A stretch of DNA of 64,000 nt, from positions 4,359-68,358 of the forward strand of contig JAWKHR010000018.1 in NCBI GenBank assembly GCA_041394725.1, given 5' to 3'. Both the position numbers and the translations under genes were made by a program. Shown here in pieces: positions 1 to 64,000 of this stretch. Positions within the stretch are counted from its first letter, which is position 1, and each line of letters begins with the position of its first letter. The notes below the pieces were generated by a model, which saw only the letters and a list, made by a program, of their open reading frames with translations, did not search any database and had not been told where the DNA came from. The DNA comes from Vicinamibacterales bacterium (GTDB lineage Bacteria; Acidobacteriota; Vicinamibacteria; Vicinamibacterales; SCN-69-37).

Positions 1-246
1 CCCGAGGCCCGCCAGCAGCGCGACCAGGGCGAACCAGATCACGCCGCCCAGGGCCACCGGCACGCCCCAGACCGAGCCGTACGGGCTGAGGTAGACCTGC
101 GAACAGTTGAAGGTGGCGTTGATGTCGCACGGGCTCACGTAGGTCGGGTCGACGATGAGCCGGTAGTGGACCCAGGCCGAGGAACCGGCGAAGGCCAGGC
201 CGACCAGAGCCAGCCCCAGAATCAGCCATCGAGTGCGCGGAGACAT
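1..246 (-). CDS. Vitamin K epoxide reductase (VKOR) family protein, 5' part only (continues past left edge)
   Basis: Not in the ORF track because there is no stop in the window. Manual minus-strand translation from ATG 246..244 gives MSPRTRWLILGLALVGLAFAGSSAWVHYRLIVDPTYVSPCDINATFNCSQVYLSPYGSVWGVPVALGGVIWFALVALLAGLG. A TM helix followed by a C-x7-C loop, S.Y and GVP.A.GG matches the VKOR N-terminal signature as I recall it. Confidence 0.6.
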   Translation of the reverse strand, partial: MSPRTRWLILGLALVGLAFAGSSAWVHYRLIVDPTYVSPCDINATFNCSQVYLSPYGSVWGVPVALGGVIWFALVALLAGLG

Positions 247-357
247 GGGGTTGTTTGTACCACAGTCCTGGGGGCCGGCCGTCGCGCGGGGCCCCAATCG
301 GAAGAGTGCCCGGAACCCGGTCGAAACCGGGTCCCGGGCGGTCGAAACACGGCTCCG

Positions 358-897
358 TTACTGGATGACGGAGACCGTCGCGCTGGCCGTGAACGGCTCC
401 GTCGGCGCGGTGCCGGACGGGTCCGTGTTCTGCCAGATCGTGTTGCCGGTGTTCACCGCGAACGCGCGGCTGCCGGTCGTGCCCGGCGTCTGCGGCTCGG
501 CCGACGCGTACCAGGCCGAGTTGGTCGCCGTGCCGTTGCAGTCGTTCGGCCCCGGCGACGAGCCCGTGCCCGCCACCAGGTCGAAGTCGTAGCCGCTCTT
601 CTGCACGGGCGCCGCATGGCCCAGGTCCTTCGAGATGAAGGCCTCGGCGTTCGGGTCCGCACCAGGCGCCGTTCCGAGCACCTGGTAGCTGGACGCGTAG
701 CCACCGTTGCCGCACACCGCCGAGTAGGCGACCTGCGACGAGGTGGTGACCTTCAGCGACGCGATGGCCGAGGTCTCGTTGCCCGTCATACGGGCGCGGA
801 GCAGGCCCGGCACGGCGATCGCCGCGATGATGCTGATGATCGCCACGACGATCAGCAGCTCAATGAGGGTAAAACCCTTGTCTCCTCTACCGTTCAT
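358..897 (-). CDS. pilA: Type IVa major pilin
   Basis: ORF 358..924. Best start is ATG 897, preceded by GAGGAG. Short leader MNGRGDKG, then FTLIELLIVVAIISIIAAIAVP (prepilin peptidase site with G-1/F+1/E+5). Two Cys lie in the C-terminal globular part. Confidence 0.9.
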   Translation of the reverse strand: MNGRGDKGFTLIELLIVVAIISIIAAIAVPGLLRARMTGNETSAIASLKVTTSSQVAYSAVCGNGGYASSYQVLGTAPGADPNAEAFISKDLGHAAPVQKSGYDFDLVAGTGSSPGPNDCNGTATNSAWYASAEPQTPGTTGSRAFAVNTGNTIWQNTDPSGTAPTEPFTASATVSVIQ

Positions 898-1006
898 ATC
901 CGTTGCTCTCCTCAAAAGGTGCACTCACTGTTTGTCCTAGCTCACACAGCGGCCGGCCGCGTAGTGGTTGCGCACCTGCCCAAGCACCGTCCGCAATCTC
1001 TTTCTT

Positions 1007-1022
1007 AGCAACCTTGATACCA
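1007..1022 (-). promoter_or_regulatory. sigma-54 (-24/-12) promoter candidate upstream of pilA
   Basis: The minus strand reads TGGTATCAAGGTTGCT, against the consensus TGGCAC-N5-TTGCW. GG and TTGC are at the correct spacing. It lies about 110 nt upstream of pilA ATG 897. Many type IV pilin genes are RpoN/PilR dependent. Confidence 0.5.
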
Positions 1023-1170
1023 CCCTTTTGCCCCGGGCGGCATGACCTCGTAACCCGTTGATTCCTCTGATGTTCCGGCCAAATCTCCGGAACCGTCCCT
1101 TCCGGTGTCGCGTGCGACCCACCAGACTGGCTGGCAGGTCGGCACGCGCGCTCACAATTTTGACTGTCGT

Positions 1171-2364
1171 CTAGGACAGTTGGTTGATCAGCTCGAACAG
1201 CGGCAGGTACATCGAGATGACGATGCCGCCGACGATGACGCCCAGGACGCAGATCAGGGCGGGCTCGAGGATCGTGAGCAGGCCCGCCACGGCGACGTCC
1301 ACCTCGTCCTCGTAGAAGTCGGCGATCTTGCTCAGCATCGTGTCCAGGGCGCCGGTGCTCTCGCCCGCGCCGATCATCTGGGCCACCATGGGCGGGAACA
1401 CGCCGGTCTCGCGCAGGGGGGCGGCCACGGTCTCGCCGCGCTCGATCTTGCTGCGGACGGTGTGGATCGCCTTCTCCACGACGGCGTTGCCGGCCGTCTT
1501 GGCCGTGATGTCGAGGCCGTCCAGGATGGGCACGCCCGACGAGAGCAGGGTCGCCAGCGTCCGGCAGAACCGGGCGACGGCGACCTTGCGCAGGATCTTG
1601 CCGATGAGCGGCATCCGGAGCAGGACGCCGTCCACCTTCATCCGGCCGTTCGGGGTCGCGTAGTAGCGCCGGAAGAGGTAGCCGAAGCCCATGGCGCCGG
1701 CGATCAGGAACGGCATGGCGACGATCAGCTTCTGGCTGGCGAAGAGCACGATCCGGGTGGCCAGCGGGAGGGTCGCGCCGAGGCCCCGGAACAGGTCGGT
1801 GAACGTCGGGACGACCTTCCACAGGATGACGAACACGACGACCACCGCGATGCTCAGGACCGCGATCGGGTAGATCATCGCGGACCGCACCTGCGCCTTC
1901 AGCTTGGCCTGCTTCTCGATGTACTCGGACAGGCGCTTGAGGATGACGTCGAGGATACCGCCCGCCTCGCCGGCGGCCACCATGTGGGTGTACAGCGGGT
2001 CGAAGGCGAACGGCCGCTTCTGCATCGCGTCGTTGAGGGCGGCGCCGCCCTCGACGTCCTGCCGGACCTGCTCGATGGCCGCGGCGAGCCGCTTGTCGGG
2101 CTCCTCCTTGGCGAGCAGTTCCAGGCACTGCACGAGCGGCAGGCCCGCGTCGATCATGACCGAGAACTGGCGGGTGAAGATGGCCAGGCTCTTGTCGGAG
2201 ACGCGCTTGTAGCGCTGCTGCTTCTTGGCCGCCGGTCCGACCTGCGTCACGAGGATCTGCTCGCGGCGCAGCGCGTCGGTGAGCGCGGCCTGGGATTCGG
2301 CGGCCCGCTCGCCCTTGACGACCTGTCCGTTCCGTGTCCGTCCGACCCACGCGTACGTCGTCAT
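1171..2364 (-). CDS. pilC: Type IV pilus assembly platform protein PilC (GspF family)
   Basis: 397-aa ORF with duplicated GspF-type cytoplasmic domains and 3 TM segments (..[11 protein letters not shown].., ..[11 protein letters not shown].., ..[13 protein letters not shown]). It sits between pilT and pilA. Confidence 0.92.
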
Positions 2365-3482
2365 CGTGCCTCCTGTCGCAACGGCCGGCGGGCCGCGATC
2401 GACGCCGGCGGCGCGGCGTGCTGCGTGCCGCGCTCCAGAATCATGAAGAGCTCGTCGCGGTTGGCCGACACGTTGGCGGCCGTCTCCCGCGTGATCACCC
2501 GGCGTTCGACCAGCCGCGCGAGCGACTGGTTCATCGTCTGCATGCCGAGCTTCTCCTGGCCGGCCTGCATCGTGCCGTAGATCTGGTGGATCTTGTCGTC
2601 GCGGATCAGGTTCCGGATGGCCGGCGTCGCGACCAGGATCTCGAGCGCCGCCACGCGGCCGGCGCCGCCCGCCTTCGGCAGCAGCGTCTGCGTCACGATC
2701 CCCTCGAGCACCAGCGAGAGCTGCGTGCGGATCTGCGCCTGCTGGTGCGCCGGGAAGGCGTCGATGATGCGCGTCACGGTCTGCGCCGCCGAGTTGGTGT
2801 GCAGCGTGCCGAGCGTCAGGTGGCCCGTCTCGGCGAGCTTCATCGCGGCTTCCATCGTCTCGAGGTCGCGCATTTCGCCGACCAGCACGACGTCCGGGTC
2901 CTCACGGAGGGCGGCCCGGAGGGCGAGCGAAGCTCTGCGTCGGAATCGAGTCTGCGCTGGCCGACCAGCGCGGTCTTGTAGGTGCAGGTACTGATCGGGT
3001 CCTCGATCGTCAGGATGTGCACCGGTTTGGCGGCGTTGATCCGGTCGATGACCGCGGGCCAGGGTCGTCGACTTGCCGCTGCCCGTCGGCCCGTCACCAG
3101 CACGAGGCCGCAAGGATCGGCCAGGTCCGAGACACCACGGCATGCCGAGCTCGTCGAGCGTCCGATCTTCTCCGGGATGAGGCGGGAACACCGAGCTCCA
3201 CCGCGCCCTGCTGGCTGAAGACGTTGCACTGGAAGCGGCCGACGCCGCGCAGGCCGAACGCGAGGTCGAGTTCCCAGGTCTCCTCGAACTTCTTCTTCTG
3301 GGGCGTCGGTCAGGACGCTGCAGGCGAGGGCCTTGGTCACGTCCGGCAGCGTCAGGTCCGGCAGGTCGAGCCGGCGCAGGTCGCCGTCGACACTGACCTG
3401 CGGTGGCGATCCGATGGACAGGTGGAGGTCCGAGCTTTCCGAGGTCGAGCGTCGCGCGCAGCAGTTCTGGCAGGTTCATCAC
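2361..3482 (-). pseudogene. pilT: Twitching-motility ATPase PilT; N-terminal half disrupted by multiple frameshifts (or sequence errors)
   Basis: The ORF is open end to end, but only the first ~15 aa ([15 protein letters not shown]) and the last ~190 aa ([45 protein letters not shown]...[15 protein letters not shown]...) look like PilT. The middle is Arg/Pro-rich nonsense. The missing motifs lie in other frames: GLVLVTG and [21 protein letters not shown] in frame 2840..3340, and [11 protein letters not shown] in the main frame. Confidence 0.8.
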
Positions 3483-5239
3483 ATGGTCTCCCGCACCACT
3501 TCCTCGATCGTCGAAACACCTCTGGCGGACCTTCTCGAGCCCGTTTGGCGAAGCGCCACATCCCGTCGGTCACCGCCTGCCGGCGCAGGTCGAGTTGAGG
3601 ACGCCCCGGTGATGACGAGCTCGCGGAAGGCCTTGTCATCTCCATCACCAGAGCAGGCCCACGCGGCCCTTTGTAGCCCGTGCTGCCGCACCGGTCGCAC
3701 CCGCGGCCCGCGCATCGGCTTGACGGTCTGGCCACGCCGGGCGCGAAGCCCGCCTCGACGAGCCGGGACCGTCGCACACGGGTGCGGTTCCTTGCACTGC
3801 CGCAGATCCGCCGCAACAGGCGCTGGCCGCGATCAGGTTGAGCGAGCTGGCGACGAGGAACGACTCGATGCCCATGTTCACCATGTGGCCGGATGCTGCT
3901 CGGCGCGTCGTTGGTGTGCAGCGTCGAGAGCACGAGGTGGCCCGTCAGCGCGGCCTTCACCGCGATGCCCGCCGCCTCGCTGTCGCGGATTTCGGCTGAC
4001 CAGGATGATGTTCGTCCTGCCGCAGGAACGACCGCAGCACCGAGGCGAAGCCGAGCCCGACCTTGCGGACCTGCACCTGGTTGATGCCGGCGCAGCTGAA
4101 CTCGATCATCCTCGGCCGTCATGATGTTCGCGCCCGGCTGGTTGATCTGCGCGAGCGACGAGTAGAGGTGTTGGTCTTGCTGCCGTTCGTCGGGCCGGTC
4201 ACCAGCACCATCCCCCACGGTTTGCGGATGGCGCGGTCGAATCGCGCCAGCATGCGTCGGGCTCGAAGCCGAGTTTGGCCGCGTCGAGCCGGAGGCCTCC
4301 GGGTCGAGCAGGCGGAGCACGATCTTCTCGCCGAAGAGGGTCGGCAGGCACGACACGCGGAAGTCGATCTCCCCCGACCCGGCCGCGGTCGTTGAACTGC
4401 GCTCTGATGCGGCCGTCCTGCGGGAGGCGCTTCTCGGCGATGTCGAGCTTCGCCATGATCTTGATGCGCGACGAGATCGCGTCCCGGTACTTCATGCCGG
4501 GCTGCATGACCACCTGCAGCACGCCGTCGATGCGGAAGCGGATCCGCAGTTCCTTCTCGTACGGCTCGATGTGGATGTCGCTCGCGCCCCGCTGGATGGC
4601 CGAGAGCATCAGCGCGTTGACCAGCCGGATGATCGACGTCTCGCCACCCTGACGCTCGAGCGACGCCGCGTCGATCTCCTCCGCGTCGTCGATGAGCTCG
4701 AGGTCCTCGTTCGCGCCGAAGTCCCGGAGCGCCTCGTTGACCAGGTCCGACGAGGCGCCCTTGCTCTCCTTCGACGAGGGCGACGGGGACGAGCCGTTCT
4801 TCCCGTGGCCCCCGTGGGCCCCATAGGCCCGGGCGATGGCCTCCTTCATCGCCGCCTCGGACGCCACCACCGGCTCGACGTGCAGGCCGGTCATGAACTT
4901 GATGTCGTCCATGGCGAAGACGTTCGCCGGGTCGGTCATCGCCAGCGTCAGCACGGTGCCGTTCCGGCCGACGGGAATCACGTTGTAGCGCGCCGCGGTC
5001 TCGGCCGGGATCAGGCGGACCGTGCCGGCGTCGAGGTCGCACTCGGCCAGGTTCACCGAGGGCACGCCGTAGTGCTTGCTGAGGAGCGACGGGATGTCTT
5101 CGTCTTTGAGGAACCCGAGCTTGATCAGACTGGCAGCCAGACGTCCACCATTCGACCGCTGGTGGTTCATCGCCTCCTGCAGCTGGGCCGGGGTGACGCG
5201 CTTCTCGCGCAGCAGTAGTTCGCCGAGACGGACAGCCAT
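3479..5239 (-). pseudogene. pilB: Type IV pilus assembly ATPase PilB (GspE family); C-terminal half disrupted by many frameshifts (or sequence errors)
   Basis: Start ATG 5239 after AAGGAG. The N-terminal ~290 aa are clean (MAVRLGELLLREKRVTPAQLQEA ... RLPQDGRIRAQFN). Downstream motifs are scattered over all three frames: IDFRVSCLPTLFGEKIVLRLLD, LRLDAAKLGFEPD, ARFDRAIRKPWGMVLVTGPTNGSKT, EIRDSEAAGIAVKAALTGHLVLSTLHTNDAPSSI, CDRCGSTGYKG, and the terminal [13 protein letters not shown]. The TGA stop overlaps the pilT ATG. Confidence 0.85.
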
Positions 5240-5329
5240 GGCTCCTTCGCACACGGCCGTCGCCTGGGCGCGTTCGCGCGGATGCCCAGAGCCTCGGTGT
5301 CCCCCGCGGGGACTGGAGCGCCGCCCCGG

Positions 5330-6307
5330 CTAGTACCCGGCGCGGAGCGCGACCCCGAAGCCCCGGTCTCCGTCCAGCCTGCTGCGAGCGTAGTGGCCGT
5401 CCAGCCAGAAGCCGGACCAGAGCATCACACTGCCCCCCACCGTTCCGACCGGCGTCCGGCTGCCCTCCGCCTCGAGGTTCCAGCGCACGCCGCCCCGCAC
5501 AGACAGGCGCGATCCCAGACGGCTCTCGCCGCCAAAGGCGATCGTTCGACGAAGGCCGTCCCGGAGGCCGACCGTGTTCAGGTCGACATCCATAGCAAGG
5601 GTCAGGCCATCCGTCGGAAGCACGGCGACGCCCAGTCGGGCCTGCCGCTCGAGCCGGATGTCAGTTCCGTCAATCTCGCCCAGGACCGGTTCCCTCAGAT
5701 TCTTCAGGTTCACCCCGGCCCGGACCTTGACGAAGTCGAGCATCACGCCGACGTCGAGGTCAAAGCCACTCCGGGCCTCCCGCTCGATCTCCTCCAGCCG
5801 GTCGAGCGCCGCCTCGCCCGTCAGGGCCTCCGCCGGGCCGGAAACCCCGTATCCACGCACGTACTTGAGGGTGCTGCCGACGACCACGCCTGTAACGATC
5901 GTCTGCAGAATCGTCACTCCGTACTGGCGGGCTTCGAGGACCTGCCCGCGAGGCTCGCCCGAGGCCGACGGCACGAGCGACGTCTCCTGAAGCTGGGCGT
6001 ACGAGAGGCCGAGCGGCCAGCTGCCGAAGCCGGTGAACGTGGACTTGCGGCGAGTCAGACCCGGAACAGCCGGGCCCTGGAGATCACCAAACTGTGATCG
6101 ATTCCACTCGATTGTCGCTCCGTACGGCTGGCCACCCGCCAGGCCTGCGGGGTTCCAGTAGACCGCCGTCGCGTCGTCGGCCACCGCCGTGAAGGCCCCT
6201 CCCATGCCGAGGGCCCGCTCGCCAATCGCTTCCATGACGATCTGTGCGGAAGCGAACACTGGCGTGACCAACGTCAGCAGCAAGGCAGCGAGAATTCGGC
6301 GGGACAT
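5330..6307 (-). CDS. Outer-membrane beta-barrel protein (FadL/PorV-like N-terminal motif)
   Basis: ORF 5330..6388. Likely start is ATG 6307, giving signal peptide MSRRILAALLLTLVTPVFASAQ. It has GMGGAFTAVADDATAVYWNPAGLA, an amphipathic beta-strand pattern, and the C-terminus ...ALRAGY. Confidence 0.6.
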   Translation of the reverse strand: MSRRILAALLLTLVTPVFASAQIVMEAIGERALGMGGAFTAVADDATAVYWNPAGLAGGQPYGATIEWNRSQFGDLQGPAVPGLTRRKSTFTGFGSWPLGLSYAQLQETSLVPSASGEPRGQVLEARQYGVTILQTIVTGVVVGSTLKYVRGYGVSGPAEALTGEAALDRLEEIEREARSGFDLDVGVMLDFVKVRAGVNLKNLREPVLGEIDGTDIRLERQARLGVAVLPTDGLTLAMDVDLNTVGLRDGLRRTIAFGGESRLGSRLSVRGGVRWNLEAEGSRTPVGTVGGSVMLWSGFWLDGHYARSRLDGDRGFGVALRAGY

Positions 6308-6435
6308 GGTGAAGAAGACTACCACCGGAAGTGTATGACGACAGGGAACTTCCGCCGGTGGCCAACGTAATTGCTCGCGGCGGTACAATTAGACGTTTGG
6401 GGATCCAGTCCTCGCCCGGAGAGAGGGTAACCGCC

Positions 6436-7179
6436 ATGACCGAATCCGAAACCCCTGCCCCGTCGCCCGACATGGGCCTGCTCGCGCGTGCCATCGGCGT
6501 CATCACGTCGCCGACGGCCACGTTCCAGGCCATCGTCCAGCAGCCCCGTCCGGTGATCATCCTGCTGCTCATCGCCCTGGTCACGGGCGTGTCCGCGGCC
6601 ATCCCGCAGTTCACCGAGCGCGGGCGGCAGGCGGCCCTGCAGATGCAGGTGGAGCAGATGGAGCGCTTCACGGGGCAGCCCCTGTCGGACGAGATGTATC
6701 AGCGCATGGAGGCGCAGAGCCACTCGCCCATCGGCGGGATCGGGGCGGTCGTGGGCACGCTGATCTTCATGCCGATCATCGCGCTGTTCTTCACGGCGCT
6801 CTACTGGGCGGTGTTCAACGCGGTGCTCGGCGGGACGGCGGCCTTCAAGCAGGTGCTCGGGGTGGTCACCCACTCGATGGTGGTGCTGGCGCTGGGCGCG
6901 CTGGCCACGCTGCCCGTGCAGCTGATGTCCACGAAGTGGACGACCACGGGGCCGTTCAACCTGGCGGCGCTCGCGCCGATGCTGGCGCCCGAGAGCTTCC
7001 TCTCGCGGGTGCTGTCGGGGCTCAACGTCTTCACGATCTGGCAGATCGCCATCCTCGGCATCGGGCTGGGGGTGCTCTACAAGAAGAAACCCGGCGGGAT
7101 CACGGTGACGCTGATGGTCCTGTACGTGGTCATCGTCGTCGGCGTCGTCTCGATCTTCTCGTCGTTCATGGGCAGGTAA
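6436..7179 (+). CDS. Yip1-domain-like integral membrane protein
   Basis: ORF 6331..7179. ATG 6436 follows GGAGAGAGGG. It has about 5 hydrophobic helices and the N-terminal region GLLARAIGVITSPTATFQAIV, which is typical of bacterial Yip1/DUF1282-type proteins as I recall them. Confidence 0.55.
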   Translation: MTESETPAPSPDMGLLARAIGVITSPTATFQAIVQQPRPVIILLLIALVTGVSAAIPQFTERGRQAALQMQVEQMERFTGQPLSDEMYQRMEAQSHSPIGGIGAVVGTLIFMPIIALFFTALYWAVFNAVLGGTAAFKQVLGVVTHSMVVLALGALATLPVQLMSTKWTTTGPFNLAALAPMLAPESFLSRVLSGLNVFTIWQIAILGIGLGVLYKKKPGGITVTLMVLYVVIVVGVVSIFSSFMGR

Positions 7180-7183
7180 CGGA

Positions 7184-8530
7184 ATGAACCGAAAGAAGCT
7201 CCTCATCGGTCTGCTGGTCGTCGTCGTGCTGGGGGTGATCGCGTGGGCCAACGTCGGCCTCAACCGGTCGTCCGGCCTGTCGGTGACGACGGAGAAGATC
7301 GAGAAGCGCAACCTCGAAGCCATCGTCTCCGCGTCGGGCACGGTCCAGCCGCAGAAGTCGGTGAACATCAGCGCCGAGACCATGGGCAAGGTCGTCAACC
7401 TGACCGTGGCGGAGGGTGACCTGGTCAAGCGCGGGCAGCTGCTCCTCGAAATCGACCCGCGCAACCTGGAGACCGCGGTTCAGAACCGGTCGGCGAGCCT
7501 CGAGACGGCGCGCTCGGTGCTGGCGCAGCAGCAGGCGCAGTACGAGAATTCGCAGGTCAACCTGCAGCAGGCCAAGGACGACCTGAAACGGCAGGAAGGC
7601 CTGTATGAGGCCGGCCTCCTGGCGCGCGACGCGTACGAGCGCGCCATGAACAACGTCTCGATGCGCGAGACCGACCTCAAGGTGCAGCAGCGGCAGATCG
7701 AGGCGCAGGAACAGCGCGTCAAGCAATCGGAGGCGGACCTGAACAGCGCGCAGTACGACCTGAACAAGGTCCGCGTCGTCTCGCCGTTCGACGGCCTGGT
7801 CACGCGCCGCAACATCGAGGAGGGCGAGACGGCGGTGGTCGGCACGATGAACAACGCGGGCACCGTCCTGCTGACGATCGCGGACCTGTCGGTCATCGAG
7901 ACGGAGATCGAGGTCGACGAGACCGACATCCCGTTCATCACGATCGGCCAGCCGGCCAAGGTGACGATCGACGCCCTGCCGGACAAGGAATTCCCGGGCC
8001 ACGTGACCGAGGTGGGCAACAGCCCGATCCAGACGACCACGGCCGGCCAGCGGGCGACGAACTTCAAGGTGGTCGTGACGATCGACGGCGCAGTGCCGGG
8101 CGTCCGTCCCGGCTTCACCTGCACGGCGGTCATCACGACGGCGACCCGCGCGGACGCGGTCGCGGTGCCGATCCAGGCGATGACGGTGCGCGAGCGGGTC
8201 GTGGACGCGAGCGGCGAGATGGTCAAGACGGAGATGCCGGCCGGCCCGGCCGGCGCGGCCCGGCGTCCGACGACGCCCGCCACGCTCGAGCCCGGCCAGG
8301 AGCGGAAGGAGATCGAGGGCGTGTTCCTCATCAAGGACGGCCGCGCGGTCTTCCAGCCGGTCAAGATCGGCATCGCGGGCGAGAAGCACTTCGAGGTGCT
8401 CTCGGGCCTCCAGGCCGGCGACGAGGTGATCACGGGCCCGTTCGCCTCGGTGCGCAACCTGCGCGAGGGCGACGAGGTGAGGGTGAACAACTCGACGGTC
8501 GGGCCGCAGTCGACGCAGGCCGGCGGCTAG
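7184..8530 (+). CDS. HlyD/MacA-type periplasmic adaptor (membrane fusion protein)
   Basis: 448 aa. N-terminal TM anchor, biotinyl-lipoyl-like segments (GKVVNLTVAEGDLVKRGQLLLEID ... VVSPFDGLVTRRNIEEGE), a long coiled-coil hairpin, and a beta-barrel region (AKVTIDALPDKEFPGHVTEV). Confidence 0.85.
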   Translation: MNRKKLLIGLLVVVVLGVIAWANVGLNRSSGLSVTTEKIEKRNLEAIVSASGTVQPQKSVNISAETMGKVVNLTVAEGDLVKRGQLLLEIDPRNLETAVQNRSASLETARSVLAQQQAQYENSQVNLQQAKDDLKRQEGLYEAGLLARDAYERAMNNVSMRETDLKVQQRQIEAQEQRVKQSEADLNSAQYDLNKVRVVSPFDGLVTRRNIEEGETAVVGTMNNAGTVLLTIADLSVIETEIEVDETDIPFITIGQPAKVTIDALPDKEFPGHVTEVGNSPIQTTTAGQRATNFKVVVTIDGAVPGVRPGFTCTAVITTATRADAVAVPIQAMTVRERVVDASGEMVKTEMPAGPAGAARRPTTPATLEPGQERKEIEGVFLIKDGRAVFQPVKIGIAGEKHFEVLSGLQAGDEVITGPFASVRNLREGDEVRVNNSTVGPQSTQAGG

Positions 8531-8563
8531 CCGGACCGGAGGGAAAGGCCGGACGCCGGGTCC

Positions 8564-9787
8564 ATGCATCAGTTCCTCGAAGCCGCAGGCATCGCGCTCC
8601 AGGCGATCTGGGCGAACAAGCTGCGGTCGCTGCTCACCGTGCTCGGCAACATCGTCGCGGTGACGTCGATCATCGCGGTCGTGTCGCTCGTCCAGGGCCT
8701 GAACGCGAGCGTCCAGGACATGATCCAGTCGCAGTTCGCGGCCGACGCCTTCACGGTCTCGCGGACCGGCATCACGTTCACCGAGGAGGAGCAGCAGCGC
8801 GCCGCGCGCAATCCGCGCGTGACGATGGATGACGTGGACGCGGTGCGGGGGTCGAGCCCGAACATCGGCCTGGTCATGGCCGAGATCAACGCGAACGCGC
8901 AGGTCCGCTACCGCGGCGTCTCGGTGGACAGCGTGCAGGTCCGCGGCGTCACCAAGGACTACAACTTCGTGCCGTCCACGGCGATCGCGTTCGGGCGGAC
9001 GATCACGCCGTCGGAGTTCGACGCCGGTCGCAACGTTGCCATCCTCGGCTGGGACACGGCCGACACGCTCTTCGGACAGGTCACGCCGATCGACAAGACG
9101 ATCACGGTCAACGGCGTGCACTTCCTGGTGGTCGGGGTGGCGCCGCAGAAGGGCATGATCTTCAACCAGTCGCAGGACGAGTTCGTCGTGGTGCCGATCG
9201 TCGCGATGCAGCGGATCTTCGGGTCGCGCCAGAGCCTGCGGCTGACCGTCCGGCCGTCGGAGCCGTCGCTGGTCGAGGCGGCGAAGGACGACACGCGGCT
9301 GGCCCTGCGGATCCAGCGCCGGCTGCGGCCGAAGGAACCCGACAACTTCGGCATCCTGTCGTCGGACACGTTCCTCAACCTCTACACGCAGGCCACCCGC
9401 GGCATCTTCGCGGTGCTGCTGGGCGTCGTCAGCCTCTCGCTCGTGGTCGGCGGCATCGTGATCATGAACATCATGCTGATGGTCGTCAGCGAGCGGACGC
9501 GCGAGATCGGCCTGCGCAAGTCGCTCGGCGCCAGGCGGCGGGACATCCTCTGGCAGATCCTGACCGAGTCGATCACGCTCTCGACGTTCGGCGGGATGAT
9601 CGGCACCGGCCTCGGGTTCCTCGTCGCGTACGCAATCAGCCTGGTCAGCCCGCTGCCGGCCATCGTCGAGGCCTGGTCGGTGGCGCTGGGCATCGGCATG
9701 ACGGCGGCCGTCGGGCTGTTCTTCGGGCTCTATCCGGCCATGCGCGCGGCGTCCCTCGACCCGATCGAGGCGCTGCGGCGGGAGTAG
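8564..9787 (+). CDS. ABC-transporter permease, MacB/FtsX type (no ATPase domain)
   Basis: 407 aa. Has N-terminal NKLRSLLTVLGNIVAVTSIIAVVS, a large periplasmic domain, and a C-terminal FtsX domain (ERTREIGLRKSLGARRRDILWQ...PAMRAASLDPIEALRRE). Confidence 0.85.
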   Translation: MHQFLEAAGIALQAIWANKLRSLLTVLGNIVAVTSIIAVVSLVQGLNASVQDMIQSQFAADAFTVSRTGITFTEEEQQRAARNPRVTMDDVDAVRGSSPNIGLVMAEINANAQVRYRGVSVDSVQVRGVTKDYNFVPSTAIAFGRTITPSEFDAGRNVAILGWDTADTLFGQVTPIDKTITVNGVHFLVVGVAPQKGMIFNQSQDEFVVVPIVAMQRIFGSRQSLRLTVRPSEPSLVEAAKDDTRLALRIQRRLRPKEPDNFGILSSDTFLNLYTQATRGIFAVLLGVVSLSLVVGGIVIMNIMLMVVSERTREIGLRKSLGARRRDILWQILTESITLSTFGGMIGTGLGFLVAYAISLVSPLPAIVEAWSVALGIGMTAAVGLFFGLYPAMRAASLDPIEALRRE

Positions 9788-9789
9788 CC

Positions 9790-11076
9790 ATGCGCTGGTC
9801 GCTGCTGACGGAAATCCTGGCGATGTCGTTCGACACCCTGCGGACGAACAAGCTCCGCTCGGCGCTCACCGTCCTCGGCATCGTGATCGGCATCACGTCG
9901 ATCGTCGGCATCACGTCGCTCGTGCGCGGCTTCGACGAGTCGATCAAGGACCTCATCCGCCAGATCGGGCCGGACACGATCATGGTGCAGAAGTTCTCGG
10001 GCATCAGCTTCGGGTCCGGCGCCGACTTCGAGACGCTGCTCCGCCGGCCCAACGTCACGCCGGCCGACGCCGAGGCCATCGAGCAGGACGCCCCGTCGAT
10101 CGAGGTCGTCGACGTCATGTTCGGCGGCGGCGGCCCGGGCGGCGTGCAGCAGGAGCGGGTCTACTACCGCGGGCAGCGATCGCCGCCCGCCGTCGTCTTC
10201 GGCACCACCGACCGCTGGCCCTACGTCAATCAGCTCGAGGTCGAGTCCGGGCGGTTCTTCACCGCCGCCGAGCTCCAGCGGCGCCAGTTCGTGTGCCTGA
10301 TCGGCCAGAGCGTCAAGACCGCGCTCTTCCCCATCGAGGATCCGATCGGCCGGCAGGTCCGCGTCGGGCTCTACCGCTTCACCGTCATCGGCGTGATGGC
10401 CAAGCGGCCGAGCCCGGGCGGCTTCGACACGGGCGTGGACAACTTCGTCGTCGTGCCCCACACGACCTACCAGAAGATGTACGGCATCCGCGCGAACTTC
10501 GCCGATCGCGGCTCGACGCGCAGCGTGGTCATCGCCGCCGTGCCGCGCGAGGGCGTGCCGCGCGAGCAGGCGATGCAGGAGGTCGAGGAGATCATGCGGG
10601 TCCGCCACGGCCTGCGCCTGGACCAGCCGAACGACTTCGACCTGGTCACCCAGGACGCCGTGCTCGACTTCTACGAGCAGATCACCCAGGCCGTCTTCCT
10701 CGCGCTGGTCGTCCTCTCGTCGATCGCCCTGATGGTCGGCGGCATCGGCGTGATGAGCATCATGACGATCAGCGTCACCGAACGCACGCGCGAGATCGGC
10801 GTCCGCAAGGCGCTCGGCGCCCGGCGGGTCGAGGTGCTCTGGCAGTTCCTGCTCGAGGCCGTCTTCCTGACGTCGGTCGGCGGCCTGCTCGGCATCCTCA
10901 TCGGCGCCAGCGTCGGCCTGGCCATCCACTTCGGCACCGGCTTCCCCGTCTCGCTGCCCTGGTGGTCGTTCGCCATCGGCATCGGCTTCTCGGCGGGCGT
11001 CGGCGTCTTCTTCGGCATGGTGCCCGCCATCCGCGCCTCCCGGCTGGACCCGATCGAGGCGTTCGAGGTACAGTAG
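9790..11076 (+). CDS. ABC-transporter permease, MacB/FtsX type (second copy)
   Basis: 428 aa paralog of the preceding gene (NKLRSALTVLGIVIGITSIV ... ERTREIGVRKALGARRVEVLWQ ... PAIRASRLDPIEAFEVQ). It starts 3 nt after the previous stop. Confidence 0.85.
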   Translation: MRWSLLTEILAMSFDTLRTNKLRSALTVLGIVIGITSIVGITSLVRGFDESIKDLIRQIGPDTIMVQKFSGISFGSGADFETLLRRPNVTPADAEAIEQDAPSIEVVDVMFGGGGPGGVQQERVYYRGQRSPPAVVFGTTDRWPYVNQLEVESGRFFTAAELQRRQFVCLIGQSVKTALFPIEDPIGRQVRVGLYRFTVIGVMAKRPSPGGFDTGVDNFVVVPHTTYQKMYGIRANFADRGSTRSVVIAAVPREGVPREQAMQEVEEIMRVRHGLRLDQPNDFDLVTQDAVLDFYEQITQAVFLALVVLSSIALMVGGIGVMSIMTISVTERTREIGVRKALGARRVEVLWQFLLEAVFLTSVGGLLGILIGASVGLAIHFGTGFPVSLPWWSFAIGIGFSAGVGVFFGMVPAIRASRLDPIEAFEVQ

Positions 11077-11091
11077 GGACCTTCGGGTCCC
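11076..11091 (+). terminator. Stem-loop at the stop codon of the permease gene (terminator candidate)
   Basis: GGGACC-TTCG-GGTCCC is a perfect 6-bp stem with a TTCG loop that begins within the TAG stop. No U-tract follows. Confidence 0.3.
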
Positions 11092-11323
11092 AGCGTCCCG
11101 GGATCCGGATGCAGGGGCAGTGTCCCTGCCGGACCCTCCGGCCTCCCGGGGCTCAGGCTCCGCGCCGCTGGCCCTCACTCGGCCCCCGGCCCCTCCCGAG
11201 CCCGCCCCGCAGGAAGCCCGACCCCTCGAACCCTCGCCCGCGGGACCTTCAGCCCCGGGGCCCCAGAACCCTCAGCTGACCCAGGGCCTTCCCCTTGTAT
11301 GATTCATAAAGGAGGCATCCCCT

Positions 11324-13420
11324 ATGAGGGTCTTCGACGCGGCGGGCATCCGGAACGTGGCACTGGTGGGGCACAGCGGTTCGGGGAAGACGCAGCTCGC
11401 CTCCATGCTCCTGTTCGATGCCGGCGCCGTGACCCGGTTCGGCAAGGTGGATGACGGCACCACCGTCACGGACTACGACGAGGAAGCCGTCGCCCGCAAA
11501 CACACCCTCGCGGCCTGTCCCGCCTTCCTCGAGTGGAACAAGACCAAGATCAACCTGATCGACACGCCCGGCATCGGCAACTTCCTGAGCGACGCGCGCG
11601 CCGCGCTGCGCGCGGTGGACGCGGCGCTGGTGGTCGTCGATGCGGTCGCCGGCGTCGAGGTGTCCACGGAGAAGGTCTGGTCCATGGCCGAGGAGTTCGG
11701 CCTGCCCCGGCTGATCGTGCTGAACCGCCTGGACCGTGAGCGCGCCAGCCTCGATCGCGCCCTGGACTCGATGCGCGAGACGCTCGGGCGCGCCGTCATT
11801 CCCGTCCAGCTGCCGATCGGCGAGGAGCAGCAGTTCACCGGCGTCGTCGACCTGGTGGCCATGAAGGCGTACACGTTCGCCGGCGACGAGTCGGGTTCGA
11901 TGACCGAGGGCGCGGTGCCGGACGCGATGGCCGACGCGGCCTCGACCGCCCGCGAGGCGCTGATCGAGATGGTCGCCGAGGCCGACGAGACGCTGATGGA
12001 ACGGTTCTTCGAGGCCGGCACGCTGACCCAGGACGAGCTGGCCACGGGCCTCGCGTCCGCCGTCGCGCGCGGCGCCCTCTTCCCGGTCTACTGCACGTCC
12101 GCGCTCCGCAACGTCGGCGGCCCGCCGCTCGCCGACGCCATCGTCACGTGCGTGCCCTCGGCCGCCGACCGCGCGTTCCCCGGCCTCGACGCGTCCGGCG
12201 CCCCGGCCGCCCGCCAGGCCGATCCGGCCCAGCCCCTGGCGCTGTGGGTCTGGAAGACCGTCGCCGATCCCTTCGCCGGCCGCATCACGCTGTTCCGCGT
12301 CATCTCCGGCGTGCTCAAGTCGGACGCGACCGTCGCGAACGTCACGCGCGACCAGTCCGAGCGATTCGGGCACCTGCTGGTCGTGCAGGGCAAGACGCAC
12401 ACACACGTGGCGGAACTGCGGGCGGGCGATCTGGGCGCGGTGGCCAAGCTCAAGGACACGCACACGAGCGACACGCTCGGCGACGCGTCGGCCGGCTTCA
12501 CCGTGCCGCCGATCCGGTTCCCGGAACCGGTGCTGTCCTACGCGATCGAGCCGAAGACCCGCGGCGACGAGGACAAGATCGGCACGGCGATGCAGCGGCT
12601 GCGCGAGGAGGACCCGTCGATCGGCTACGGCCGCGACGAGCAGACGCACGAGCTGCTGCTCTCGGGCCAGGGCCAGCTCCACATCGAGGTCACGGTGGCG
12701 AAGCTGCGGCGTCGCTTCAACGTCGAGGTCAACCTCAAGCCGCCGCGGATCGCCTACCGGGAGACGATCACCGCGCGCGTCGAGGCGCACGGGCGCCACA
12801 AGAAGCAGACCGGCGGCCACGGCCAGTTCGGGGACTGCAAGATCCGCATGGAACCGCTCGGGCGCGGCGGCGACTTCGTGTTCGAGGACGACATCTTCGG
12901 CGGCGCGATCCCGCGCCAGTTCGTGCCGGCCGTCGAGAAGGGCATCCAGGAGGCCCGGATGCGCGGCTACCTGGCCGGCTATCCGGTCGTGGACTTCAAG
13001 GCCACGGTCTACGACGGGTCGTACCACGACGTGGACTCCAACGAGATGTCGTTCAAGATGGCGGGCCGGCTCGCGTTCAAGGACGCGATGTCGCGCGCCC
13101 GGCCCACCCTGCTCGAGCCCGTGATGTCCGTCGAGGTGTCCGCCCCGTCCGACTTCGCGGGCGACCTGATGGGCGACCTCAACAGCCGCCGCGGCCGGAT
13201 CTCGGGCATGGACACGCGGGGGTCCTCCACGCTCATCAAGGCCACGGTGCCGATGGCCGAGATGCTGACCTACGAGCAGACCCTCACGTCGACGACCGGC
13301 GGGCGCGGGGCCTACCACATGGAGTTCTCGCACTACGACGAGGTACCCGCACACCTGCACGCGAAGATCATCGCGGCCTCGAAGGCCGAGCGCGGCGAGG
13401 CGCCCGACGACGAGGAATGA
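11324..13420 (+). CDS. Elongation factor G paralog (EF-G-like GTPase, non-canonical G3 motif)
   Basis: 698 aa, with AAGGAGG 8 nt upstream of the ATG. Full EF-G domain order. Motifs are G1 GHSGSGKT, G3 DTPGIGNF (canonical fusA in this window has DTPGHVDF), G4 NRLD (canonical NKMD), and SAL. Confidence 0.85.
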   Translation: MRVFDAAGIRNVALVGHSGSGKTQLASMLLFDAGAVTRFGKVDDGTTVTDYDEEAVARKHTLAACPAFLEWNKTKINLIDTPGIGNFLSDARAALRAVDAALVVVDAVAGVEVSTEKVWSMAEEFGLPRLIVLNRLDRERASLDRALDSMRETLGRAVIPVQLPIGEEQQFTGVVDLVAMKAYTFAGDESGSMTEGAVPDAMADAASTAREALIEMVAEADETLMERFFEAGTLTQDELATGLASAVARGALFPVYCTSALRNVGGPPLADAIVTCVPSAADRAFPGLDASGAPAARQADPAQPLALWVWKTVADPFAGRITLFRVISGVLKSDATVANVTRDQSERFGHLLVVQGKTHTHVAELRAGDLGAVAKLKDTHTSDTLGDASAGFTVPPIRFPEPVLSYAIEPKTRGDEDKIGTAMQRLREEDPSIGYGRDEQTHELLLSGQGQLHIEVTVAKLRRRFNVEVNLKPPRIAYRETITARVEAHGRHKKQTGGHGQFGDCKIRMEPLGRGGDFVFEDDIFGGAIPRQFVPAVEKGIQEARMRGYLAGYPVVDFKATVYDGSYHDVDSNEMSFKMAGRLAFKDAMSRARPTLLEPVMSVEVSAPSDFAGDLMGDLNSRRGRISGMDTRGSSTLIKATVPMAEMLTYEQTLTSTTGGRGAYHMEFSHYDEVPAHLHAKIIAASKAERGEAPDDEE

Positions 13421-13472
13421 CGGGGTCGATCCGGTCTTGTACGCCCTGAAACGAAGATGCCAGAATAGGGCG

Positions 13473-14621
13473 ATGTCCCCCGACGAGCGGATCCCACGCG
13501 GCCCGGCCCGGGCCGGTCGCCGCGCCGCGCCCGGCGCCGGCGCGGCGATCGTCGGCCCGGCGTTCGTCGCCGGCGTCCTGCTCGCCGGTGCCATCGTCGC
13601 CGGTGCCCCCATCGTCGCCGCGCAGGGCGGCGCCACTCAGGGCGGCGCCACGCAGGGCGGCGCCACGCAGGACGGCGCCAGGGACCAACGTCCGCCGTTC
13701 GCCGAATGGCTCGCCGGCCTGCGCGCCGAGGCCGTCTCGGCGGGTATCTCCGAAGCCGTCGTCGACTCGGCGCTCGCCACCATCGAGGAGCCGAGTGCGG
13801 TGGTCGTCACGCGGGACCGGTCGCAGCCCGAACGCGTGCAGACGCTCGACAGCTACGTGAGCCAGTGGCTCACGAGCCGGACGACGGCGACGGCGACGCG
13901 GATGGCGGGGACGCACGCCTCGCTGCTTGCCCGTGTGGCCGACGCCTACGGACCGCCCGCGCCGATCCTGGTTTCCGTCTGGGGCCTCGAGTCGAACTTC
14001 GGCCGTTTCACCGGCACCTATCCGACCGTCAACGCGCTCGCGACGCTCGCCTACGACCCGCGCCGTTCGCGGCTCTTCCGCACCGAGCTGCTCGAGGCCC
14101 TCAGGATCCTCGAGCGCGGCGACATCTCGATCGACCGGATGAAGGGCTCGTGGGCCGGCGCGATGGGCCAGCCCCAGTTCATGCCGTCGAGCTACCTGAA
14201 ACACGCCGTCGACTTCGATGGCGACGGCCGCACCGACATCTGGACCAGCCCGCCCGATGTGTTCGCGTCAATCGGCAACTACCTGAAGAACGCCGGCTGG
14301 GCGCCCGGCGAGCGGTGGGGGCGCGAGGTGCGGATCTCGCGCGACGTCATGGACGCCATCGACCGGGACGTGCCGATGCGCACGGCCGGGTGCGGCGCGC
14401 TGCGCGAGATGACCGTGGCCCGCCCGCTCGCCGACTGGCGGCGGCTCGGTGTCCGCCTGGCCGGAGGCGGGGCCCTGCCGGTGGCGGACATGAGCGCCTC
14501 GCTCGTCCGGGGCCGCAACCGCCACTTCCTCGTGTACCGGAACTACCTCGCGATCCTCGACTACAACTGCTCGAACGCCTACGCGGTCAGCGTCGGCCTG
14601 CTCTCCGACCGCCTCTGGTAG
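13473..14621 (+). CDS. Lytic murein transglycosylase (MltB / SLT_2 family)
   Basis: ORF 13437..14621 (TTG). ATG 13473 is more likely. Has an N-terminal anchor, WGLESNFGRFTG, MGQPQFMPSSYL, DFDGDGRTDIW and a C-terminal ILDYNCSNAYAVSVGLL, which is typical of this family. Confidence 0.8.
   Translation: MSPDERIPRGPARAGRRAAPGAGAAIVGPAFVAGVLLAGAIVAGAPIVAAQGGATQGGATQGGATQDGARDQRPPFAEWLAGLRAEAVSAGISEAVVDSALATIEEPSAVVVTRDRSQPERVQTLDSYVSQWLTSRTTATATRMAGTHASLLARVADAYGPPAPILVSVWGLESNFGRFTGTYPTVNALATLAYDPRRSRLFRTELLEALRILERGDISIDRMKGSWAGAMGQPQFMPSSYLKHAVDFDGDGRTDIWTSPPDVFASIGNYLKNAGWAPGERWGREVRISRDVMDAIDRDVPMRTAGCGALREMTVARPLADWRRLGVRLAGGGALPVADMSASLVRGRNRHFLVYRNYLAILDYNCSNAYAVSVGLLSDRLW
13623..13680 (+). 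repeat. 15-bp tandem repeat (about 4 copies) encoding (QGGAT)n
   Basis: The sequence is CAGGGCGGCGCCACT CAGGGCGGCGCCACG CAGGGCGGCGCCACG CAGGACGGCGCCA. It is in-frame in the linker after the membrane anchor of the transglycosylase. Confidence 0.85.
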
Positions 14622-14643
14622 CACGGATTCGCCACGCACAGGA

Positions 14644-14672
14644 TTGACAGTGCGCGATCGGGTCGGTACGCT
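14644..14672 (+). promoter_or_regulatory. sigma-70-type promoter candidate for the second adaptor/permease pair
   Basis: TTGACA (14644-14649), a 17-nt spacer, then TACGCT (14667-14672). It lies about 130 nt upstream of the GTG 14805 start. Confidence 0.45.
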
Positions 14673-14804
14673 GACTGCACCTCCCCACTGATCGGTGCCC
14701 GCGGCACCGCTGGCGCTGCCGTCGATCTTCCCTGGACCGGTTCTTGCTGCAATCGTCCTCAGGGCCCGGCGGACGCGCCGGTGTCCCGTGCACGAGGAGG
14801 ACCC

Positions 14805-15944
14805 GTGCGGCGAAGCCTGACCTACCTTGCCGCCGGCATGACGGCCGGAGTGACGCTCCTGGGCGCCTGGATCTGGCTGGGCTCGCGCCCGTCAGCCGAG
14901 CCCGAGCCGCGCGTCACGTACACCGTCGGCACCGCCCCCATCGAGGAGACGCTCGTCGCCTCCGGCCTGGTGAAACCGGCCGTGACGATGGACGTTCGCG
15001 CCGAGACGTCCGGCCTGGTCGAGGCCGTCCTGGTCCGCGAGGGCGACCAGGTGCGGCGCGGGCAGGTCCTGGCCCGGCTGTCCTCGGCGATGCCCCAGGC
15101 GGCGCTCGACGAGGCCGAGGCCCACCTCCGGCAGGCCCTGCTCCAGGACGAGGCCACCAGGCTCGACCTCGACACGACCAGCGTCGAGCTGAAACGCCGC
15201 GCCTTCGAACGCCAGCAGGCGCTCTACGCGCGCGGCCTGCTCTCGAAGAACGAACTGGACGAGAGCCAGCTGGCGTTGCGCCTCGCCGAGCGCGAGCTGG
15301 AGCGCGGGCGCCGCAGCCGCCAGAGCACCTACGCGCAGGTCGAGGAGGCGCGCGCGGGCGTGGAACGCGCGCAGGCGCAGCTCGACCACACCATCGTGCG
15401 CGCGCCGTTCGACGCCGTCGTGCTCCGTCGCGGCGTGAACGTCGGCAGCGGCGTCTCGGGCGTGGGCCAGTCGGCCGCCGGCGGCACGGTGCTGATGACG
15501 CTCGGCGACGCCAGGCGGTCCGCGTTCCACGCGCGCGTGACGGCCGCCGACGCGCAGCGCCTGCGGCCGGGCCAGCCCGCGCGCATCCGCCTCGACTCGA
15601 AGGACGCGGTCTGGCTCGAGGGCGCCGTGCAGTCGGTCTCGACCGCCGGCGAGCTCGAGGGACCCGGCCGCCTGTCGACGTTCCCGATCGTCGTCGCGCT
15701 GACCGAGTCGGCGAGCGCCTGGGTCAACGTGCCCGCGCGTGCCGAGATCGTGCTCGGCGAGGACCGCACGGCCGTCGTCGTGCCGAGCCGTTGCGTGTGG
15801 ACCGACGCCGACGGCCGCTCCTACGTCGAGATCCGGACGCCCGAAGGCGACGTCCGGCGCGACGTGCAGCTCGGCGCCATCGAGCCCGATCGCATGCAGG
15901 TCCGCACCGGCCTCGAACGGGGCGAGGTCGTCGTCTGCCGGTAG
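14805..15944 (+). CDS. HlyD/MacA-type periplasmic adaptor (second module)
   Basis: ORF 14781..15944. GTG 14805 is preceded by AGGAGG. Has a TM anchor (LTYLAAGMTAGVTLLGAWIWLG), GLVEAVLVREGDQVRRGQVLARL, a coiled coil, and IVRAPFDAVVLRRGVNVG. Confidence 0.8.
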   Translation: MRRSLTYLAAGMTAGVTLLGAWIWLGSRPSAEPEPRVTYTVGTAPIEETLVASGLVKPAVTMDVRAETSGLVEAVLVREGDQVRRGQVLARLSSAMPQAALDEAEAHLRQALLQDEATRLDLDTTSVELKRRAFERQQALYARGLLSKNELDESQLALRLAERELERGRRSRQSTYAQVEEARAGVERAQAQLDHTIVRAPFDAVVLRRGVNVGSGVSGVGQSAAGGTVLMTLGDARRSAFHARVTAADAQRLRPGQPARIRLDSKDAVWLEGAVQSVSTAGELEGPGRLSTFPIVVALTESASAWVNVPARAEIVLGEDRTAVVVPSRCVWTDADGRSYVEIRTPEGDVRRDVQLGAIEPDRMQVRTGLERGEVVVCR

Positions 15945-15951
15945 GCGCGCC

Positions 15952-17226
15952 GTGATCGAACGTCACTCCTGGCTGGCCCGGCGGCGGATCCTCCTCGGCG
16001 CCCTCCTGGCCGACGCGGGACGGAGCCTGGCGACGCGCCGGTTCCAGGCCACCGCCTCGGCCGTGGCGCTCGCCTCCGGCATCACCGCGGTCGCGCTGCT
16101 CGTGTCGGTCGTCTCGGGCCTGCATCGATTCACGGTGGCCACCTTCGCCTCCGCCGGCGGCAACGTCATCGTCGCCACCGCGCAGGCCGACGATGAACGG
16201 CTGCGCGACACGCGCAGCCTGCCCGCGACGCTCCGCGCCGGCGACGAGGCCGCGGTGCTCGCGTCGAGTCCGGCGTTCGACCTGGCCTCGGCCGAAAACC
16301 TCAGCACCCAGCCCGTCACCACCGCCGACCGGCGGTCGGACGCGACCGACGTCCGCGGGATCACCGCCGACGGCTTCGAGATCCTCCAGCTGCACGTGAC
16401 CGGCGGTCGCCTGTTCGTGCCCGAGGAGCAGGCGCAGGGCACGCGGGTCGCGGTCATCGGCGCGCACCTGGCGCGCGCGCTGTTCGGCGCCGAATCGCCG
16501 CTCGGACAGACCGTCGTCGTCGGCGACTGGCCGTTCACGGTGGTCGGGGAGCTCGACTGGGTCGGTGACCCCGAGACCGACCTGCGGTCCGGCCTGGACG
16601 AGACGCTGTTCGTGCCCTTCCGCGCGGCGGCCGATGCCCTGCACGGCGACGACCAGGCGTCCGCGCTGCGGTTCCGGCTGCGGACGACCGACACCGAGGC
16701 GTCGGCGGTCGCCGAGGTCTACGCGGCGCTCGACCGGCAGCGCCGGCTCCGGGGCGAGACCGGCGGCGAGCTTCGGGTGACCAACACGATCCAGCGCCTG
16801 CGCGTGCTGCGGCGGGTGATCGTCGGTCTTCGCATCCTGGCCGTGGTGGTCGGCCTGGTGGGCCTGGTCGCCGGCGCCATGGGCATTGCCAACGTGCTGT
16901 TGATGTCGGTGCGCGAGCGGACCGTGGAGATCGGCATCCGCCGGGCCTTCGGCGCGACGCGGGACGCGGTGTTCGCCGGGTTCCTCTTCGAGGCGCTGGC
17001 GATCGCGCTCGCCGGCGGCGGCGTGGGCCTGGTGGTCGCCTTCGCGATCACGCGGATGGCGGCGGCCGTCCCGCAGCTGCCACCCTCGGCCCGGCCCGAG
17101 ATCTCCGGCACGACGAGCGTGGTGGCCGTCCTGCTGCTCGTGCTGGTCGGACTGATTGCGGGGATCGCGCCGGCGCGCCGGGCCGCGTCCGTGTACCCGG
17201 CCGAGGCCCTGCGTACGGCCGACTGA
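15952..17226 (+). CDS. ABC-transporter permease, MacB/FtsX type (third copy)
   Basis: In-frame part of ORF 15739..17226. GTG 15952 lies just after the adaptor stop. Has a C-terminal FtsX domain (ERTVEIGIRRAFGATRDAVFAGF...PARRAASVYPAEALRTAD). Confidence 0.8.
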   Translation: MIERHSWLARRRILLGALLADAGRSLATRRFQATASAVALASGITAVALLVSVVSGLHRFTVATFASAGGNVIVATAQADDERLRDTRSLPATLRAGDEAAVLASSPAFDLASAENLSTQPVTTADRRSDATDVRGITADGFEILQLHVTGGRLFVPEEQAQGTRVAVIGAHLARALFGAESPLGQTVVVGDWPFTVVGELDWVGDPETDLRSGLDETLFVPFRAAADALHGDDQASALRFRLRTTDTEASAVAEVYAALDRQRRLRGETGGELRVTNTIQRLRVLRRVIVGLRILAVVVGLVGLVAGAMGIANVLLMSVRERTVEIGIRRAFGATRDAVFAGFLFEALAIALAGGGVGLVVAFAITRMAAAVPQLPPSARPEISGTTSVVAVLLLVLVGLIAGIAPARRAASVYPAEALRTAD

Positions 17227-17260
17227 GGCCTGGTTCCAGCGGAGGCTGCGGGACCTCGGT

Positions 17261-18232
17261 TCAGTTCCAGCGGAGGCCGCGGAGCTGGTCGAGGTCGAGG
17301 TTGCCGCCGCTCAGCACGCAGGCCACGCGCGACCCGGCGGGCGCCTGGACCAGGCCGTGCAGCAGCGCCGCCACGGGCGCCGCCGCCGCGCCTTCCGGCA
17401 CCAGCTTCGCGTAGTGCATGATCCAGCGGACGGCGTCGAAGATGGCCTCGTCGGGCAGGGTCACGATGTCGTCCACGTAGCGCCGGATGATCTCGAACGT
17501 CCGTTCACCCACGCGCTTCACGCGCAGCCCGTCGATGACGCAGTCCACCCGGTCGAGCGTCACCAGCCGGCCGGCCCGGACGCTCTGCTGCATGGCCGGC
17601 GCCCCTGACGACTCGACGCCGATCACGCGGACGTTCGGGTTCCGGCTCTTGAGCGCCATGACGCTGCCCGAGAGCAGCCCGCCGCCGCCGATGGGCACGA
17701 CCACGACGTCCACCTCGGGCCAGTCCTGGTGGATCTCCAGGCCGACGGTGCCCTGCCCCATGATGAGCTGCTCGTCGTCGAAGGGGTGCACGTAGGTATA
17801 GCCGTGTTCGGCGACCAGGGCCTTCGCCTTCTCGTTGGCCTCGTCCCAGATCGTGCCGTGGAGCACGACCTCGGCGCCGTATCCGCGCGTCGCCTCGATC
17901 TTCGACCGGGTCGCGTTCTCGGCCATGCAGACGACGGCCTTGATGCCGTGGATCCTCGCGGCGAGGGCGACGCCCTGGGCGTGGTTGCCGGCCGACGAGC
18001 AGATGACGCCGCGCGCCTTCTGCTCGGGGGAGAGGAACGAGAACTTGTTGAGGGGGCCGCGGATCTTGTAGGAGCCGGTGCGCTGGAACAGCTCGGCCTT
18101 GAGGCGCACGTCGAATCCCGTCCGCTCGCTGAGCGTCCGGGACTCGACCAGTGGGGTGTGCCTGACGTGAGGCCGCATGCGCTCGCGGGCCTCCTCGAAG
18201 GCGGCGGCGGGCGGAAGAGGATAGTCGGTCAC
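17261..18232 (-). CDS. Threonine/serine dehydratase (PLP-dependent, short form without ACT domain)
   Basis: 323 aa. Has FQRTGSYKIRGPLNKF (PLP-Lys motif), SAGNHAQGVALAA, and the GGGGL loop VVPIGGGGLLSG. Confidence 0.85.
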   Translation of the reverse strand: MTDYPLPPAAAFEEARERMRPHVRHTPLVESRTLSERTGFDVRLKAELFQRTGSYKIRGPLNKFSFLSPEQKARGVICSSAGNHAQGVALAARIHGIKAVVCMAENATRSKIEATRGYGAEVVLHGTIWDEANEKAKALVAEHGYTYVHPFDDEQLIMGQGTVGLEIHQDWPEVDVVVVPIGGGGLLSGSVMALKSRNPNVRVIGVESSGAPAMQQSVRAGRLVTLDRVDCVIDGLRVKRVGERTFEIIRRYVDDIVTLPDEAIFDAVRWIMHYAKLVPEGAAAAPVAALLHGLVQAPAGSRVACVLSGGNLDLDQLRGLRWN

Positions 18233-18271
18233 GTCGCCACCTCCGCGCGGCGCGGGGCCGCGGTCACGAAT

Positions 18272-18865
18272 CTAGCTGCCGCCCGCCTTGCGGGGCGTGG
18301 ACACCTTCTTGCCGGCGCCCTTCGCGGCCTTGGACACCTTCGCCTTGCTCTTGCCGTCCTCGGCCGACGCGGCCTTCTTGCGGCCGCCGCCGAGGGCCTC
18401 GCGCAGCCGGCCGCCCACGCCCTTCTTCTTCGGCTTCTCGGCCTCGCTCTTCGCGGCCTCGGTCTCGGCGTCCGGGTTGTACTCGCTGCCGAGCAGCTCG
18501 AGCGCGGCCATGTCGGCCGCGTCACCGCGACGGTGCCCGAGCCGCAGGATGCGCGTGTAGCCGCCCGCGCGCTCCGCGTACCGCGGCGCGATCGTGTCGA
18601 ACAGCTTCTTCACGACGTCGCGGTCGGCGATGTCGCGCGCGACCATCCGGCGGGCGGTCACGCCCCGGCTGCTCTGCTCGGGCGCGTCGAGGCTGCGACG
18701 CGCGATCGTGATGAGCCGCTCGACGAACGGCCGCAGCTCCTTCGCCTTCGGGACGGTGGTCTGCACCCGCTCGTGGCGGATGAGCGCGGTGGCCTGGTTG
18801 CGGAGCAGCGAGATGCGATGCTCCGTGACCCGACCCAGTTTCCGGTATGCCACTCTGTGACGCAT
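18272..18865 (-). CDS. rplQ: 50S ribosomal protein L17 (with Lys/Ala-rich C-terminal extension)
   Basis: Begins MRHRVAYRKLGRVTEHRISLLRNQATALIRHERVQTT. It is last in the alpha operon. 197 aa, with the tail ...KKKGVGG..KSKAKVSKAAKGAGKK. Confidence 0.95.
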   Translation of the reverse strand: MRHRVAYRKLGRVTEHRISLLRNQATALIRHERVQTTVPKAKELRPFVERLITIARRSLDAPEQSSRGVTARRMVARDIADRDVVKKLFDTIAPRYAERAGGYTRILRLGHRRGDAADMAALELLGSEYNPDAETEAAKSEAEKPKKKGVGGRLREALGGGRKKAASAEDGKSKAKVSKAAKGAGKKVSTPRKAGGS

Positions 18866-18943
18866 GGGACTGTCCTGGTTCCTTCGTGCCTGTCTCGGTC
18901 GATGACGACGGCGGGGCGCCCCCGGAAGGGCGCCCCGCGGGCG

Positions 18944-19930
18944 TTATTCCTCGGCGGCGCCGCCGCCCGGCTGGTCGAGCCGCATGCCCAGGCTCAGCCC
19001 CATCGTGGCGAGGATGTCCTTGATCTCGTTCAGGGACTTGCGCCCGAAGTTCTTCGTCTTGAGCATCTCGCCCTCGGTCTTCTGCACGAGCTCGCGAAGC
19101 GTCCGGATGTTCGCGTTCTTCAGGCAGTTGTAGGACCGGACGGAGAGCTCCAGTTCCTCGACCGACTTGTCGAGGTGCTCGTTGACGGCGGCCGACGGCT
19201 GGTCGGCCGCGCTCGCGAGTGGCTGGTCGCCCGCCTCGTCGATGCCCACGAAGATCGTGAAGTGGTCGCGGATCAGCTTGGCGGCGAGCGACACGGCGTC
19301 GCGCGGGGTCACCGCGCCGTTCGTCCAGACCTCGAGCGTCAGCTTGTCGTAGTCGGTGGTCTGCCCGATGCGGGCGGCCTCGACCACGTAGTTGACCTTC
19401 TTCACCGGCGAATGGACGGAGTCGATCGGGATCCAGCCGATGCCGAGGTCCTCGTCGAAGTTCTTGTCGGCCGCCAGGTAGCCGCGGCCGCGCTTGATGC
19501 GGAGCTCCATCTCGAGCGTCCCGCCGTCGCTCACCGTGGCGATGTGGGCGTCCGGCTCGAGGATCTCGACGTCGGCGTCGGCCTCGATGTCGCGCGCGCG
19601 CACCTCACCCGGCTTGCTCGACCGCAGCACCAGCGTCTTGGCGTGCTCGGAGTGCAGCTTGATCGGGATCTGCTTCAGGTTGAGGATGATGTCCGTCGCG
19701 TCCTCGACCACGCCCTGGATCGGCGAGAACTCGTGGAGCACGCCCTCGATCTTCACCGCGGTGACCGCCGCGCCCTCGATCGAGGAGAGCAGCACCCGCC
19801 GCATCGCGTTGCCGACGGTCGTGCCGAAGCCCCGCTCGAACGGCTGCGCCCAGAAGCGCCCGAACCGATCCGTCTGCGTTTCCCGCTCGAACTCCAGCCG
19901 CTTCGGCCGCTGAAAACCCTTCCACAACAT
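18944..19930 (-). CDS. rpoA: DNA-directed RNA polymerase subunit alpha
   Basis: ORF 18944..20086. Plausible starts are ATG 19930 ([15 protein letters not shown]) or ATG 19939. Classical RpoA N-terminal domain plus a C-terminal domain ([23 protein letters not shown]). Confidence 0.93.
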
Positions 19931-20113
19931 CGGTGTCATCCTTTCGCCCGCGCCCGCCCCGTCGGGACCGGCGCCAGACCTGCAGGTTGAGTCACCGGCC
20001 TCCCGCCGCAGGTCTGAGGGCTGCGGGCCGGCAACTGGCGCTCCGCCCGGCCGCACACCGGCCGGCGGAACCCCGGACGCCGCCACGCGGCGCCCGGACT
20101 CACGCGTCGTGCC

Positions 20114-20737
20114 CTACTTCGAGTAGAGCTCGACGATCAGCTGTTCCTGCACGGGCAGGTTGATCTGCTCGCGCGTCGGCAGCGACGCGATGCGCGCGGC
20201 GGCCGCGTCGACCGACAGCCACTCGGGCACGCCCCGGCCCTTGACCTCCTCCATCGCGTGCTGGATGGTCGGGTTCTCGGCGCTGCCCTTGCGCACGCCG
20301 ACGACGTCCCCCTGGCGGACCAGGTACGACGGGATGTCCACCTTCCGGCCGTTGACCGTGAAGTGGCCGTGGCGCACCAGCTGCCGCCCCTGGGCCCGCG
20401 ACGTCGAGAAGCCGCAGCGGTAGACGACGTTGTCCAGCCGCCGCTCGAGCGTCTGCAGCAGCAGCTCGCCGGTGATGCCCTTCTGCCGGTCCGCGGCCTC
20501 GAAGTAGCGGCGGAACTGGTTCTCGAGCACGCCGTAGGTGCGCTTCACCTTCTGCTTCTCGCGCAGCTGGATGCCGTAGCCCACCATCTTGGCCTTGCGC
20601 GCGCGCCCGTGCTGACCGGGCACCACGTTGCGCTTCTCGATCGCGCACTTCTCCGTGTAGCAGCGCTCGCCCTTCAGGAAGAGCTTCATGCCCTCGCGCC
20701 GGCAGAGCCGGCAGACCGGACCGATGTACCGTGCCAT
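20114..20737 (-). CDS. rpsD: 30S ribosomal protein S4
   Basis: Begins [26 protein letters not shown]. 207 aa. Confidence 0.97.
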
Positions 20738-20895
20738 CTGGGTGATCCTCGCAAACTCGGAAGTCCGAAGGTCGAACTTCGAACCTCTGGCGGGCGGCCC
20801 TGCCGCCGACCTCTCACTTCACTCCACGACCCGACCGGCGGCGCCGACGGCGCCCACCGGTGTTCGAACTTCGACGTTCGACGTGCCCCGTACCC

Positions 20896-21330
20896 TCAGA
20901 CCCGCCGCTTCTTCGGCGGCCGGCAGCCGTTGTGCGGGATCGGCGTGACGTCGCGGATGGACTTCACGTCGATGCCCACGGTCTGGAGCGCGCGGATCGC
21001 CGACTCGCGCCCGGCGCCGGGCCCCTTGACCCGCACCTCCAGCGACCGGAGGCCGAACGCCTTGGCGGCGTTGCCGGCGGCCATCGCCGCCTGGGTCGCC
21101 GCGAACGGCGTGCCCTTGCGCGAGCCCTTGAACCCGATCCCGCCCGCGCTCGACCACGCGATCACGTTGCCCTCGGTGTCGGTAATCGTGATCGTGGTGT
21201 TGTTGAACGACGCCTGGATGTGGGCGAAGCCGTGGTGCACCACGCGCTTCTCGCCGCGCTTCTTGAACGTCTTCTTGCGCTTGGCGGGCTTGCCCGACTC
21301 GGCGCCGCCTTCGGCTTGCGTCTTGGCCAT
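20896..21330 (-). CDS. rpsK: 30S ribosomal protein S11
   Basis: Has ...[19 protein letters not shown]...[10 protein letters not shown]. 144 aa. Confidence 0.97.
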
Positions 21331-21333
21331 CTG

Positions 21334-21708
21334 CTACTCCGTCTTCTTGCGGGCGACCGCGCCCCGACGCGGCCCCTTGCGCGTCCGCGCGTTCGTGCGC
21401 GTCCGCTGGCCGCGCGCCGGCAGGTTCCGCCGGTGCCGCGCCCCCCGATAGCTGCCGATCTCGGCGAGCCGCTTGATGTTGAGCGAGATCTCCTTGCGGA
21501 GATCGCCCTCCACCCCGCCCTGCTCCTCGATCACCCGGCTGATCTTGCGGACGTCGTCCTCCGACAGGTCCTTCACGCGGATGTCGCCACTGACCTCGGC
21601 CGCGGCGAGGATGTCGTTCGAGCGCTTCCGGCCGATGCCGTAGATGTACGTCAGTCCGATCTCGACGCGCTTGGTGCGCGGCAGATCGACGCCTGCAATT
21701 CTGGCCAT
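21334..21708 (-). CDS. rpsM: 30S ribosomal protein S13
   Basis: Begins [26 protein letters not shown]. 124 aa. Confidence 0.97.
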
Positions 21709-21711
21709 CGC

Positions 21712-21825
21712 CTATCCCTGCCTCTGCTTGTGCTTCTGATTCGGGCAGATCACGCGGACGACCCCGCGCCGCCGCACGACCTTGCACTTCACGCAAATCC
21801 GTTTCACCGAAGCCCTGACCTTCAT
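21712..21825 (-). CDS. rpmJ: 50S ribosomal protein L36 (Zn-binding C+ form)
   Basis: Not in the ORF track because it is too short. Manual translation gives [37 protein letters not shown]. It lies between infA and rpsM. Confidence 0.92.
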
Positions 21826-21855
21826 CGCTGCTCCCGCCTTCACTCGCCGGCGCGC

Positions 21856-22092
21856 CTAGCGCGCCGGGCGTCGCCGGAGAATCCGCCCCCGGCCGTGGTC
21901 GCGCGGACTGAGCGCCACGACCACCCGATCGCCCGTCACGAGCCGGACGAAATTGACGCCGGGCCCGCTCGCCGCGTGCGCCGTCACCTGGCGCCCGCCT
22001 TCGATCCCGACCCGATACAGCGCCCGCGGCAGCACCGCCAGCACCGTGCCTTCCACTTCCACCGGCGGCCCGTCCGGCACCCGCGCCGCCAT
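21856..22092 (-). CDS. infA: Translation initiation factor IF-1 (divergent sequence)
   Basis: This is the tail of ORF 21856..22866 from ATG 22092: MAARVPDGPPVEVEGTVLAVLPRALYRVGIEGGRQVTAHAASGPGVNFVRLVTGDRVVVALSPRDHGRGRILRR. It shows the S1/OB pattern of IF-1 and the canonical position between map and rpmJ. Confidence 0.8.
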   Translation of the reverse strand: MAARVPDGPPVEVEGTVLAVLPRALYRVGIEGGRQVTAHAASGPGVNFVRLVTGDRVVVALSPRDHGRGRILRRRPAR

Positions 22093-22097
22093 GCCGC

Positions 22098-22874
22098 CTA
22101 GTGCGGCCCGGCTCCCGACGTGACCGGCCGCGCCGACAGCACCAGCGGGCCCTCCGCGGTCACCGCCACCGAGTGCTCGAAGTGCGCTGCCAGGCTGCCG
22201 TCGCGCGTCACCGCGGTCCAGCCGTCCGAGAGCACCTTCGTGTCGGGCCGGCCCATCGCGACCATCGGCTCGATCGCGAACACCATGCCCGCGGCCAGCT
22301 TCGGCCCCCGGCCCGGAGAGCCGTAGTTCGGGATCTGCGGCTCCTCGTGGAGCTTCTCGCCGATCCCGTGCCCGACGAACTCGCGCACCACGGAAAACCC
22401 GTGCTGCTCGACCCACTGCTGCACCGCGTGCCCGATGTCCGACAGCCGGCCGCCCACGCGGACCTGCTCGATTCCGTGTTCGAGCGCCTCGCGCGTCACC
22501 CGCAGCAGCTCGGTCGTCTTCGCCGGGACCTCGCCGACCGCGACCGTGATCGCCGAGTCGCCGTAGTACCCGTCGAGCTTCACCCCGACGTCGAGCGAGA
22601 CGATGTCGCCCGCCGCCAGCGCCCGCGACGCGGAGGGGATGCCGTGCACCACCTCCTGATTCACCGACGCGCACAGCGTCGCCGGGTAGCCGCGGTAGCC
22701 CTTGAACGCCGGCTCGGCGCCCCGCTCGCGCACCAGCTGCTCGGCCAGCCGGTCGAGGTCGGCCGTCGTGACGCCCGGTGCCACGGCGGCCTCGAGCCGC
22801 GCCAGCACCTCCGCGACGCACTGGTTCGCGGCGCGCAGGCGCTCGATCTCGGCCGCCGACCGGCACACGATCAC
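22098..22874 (-). CDS. map: Type I methionine aminopeptidase
   Basis: In-frame part of ORF 22098..23087. GTG 22874 overlaps the adk stop (GTGA). The sequence runs VIVCRSAAEIERLRAAN... and the metal ligands are in context (DIVSLDVG..DGYYGD, FVGHGIG, FAIEP, HFEH). Confidence 0.92.
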   Translation of the reverse strand: MIVCRSAAEIERLRAANQCVAEVLARLEAAVAPGVTTADLDRLAEQLVRERGAEPAFKGYRGYPATLCASVNQEVVHGIPSASRALAAGDIVSLDVGVKLDGYYGDSAITVAVGEVPAKTTELLRVTREALEHGIEQVRVGGRLSDIGHAVQQWVEQHGFSVVREFVGHGIGEKLHEEPQIPNYGSPGRGPKLAAGMVFAIEPMVAMGRPDTKVLSDGWTAVTRDGSLAAHFEHSVAVTAEGPLVLSARPVTSGAGPH

Positions 22875-23515
22875 GACTCGACCCCCACCACCGACGCGAC
22901 CGCCGCGGCCACGTCCTCGGCCACCGCGTTCGGCGACTGATCCCCGTCCACCGACCGGAACGTCGGCCGGCGGCTGTAGTAGTCCACCAGCGGCTGCGTC
23001 TGCTCCCAGTAGACCCGGAGGCGCTCCCGGACCACGTCGGTCGCGTCGTCGCGCCGCTGGACGAGCTCGCCGCCGCACTTCTCGCACGCCTCGAGGCCCG
23101 GCGCCGCGGTCCAGCCGCAGTTGCGGCAGATCCGCCGGCCGCCCAGCCGCTCGACGAGACGGTCCTCGGGGACCTCCACGTCGATCACCACCAGCGTGCC
23201 GACGTCGTCGACGAGCTTGTCGAGCGCCTGCGCCTGGGGCACCGTCCGCGGGAACCCGTCGAGCACGAACCCGCGCGCGACGTCCGGGCGCGACAGCCGC
23301 TCGCGCACGATCCCGATCATCAGGTCGTCGCCGACGAGCCGGCCGGTCTCCATCAGGGCGCGGGCCGCCCGCCCGAGCTCGGTGCCGGCCTGCACGGCCT
23401 CGCGCAGGATGTCGCCGGTCGAGATCTTCGGGATCCCGCGCGCGCGCGCGAACCGGTCCGCCTGGGTGCCCTTTCCGGCGCCTGGCGGTCCCAGCATCAC
23501 CAGCTTCACAGCCAT
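22871..23515 (-). CDS. adk: Adenylate kinase (Cys4 zinc lid)
   Basis: ATG 23515 gives MAVKLVMLGPPGAGKGTQ. The lid is CRNCG...CEKCGGELVQRRDD. Confidence 0.95.
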   Translation of the reverse strand: MAVKLVMLGPPGAGKGTQADRFARARGIPKISTGDILREAVQAGTELGRAARALMETGRLVGDDLMIGIVRERLSRPDVARGFVLDGFPRTVPQAQALDKLVDDVGTLVVIDVEVPEDRLVERLGGRRICRNCGWTAAPGLEACEKCGGELVQRRDDATDVVRERLRVYWEQTQPLVDYYSRRPTFRSVDGDQSPNAVAEDVAAAVASVVGVES

Positions 23516-23549
23516 CCCGGCGTCGCGGCCGCGCCGCCCCGGGGCCGCA

Positions 23550-24932
23550 TCAGCCACGCCTCCCGCGGACCCGCGTCTTCTTCATGAAGCCGTCGTAGTG
23601 CCGCATGATCAGCTGGGACTCCACCTGCTGCACCGTGTCCATCGCGACGCCGACGATGATCAGCAGTGACGTGCCGCCGAAGTAGAACGTCACGCCGAGG
23701 CCCTCGGTGATGAACCGCGGGATCACCGCGTCGAGCTGGTCGCCGATGAACGGGATCGGCGCCACCTTGAACCCGGTCAGCATGAACTCCGGCAGCAGCG
23801 CGATGAGCGCCAGGTAGATCGCGCCGAACAGCGTCACGCGCGCCAGGATGCCGTCGATGTACTCGGCGGTGCGCTTGCCGGGCCGGATGCCCGGCACGAA
23901 CCCGCCGTACTTCCGCATGTTCTCCGCGACGTCATCCGGGTTGAAGATGATCGCCGTGTAGAAGTACGCGAAGAAGATGATCAGCCCGATGTAGAGCAGG
24001 TTGTAGAGCGGGTACCCGATCGACAGCTGCTCGATCGCACTCGCCGCGAACCCCGTCTGCGCGAACATCGGTTTGAGCGTCTGCGGGAACGCCAGAATCG
24101 ACGACGCGAAGATGACCGGCATGACGCCGCCGGTGTTCACCTTCAGCGGGATGTGCGTGCTGGCGCCGCCGTACATCCGCCGGCCCACCATCCGCCTGGC
24201 GTACTGCACGGTGACCCGCCGGTAGCCGCGCTCGACGAACACGACCGCGCCGACGACCGCGACCATCAGCATCAGCAGGACGGCCAGGCGCAGCAGGCCC
24301 ATCTGCCCGCTCTGGAGCTGGCCCAGCGTGGACACCACGCCGCGCGGCAGCCCGACGACGATGCCGGCGTAGATGAGCAGCGACATGCCGTTGCCGACGC
24401 CGCGCTCGGTGATCTGCTCGCCGAGCCACATGACGAGCACCGACCCGGTCGTGAGCGTCAGCACCGTCATGGCACGGAAGCCCCAGCCCGGATCCGGCAC
24501 GATGTTGAGGCCACCCTGCTGGTTGAAGTTCTCGAGGAAGAACGCGATGCCCAGCGACTGCACCACGCTCAGCAGGATCGTCCCGTACCGCGTGTACTGG
24601 GTGATCTTCCGCCGCCCCAGCTCGCCTTCCTTCGACAGACGCTCCAGGTACGGCCAGACGACCGTGAGCAGCTGCAGAATGATCGACGCGCTGATGTACG
24701 GCATCACGCCCAGCGCGAAGACCGTCATCTGCGACAGCTGATATCCCGAGAACATGTCGTACAGGCCGAAGAGACCTCCGGCCGCCTGCTGAGTCAGCTC
24801 AGCCAGCGCGGCCCCGTTGATCCCCGGCGTCGGGATGTGCGCCCCGAGCCGGTACACGGCGAGGATGCCCAGCGTGAAGAGCACCCGCTTCCGCAGTTCC
24901 GGTATCGCGAAGATGTTCTTGATACTGTCCAT
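23550..24932 (-). CDS. secY: Preprotein translocase subunit SecY
   Basis: ATG 24932 gives MDSIKNIFAIPELRKRVLFTLGILAVYRLGAHIPTPG. 10-TM pattern. It lies between rplO and adk. Confidence 0.96.
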   Translation of the reverse strand: MDSIKNIFAIPELRKRVLFTLGILAVYRLGAHIPTPGINGAALAELTQQAAGGLFGLYDMFSGYQLSQMTVFALGVMPYISASIILQLLTVVWPYLERLSKEGELGRRKITQYTRYGTILLSVVQSLGIAFFLENFNQQGGLNIVPDPGWGFRAMTVLTLTTGSVLVMWLGEQITERGVGNGMSLLIYAGIVVGLPRGVVSTLGQLQSGQMGLLRLAVLLMLMVAVVGAVVFVERGYRRVTVQYARRMVGRRMYGGASTHIPLKVNTGGVMPVIFASSILAFPQTLKPMFAQTGFAASAIEQLSIGYPLYNLLYIGLIIFFAYFYTAIIFNPDDVAENMRKYGGFVPGIRPGKRTAEYIDGILARVTLFGAIYLALIALLPEFMLTGFKVAPIPFIGDQLDAVIPRFITEGLGVTFYFGGTSLLIIVGVAMDTVQQVESQLIMRHYDGFMKKTRVRGRRG

Positions 24933-25014
24933 GTCCTCATCTCGCGATCCCGCCACCGGACCCTCGCGCCCGCCCGCGACCGTCGCGGGCGTGACCGGGG
25001 GTCCGGTCGCCGGA

Positions 25015-25461
25015 TCAGTCGATGACTTCCGCTACGCCCCCGGCCGCCGCGATCTTCTCCGCGGCCGTGCCGGAGAACTTGTGGGCCCGCACCGTCAGCG
25101 CCTTCGCGATCTCGCCGCGGCCGAGCACCTTGACGGGGGCCTTCGTGCCGTGCACCAGGCCGCGCTCGCGCAGCAGCTCCGGCGTCACCGACGAGCCCGC
25201 CTCGAAGACCGTCGTCAGCGTGTCGAGGTTGACCACCGCGTACTCGACACGGAACGGGTTGTGGAAGCCGCGCTTCGGCACGCGCCGGTGCAGCGGCATC
25301 TGGCCGCCCTCGAAGCCGCGCTTGTGCCGGAAGCCCGACCGGGACTTCGCGCCCTTCTCGCCCCGGCCCGCGGTCTTGCCGTGGCCCGTCCCGGGCCCGC
25401 GGCCGACCCGCTTCTTCGCGTGCTTGGCGCCCTTGGGCGGACGCAGGTTGTTCAGCGACAT
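25015..25461 (-). CDS. rplO: 50S ribosomal protein L15
   Basis: Begins [30 protein letters not shown]. 148 aa. Confidence 0.97.
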
Positions 25462-25462
25462 G

Positions 25463-25642
25463 TCAGCTCGGCTCCACTCTCACCAGGTGACGCACGCGGA
25501 GGATGAGCCCCCGCGTCGCCGGCGTGTCCTCGACCTCGATCGTGTGCCGGATGCGGCGCAGGCCCAGGCTGCGCAGGGCCGTCTTCTGCTTCTTGTCGAA
25601 GCCGATGCCGCTCCGGATCTGGGTGACCTTCAGGGCCTTCAT
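25463..25642 (-). CDS. rpmD: 50S ribosomal protein L30
   Basis: Not in the ORF track. Manual translation gives [59 protein letters not shown]. The ATG overlaps the rpsE stop (ATGA). Confidence 0.92.
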
Positions 25643-26154
25643 GCTCCCACCAGCTCCTCGACGTCCTTGCCGCGCAGCCGCGCCACGGCGGCCGGGTCGC
25701 GCAGGTCGGTCAGCGCCGCGAACGTCGCGCGGACCACGTTGTGGGGATTCGCCGTGCCGAGCGACTTGGTCAGCACGTTGTTGATCCCGGCCGACTCGAC
25801 GACCGCGCGCACCGCGCCGCCCGCGATGATGCCGGTCCCGTCGGGCGCCGGCTTGAGCAGCACCGACCCGGCGCCGAAACGGCCGAGCACGGGGTGCGGA
25901 ATCGTCGTCCCGCGCATCGGCACGCGGACGAGGGCCTTCTTCGCCGCCTCGATCGCCTTCTTGATCGCCGACGGCACCTCCTTGGCCTTGCCGATGCCGA
26001 AGCCGACCACGCCCTGGCCGTCACCGACGACCACGAGCGCGCTGAAGCTCAGGTTCTTGCCGCCCTTGACGACCTTGGTGACGCGGCTGATGTTGACCAC
26101 CGTGTCCTTGAGCTCGAGCTGCGAGGGATCGATTCTTTCGCGAAAGTCCGCCAT
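25639..26154 (-). CDS. rpsE: 30S ribosomal protein S5
   Basis: Has ...[41 protein letters not shown]. 171 aa. Confidence 0.97.
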
Positions 26155-26157
26155 GTC

Positions 26158-26532
26158 TCAGAACTCCAGGCCCGCTTTGCGCGCCGCGTCGGCCAGCGCG
26201 CGAATCCGGCCGTGATAGAGGTAGCCGCCGCGGTCGAACACGACCCGCGTGATGCCCTTGGCCTTCAGCCGCTCGGCCACCACCGTCCCGAGCGCCGCCG
26301 CGCCGGCCACGTTGCCGCCGGTCGGCCCGCCCGTGAACGTGCCCTTCAGGCCAGGCTCGACGCTCGAGGCCGCCACCACCGTCCGGCCGGTCGAGTCGTC
26401 GATGACCTGCGCCGAGATGTGCGCCAGCGACCGCGCCACCGCCATCCGGGGCCGCTCGGTCGTGCCGGTGATCCGCTTGCGCTGCCGCAGCCGGATCCGC
26501 TCCTGCCGGTCCTTCTTCGTGCGAATCTTCAT
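26158..26532 (-). CDS. rplR: 50S ribosomal protein L18
   Basis: Has ...[20 protein letters not shown]...[22 protein letters not shown]. 124 aa. Confidence 0.96.
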
Positions 26533-26545
26533 ACGTCGCTCCGCT

Positions 26546-27082
26546 CTACGCCCCGGTCTTGCCGACCTTCTTCTTGAGGACCTCGCCCGTGTAGCGGACG
26601 CCCTTCTGCTTGTACGGGTCCGGCCGGCGCAGGCCGCGGATGTTCGCCGCCACCTGCCCCACCAGCTGCCGGTCGATGCCCGTCACCGTGACGTGCGTCT
26701 GCTTGTCGACCGCGATGTCGATGCCCGTCGGCACGTCGAAGACGATCGGGTGCGAGTAGCCCAGGGCGAACACGACCTGCTTGCCCTTGACCTCGGCGCG
26801 ATAGCCGACGCCCACGATGTCGAGCTCCTTCTTGAAGCCCTGCGTGACGCCGGTCACCGCGTTCGCCACCAGCGTCCGCGCGAGCCCGTGGAACTTCCGG
26901 AACTCCGGGTCGGCCGACGCGAGCTGCGCCGTCAGCTCCGCGCCGTCGAGCGCGAACGACACGCCCGGCGGCACCTTCTGCGTCAGCGTGCCCTTCGGGC
27001 CCTTGACCTGGACCGCGTCGGGCTGGACCGTGACGGTCACGCCCTTCGGGACCTGAATCGGTTTCTTTCCAATACGCGACAT
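26546..27082 (-). CDS. rplF: 50S ribosomal protein L6
   Basis: ATG 27082 gives [20 protein letters not shown]... and the protein ends ...[12 protein letters not shown]. Confidence 0.96.
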
Positions 27083-27134
27083 GGTCGTCTCACTTCCGTG
27101 CCGGGCGCCGGGCGCCCGTCGCACGACTCCGCCT

Positions 27135-27533
27135 CTACCAGATGTTGCAGAGCACCTCGCCGCCCACGCCGGCCTGGACGGCCTGCCGGCCCGTCATCAC
27201 GCCGTGGGACGTCGTCAGGATGCTCGTGCCGAGCCCGCCCATCACCCGGGGCACGTCGTTACGGCCCAGGTAGACGCGGCGGCCGGGCCGGCTCACGCGC
27301 TCGAGCCCGGTAATCACGTTCTCCCCGCGGGGGCCGTACTTGAGGAACAGCCGGAGGTACGGGCGCGGCACCTCGCCGGCCTCGACGGTCCTGAAGCCCT
27401 GGATGTAGCCTTCCTGCTCGAGGATGCGGGCGATCTCCGCCTTGAACCGGGAGGCGGGCACGTCCACGCGCTGATGCCGCGCGTGCACGGCATTGCGGAT
27501 CCTGGTGAGCATGTCTGCGATCGGATCGGTCAT
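27135..27533 (-). CDS. rpsH: 30S ribosomal protein S8
   Basis: Begins [15 protein letters not shown] and ends ...GGEVLCNIW. 132 aa. Confidence 0.97.
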
Positions 27534-27579
27534 GTGCTGTCCTTACGAGAACGGTCTGCTGTCGATCTCCGGCCCGGCG

Positions 27580-27765
27580 CTACCAGCTGCTCTTGATCAC
27601 GCCGGCCACCTCGCCGCGGAGCGCGAGCTCGCGGAAACAGAGGCGACAGAGCGCGAACTTGCGCAGGTAGGCGCGCGGCCGGCCGCACTTCTGGCAGCGA
27701 TTCCGCCGCCGCACCCCGAACTTGGCCTTCTTCCGGTCCTTGACGCTCTTTGCAGTCGTAGCCAT
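27580..27765 (-). CDS. rpsN: 30S ribosomal protein S14, type Z (Zn-ribbon form)
   Basis: 61 aa. Has ...[26 protein letters not shown]. Confidence 0.95.
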
Positions 27766-27770
27766 GGTCG

Positions 27771-28313
27771 TCAGTTCTGGCGGAACGGCATGCCCATCAG
27801 CTGGAGCAGCCGCCGCGCCTCCTCGTCGGTGGTCGCCGTGGTGACGACCGAGATGTTGAGCCCCCGCGACGTGTCCACCTTCAGGTAGTCGATTTCCGGG
27901 AACATCAGCTGGTCGCGCAGGCCGAGCGTGTAGTTGCCGCGGCCGTCGAAGCCGCGCGCCGACACGCCGCGGAAGTCGCGCACGCGGGGCAGCGCCACCG
28001 CGATCAGCCGGTCCAGGAACTCGAACATCCGGTCGCCGCGCAGCGTGACCATCGCGCCGATCGGCATGCCCTTGCGGAGCTTGAACTGCGCGATCGACTT
28101 CTTCGCGCGCGTCACGACCGCCTTCTGGCCGGTGATCCGGCTGAGCTCGTCGGCGCCGGTGTCGACCACCTTGGCGTTCTGCGTGCCCTCGCCGAGGCCC
28201 ATGTTGACCACGACCTTCGTGATGCGGGGCACGGCCATGATGTTGGCGTAGCCGAACTCCTTCCGGAGGGCCGGCACGACCTCGGACTTGTAACGGTCTC
28301 TCAGGCGGCTCAT
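27771..28313 (-). CDS. rplE: 50S ribosomal protein L5
   Basis: ATG 28313 gives [31 protein letters not shown]. It overlaps the rplX stop (ATGA). Confidence 0.96.
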
Positions 28314-28642
28314 TTGTCCACGACTCCGTCGCACTTCCGGCACACCCGCACCCGCCGGCCGTCGTCGAGCCGCCGGTGCCCGACCCGGGTCGCGACGCCG
28401 CACTCGGGACAGACCAGCTGCACGTTCGACACGTCCAGCGAGGCCTCGCGCTCGACGATCCCGCCCTTGACGTTGCGCTGCGGGTTCGGGCGCGTGTGCC
28501 GCTTGATGAAGTTCACGCCCTCGACGACGACGCGGTGCCGGACCGGCATGACCTGCAGCACGCGCCCGCGCTTGCCGCGGTCGCGGCCGGCGATCACCAC
28601 GACGTTGTCGTTCTTCCGGATGCTGAGCGTCTGGCGCATCAT
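28310..28642 (-). CDS. rplX: 50S ribosomal protein L24 (with CxxC...CxxC C-terminal region)
   Basis: This is the tail of ORF 28310..29023: [31 protein letters not shown] (KOW motif) ... [34 protein letters not shown]. Confidence 0.93.
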
Positions 28643-28644
28643 GA

Positions 28645-29013
28645 CTAGAGCACCTCCGGCGCCAGCGAGATGATCTTCATGAACCGCCGCTCGCGCAGCT
28701 CCCGCGCCACCGGGCCGAACACGCGCGTGCCGATCGGCTCGCCCTCGGGGCTGATGAGCACGGCCGCGTTGCGGTCGAACCGGATGTAGCTGCCGTCCTT
28801 GCGGCGCAGCTCCTTGCGCGTCCGGACGATGACCGCCTTGACGACCTGGCCCTTCTTGACCGTCGCGTCGGGCGTGGCTTCCTTCACCGACGCCGTGACG
28901 ATGTCGCCGATCCGCGCGTAGCGGCCCGTGGACCCGCCGATCGGGTTGATCACCGCGATCTTGCGGGCGCCGGAATTGTCGGCCACGTCGAGAATGGATC
29001 GCATCTGTACCAT
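28645..29013 (-). CDS. rplN: 50S ribosomal protein L14
   Basis: Begins [28 protein letters not shown]. 122 aa. Confidence 0.97.
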
Positions 29014-29057
29014 GATTGGTCACTCCTCCCCGCGCCTCGTGCCGCGGGGCTGCCGCC

Positions 29058-29309
29058 CTAGACGATCCGCGCCCGCTCCACGACGCGCGTGACCACCCAG
29101 CGCTTGCGACGGCTGATCGGCCGCGAGGCGACGAGCGCGACCTTGTCGCCCACCTTCGCGTCGTTGGCCTCGTCGTGCGCCATGAACTTCGTCGTCAGCC
29201 GCAGCTGCTTGCCGTAGACCTCGTCGCGCACCTGGCGCTCGACGGCGACCACGACGCTCTTCTGCATCTTGTTGCTGACGACCGTGCCGTAGATTTCGCG
29301 TTTCGCCAT
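29058..29309 (-). CDS. rpsQ: 30S ribosomal protein S17
   Basis: Begins MAKREIYGTVVSNKMQKSVVVAVERQV. 83 aa. Confidence 0.96.
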   Translation of the reverse strand: MAKREIYGTVVSNKMQKSVVVAVERQVRDEVYGKQLRLTTKFMAHDEANDAKVGDKVALVASRPISRRKRWVVTRVVERARIV

Positions 29310-29312
29310 CGC

Positions 29313-29519
29313 TCAGTCCCTGACGCCCTTCTCGCCGAGCACCGTCTTGATCCGCGCCAGCTCCCGGCGGAGCGGACGCACCTTGTGGCCCGACTCGGTC
29401 TGGCCCATGGTCTGCTGCAGGCGCAGGCGGAAGACCTGGTCGTCCAGGTCCTTCGCGCGCTGGCGCAGGTCCTCGACCGGCAGCCCGCGGAGTTCGGAGA
29501 GCAGCTCGCCGACCTTCAT
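29313..29519 (-). CDS. rpmC: 50S ribosomal protein L29
   Basis: This is the tail of ORF 29313..29879 from ATG 29519: [35 protein letters not shown]. It overlaps the rplP stop. Confidence 0.93.
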
Positions 29520-29941
29520 GACACCTTCTCCTCGGCGAAGCGCTGGGCGAAGCGCGTCTTCATCGGCAGCTTGGCCGCCGCCAGCCGCATCGCCGCGCGC
29601 GCGTCGGCCAGCGACACGCCCTCGATCTCGAACAGGATCCGGCCGGGCTTGATCACCGCGACCCACTGCTCGGGCGCGCCCTTGCCCTTGCCCATCCGGG
29701 TTTCCTGCGGCTTCTTCGTGATCGGCTTGTCCGGGAACACCCGGATCCAGACCTTGCCGCCGCGCTTGATCCCGCGGGTCAGGGCGACGCGGGCGGCCTC
29801 GATCTGCCGGTCGGTCAGCCAGCACGGCTCGAGCGTCATCAGGCCGTAGTCCCCGAACGCCACCGTCGAGCCGCGCCACGCGAGCCCGCGCATGCGGCCG
29901 CGCTGCTGCTTGCGGTACTTGACCTTCTTCGGCATCAACAT
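29516..29941 (-). CDS. rplP: 50S ribosomal protein L16
   Basis: Begins [19 protein letters not shown]. 141 aa. Confidence 0.97.
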
Positions 29942-29976
29942 GATGTGTCTCTCTCAGTCAGCATCCGGCGCCGGCG

Positions 29977-30657
29977 TCACCGCCCGCCCGCGCGCCGCGG
30001 CTGCCGGTACTCCTCTTCGCGGCCGATCCGCGGCGAGAGGCGCTCGCCCTTGTACAGCCAGACCTTCACGCCAATCGCGCCGTAGGTCGTGAACGCCTCG
30101 GCGAAGCCGTAGTCGATGTCCGCGCGCAGCGTCTGGAGCGGCAGCTGCCCGTGCAGGTACCACTCGGACCGCGCAATCTCGGCGCCGTTGAGGCGCCCCG
30201 ACACGCGCACCTTGATCCCGCGCGCGCCGAACCGCAGGGCCGATTCGACGGCCTTGCGCATCGCGCGGCGGAACGCGACGCGCTTCTCGAGCTGCATCGC
30301 CACCGACTCGCCGATCAGCTGCGCGTCGAGCTCGGGCTTCTGGATCTCGAGGATGTTGATGAACACCTCGCGGCCCGTCGTCTTCTGCAGCTCCTGGCGC
30401 AGCCGGTCCACCTCGGTCCCCTTGCGGCCGATGATGATGCCGGGCCGGGACGTGTGGATGTCCACCTTCAGCTTGTTGGCCGCGCGCTCGATGTCGATTC
30501 GCGCGACGCCCGCGTGCGAGAACCGCGACTTGAGCTGCTGGCGGAGCTTCAGGTCCTCGTGCAGCAGCTTCGCGTAGTCCTTGTCGGCGAACCACCGCGA
30601 GCGCCAGGTCTTGTTGAACCCGAGCCGGAACCCGTAGGGATGAACCTTCTGACCCAT
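29977..30657 (-). CDS. rpsC: 30S ribosomal protein S3
   Basis: Begins [24 protein letters not shown]. 226 aa. Confidence 0.97.
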
Positions 30658-30692
30658 AGCCGTCCTTGATCCTTCGTCCTGGGCGCCGGCCG

Positions 30693-31142
30693 TCAGGCCT
30701 TCGCCGCGCTCGTCTTCCCCGCCGCGGCCCCGGCCGCCCGGGACTTCCGCGGCTTCTTCGACGCGCCGCCCGCGGCGGCGACCGGCGCCACGCGCGCCGC
30801 GCGCTCGGCCACCGTCACGGTCAGGTGCGCCGTCCGCTTCACCACGCGGAACGCCCGGCCCATCGGCGCGGGGCGCACCCGCTTCATGCTCGGTCCCTGG
30901 TTCGCCCAGCAGCCCGACACGAAGAGCCGGTCGACGTCGCCGCCGAAACCGTCCTTCTGCTGCGCGTTGGCGATGGCCGACCGCAGCACCTTGGCGATGT
31001 CGCGCGCGATGGCCTTGCGCGAGAACCGCAGCGTCGCCAGCGCCTGCCCGACGGCGGCGCCGCGGATCTGGTCCATGACCAGGCCGGCCTTCTGCGCCGA
31101 CGTGCGCACGTAGCGTCCGGTGGCCTCCCCGGTGACCATCAC
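30693..31142 (-). CDS. rplV: 50S ribosomal protein L22 (Ala/Lys-rich C-terminal extension)
   Basis: Has ...[18 protein letters not shown]...HLTVTVAE. 149 aa. Confidence 0.95.
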
Positions 31143-31444
31143 GCGCCTCCCTTGCCCGCCGCGGCGACCTGCGCGGCCTTCTCGGCCTTCGTGGTGTGCC
31201 CCTTGAAGGCGCGGGTCGGCGCGAACTCGCCGAGCTTGTGCCCGACCATGTTCTCGGTGATGTACACCGGGATGAACTTCTTGCCGTTGTGCACCGCGAT
31301 CGTGTGCCCGACCATCTCGGGAATGACCGTGGAGCGCCGCGACCAGGTCTTGATGACCCGCTTCTCCGGCTCCCGGTTCATCGCCTCGACCTTCTCGAGG
31401 AGATGCACGTCGATGAAGGGGCCTTTCTTGAGCGATCGGGACAT
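31139..31444 (-). CDS. rpsS: 30S ribosomal protein S19
   Basis: Begins [19 protein letters not shown] and continues ...[12 protein letters not shown]. 101 aa. Confidence 0.97.
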
Positions 31445-31447
31445 GGC

Positions 31448-32272
31448 CTACTTCTTCCTCCGCTGCACGATGAAGCGATCGGTGCGCTTGTTACGGCGCG
31501 TCTTGTAGCCCTTCGTCGGGATGCCCCACGGCGTCACCGGGTGACGGCCGCCCGAGGTCTTGCCCTCGCCGCCGCCGAGCGGGTGATCCACCGGGTTCAT
31601 CGCCACGCCACGCACGTGCGGCCGGCGCCCGAGCCACCGGGTGCGCCCGGCCTTGCCGATCGAGACGTTCTCGTGGTCGATGTTGCCGACCTGCCCGATC
31701 GTGGCCAGGCACTCGATGTTGATGAGCCGGACCTCGCCCGACGGCATCTTCACCGAGGCGTACTCGCCTTCCTTGGCCACCAGCTGCACCGACGACCCGG
31801 CCGACCGCGCGATCTGGCCGCCCTTGCCCGGCTTGAGCTCCACGTTGTGCAGCTGCGTGCCGAGCGGAATCGCCTTGAGCGGCAGGCAGTTGCCCGGCAG
31901 GATGTCCGCCGTGTCGGCCGCGAGCACCGTGTCGCCGACCTTCAGGCCGAGCGGGTGCAGGATGTAGCGCTTCTCGCCGTCCGCGTAGGTGACGAGCGCG
32001 ATCCGCGCCGACCGGTTCGGGTCGTACTCGACCGTGGCGACCTTCCCGGGGATGCCGGTCTTGTCGCGCTTGAAGTCGATGATCCGGTAGTTCCGCTTGT
32101 GCCCGCCGCCGCGCCACCACGACGTCAGCTCGCCACGGTTGTTGCGGCCGCCCGAGCGGTGGAGCGGCTCGATGAGCGGCTTGTGGGGCTTGTCGGTCGT
32201 GATCTCGTCGAACGTCTGCACGCTCTGGAACCGGCGCCCCGCCGAAGTCGGCTTGTATTTGCGAATAGGCAT
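31448..32272 (-). CDS. rplB: 50S ribosomal protein L2
   Basis: ATG 32272 gives [18 protein letters not shown] and continues ...[18 protein letters not shown]. Confidence 0.97.
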
Positions 32273-32273
32273 C

Positions 32274-32564
32274 TCAGGCTCCCTCGAAGACCTCGGGCAT
32301 CTTCTCGCCGGCCTTGAGCCGGACCCACGCCTTCTTCCAGTCCGGCCGCTGCCCGGCAAACCGGCCCTGGCGCTTGATCTTGCCGTGCATGATCTGGGTC
32401 CGCACCGTGGCGACCTTCGCGCCGAAGAGCTTCTCGACGGCGTGCTTCACCTCGATCTTGGTCGCCGCCCGCGCCACCTCGAAGACCAGCACCGGCCCGC
32501 TCGCGCGGGCGATGGTCGTCTTCTCGGTGATGAGCGGCCGCCGGATGACGTCGGTGACCTTCAT
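32274..32564 (-). CDS. rplW: 50S ribosomal protein L23
   Basis: This is the tail of ORF 32274..32993 from ATG 32564: [17 protein letters not shown]... It overlaps the rplD stop. Confidence 0.95.
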
Positions 32565-33181
32565 CGCAGCACCTCCTGCAGGCGCTCGAGCGCCGCGCGC
32601 GTGACGACGATGCGCCCCGCGTCCATCACGTCGCGCGGGGTGAGCCGGCCGCTCGGCACGAGCCGGACGCCCGCGATGTTCCGCGCCGACCGCGCGAACG
32701 CGTCGTCGAGCACCACGTCGGTCACGAGCGTCTTGCCCGTCGCGCCGATCCGCCTGAACATCGCGGCGGTCTCCTTCGTCTTCGGCGTCTCGGCCGCCAG
32801 GGCCTCGACGACGATGACGTCGCCCGCGCGGAGCCGCGACGCCATCGCGCTCCGCAGCGCGCCGCGCTCGACCTTGCGCGGCAGCGCGTAGTCGTAGCTG
32901 CGCGGCTGCGGGCCGAACACGGTGCCGCCCTTGCGCCACAGCGGGTTGCGCGCCTCGCCGACGCGGGCGCGGCCCGTGCCCTTCTGGCGCCACGGCTTGC
33001 GGCCGCTGCCCGAGACGAGCGCGCGGTTCTTGGTCATGTGCGTGCCGCGCCGCTCGGACGCGTTCTGCCGCACGACCGACTCCCAGATCAGGTCGGCCTT
33101 GACGGGCCCGGCGGTGAACGTCTCGCCGAGCTCGAAGCTCCCGACCTTCTCGTTCTGTCCGTTGACGATGTCGAGTTTCAT
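32561..33181 (-). CDS. rplD: 50S ribosomal protein L4
   Basis: ATG 33181 gives MKLDIVNGQNEKVGSFEL and continues ...SGSGRKPWRQKGTGRAR. Confidence 0.96.
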   Translation of the reverse strand: MKLDIVNGQNEKVGSFELGETFTAGPVKADLIWESVVRQNASERRGTHMTKNRALVSGSGRKPWRQKGTGRARVGEARNPLWRKGGTVFGPQPRSYDYALPRKVERGALRSAMASRLRAGDVIVVEALAAETPKTKETAAMFRRIGATGKTLVTDVVLDDAFARSARNIAGVRLVPSGRLTPRDVMDAGRIVVTRAALERLQEVLR

Positions 33182-33194
33182 GGCGCGATCCGCC

Positions 33195-33878
33195 TCACTT
33201 CTTGCCCTTCTTGGGCTTCTCCGCCTGCGGCTGCGGCTCGGGCTTGCGCGCCACGGCCTGGCGCACGACGACGATGCCACCCGGCGCGCCCGGCACGGCG
33301 CCGTGCACCACCAGCAGGTGGCTCTCGGCGTCCACGCGGACGACGCGCAGGTTCCGCGTGGTGACGCGCTTGCCGCCCATCCGGCCGGCCGCGCGCATGC
33401 CCTTCACGACGCGGGACGGGAACGACGAGGCGCCGATCGAGCCCGGCGCCCGGTGGAACATCGAGCCGTGCGTCGCGGCGCCGCCGCCGAAGTTGTGCCG
33501 CTTCATGACGCCCTGGAAGCCCTTGCCCCGGCCGTTCGCGATGATGTCCACGCGGTCGCCCGTGCTGAAGATGCTGACCAGCACCTGGTCGCCCGGCTTC
33601 GGCGCCTCGGCACCGGCCTTCACCGTGACCTCGCGCCGCACGCGCGTCGGGGGCACCGCGGCCTTCTTGTAGTGGCCGGCCATGGGCTTGTTCGCCTTCA
33701 CGGGCGTCTCGTCCACCAGCCCGAGCTGGACGGCCTCGTAGCCGTCGGTCGCCGCGGACTTGGCCTGCACGACCACGCACGGTCCGACCTTGATCACCGT
33801 GCCCGGGACGACCGTGCCGTCCGGCTCGAAGACCTGCGTCATCCCGACCTTGCGTCCGATGAGTCCTGTCACCATCAC
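33195..33878 (-). CDS. rplC: 50S ribosomal protein L3
   Basis: Begins [17 protein letters not shown]. 227 aa. Confidence 0.97.
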
Positions 33879-33975
33879 ACCCTCGCCTGTCGGCGCTCGG
33901 CGCCCGGCGCGCGGCTTCCGGGCGGCGCGTCAGACCCGCGCCGCACGCCGGAGGCCGGCCCGCCGATCCCCGGCC

Positions 33976-34311
<336 letters not shown>

Positions 34312-34321
34312 GGGTGACTCT

Positions 34322-36430
<2,109 letters not shown>

Positions 36431-36438
36431 GACGAGGG

Positions 36439-36912
36439 TTACCAGCGATAGTGCGCGAAGGCCTTGTTGGCTTCCGCCATGCGATGCGTGTCCTCGCGCT
36501 TCTTGACCGCACCGCCGCGGAGATTGGCCGCGTCCATGAACTCGTTGGCGAGCTTCTCCTGCATCGTCTTGCCGTCCGCGCGGTCACGCGCGTAACCGGC
36601 CAGCCAGCGGATGGAGAGCGACAGGCGCCGGTTCGGGTTGACCTCGATCGGCACCTGGTAGTTCGACCCGCCGACCCGGCGCGACTTCACCTCGAGCGCC
36701 GGCTTCACGTTGTCGACCGCCTTCTTGAAGACCTTCAGCGGATCGTCCTCGGTCTTCTCCTTCACGATGTCGAGCGCCTTGTACATGATCCGCTCGGCCG
36801 TGGAGCGCTTGCCCCCACGCATGATCGTGCTGATGAACTTCGTCACCAGCGGACTGCCGTAGATCGGATCCGCCGGAACCTCGCGCTTCGGGATCTCTCT
36901 GCGTCGCGGCAT
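36439..36912 (-). CDS. rpsG: 30S ribosomal protein S7
   Basis: Begins [20 protein letters not shown] and ends ...AHYRW. 157 aa. Confidence 0.97.
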
Positions 36913-36915
36913 GGT

Positions 36916-37293
36916 CTACGCCTTCTTGGGCCGCTTGGCCCCGTACTTCGAACGCCCCTGCATCCGCCCGGCCACGCCCACCGCGTCGAGCGTCCCGCGC
37001 ACGACGTGATACCGCACGCCCGGCAGGTCCTTCACGCGGCCCCCGCGGATGAGCACCAGCGAGTGCTCCTGCAGGTTGTGCCCCACGCCCGGGATGTAGG
37101 TCGTCACCTCGATGCCGTTGGTCAGCCGCACGCGCGCCACCTTCCGGAGCGCCGAGTTCGGCTTCTTCGGGGTCTGCGTGAACACGCGCACGCACACGCC
37201 GCGCTTCTGCGGGCTGCGCTGCAGCGCCGGGCTCTTCGTCTTGCTCAGGACCTTCTCGCGCCCCTGGCGGACCAACTGGCTGATCGTCGGCAC
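36916..37293 (-). CDS. rpsL: 30S ribosomal protein S12
   Basis: In-frame part of ORF 36916..37518. GTG 37293 follows GGAGTGGAG and gives (M)[14 protein letters not shown] and ...[13 protein letters not shown]. 125 aa. Confidence 0.95.
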
Positions 37294-37789
37294 GTCGTTC
37301 TCCACTCCCGCGGCGCCGGCCCCGACCGACACCGGATGCTCGCCACCCGTCGCGAAGGGACGCCACGCCCCGCCGCCGACCGGCAACGATCCACGCCGCC
37401 GCCACCGGCGGCGCGGTTGCGTCACGGGCCTGAGAGCACGCGCTCGGCGCCCGAGACAATCCCCTATTGCTGAATCACAGCCATGGTGATCGGCGTCCGG
37501 ACGCCCGTCGGCATCCACCGATCACGCGGAATCGACCAGGAAGCGGGAGCTTCGACTGGAAGCGGGCCTAGATAGGGTGTCCTAAGCCCGAAATAACCTT
37601 GCGAGGGTAGCACGCCCGCAAGCAGGGGGTCAAGATCGTGATCCCAGGCCAGGCGCGGCTCGGCGAGGCCTCGCGGGGCAGTGCCCGCCTCGCGCCTCCC
37701 CTGGGGCCAGCCGACGCTCCCCCCGCCAGCCTCCCAGTGGCCCGTCCAAGCACGTCCAGGGCCTCCCGGGCCACGGGATCGGGTTTAGG

Positions 37790-39508
37790 ATGCCGCACAT
37801 GCGATTCGCCGAACCGCTCCGAGCCCTCCAGACCCTGCGGCCGCTCCGCCCCATCGCCGGCGCAGGCGCCCTGGCCCTCGCCCTGGCCGCCCTCGCGACG
37901 ACCGCCGCCGGCCGGCAGGCCGCCGGCCCCGGCCCGTGGTTCGAGGTCGAGTTCCCGGCGGCCGCCCGGGCCGAGCCCGTGACCGGCCGCGTCTACGTGG
38001 CCATCAGCCGGCCCGGGGAATCCCGAACCCCGATCCAGCAGGCCAGCCCGACCGGCGCCCCCCTGTTCTCGGTGCCCGTCGAGGCCCTGGCCCCTGGCCA
38101 GCCAGCCCGCATCGGACCGGCCGCCTTCGGCCACCCCGTCCAGAGCCTCCGCGACCTTCCCGCCGGCGACTACGTCGTCCAGCCCTTCGTGAACGTCTAC
38201 ACGAAGTTCGAGCGGGCGGACGGGCACACCGTCTGGCTCCACATGGATCAGTGGGAAGGGCAGGACTGGAAGCGGTCGCCCGGCAACCTGTTCGGCGCGC
38301 CGGTGACCGTCCACCTCGACCCGGCCTCCCCCGCGCCGATCCGCCTGACCGCCGACCAGGTCATCCCCCCGGTGACGGTGCCGCCGGACACCGAGTTCGT
38401 CAAGCGGATCCGGATCCAGAGCGACATCCTCACGAAGTGGTGGGGCCACCCGATCTACCTCGGGGCCACCGTGCTGCTGCCGAAGGGCTTCGCGGACCAC
38501 CCGGACGCCCGGTATCCGGTCGTGTATTCCCAGGGCCACTTCTCGCTCGGAGCGCCGGGGGGCTTCGGGCGCGACCAGGACTTCACGGCGTACTGGCAGG
38601 CCGACGACACGCCGCGGATGCTCTACGTCACGCTGCAGCACCCGTCGCCGTACTACGACGACTCCTACGGCGTGAACTCCGAGAACAACGGCCCCTACGG
38701 CGACGCGATCACCCGGGAGCTGCTGCCGGAGGTCGAACGGCGCTTCCGCGCGATCGGCCAGCCGTGGGCGCGCGTCCTGACCGGCGGATCGACCGGCGGC
38801 TGGATCGCGGTGGCGCACCAGGTGTTCTACCCCGATCTCTACGGCGGCACGTTCGCGCTCTGCCCCGACTCGGTGGACTTCCGCTACCACCAGATCGTCA
38901 ACGTCTACGACGACGCCAACGCCTACTGGATCGATCGGGGCTGGATGAGGGTGGAGCGCCCGAACCAGCGCCGGCCGGACGGCAACATCCAGTCGATGAT
39001 GAAGGACGAGAACTGGTACGAGCTGGTCGTCGGCGACCGGTCTCGATCGGGCGGCCAGTGGGACATCTGGGAGGCGACCTACTCGCCCGTCGGCCCGGAC
39101 GGCTATCCCCGGCGGATCTGGGACAAGCGCACGGGCGAGATCGACCACGAGGTGGCCGCCTACTGGAAGGCGCACTACGACCTGCGGAACATCCTGGAGA
39201 CGAACTGGACGACGCTCGGCCCGAAGGTCGCGCACAAGCTGCACGTCTACATCGGCGACATGGACTCGTACTACCTGAACATGGGCGTCCGCGAGCTCGA
39301 CGAGTTCCTCCGCGAGCGCGCGGTGGATCCGCCGTTCACGGGCGAGGTCGTCTTCCAGCCGATGGCGCCGCACTGCTGGGGACCACGGGGCGCTGACCTG
39401 ATGGGGCGGATCGCCGCGCACGTGCTGCGCTACGCGCCGGCCGGCGCGGACGTGCGGAGCTGGCGCTCCCCTGGCCGGGACCGCCCGGTCACTTCGAGCG
39501 GGCGTTGA
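37790..39508 (+). CDS. Secreted alpha/beta-hydrolase, esterase-like
   Basis: 572 aa (alternative start ATG 37799). Signal-like AGAGALALALAALATTAAG. The C-terminal half has a nucleophile elbow (VLTGGSTGGW, GxSxG) in a putative-esterase-like context. The 3' end overlaps the convergent gene by 20 nt. Confidence 0.6.
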   Translation: MPHMRFAEPLRALQTLRPLRPIAGAGALALALAALATTAAGRQAAGPGPWFEVEFPAAARAEPVTGRVYVAISRPGESRTPIQQASPTGAPLFSVPVEALAPGQPARIGPAAFGHPVQSLRDLPAGDYVVQPFVNVYTKFERADGHTVWLHMDQWEGQDWKRSPGNLFGAPVTVHLDPASPAPIRLTADQVIPPVTVPPDTEFVKRIRIQSDILTKWWGHPIYLGATVLLPKGFADHPDARYPVVYSQGHFSLGAPGGFGRDQDFTAYWQADDTPRMLYVTLQHPSPYYDDSYGVNSENNGPYGDAITRELLPEVERRFRAIGQPWARVLTGGSTGGWIAVAHQVFYPDLYGGTFALCPDSVDFRYHQIVNVYDDANAYWIDRGWMRVERPNQRRPDGNIQSMMKDENWYELVVGDRSRSGGQWDIWEATYSPVGPDGYPRRIWDKRTGEIDHEVAAYWKAHYDLRNILETNWTTLGPKVAHKLHVYIGDMDSYYLNMGVRELDEFLRERAVDPPFTGEVVFQPMAPHCWGPRGADLMGRIAAHVLRYAPAGADVRSWRSPGRDRPVTSSGR

Positions 39509-40727
39509 CGTCGAAGTAGCTGCGGATGCGTCCGGCCTTGTAGTCGGCGACGAGCGCGGCGATGGGATCGAGCGCGCTCGCACGGCCGTCGCTCCACTGG
39601 TAGGGCCCGCGGTAGCCGTAGCGGCTCGAGACGGAGCGGATGAACACGCTCTTCTCGTCCACGGGCAGCGTCGCCACGTTGGCCGCGAACGCGTCCCACA
39701 GGTTGTCCTGGAAGAGGTACTGCTCGACGTTCGAAACGTAGAACGCCGAGACGACCGCGTCGTGCTCTCGGATGTACTGGCCCACCGCGCGGAGCGCCTT
39801 CGGGCCCGCGAAGTTGCCGACGACGGGCACGATCAGGTTGCGCTCCTCGAGGCCCTTGACGTACTTGAAGTTGGCCTCGCTCGCCAGGTAGCTGCGCGCC
39901 TCCCCCTCCCAGTCCGTCTGCATCATCATCTCCTCGTAGGTCGGGAAGTTGCTGAAGCCGCGTCCGCCGAACCCGCGCTGGTTGCTGCTCGAGTAGCGGA
40001 TGCCGGGACCGTCCCAGAAGAAGGCGTAGTAGATCTCCTCCAGGTGCTGCAGGTCTGAGGGCGTGAGCGGGAAGCCGCGCGTCTTGACGAGGTGCGCTTT
40101 GATGGCCGAAAGGTTGTCCTGGTACCGCTTCTGGTACTCCTCGTCGCTCAGCCGGATCCTGTCGAACGCCGTGAAGATCTCGGCCACGGTCGCGTCCGGC
40201 CTCAGCCCCTCGGGCCGCGTCTTCGAGAAGAGCCGGGCGACGAAATCGGCCCGGTCCGTCGAGAGCTCGAAGATCGCCTTGTACATCAGGTGCTGCAGCA
40301 GGTTGCCGCGGCGGATGTCCACGATGAACGCCATCGCCGGCTGCGTCGCGATCATGTAGGTGAAGTTCTGGTCGGGCGCGACCCCCAGGTAGACCTGGCC
40401 CTGCCGCGCCGCCTGCTGCAGCGCGGGGATCACGTACTCGTAGGTGTGCTCGTTGGAGACGAGGTTCTCGGAGCGGAAGAACCCGTCGGGCTCTGACAGC
40501 GCCGTGGACAGGCGCCAGAACTCCTGGTTGCTCAGGCGCGACGGCAGGCTGGTGGCCGCCGCCGGTGTCCCGGCGAGCCCGGCCGGCGCCGCGGGCGCCC
40601 CGGAGAACCCGGACCGCGCGGGTGCGGCGGCCACGCCACGCGTGAACGGCGTGGCGGGCGCGAACGGCGCGGACGGCGCCAGCCACAGCAGCAGCAGGAC
40701 GAACGGAACGACGCGACGCCGGATCAT
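39489..40727 (-). CDS. Uncharacterised signal-anchored protein, paralog A of a tandem triplet
   Basis: ORF 39489..40739 (GTG); ATG 40727 gives MIRRRVVPFVLLLLWLAPSAPFA. It shares long conserved blocks with the next two genes: FRSENLVSNE, VYLGVAPDQNFTYMIA, AFIVDIRRGNLLQHLMYKAIFELS, NLIVPVVGNFAGPKALRAVGQYIRE and SAFYVSNVEQYLFQ. Confidence 0.8.
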   Translation of the reverse strand: MIRRRVVPFVLLLLWLAPSAPFAPATPFTRGVAAAPARSGFSGAPAAPAGLAGTPAAATSLPSRLSNQEFWRLSTALSEPDGFFRSENLVSNEHTYEYVIPALQQAARQGQVYLGVAPDQNFTYMIATQPAMAFIVDIRRGNLLQHLMYKAIFELSTDRADFVARLFSKTRPEGLRPDATVAEIFTAFDRIRLSDEEYQKRYQDNLSAIKAHLVKTRGFPLTPSDLQHLEEIYYAFFWDGPGIRYSSSNQRGFGGRGFSNFPTYEEMMMQTDWEGEARSYLASEANFKYVKGLEERNLIVPVVGNFAGPKALRAVGQYIREHDAVVSAFYVSNVEQYLFQDNLWDAFAANVATLPVDEKSVFIRSVSSRYGYRGPYQWSDGRASALDPIAALVADYKAGRIRSYFDVNARSK

Positions 40728-40761
40728 GGAATTCCCCACCTGCGGGCCCAGACCGCGGCCC

Positions 40762-41913
40762 TCAACGAGTATGCATCGTCACGTCCCAGTATGACGTGAT
40801 CCGGCCCGCGGCGAAGTCGGCCATCAGCCCGGGCATCGAATCCAGCTTGGTCACCGAGCGCGACCCGACCGGCGAATCGCAGGTGTTGAAACAGGAGCGG
40901 ATGAACGTGCTGGACTCGCCGAGCGGAAGCGCCATGACGTTGCGCGCGAACTCCCCCCAGATCCGGTCCTGGAAGAGGTACTGCTCCACGTTGGACGTGT
41001 AGAACGCGGTCACGGTCGCGCCCCGGTCCCGGAGGTAGGCGCCGACGGCGCGCAGGGCCTTCGGGCCCGCGAAGTTGCCGACGAGCGGCACGATGAGGTT
41101 GGCGCGCTGCATCGCCCGGACGGCCTGGTAGGCCTCGTCCGACGCCAGGTACGCCCGGTGGTGGCCCTCGCCGTCGGTCGCGACCTGCAGGGCCTGGAAG
41201 CTCGGGTAGCGCGGATTGCGGCGCGCGAACATCCCGCCGCCGGCGTTCGAGTACGCCAGGAAGGGCCCGGCCGCGAAGAAGCTGCTGTAGACGTACTCGA
41301 TGCCCTCGCGATCCCCGCGGGCGAGGCGGAAGCCGTGCACCTCGGTGAGCTGCCGGTAGATGGCCTGGAGGTTGTCCTCGTAGGCCTGCCGGTCCGGTCG
41401 CGCGTTGACGAAGGCGTCGAACAGCTCGCCCGGCGGCACGTCCCGCCCGACACCGTCCGGGGCCGGTCGGGAAAACAGCTTCGAGAGGAACGTCGCCCGG
41501 TCCTCCGACAGCTCGAACAACGCCTTGTACATGAGGTGGGCGTGCAGGTTCCCGCGCCGGATGTCCACGATGAAGGCGAGCTTCGGCCGCAGCGCCGCGA
41601 GGTAGGTGAAGTTCTGGTCGGGGCCGACGCCGAGGTAGACGCCGCCGGGCCGGACGATGCGCGTGAGCTCGGGGATGACGTGCTGGAACGTGTCCTCGTT
41701 CGAAACGAGGTTGTCCGAGCGGAAGAACCCGCCGGCTTCCGAGTAGTCCTCGACGAGCGCCCAGAACTCGCGGTCGGTGAGCGCGCCGGGCAGGTCGAGG
41801 ACGGTCGCCGAAATCGACTGCGTCCACACCCAGACCGACAGCGCCAGCACCAGGACGAGCGGTGGTGCCGCCAGGAGCAGACGCCGGCGGGTCGTGTCGG
41901 TCATGCGTGCCAT
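40762..41913 (-). CDS. Uncharacterised signal-anchored protein, paralog B
   Basis: 383 aa. Begins MARMTDTTRRRLLLAAPPLVLVLALSVWVW. Blocks are FRSDNLVSNE, VYLGVGPDQNFTYLAA, AFIVDIRRGNLHAHLMYKALFELS, NLIVPLVGNFAGPKALRAVGAYLRD and TAFYTSNVEQYLFQ. Confidence 0.8.
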   Translation of the reverse strand: MARMTDTTRRRLLLAAPPLVLVLALSVWVWTQSISATVLDLPGALTDREFWALVEDYSEAGGFFRSDNLVSNEDTFQHVIPELTRIVRPGGVYLGVGPDQNFTYLAALRPKLAFIVDIRRGNLHAHLMYKALFELSEDRATFLSKLFSRPAPDGVGRDVPPGELFDAFVNARPDRQAYEDNLQAIYRQLTEVHGFRLARGDREGIEYVYSSFFAAGPFLAYSNAGGGMFARRNPRYPSFQALQVATDGEGHHRAYLASDEAYQAVRAMQRANLIVPLVGNFAGPKALRAVGAYLRDRGATVTAFYTSNVEQYLFQDRIWGEFARNVMALPLGESSTFIRSCFNTCDSPVGSRSVTKLDSMPGLMADFAAGRITSYWDVTMHTR

Positions 41914-41968
41914 TCAACCCCGCGGAACGAGCCCCCGCCGCCCGGCGCTGGCGGCGGCCCGGCAACGG

Positions 41969-43150
41969 TCAGCGGCCGGGCGGACTCCCAGGGCCGCCGA
42001 CGGGGACGGACGGACCACAGCCCTTCGTCTCGGCCGCCATGCCGCCGAGCGAGTTGACCAGGCCGCCGCCCCCGCCGCCGAACGAGCGGTTCTGCGACGA
42101 CCGGATGAACGTGCTCCGCTCATCGAGCGGCATCGTCGCGACGTTCGCGCAGAACGCGCGCCAGACGCCCTGCTGGTTCAGGTACTGCTCGACGTTGGAC
42201 AGGTAGAAGGCCGAGACCGTCGAGCCGTGATCGCGGATGTAGCGTCCCACCGATCGGAGCGCCTTCGGCCCCGCGAAATTGCCGACGACCGGGACGACCA
42301 GGTTCCGCTCTTCCAGGCGCTTGAGGGTGCGGAAGGCCGCGTCGCTGGCCAGAAAGCTCCGCGCGGCGCCGCGCTGGTCGGTCGCGGTCATCAGGTCGTA
42401 ATAGCTGGCCATGTTGCTGCGGCCGAACCCGCGGCCCGACGACGAGTTGTACGTGAGCGGCGGCCCGTACCAGTAGAAGTAGTAGTAGACGTTGTCGATG
42501 ATCGCCCGCTGGTCCCGCTCGGAGAGCGGGATGTGGTGCGTCTTCGTCAACAGGTCGAGGATGTCCTGGCTGTTCTGCTTGAAGGCGGCCTCGCCGCTCG
42601 TGTCGACCTGCGCGTAGGCGTCGAAGATCTCCTGCGCCGAGGAGTCCCGGGTCAGCGACGCGGGGCGCGGCTTGGTGAACAGCCGCGAGACGAACTCGGC
42701 GCGGTCGTTCGAGAGTTCGAAGAGCGCCTTGTACATCAGCTGCGTGTGCAGGTTGCCGCGCCGGATGTCGGTGATGAAGACCATCCGTGGCTCGAGCGCG
42801 GCGATGTAGGTGAAGTTCTGTTCCGGACCGACGCCGAGGTACACCGCGCCCTTGCGGCTGCGCGCCAGCAGGTCGTCGAGCGTGTACTGGAACCAGATTT
42901 CGTTCGAGACGAGGTTGTCGGATCGGAACTCGCCGTCCGCCTCGGAGAGTTCCTGGCTGAGCGCCCAGAAGGCCTCGTCGGTGAGGCGGTCCGGCAGGGG
43001 GTCGGCGACCGCGCGCCCGGCGTGGCTGGCAACCCGGCGCCTGGCAGGCCGGCGGCCGGCCGGCGGCGCGGCGCGGACGACGGGCGCCAGGCCGGCGAGC
43101 GCGATGGCCGCGACGAGACCTGCGGCAAGGGCGGCAGCGCGTCGTGTCAT
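41969..43150 (-). CDS. Uncharacterised signal-anchored protein, paralog C
   Basis: 393 aa. Begins MTRRAAALAAGLVAAIALAGLAPVVRA. Blocks are FRSDNLVSNE, VYLGVGPEQNFTYIAA, VFITDIRRGNLHTQLMYKALFELS, NLVVPVVGNFAGPKALRSVGRYIRD and SAFYLSNVEQYLNQ. It has a Gly-rich C-terminal tail. Confidence 0.8.
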   Translation of the reverse strand: MTRRAAALAAGLVAAIALAGLAPVVRAAPPAGRRPARRRVASHAGRAVADPLPDRLTDEAFWALSQELSEADGEFRSDNLVSNEIWFQYTLDDLLARSRKGAVYLGVGPEQNFTYIAALEPRMVFITDIRRGNLHTQLMYKALFELSNDRAEFVSRLFTKPRPASLTRDSSAQEIFDAYAQVDTSGEAAFKQNSQDILDLLTKTHHIPLSERDQRAIIDNVYYYFYWYGPPLTYNSSSGRGFGRSNMASYYDLMTATDQRGAARSFLASDAAFRTLKRLEERNLVVPVVGNFAGPKALRSVGRYIRDHGSTVSAFYLSNVEQYLNQQGVWRAFCANVATMPLDERSTFIRSSQNRSFGGGGGGLVNSLGGMAAETKGCGPSVPVGGPGSPPGR

Positions 43151-43215
43151 GGTCGTGTGCGGCCCATGGTACTACGGCTCCGCCCCCGGCCGACTCCGGG
43201 GGCGGGCCGGTCGGC

Positions 43216-45645
43216 CTACCGGCCGAGGCCGCGCGCGATGCCGGCGCGCAGCGCCTCGAGCTTCTCCGGCGACCCGGTGAACATGCCCTCCGGGTAGCGC
43301 GCGTAGCTGATCATCCCGGCGTAGATGGGCCCGCTCTCGTAGAGGTTCAGGCCCAGCCCAGCGAGGTACTGCAGGCGCAGGTTGCGGTCGCGGTTGATCG
43401 ACGCGTCCTTCGTCCAGGGCGCCAGGTCGGCGGGCGATCCGGCGTAGTTCGAGAACAGGTCCACCGCGTTGTAGATGCCGATCTCGCGGAGCGACTGCGC
43501 CACCTGGGCGTACTCGGGGCTCTCGAGCTTCGCGTCGATCTCGTCGAGGTCGATGTGGATCGGCTCCACCTGGCCCACGAGCACCAGGTCGTAGCCCTGG
43601 CCGTTGTTGGTGTTGCCGAGGATCATCGAGTTCGGGAACGCCTTGAAGAACGTCGCGATCTCGCTCTTGGCCGCCTCGGTGTTGCTCTCGTAGAGCTGCA
43701 CGAACAGCGTGACCACGCCGCCCGGGTTCAGGTGGCGCTTGGCGACCTCGAAGAACTCCTCGGTGTAGAGCGAGGCCGCGCCCTTGACCCACGGGTCCAG
43801 CGGGTCGGACGTGATCGCGTCGAACATCTGGTCGGTCGTGAGCAGGAAGTGCCTGGCGTCGTCGATGTGGACGGTGACCTTCGGGTTGTCCACGACCTCG
43901 TAGTTGTGCTCACCGAAGTACTTGGAGACCGAGGCCGGCACGAGCGGCTCGATCTCGGCGATCGTCATCGTCTTCACGGCCGGGCCGATCGACACGGCGC
44001 CGGCGGTCACGCCCGCGCCGCAGCCGATGACGAGCGCGTTCGACGGCGCCTTCGGCAGCAGGTGGGTGACGTGGCCGAGCATGCGCTGCAGGCGCATGTC
44101 CTGCGGCTCGCTCGACGCCTGGACCTTGCCGGCGTTGTGGTAGTTGCGCACGCCGTTGGACATCTCGGAGACGGCGACGAACGCGTTGAGGCCCTCACCC
44201 ACGTAGATGATGTTGCTCAGGCCGACCCACGTCGCCGCGTAGCGCCCGTAGGCGACGAGGATGCCCGGCACGGGCGGCACGCTGCGCGAGATCAGCCCGG
44301 CCGCGGCGGTCGCGATCACCAGCACGATGGTCCCCGCCCAGCGCGGGCTGGCCGCCTTGCCGCCCTCGCCCGCGACGACCGGCGCCAGCATGATCAGGCC
44401 GGCCAGCGCCGAGACCACGATCAGCACCATCTGCGACATCTGCGTGCCGAGCGTGACGACCATCAGCAGGCCGCAGCCGAGCGAGCCCACGATCGCGCCG
44501 ACCGTGTTGGCCGCGTAGACCGCGCCGACGAGCCGGCCCGGGTCCTGGCCGCGCTCGGCCACGGCGGCCAGCGCCAGCGGGAAGCTCGCGCCCCAGAGGA
44601 TCGACCCGGGCAGCACCACCCACAGGCACCGCACCATGTCGAGCTGGAAGTTGTACCAGATGCTCGACGTGATCGACGGGTTGATCGGCCAGTACGGCAG
44701 CGAGTCGGTGAGCATGTAGGCCGCCCAGCCGAGCGCGCCGCAGAGTGCCATCTGACACCAGCCGAGCGCCGCGCGCGGGTTGACGTCCGTGCGCGCGATC
44801 GCCGCGCCGAGCGAGCTGCCGATGCCGAGGCCGAAGAGGAAGACGCCCAGGATGAGCGAGAAGGTGTAGACCGTCGCGCCGAAGAGGAGCGACAGCAGCC
44901 GCGTCCAGAGCACCTGCGCGGAGAGCGCCGTGAAGCCCGAGACCGCGATCACGAAGTAGACCGAGCGCGCGCCCGGCGCCGCCACCACGTCCTCGCTGAC
45001 CTCCTCGGGCGGCGTGAACGTGGACCGCGAGGCCACCAGCAGGCCGACGATCGCGACCGTCGCGTTGAGCGCCACCGCGACGAAGGTGGTGAACACCTGG
45101 TCGTGCACCCGCAGCAGGTAGAAGCCCGCGAGCAGGCTGCCGACGACCGCGCCGCCGATGTTGCCGCCGTAGAAGAAGCCCAGCCAGCCGATGCCCTCCG
45201 GCGTCGTCTTCACCCACCGCGACATCGCCGGCAGCGTCGCGCCCATCATCAGCGTGGGCGGCAGCAGGCAGATCGACGCGATGATCGCGCGCAGCACGAT
45301 CGAGCCGTGGCCAATCGAGGTGTAGAGGCCGTTGACGAGCGGCATGCCGAACAGGAGCAGCAGCCCCATCACACCGATCCCCGCCTCGAGGAAGGCGTAG
45401 ACCCGCATGGGGTGGTGCCGCCGGTCGATGTAGCGCGGCAGCAGGTAGCTGCCGAGGCACATGCCGCCCATGAACGTACCGAGCAGCACGCCCAGGGACA
45501 CCGCCGACGAGCCGATCACGAGCTGCAGGAGCTGGAACCAGACGACCTCGTAGATCAGGGCCGCGCACCCGCTGCCCACGAACAGCAGCAGGAGCACGGA
45601 CAGGTACTGATTGGGCGTCTCGGATTGGGCTACACGGTCGTTCAT
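43216..45645 (-). CDS. Fused polytopic membrane (MFS-like) / spermidine-synthase-like protein
   Basis: 809 aa. The N-terminal ~480 aa hold 12 or more hydrophobic helices. The C-terminal Rossmann domain has ALVIGCGAGVTAGAV and FDAITSDPLDPWVKGAASLYTEEFF (spermidine-synthase-type D-x-x-DP motif). Confidence 0.85.
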   Translation of the reverse strand: MNDRVAQSETPNQYLSVLLLLFVGSGCAALIYEVVWFQLLQLVIGSSAVSLGVLLGTFMGGMCLGSYLLPRYIDRRHHPMRVYAFLEAGIGVMGLLLLFGMPLVNGLYTSIGHGSIVLRAIIASICLLPPTLMMGATLPAMSRWVKTTPEGIGWLGFFYGGNIGGAVVGSLLAGFYLLRVHDQVFTTFVAVALNATVAIVGLLVASRSTFTPPEEVSEDVVAAPGARSVYFVIAVSGFTALSAQVLWTRLLSLLFGATVYTFSLILGVFLFGLGIGSSLGAAIARTDVNPRAALGWCQMALCGALGWAAYMLTDSLPYWPINPSITSSIWYNFQLDMVRCLWVVLPGSILWGASFPLALAAVAERGQDPGRLVGAVYAANTVGAIVGSLGCGLLMVVTLGTQMSQMVLIVVSALAGLIMLAPVVAGEGGKAASPRWAGTIVLVIATAAAGLISRSVPPVPGILVAYGRYAATWVGLSNIIYVGEGLNAFVAVSEMSNGVRNYHNAGKVQASSEPQDMRLQRMLGHVTHLLPKAPSNALVIGCGAGVTAGAVSIGPAVKTMTIAEIEPLVPASVSKYFGEHNYEVVDNPKVTVHIDDARHFLLTTDQMFDAITSDPLDPWVKGAASLYTEEFFEVAKRHLNPGGVVTLFVQLYESNTEAAKSEIATFFKAFPNSMILGNTNNGQGYDLVLVGQVEPIHIDLDEIDAKLESPEYAQVAQSLREIGIYNAVDLFSNYAGSPADLAPWTKDASINRDRNLRLQYLAGLGLNLYESGPIYAGMISYARYPEGMFTGSPEKLEALRAGIARGLGR

Positions 45646-45911
45646 AGGTTCGGGAATCCTATACCAGTACTCGCGCCGTCCCCACCGGACGCGCGGGTCT
45701 TCACGGGGCCAGGAAACCAGGGGTGGTTCGGAGGCTGGTCGTGCGGACTTCGCTTCTTACGACGCGCCCGGGGGGTCCGTTCACCGCCGCCGGAACCTGA
45801 CGCGGGTTTGTCACCGACCCCGCCCGGACCGGGCCGGAAGTCGAGCCCGGACGGCCCGTTCCGGAGGGCCAGCCGCCACCGTCCGGGGCCTCCCCCGGGT
45901 CACGGCCCGGG

Positions 45912-46403
45912 TCACCGCCGCGGGCGGATGAGCGCCTTGATCAGCTGGATCTGGCCCGCGTGGTAGAGGTCGTGCGCCGTCACCCCGGCAATCAAGTCGA
46001 GGTTCGTGAAGGCGCTGCCCTGGTTCCGGACCCGGAACCGGCGGGCCGGCAGGGTCGCGACGACATCGCGCAGGCGCCGGTGCTCGGCCGAGAGCAGCGC
46101 CAGATCCCGGCGCCACGCCGCCATCGTCCGCACCTCCGGCCGGGGGAAGAAGTTGGACCCGGCCAGGGGGAACGACCCGCGCTTCTCGCCCGTCAGCCGC
46201 CGCCGCACCGCGTACTTCCAGTAGGCGCAGTGGACGACCAGCTCCCAGATGTTGTGGCGGCCGGCCGCCGGCCGGCGCGACAGGTCGGCGAGCGTGAGGC
46301 CGCGAATCGCGCCCCGCAGGTTCGTGCCGTGCCAGGAGCGGCGATTGTAGGCCTGGTCCAGGGCGTCGAGCAGGTGCGCGCGCAGGTCGGAGGCGGGGCT
46401 CAT
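45912..46403 (-). CDS. DinB-family (DinB_2-like) four-helix-bundle protein
   Basis: 163 aa. Has WHGTNLRGAIRGLT..., ELVVHCAYWKY and VTAHDLYHAGQIQLI (His-rich metal triad pattern of the DinB superfamily). Confidence 0.7.
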   Translation of the reverse strand: MSPASDLRAHLLDALDQAYNRRSWHGTNLRGAIRGLTLADLSRRPAAGRHNIWELVVHCAYWKYAVRRRLTGEKRGSFPLAGSNFFPRPEVRTMAAWRRDLALLSAEHRRLRDVVATLPARRFRVRNQGSAFTNLDLIAGVTAHDLYHAGQIQLIKALIRPRR

Positions 46404-46414
46404 GCGGGGCTCCC

Positions 46415-48553
<2,139 letters not shown>

Positions 48554-48568
48554 GGCCCTGAAACCAGC

Positions 48569-50767
48569 CTACCGTCTCGGCTCGCGCGCAGGCAAGGCAG
48601 CCGCCTCGGCACCGGGGGACGGCAGGCCTGGCGGCCGCACGCGGAAGCGCAGGTGCCGTTCGGCCGCGGATCCGTTCGCGCGCCGCAGCACCAGATCGAA
48701 GACCCCAGGTCCGAGCGCGGCCGTCGCGACGTCGAGGCGAATCCCCGCCGCGGCCGCGGGGCCGGCGGGCGGGACGGCACGGACCGGCGGCGTCGCTCGC
48801 GCGGCGCCGGTGGCATCGAGGACCGTCGCAGTCCAGTCGCCTGCCGGTCCACCCGCTTCGCTGGCCATCACCACGGCGACGCGGCTGCCGAGCGGAAACT
48901 CCCGCGCGGCGGTCGGCGGCGCCCCCGCCAGCGCCAGCATGGCGGGCGCCTGGCCGGTCGTCGGCAGCGGCGCGCCGTCGAGCCGGACGAGCAGGACGGC
49001 GCCCGCCGCGCTCCGATCGCGGGCGTGCGTGTCGACGTCGAGCCACGCGCTGCCGCCCGACCCGCCGACCCGTTCGGTGGCCGCGGCCCGGACCTGATAC
49101 CGGCCCGGCGGCAGCGTGACCTCGGCGACGTACCGCAGTCCGCTGCCGATGGCCGCCCGCTCGGCGGCGGGCAGCCGCAGATGCGCCCGCGCGCCGTTGC
49201 CCGCCGGCACGCGCCCCTGGTCGTCGACGACCTGGAACGCCAGCTCGAGGTCGTTCTCGATGACGCCATCCGCCTCGGCGAACGCGAGGTCCGCGGTGTC
49301 GAGTTCAATGACCAGGCCGACGGTCGCGCGCTCGTCCTGCCAGCCGACGATGCCGCCGGAGACGCGCAGGCCGAGACCGCGCGCGGGCAGCGCGCTGGCG
49401 AGCAGCGCGCCCAGCCGGTCGCTCAGCGGCCGCCCGGCGCCGTCGGCGACCACCGGACGATCGCCTCCCGCGGGCGTGCGATCGCCCGCGCCCGGTGGCG
49501 CATCGGCCGGCGGCGCATCCGGCGTCGCGAAGTAGCCCTCGCGCGCGCTCACCGTCACGCCGGGTCGGTTGACGCGGACGCGGATCTTCCGGAACGTGCC
49601 GTCGCGCTGCGCGTTGGTCGGCGCGTAGCCCAGCAGGTAATAGGTGCTGTTGGACTGGACGATGGCGTCGAACCCGCGCGAGAAGTTGGTGGTGTTCACG
49701 ACCGCGACGCCGCCGGTCTGCTGCGCGAACGTTCGCAGCGTGCCCTGGCTGCGCTGGACCTCCTGCTGGATGTCCACGCCCGCCGGCGAGCTCCCGAACG
49801 CCTGCATCAGGTCGTCCTCGCCGGTGGTGGTGCCGCGCGGGTCCACCGTGTAGAGCGCGACGTTCGACCGGCGCGCGGCGTCGTAGAGCGCCTGCTGCGC
49901 GCGCAGGAGGTCCTCGGCATACCGGGACGCCGTGTGCGTCGGGATCGCGCCGAACCCCGTCGTCCGCGAGTCGGCGCCGATGAGATCGGTCATGTCGAGC
50001 TCGATGCCCTCGGAGAACAGCACGACCGCGCGCCGGCGGCTCGCGCTGTCGCCGAGCGCGGCGCAGACCTGGCGGAGCGTCTCGAACAGGAGCCGCGCGT
50101 CGTTGGCCTTGACGCCGGCCTCGAAGTCGTCGGCCGGGCCGTCGTTCGCCGCCCGGAACGACGAGACCATCTTGTTCAGCGTCGCCGACTGGCTCTTGCT
50201 CCCGACGAACTCGTCCACCGACGCCAGCACCTTCGCCTGGTCGTGCGTGAACTCGTGACGCCCGGCGGCGGACGCCGACCCGAGCGTCAGCACCGCGACG
50301 AGATCCCTGGGCGTGAGGTGTTCGGCCACGAACTCGCGGACCAGCCGCCTGACGACGGTGGACCGCAGCGGGCTCACGTGGAGGCCGTCGAGCACGATGA
50401 CGTAGACCCGTCCCTCGCCCACCGCCTCGTTCGTCCCGACGTCCACCGGCACGAACGCCTCGACAGGCTCGGCGGAGCCGCCTCGATTGCCGCCGGATTC
50501 CGGATTCCGGGCGGGCCTCAGATCCACAAAGCTGAACTGCTCGAGCGTCTGCGGGGCATCGTCCTCGCGCACCTCGAAGTCCTCGCGCGTGAGGTCGGTG
50601 ACCGGCCGTCCGTCCTTGTCGAAGACGGTGACCGCCAGCTCGACGAGATCGGCGGCGGCCCGGAAGACCGGACGCTGCGGCGGCGTCTGGGAGGTGGCGG
50701 AGGGCGCGGCCGGGCCGAGCGCCACTGCGCCGGCGAGGGCGGCCAGCAGGGGCCGAAGACCTGTCAT
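48569..50767 (-). CDS. Acidobacteria-type VWA-domain protein
   Basis: ORF 48569..50851. ATG 50767 gives the signal peptide MTGLRPLLAALAGAVALGPAAPSATS. Then FRAAADLVELAVTVFDKDGRPVTDLTREDFEVREDDAPQ and the VWA-like core RVYVIVLDGLHVS. Confidence 0.8.
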   Translation of the reverse strand: MTGLRPLLAALAGAVALGPAAPSATSQTPPQRPVFRAAADLVELAVTVFDKDGRPVTDLTREDFEVREDDAPQTLEQFSFVDLRPARNPESGGNRGGSAEPVEAFVPVDVGTNEAVGEGRVYVIVLDGLHVSPLRSTVVRRLVREFVAEHLTPRDLVAVLTLGSASAAGRHEFTHDQAKVLASVDEFVGSKSQSATLNKMVSSFRAANDGPADDFEAGVKANDARLLFETLRQVCAALGDSASRRRAVVLFSEGIELDMTDLIGADSRTTGFGAIPTHTASRYAEDLLRAQQALYDAARRSNVALYTVDPRGTTTGEDDLMQAFGSSPAGVDIQQEVQRSQGTLRTFAQQTGGVAVVNTTNFSRGFDAIVQSNSTYYLLGYAPTNAQRDGTFRKIRVRVNRPGVTVSAREGYFATPDAPPADAPPGAGDRTPAGGDRPVVADGAGRPLSDRLGALLASALPARGLGLRVSGGIVGWQDERATVGLVIELDTADLAFAEADGVIENDLELAFQVVDDQGRVPAGNGARAHLRLPAAERAAIGSGLRYVAEVTLPPGRYQVRAAATERVGGSGGSAWLDVDTHARDRSAAGAVLLVRLDGAPLPTTGQAPAMLALAGAPPTAAREFPLGSRVAVVMASEAGGPAGDWTATVLDATGAARATPPVRAVPPAGPAAAAGIRLDVATAALGPGVFDLVLRRANGSAAERHLRFRVRPPGLPSPGAEAAALPAREPRR

Positions 50768-50964
50768 TCGGCGACGGGACGGACTGCCGTTCCCGTCGTT
50801 CCCGTGAGGTCTGCCTTGCTGGTTCGGTCGAACAAGCCGGTCGTCAGCCATGCGTGGCCCATGACAGGCAGGGGTGGCGCCATCAGCGTGTCGGCCCGGC
50901 GAGGGAAAGTCAAGCGCGCGGCTGCCGGACCGCGAAGCGCCCGGTCAGGCGGCGGCCGCGCGGC

Positions 50965-52026
50965 TCATCGCCGTGGGCCGCGGATGTCCGACAGCGTGCA
51001 GGTGACCGACCGGCCGACCACGGACCGGTCGCTCGTGCTGAAGACGACCTCGATGGGATCGAAGTCCGGATCGCGATTGTCGGGCGCCCGCGCGTACACG
51101 ATGGCGGCCGCCTGGACGGCGCGCTCGGGACGGCCGGTTCCCGGACAACCGTCACCGGACTCGAAGTCGCGCGGGTCATCCGTGTGGTAGAAGCCCATGG
51201 CGTGGACGATCTCGTGGTCGGCCGCCATGATCGTCACGGACCCGCAGCGTCGAAAGTCGAGGTCACCTCGCGCGTCCAGCTCCGGGGAATACAGCAGCTC
51301 GATGTGTCGCCGTCCCTGGGTCGCACCGATCCTGATGCCCGTCGCCTGATCCGTCTGCAGGGACGATCGGAACTCGACGTTGAGCCAGCCTGGCGTCAAC
51401 GGGCGCTGGACGTCGCCGACTTCCGTGGCCACGACCTTGAACTGGTTGCCGGTCAGTTCGGGCACGCTGGCCCGAATGACTCTCGCGACCTCCTCGACGA
51501 TGGGCTCGGGCACGACGGTTCCCGAATCGGTCGTAATCCGGTCGATGTAGACGTGCGGATCCTCGACCCACCTGGACAGGTCGAACAGGAATCCCGGACT
51601 CTCATAGCCGTTCCGGGCGAATTGACGATAGAAGTCGAGCAGTGTCGCCGGGATCACGTCGAACGTCACGCCGGTCCGCTCGTCGGCGAACTGGATTCGC
51701 GTCTGGCGGGTGACGATGGCCTCGCCGCTGATCGTGACGCGACCCGTGAGGTCGACGGGCATGCCCGCCAGCGAAAACCGGCCGGCCGTGTCCGTCGTCG
51801 CCGACTGGCCCTCGACCGCCAGCGTCGCGCCGGCGACCGGCGTGCCGGTCAGCGTGTGCACCACGAGCCCGGCGATCGTGCCGGTCCCGGTTCTGGGGGT
51901 CGAGGGCGTCGTCGGGCCGTCAGGCCTGGTCGTGCCGCCAGAGCACGCCCAGAGCGGCGCGACCAGGACGAGGAGGGCGCAGACACGACGGCGTCGCGGG
52001 TCGGGCCGCGAGTTGTTGATCAGCAT
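50965..52026 (-). CDS. Lipoprotein with carboxypeptidase-regulatory-like domain and metzincin-type HExxHxxGxxH motif
   Basis: ORF 50965..52092. ATG 52026 gives MLINNSRPDPRRRRVCALLVLVAPLWAC|SGG (lipobox-like). Has GTIAGLVVHTLTGTPVAGATLAVEGQSATTDTAGRFSL (CarboxypepD_reg-like) and AADHEIVHAMGFYHTDD. Confidence 0.75.
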   Translation of the reverse strand: MLINNSRPDPRRRRVCALLVLVAPLWACSGGTTRPDGPTTPSTPRTGTGTIAGLVVHTLTGTPVAGATLAVEGQSATTDTAGRFSLAGMPVDLTGRVTISGEAIVTRQTRIQFADERTGVTFDVIPATLLDFYRQFARNGYESPGFLFDLSRWVEDPHVYIDRITTDSGTVVPEPIVEEVARVIRASVPELTGNQFKVVATEVGDVQRPLTPGWLNVEFRSSLQTDQATGIRIGATQGRRHIELLYSPELDARGDLDFRRCGSVTIMAADHEIVHAMGFYHTDDPRDFESGDGCPGTGRPERAVQAAAIVYARAPDNRDPDFDPIEVVFSTSDRSVVGRSVTCTLSDIRGPRR

Positions 52027-52101
52027 CGCGGCATCGAAACGCCTTGTGGAGCAGGCGCATGGAGACCGAGGAGCGCCAACCTGGCAGGACAAAGGGCGCC
52101 A

Positions 52102-53174
52102 TCAGCGGTGGGCCGGATGGATGAGCGACACGACATCCACCGGGCAGGTGACCAGTTCGTCATCGGCGGCAGTGGACGCGGCCGAATAGCCGACCGGGTC
52201 CGCGTCAGGGTCTCGGTTGCCATAGGGCCGCGTGTACACCAAGGCGGCATGATGGCGAACTCGTTCAGGTCGGCCGGCGCCGGGACACCCGTGGCCGGAG
52301 TGAAAATCCCTGAACGTGTCGTCCGTGTGCCGAAACCCCATCATGTGAACGATCTCGTGATCGGCCACGGACACCGTGAACGACTCGCAATGCAGTGGAT
52401 TGTACTGGCCCTCCCGGTCGATGAGCGGGTCGTATCGGAGTTGAATGAGCCTGGCGCCCTCGGGGCCAACCGTGGAACTCCCCGCTAGACCCGGTTCCAT
52501 GTCGTGCCGGAAGGTGACACTGACCCATCCCTCACGGTGCACAGCCGGTTGAGCGCCGGTCTCGAATGCCGCCACCGCGAGCCTGCCGCCGGTCAGTTCG
52601 GGAACCGCCCGCTCGAAGACACGCTTCACGCCGTCGATCACGAACGCAGCGACTGGTTCGCCGGTGTCTTCGGTGACGGTTCGTACGTAGAAGCTCGGGG
52701 AGACGGTCCAGGGCTTGAGAGTCCGGAGCGGACCCTCGTAGCCCCCTCGCGCGAACTGGCGATAGAAGTCGAGCGAGAACGGCGGCGCCAGGGAGATGGC
52801 ATCGATGCGCAGGCCATCGCGGCGTCCTCCCCCGACCAGGCCGGTGATGCGTTCGAGGTGCCCTGGAGCTGTCACGGTCAGCGCCATCCAGGTGGCAGGC
52901 ACCCCCTCGAACGCGAAGGCGCCTGAGGCGCCGGTCACGACGGTCCTCTCGGCACCTGGCCCCGTGCCTCCTGCCGTTGCGAGCGTCGCGACAGCGCCTG
53001 CGATTAACGGAAGTCAGGCTGCTCTCTACACCGTTCCGGAAAGCGACGATGGCCCCGAGCAGGCCAGGTGCATGCGGCGTGGGTGAGCTGCAGCTGCGAC
53101 GGCACGCCGCAGGCCGGAAGTGCGAGTGCCGGCAGTACCAGCGCAACGCCGGTCATCCCGGACCGACCTCTCAT
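52102..53174 (-). pseudogene. Paralogous HExxHxxGxxH lipoprotein; signal peptide out of frame with the body
   Basis: The body, ORF 52102..52938 (GTG), is a paralog of the preceding gene (LDFYRQFARGGYEGP..., VADHEIVHMMGFRHTDD). A lipoprotein signal (MRGRSGMTGVALVLPALALPAC|G, from ATG 53174) lies upstream in another frame and ends at TAA 53004. The body frame has TAG/TGA stops just upstream of 52990. Confidence 0.55.
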
Positions 53175-53311
53175 GGTGCCCATCGTCGCCGGCTCCGTTT
53201 CAGACGTTCGGATCCTGCGCGAACGTCTGGCGGGCGCCGGACACGTCCGGACAGGTCGCGTTGGTCGCGTTCCAGCCAGGTCACGGCCTGCGCCGTCACC
53301 ATCTGCAGCGG

Positions 53312-53653
53312 TCACCCTCGCCAGGGCCAGGGAATCCGGCGACGAGGAGCAATGCGGTGCTTCCGTCGCAGGTGGCGGCGCGACTCAACGTCATCCACCC
53401 GTCCGGCCCGAGGCCGGTCCTCGACGAACGCCCGCGAGTCCGGCCGGACCCGGTTCTCCGCGTTCACGATCCACAGCGCGTGTTTCCTGATTCCCACCTG
53501 GAAGCCCTGCCGAGCGTAGCGGTCGAGCATTCTGCCGTGGGCGTCGAACTGTCCGTCGAGCATAGTTCTGCCTCGGGGACGTCCTCCCGCGCGTTGCAGC
53601 GCGTCAAGCAGCGCTTCTGATTCGGCCGTCCGTGTCCTTCGTCTCTGGAGCAC
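53312..53653 (-). pseudogene. GNAT (RimJ/RimL-like) N-acetyltransferase remnant, 5'-truncated
   Basis: The segment TAESEALLDALQRAGGRPRGRTMLDGQFDAHGRMLDRYARQGFQVGIRKHALWIVNAENRVRPDSRAFVED resembles the C-terminal half of Acetyltransf_3-type GNATs (ATEA..ALL..AF...R....N.A..R.LE+.GF..EG.LR...W..G...D). Only about 100 nt separate it from the upstream gene, so the N-terminal half is missing. Confidence 0.4.
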
Positions 53654-53759
53654 TGAGTACGCGCCCGCACTTCCCGCAGCATCGTGGCCGGTGACTGCCC
53701 CGGCAGATCAGACGCCCGCGCGGACGCGGCGCCGGGACCGGAACAGAAGCATCGCGAGG

Positions 53760-54564
53760 TTAACACGACGAGCATCGCCGCTCCCACTGACAGTAGTTCG
53801 GCTCCACGCAGCCGGACGAGAACGTCCAGACGCATCGGCCGATGGCAGGCTCACAGCATTTCTGTTGGGGTAGCCGTTGATCGTCTTCGCCTGCAATCGA
53901 TGTCACCGCCGCACGTGGGCGCGTCCGGACAGATCGATTGGCTTGGAACTGTGCAGTGACCCTCCAATGGACTGTCGGAGACGCGCCACGTCGTTGCTGC
54001 AGCAAGTCCCGAGCTCCCTGGCATACCTCCGCAGGCAGGGGGATCTCCAACCTCCGGAGACTCAGGGACGCAGCAGTGACCAGGCGAGCAGATTTCTGCC
54101 ACTTCCACACTGGCCGTTCGTCTGACACCGAGCATTCTCCACGGCGCGGAGCTGCAGTCGTCTTCACAACAACTCCCTGACGCAGACTCCCACGGGTGCT
54201 GGCACACCCCATCTCCGCAGTGCCCACAATCGTAGATGCACTCCCTGAAGGTCCTCGCCGATCTCCGGCGAACAGTACGTGTCTCCGCAGTACCCGCAGT
54301 CTTCCGGGCAGTTGCCGCCGTCCTCCAGGCATCCGTCGCCCGGCGTTTCGTTACCTCCGGAAACCGCAGCCCTCCTCCCAGCAGGTCCCGTCTCCGCTAC
54401 GCGGTCCGGCCCGCGGCGGCCGCCGCCGCCGGCGCACCGGCGAACGCCAACGACGGCCAAGGCCCGTTCTTCCGGCGGCGGTGCCTGGTGGTCGCAGGCT
54501 CATGTGACAGAAACGCGACCACCAGCAGCGCCGCGTATCTCACGTTCGTCATCGTCTTCTCCAT
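53760..54564 (-). pseudogene. Secreted cysteine-rich protein with CxxDCGxCGDxxC repeats; at least 3 frameshifts
   Basis: ATG 54564 follows GGGAGGTGGG and gives the signal-like MEKTMTNVRYAALLVVAFLS. Cys-rich segments follow in three frames: GGNETPGDGCLEDGGNCPEDCGYCGDTYCSPEIGEDL; ECIYDCGHCGDGVCQHPWESASGSCCEDDC...ICSPGHCCVPES...CPDAPTCGGDIDC; and ...QQKCCEPAIGRCVWTFSSGCVEPNYCQWERRCSSC* (stop at 53760). Confidence 0.55.
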
Positions 54565-54673
54565 CCCACCTCCCGGCACGATCTCGCTTCCCGCCGGAGT
54601 CGCGGCCGGCCCTGTTCCGGCGACACGCCGCGGGCCGGGTCTCCCGGGACGAGGCAGTCCGCACCATCGCGGT

Positions 54674-55437
54674 TCACTGGCTCGCCAGCAGCCCTCGATG
54701 ACCCGCTGAACGCCGCCATCGGCGCTGAGCGCCAACCAGGCGTCGGTCACGTCCACGCGGCCATCGGACCTGAGGCGGCCCAGGAAGAATCCCGGGGTCC
54801 CGGACATGCCCACCGCACGGCCTGTCGCCCTCGGCCTGAACCTTGGCCGTCGCTTCACCAGATAGAGAGCTATCGAAAACCGCCGGGTCCGTGGAGCTCC
54901 ACCGCCAGCGGGAAGCCAGGCTCGAGACGGGAGCTGCGACTGCTCGGCGAAGAGCCGGTCGTGCATCGCCCAGAACTTGCCCTGCCGCCCAGCGCACTCG
55001 GCCGCCTCCGCCGCCTTCAGCCAGCGGATGCAACTGCGGCAGCAGGATGGCGGATAGGCGAAGAGCACCTTTGCCCGTGGCGACGTACTGGCGGTCCAGT
55101 TCGGGCAGGGTCTCGGCGGCAAATCGCCCGCAGAAGGGGCACTGGAAGTCCGGCACTCGACCATGGCCAGCGGGGCGTTCCGGGTGCCGCGCAGCGCGGC
55201 ACCCTCGAGCGTGATCGGCTCGCCCGGCAGCGCCGGTGGTGGCGGCGGAGGCGGATTCTCCGGCGCATTGGTTCGTGTCGTCCGGACCGTGGGCTCGACG
55301 GTGATCACGTGAATGCCCGTCATCGCATCGACCATCAGCAGTCCGACGGCGATGATGAGCAGCGTCGCGACGAGGCCCAGAACCGCCTTCACATGATCGA
55401 GCAGTGCAAGAAGCCCACGACTGGACGGTTGCGCCAT
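54674..55437 (-). pseudogene. DsbA-family thiol:disulfide oxidoreductase, membrane-anchored; frameshifted
   Basis: Frame 1 gives a TM anchor (LGLVATLLIIAVGLLMV), a Pro-rich linker, LPGEPITLEGAALRGTRNAPLAMVE, and later AAEAAECAGRQGKFWAMHDRLFAEQSQL and GMSGTPGFFLGRLRSDGRV. The active site DFQCPFCGRFAAETLPELDRQYVATGK is in the frame of ORF 54674..55156. Confidence 0.7.
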
Positions 55438-55543
55438 CAGATGCCTCCCAAGAAAGGCAGACTACCGGCTCGAGCCGTCAGGATTCTCATTCGGAAATCG
55501 CCGATGCCCCAAGGACATCCGTCACCATCGAGCAGGGCAATTG

Positions 55544-56226
55544 TCACGGGCCCACAGCCGCGGTCTTCCCGTCACACTCCGGCCACCGCGCCAGCGCGAG
55601 TACCAGCACCCCACGCCGCCGCCTCAGGGATCCATTCCGCTCGAGCTCGGCCAGCAGGCGGCCGAGATGTTCGCGGCTGACCCCGACCAGCTGCGCGAGT
55701 TCGCCGAGCGTCACCGGGAGCGCCAGTTCGATGTGTCCCCGGCGCCGCGGCGACTGGAGCTGCGTCGCGAGCCGGACGACGGTTCGCCTGAGACGCTCCG
55801 GCGCGGGATACACCGCCATCTCGCCTCGGAGGATGTCGTCGATGCGTGTCTGTCGGGCGAGCAGATCGAGGACGCGCCGGCAAGATCCGGGCTCTGCCGC
55901 ACGTGGCTGAGAAAGGTGGCCACCGGCAGCGAACGAAGCCGACACCGCGTCGCCGCGACACCGGACGTCGCGTAGGGCCGGTCGAGGAGGGCCGACGACG
56001 CACCAAGCAGCCACCCGCTCCCCCGCAGGGCGATCAGCGCGTCGTCGTCCCGCTCACGGCGAATCGTCTTCACGAAGCCCGAGGCGATCAGGCCGACGGC
56101 CGATGGCCGGTGTCCTTGATGAAACAGCGGCGTCCCCGCAGGGAACTCCTCGACCGGACCGAACCCCGCGGCATCCGCCCACTCCGCATGCGCCTCCATG
56201 TCCCCCTCGCGCCCAAGCCCCGCCAT
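55544..56226 (-). pseudogene. Crp/Fnr-family transcriptional regulator; single frameshift near 55,875
   Basis: ORF 55711..56226 carries the cNMP-binding-like domain (FPAGTPLFHQGHRPSAVGLIASGFVKTIRRERDDDALIALRGSGWLLGASSAL...RLRSLPVATFLSHVRQSPDL). ORF 55544..56014, in another frame, continues with RRVLDLLARQTRIDDILRGEM...LALPVTLGELAQLVGVSREHLGRLLAELERNGSL (HTH_Crp). Confidence 0.75.
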
Positions 56227-56239
56227 CGAGCCTGGGGGA

Positions 56240-56297
56240 GCGTTGGCGTTGTTGGCGTTTATGCTGGCGTTGGCGTTGGCGTTGGCGTTGGCGCTGG
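56240..56297. repeat. Hexanucleotide tandem repeat (GGCGTT)n, about 9 units (2 degenerate)
   Basis: The sequence is GCGTTGGCGTTGTTGGCGTTTATGCTGGCGTTGGCGTTGGCGTTGGCGTTGGCGCTGG. It lies 14 nt upstream of the Crp/Fnr ATG (56226). The in-frame upstream region has no start codon before a TAG, so the repeat is non-coding. Confidence 0.9.
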
Positions 56298-56461
56298 GAA
56301 AACCGTAGCAGCCACAGAAGGCGGCCGCAAGACGAAAGCCGCCAGTTCGGCTCGAACGCTAGGCCAAGGGCGACCTGGATCACGGATCCAACGGACTCCC
56401 GGCGACACGAGAGGACTCCGCCGACAGCCGGCGCCCGGACAGGGACCCCACCGCCCGAACC

Positions 56462-56487
56462 GGCGCCGCGGCTTCCGCCGCGGCGCC
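56462..56487 (-). terminator. GC-rich hairpin downstream of rpoC (terminator candidate)
   Basis: GGCGCCGCGGC-TTCC-GCCGCGGCGCC is a perfect 11-bp stem about 160 nt after the rpoC stop. There is no clear U-tract on either strand. Confidence 0.4.
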
Positions 56488-56502
56488 TTCGATGAGGGAG
56501 TC

Positions 56503-56640
56503 CTCAATCTATCAATCTATCAATCAGCCAATCTTTCAATCAGCCAATCAGCCAATCAGCCAATCATCGCTCTCTCAATCGACAATCACCCGATCGACAA
56601 TCACCAATCAATCCTCAATCACCGATCATCAATCCGCAAT
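56503..56640. repeat. CAATC-rich repeat array: 8 tandem 8-mers CAATCNNN (56505-56568) plus degenerate copies
   Basis: The array reads CAATCTAT CAATCTAT CAATCAGC CAATCTTT CAATCAGC CAATCAGC CAATCAGC CAATCATC, then CAATCGA CAATCACCCGATCGA CAATCAC CAATCAATCCT CAATCACCGATCAT CAATCCG CAATGG. I count about 15 CAATC in 138 bp. It is AT-rich relative to its surroundings and begins 5 nt after the rpoC stop. Confidence 0.95.
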
Positions 56641-56644
56641 GGCT

Positions 56645-64000
<7,356 letters not shown>

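Follow-up and report, generated by a model that had tools for sequence, protein, structure and literature searches.

The array of GATTG units found downstream of rpoC in the Vicinamibacterales DNA analysed here, a stretch of 64,000 nucleotides referred to below as the window, is best explained, with a probability of roughly 60%, as a hypervariable long simple-sequence repeat (LSSR) with an octamer unit and a GATTG core, occupying the untranslated stretch from the rpoC stop codon to a GC hairpin. This reading is carried by properties that the array shares with the LSSR class: a head-to-tail unit within the 5-11 nt range forms an array longer than chance, the location is non-coding, and turnover among relatives is fast, as seen from orthologous slots and from rplK-rplA spacers of 74-208 nt beside identical L11 genes.

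The array (56505-56640, minus strand) consists of the motif GATTG in the rpoC sense, which is CAATC on the + strand. Motif counting located 15 CAATC between 56505 and 56634, all of them on the same strand, and only 34 CAATC, both strands together, in the remaining ~63.9 kb of the window. The array is far beyond chance, with 15 copies observed against 0.037 expected in 138 nt at the rest-of-window rate (Poisson P ~2e-34). An earlier sequence-only reading of this DNA, which had reported about 15 copies 3' of rpoC including eight 8-mers in perfect phase, was accurate on both numbers, the eight head-to-tail octamers being in exact 8-nt register at 56505-56568 (minus strand) by motif spacing and TRF. 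Read on the + strand from 56505, these regular units are CAATCTAT (twice), CAATCAGC, CAATCTTT, CAATCAGC (three times) and CAATCATC; in the rpoC sense they correspond to GATTGNNN, as four GATTGGCT, two GATTGATA, one GATTGAAA and one GATGATTG, and the repeat can also be written (GAUUGNNN)n or (GAUUGGCU)n. TRF returned a period of 8, 5.8 copies and a score of 71 for the array, plus overlapping rows. The irregular part (56569-56640, minus strand), delimited by motif spacing, holds seven further GATTG copies spaced at 14, 7, 4, 7, 15, 7 and 15 nt, and contains a 13-nt higher-order duplicate, GGTGATTGTCGAT, present twice. The array is imperfect, its units having a core of 5 conserved nt and a tail of 3 variable ones. 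The same reading had placed the octamers first after the stop codon and the irregular copies behind them; both parts exist, but their order is the reverse, since in the rpoC sense the first GATTG begins 11 nt past the stop, the irregular copies are proximal to rpoC, and the eight in-phase units are distal, adjoining the hairpin.

The array is AT-rich for this genome, as had been noticed earlier, with a GC content of 0.49-0.52 against 0.65-0.75 in the flanks, and its sense strand is strongly asymmetric (35% G, 8% C; GC skew +0.63). ATTGG occurs five times and CTGATTGG twice in the rpoC sense, in agreement with the earlier counts. GGG occurs once in the whole 138 nt, the regular units containing GG only with 6-nt loops between. 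The array is non-coding, with the rpoC stop (56645) on one side of it and the next gene (56226) on the other. The only open reading frame across it (56492-61042, + strand) runs antisense to rpoC and shows no separate coding signal, and 17 TGA are present in the rpoC sense, so that the array was rejected as coding sequence, as the sequence-only reading had already held. UGA occurs in all three frames, an automatic by-product of the repeat unit; a role as back-up stop codons was discarded on this ground and because several relatives' arrays hold no stop codons. Likewise, a Shine-Dalgarno-like binding of ribosomes was dismissed, the array containing only two GAGGA. The units, being 8 nt long, head-to-tail and without spacers, are also distinct from the 23-50 nt repeats with unique spacers of CRISPR, in line with the earlier exclusion of that possibility.

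The array is situated at the end of the rpoBC genes. rpoC (56645-60856, minus strand; stop codon TAG at 56645-56647) overlaps the rpoB stop by 4 nt (60853-60856), and the array is followed, 17 nt further, by the perfect 11-bp GC stem described earlier (56462-56487, minus strand; GGCGCCGCGGC-TTCC-GCCGCGGCGCC, with a 4-nt loop). No T-run follows this hairpin and the terminator scan gave no site, so that an intrinsic terminator was rejected for the window; in relatives, the place of this T-less hairpin is taken by a terminator made of a hairpin and a T-run. Within this intergenic region of 420 nt lies another tandem array, of ~10 copies (56240-56297, minus strand), (GCCAAC)n in the rpoC sense and (GCGTTG)n on the + strand, the sense strand of which is C-rich and which stops ~14 nt ahead of a Crp/Fnr-like ORF. 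Domain matches assign this ORF to a Crp/Fnr-type regulator gene (55544-56226, minus strand) that is split over two frames, cNMP_binding (55711-56226) and HTH_Crp_2 (55544-56014) being in differing reading frames. Further on, a Thioredoxin_4 fragment (54674-55156) was observed inside an ORF of another frame, and the coding signal is weak throughout 52.9-56.6 kb. The two genes downstream of rpoC (54397-56226) look broken, and are either pseudogenes or the product of indel errors in a long-read assembly. The GATTG array was not retained as a CRP/FNR-type operator for the neighbouring Crp-like gene, as on inspection its direct repeats have no dyad symmetry of the kind required. Rfam gave no match in the window at the gathering threshold, and a permissive search returned only chance-level matches far under the thresholds.

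Two further repeats were observed in the window. At 20862-20884, (GTCGAAC)x3 lies 14 nt past the stop of a minus-strand gene (20896-21333), with a GGCGCC..GGCGCC hairpin after it, repeating the rpoC plan of stop codon, array and GC hairpin in miniature. At 48363-48439, a perfect hexamer, (TGCTGT) x12.8 with 100% matches, encodes a run of over 25 glutamines close to the N-terminus of an ORF of 712 aa (46415-48553, minus strand).

Relatives were sought with the C-terminal 300 residues of RpoC, which matched Acidobacteriota and, as best matches, Vicinamibacterales MAGs; closer metagenomic relatives (89-96% identity) were obtained through the protein database. An exact look-up of the window's RpoC showed the protein not to be on record. 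Among relatives whose RpoC is 88-96% identical, the slot that extends from the rpoC stop to the hairpin usually contains a tandem array of 7-9 nt units, with a unit that differs per genome, and at least 10 Vicinamibacterales relatives carry an array of a different unit in this slot. The closest relative found, L201 (RpoC 96%), has ATTTGCR merging into GATTGG; L202 (93%) has ATCGNNNN, L204 (91%) GAAGTNNN and L002 (88%) GATTGAC. The arrays after the rpoC stop are CGACGGGTA x6 in L207/L208, GTGAAGAAC x3 in L209, AAGTTC in L206, GAAGTTA in L003, AATTTAC in L005, AGCAGGC in L013 and AGGTGTC in L050. No array follows the rpoC stop in L203 (RpoC 91%) and L001; absence from close relatives, named beforehand by the sequence-only reading as a result against a function, was thus observed. 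Its alternative of an expanded microsatellite is borne out by the data, since the same slot holds unrelated units or none in relatives and GATT-core spacers vary beside identical L11.

Downstream of the rpoC arrays, relatives share a conserved hairpin, GGGCGCGC..GCGCGCCC followed by Ts, and terminator-scan-positive sites were found directly after the arrays of L002 and L201. Of 46 rpoC 3' ends, 9 reached a periodicity score of at least 9; among 80 3' ends of other genes in these loci, only 2 did (Fisher P = 0.002), and one of these two is that of rpoB. Judged from the genomes compared, the rpoC 3' end is a recurrent home of arrays, the sequence of which is not conserved. The window, L201 and L002 have a GATT(T)G core in common and are partly alignable beside the rpoC stop, so that the GATTG flavour is probably shared by a sub-lineage. 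In L201 (1360-1613), the rpoC terminator hairpin was observed to lie between 33-nt inverted arms of ATTTGCR units that are 97% complementary; with this arrangement, both convergent transcripts would read the same array ahead of the shared hairpin.

GATT-core arrays were also searched for in metagenomes with the pattern CAATCN3 x4, that is, four in-phase CAATC units. The 120 hits were for the most part low-GC contigs of no relevance, because the pattern also matches (CAAT)n microsatellites, and only ~10 high-GC contigs were informative; as the hits were chosen by the CAATC pattern itself, the recurrence of the core among them is partly ascertainment and is no measure of its enrichment across metagenomes. 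One contig, L133, encodes an RpoB 93% identical to that of the window and carries rplK-rplA-rplJ-rplL-rpoB, with sense-oriented GATTG arrays behind the stops of rplK and rplJ (3756-3884 and 5223-5405). About 17 GATTG units directly follow the rplK stop, the outer part of which pairs with an inverted CAATC arm to give a long hairpin, and rplJ is followed by a (GGATTGR)n array, the first unit of which includes the rplJ stop codon. At the end of the same contig, upstream of nusG/rplK, an octamer array pair, (AATGGGGC)n and (TGCCTCAT)n, occupies 6788-6940.

The rate of change of such arrays is apparent from contigs with identical L11 (L220-L228), among which the rplK-rplA spacer is 74, 87, 114 or 208 nt long. 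Its 3' part is constant in all of them, whereas its 5' part, directly past the stop, is variable and composed of GATTG, GATTA and GATTT units; an inverted arm is present in the 208-nt form. In these contigs, the rplJ-rplL spacers contain six GATT-core units, and the rpmG-secE spacer measures 123 or 207 nt according to the absence or presence of an 84-nt array pair, (AAATGNCN)n with inverted (CATTTCGG)n; in a related lineage from Lake Tanganyika, rpmG is followed by (TGGGCGGT)x3.5 instead. GATT-core units are the commonest flavour of this lineage in the rplKAJL-rpoBC cluster. Other high-GC contigs show the order stop codon, (GATTGAGA or GATTGGGA)n and inverted partner, a plan seen after genes for L25/Ctc, 2-oxoacid dehydrogenase E1 and aldehyde dehydrogenase. 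In every example examined, the sense strand is G-rich in arrays after ORFs and C-rich in arrays before ORFs, and the window obeys this rule, its rpoC array having a G-rich and the array before the Crp-like gene a C-rich sense strand. In Terriglobia, the rpoB-rpoC spacer was observed to contain a heptamer array directly past the rpoB stop and its inverted complement before the rpoC start (L049 2529-2668, L047 2502-2673 and L036 2509-2665; also L023, L026, L031, L044, L053 and L066). The Terriglobia units vary by genome (GTCGTTG/CGACCAA, AGTGGCC/GGCCACT, CAGTACT/AGTACTG), and unit and inverted partner co-vary between genomes, indicating that a long stem is kept while its sequence changes.

Under the LSSR reading, the array would have originated from a short seed of GATT type, through replication slippage or unequal exchange, as is suggested by identical neighbouring units (GATTGGCT x3, GATTGATA x2) and by the 13-nt higher-order duplicate. 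It would be one of a lineage-wide population of arrays placed in Vicinamibacterales directly after stops, with a G-rich sense strand, or directly before starts, with a C-rich one. The array is probably transcribed as the rpoC 3' UTR, since relatives carry canonical terminators just past their arrays, and the GC hairpin may end or stabilise the rpoC transcript. Because unrelated units occupy the same slot in relatives, the exact sequence would be immaterial and without a reader, and any contribution would be generic, namely that of a C-poor, G/U-rich stretch of ~140 nt forming only weak G-U/A-U hairpins, which could space the terminating ribosome from the GC hairpin. Pure neutrality, however, predicts neither the recurrence at the rpoC 3' end nor a GATT core at three places of one cluster. 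Some selection may be at work here, or a factor that generates or binds such units in a sequence-specific way, and the strictness of the strand orientation hints at a constraint at transcript level. Functional readings stay alive because neutrality alone does not explain why arrays recur at the 3' ends of rpoB and rpoC, why one core is re-used within a gene cluster and why the orientation is fixed.

The functional role first suggested for the array was that of a docking platform for a cold-shock-domain or other sequence-specific protein, each GAUUG in RNA, or ATTGG on DNA or ssDNA, docking a small single-strand-binding domain (cold-shock, S1, KH or similar) and so altering rpoC mRNA stability or termination. 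The 7-8 nt period suits single-strand-binding domains, the footprint of a cold-shock domain being ~6-7 nt, and the ATTGG (CCAAT) core of the Y-box is present in the array. In addition, the GATT(G) core is re-used after rplK, rplJ and rpoC in this lineage and in L002, L016 and L201, and GATTG-type arrays follow the L25/Ctc ribosomal-protein gene of the high-GC contig L107, although this recurrence is partly due to hits having been picked by the CAATC pattern. The core is not conserved at the orthologous position, where most relatives' arrays, such as those of GAAGTNNN, CGACGGGTA, GTGAAGAAC, ATCGNNNN and AATTTAC, have no ATTGG; orthologous slots at 89-93% RpoC identity hold unrelated units with neither ATTGG nor GATTG, L203 and L001 have no array, and array length is highly variable beside identical neighbouring proteins. 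Cold-shock or Y-box docking as a conserved function is therefore unsupported, an ATTGG-dependent docking site appears unlikely from these comparisons, and the broader docking platform is rather improbable. The idea of cold-shock docking is not absurd, given that Csp, S1 and CsrA are listed as candidate binders of TAACTGA repeats (MacGregor 2015, PMC4679880), but it draws no support from the present data. It is likewise quite improbable that GATT-core arrays are a lineage-specific post-transcriptional cis-element after rplK, rplJ and rpoC, read as ssRNA either by the ribosome or by some small and abundant RNA-binding protein, with copy number tuning mRNA decay, intercistronic processing or termination. 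If so, slippage would serve evolution as a rheostat by which the stoichiometry of RNA polymerase and of ribosomal proteins is set, and unit and reader would have co-evolved in other lineages.

The array could be a stem arm or a set of weak hairpins which, with the GC hairpin, shields the rpoBC transcript at its 3' end or provides a site for processing. Inverted array pairs around a central hairpin in L201, L209, the L133 rplK-rplA spacer, L221/L222, L107, L152 and L164, together with the Terriglobia rpoB-rpoC heptamer arrays that co-vary with their inverted partners, make a stem-arm role well supported for relatives. In the window itself, the array alone folds at -40.6 kcal/mol against -29.7 kcal/mol for shuffled sequence (z = -3.4), but its internal hairpins depend on G-U and A-U pairs, no CAATC-type inverted partner occurs within the window, and the z-score of the whole-spacer fold is only -2.3. 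In the minimum-free-energy fold of the entire spacer, (GAUUGGCU)n is paired with (GCCAAC)n; this pairing was rejected, as the duplex energy of -37.0 kcal/mol is that of random 58-mers from the window (mean -36.6 kcal/mol, 48% equal or better). A structural RNA is accordingly an unlikely account of the window array. The strand asymmetry, with a sense GC skew of +0.63, and the orientation rule found in all examples examined, and also in PMC4692102, would suit a directional insulator in which the antisense (CAAUCNNN)n, with 35% C and 8% G, is a Rho loading site halting transcription into rpoC from downstream, (GCCAAC)n acting likewise on rpoC read-through. This proposal is inferred from composition alone; neither a promoter-like site nor a + strand gene that might drive antisense transcription was found downstream, and several relatives' arrays, for example GATTACC, AATTTAC and CGACGGGTA, have no C/G skew, which leaves it very doubtful. 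Non-B DNA or a G-quadruplex, as proposed for GGGNATC repeats, is scarcely tenable: at least four tracts of three or more G are present in L107 ((GGGAGATT)x4), L016 ((GGGGGATT)n) and L210 ((TGGGCGGT)x3.5), whereas the window units have GG only with 6-nt loops and the array contains a single GGG, so that the G-quadruplex was rejected for the window array, which holds fewer than the four G3 tracts needed.

On the LSSR reading, the array taken alone is an ordinary member of a known, functionally unexplained repeat class. The comparison adds that many such arrays are carried by Acidobacteriota (Vicinamibacterales and Terriglobia), in fixed strand orientation directly past stops and often as inverted pairs around a hairpin, with the 3' ends of rpoB, rpoC and ribosomal-protein genes as recurrent sites. 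The clustering of arrays at the stops of rplKAJL-rpoBC in Vicinamibacterales and the co-varying arrays of Terriglobia may deserve a census more than the single array does. Should the class have a function in 3' UTRs or in the spacers between cistrons, it could conveniently be tested in these operons, which are highly expressed and conserved universally; should it have no function, the arrays would be hypervariable markers for strain typing of soil and freshwater Acidobacteriota.

Enterobacterial REP/BIME are dispersed imperfect palindromes of ~35 nt. They resemble the window array in being non-coding, in their position at gene 3' ends or between convergent genes and in possible transcript hairpins, as generally understood for REP, and differ from it in that the array is made of tandem 7-8 nt units, not of dispersed palindromes. 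Cyanobacterial STRR consist of 7-nt units repeated in tandem in the non-coding DNA that follows genes. Their units are similar to those of the arrays between rpoB and rpoC in Terriglobia (CAGTACT, TTGGTCG, ACTGACC), whereas the window array differs from STRR in phylum, unit sequence and period. Heptanucleotides of this type were reported in Calothrix PCC7601 by Mazel et al. 1990, as cited in PMC4692102.

More generally, repeats of 5-11 nt are over-represented in large, high-GC genomes, heptamers being the commonest and slippage the proposed origin; they vary among close relatives, are transcribed, and lie preferentially within 50 bp past stops on the sense strand (PMC4692102; PMC4679880, summarising Mrazek 2007). 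As portrayed in PMC4679880 and PMC4692102, LSSRs are intergenic, with a single preferred unit per lineage. In these accounts, the LSSRs of Mrazek et al. 2007 share with the window array head-to-tail 7-8 nt units, an intergenic location in a large high-GC genome, a length far beyond chance, variation of unit and copy number among close relatives and a likely origin by slippage; unlike their commonest heptamer, the window unit is an octamer and the array is imperfect. The statement of the sequence-only reading that no element like this had been described downstream of rpoC was too strong, since 5-11 nt tandem repeats just past stops are documented in PMC4692102 and PMC4679880; the literature consulted yielded no description of such repeats in Acidobacteriota or Vicinamibacterales. 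The GGGAATC/GGGGA(C/T)T heptamers of Xanthomonas and Nostoc (Rehm et al. 2015, PMC4692102) are similar in lying within ~50 nt past a stop with a G-rich sense strand, as does the window array, or upstream of an ORF with a C-rich one, and also in their inverted pairs, one preferred unit per lineage, variability among relatives and a shared GATT/AATC element. For these GGGNATC repeats, inverted pairs are occasional, most copies are transcribed and no function has been identified (PMC4692102). Unlike them, the window array has no series of G3 tracts and so does not show the quadruplex property that defines that class, whereas the arrays of L016, L107 and L210 have G3 tracts. The TAACTGA heptamers of Beggiatoaceae, cyanobacteria and Bacteroidetes (MacGregor 2015, PMC4679880) are also short tandem intergenic units over-represented in translation and ribosomal-protein operons, but they lie mostly just upstream of starts, in 2-6 copies, and their exact heptamer is conserved genome-wide. 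With the cyanobacterial STRR, the Xanthomonas GGGAATC and the Beggiatoa TAACTGA repeats, the array downstream of rpoC belongs to a class already known in bacteria.
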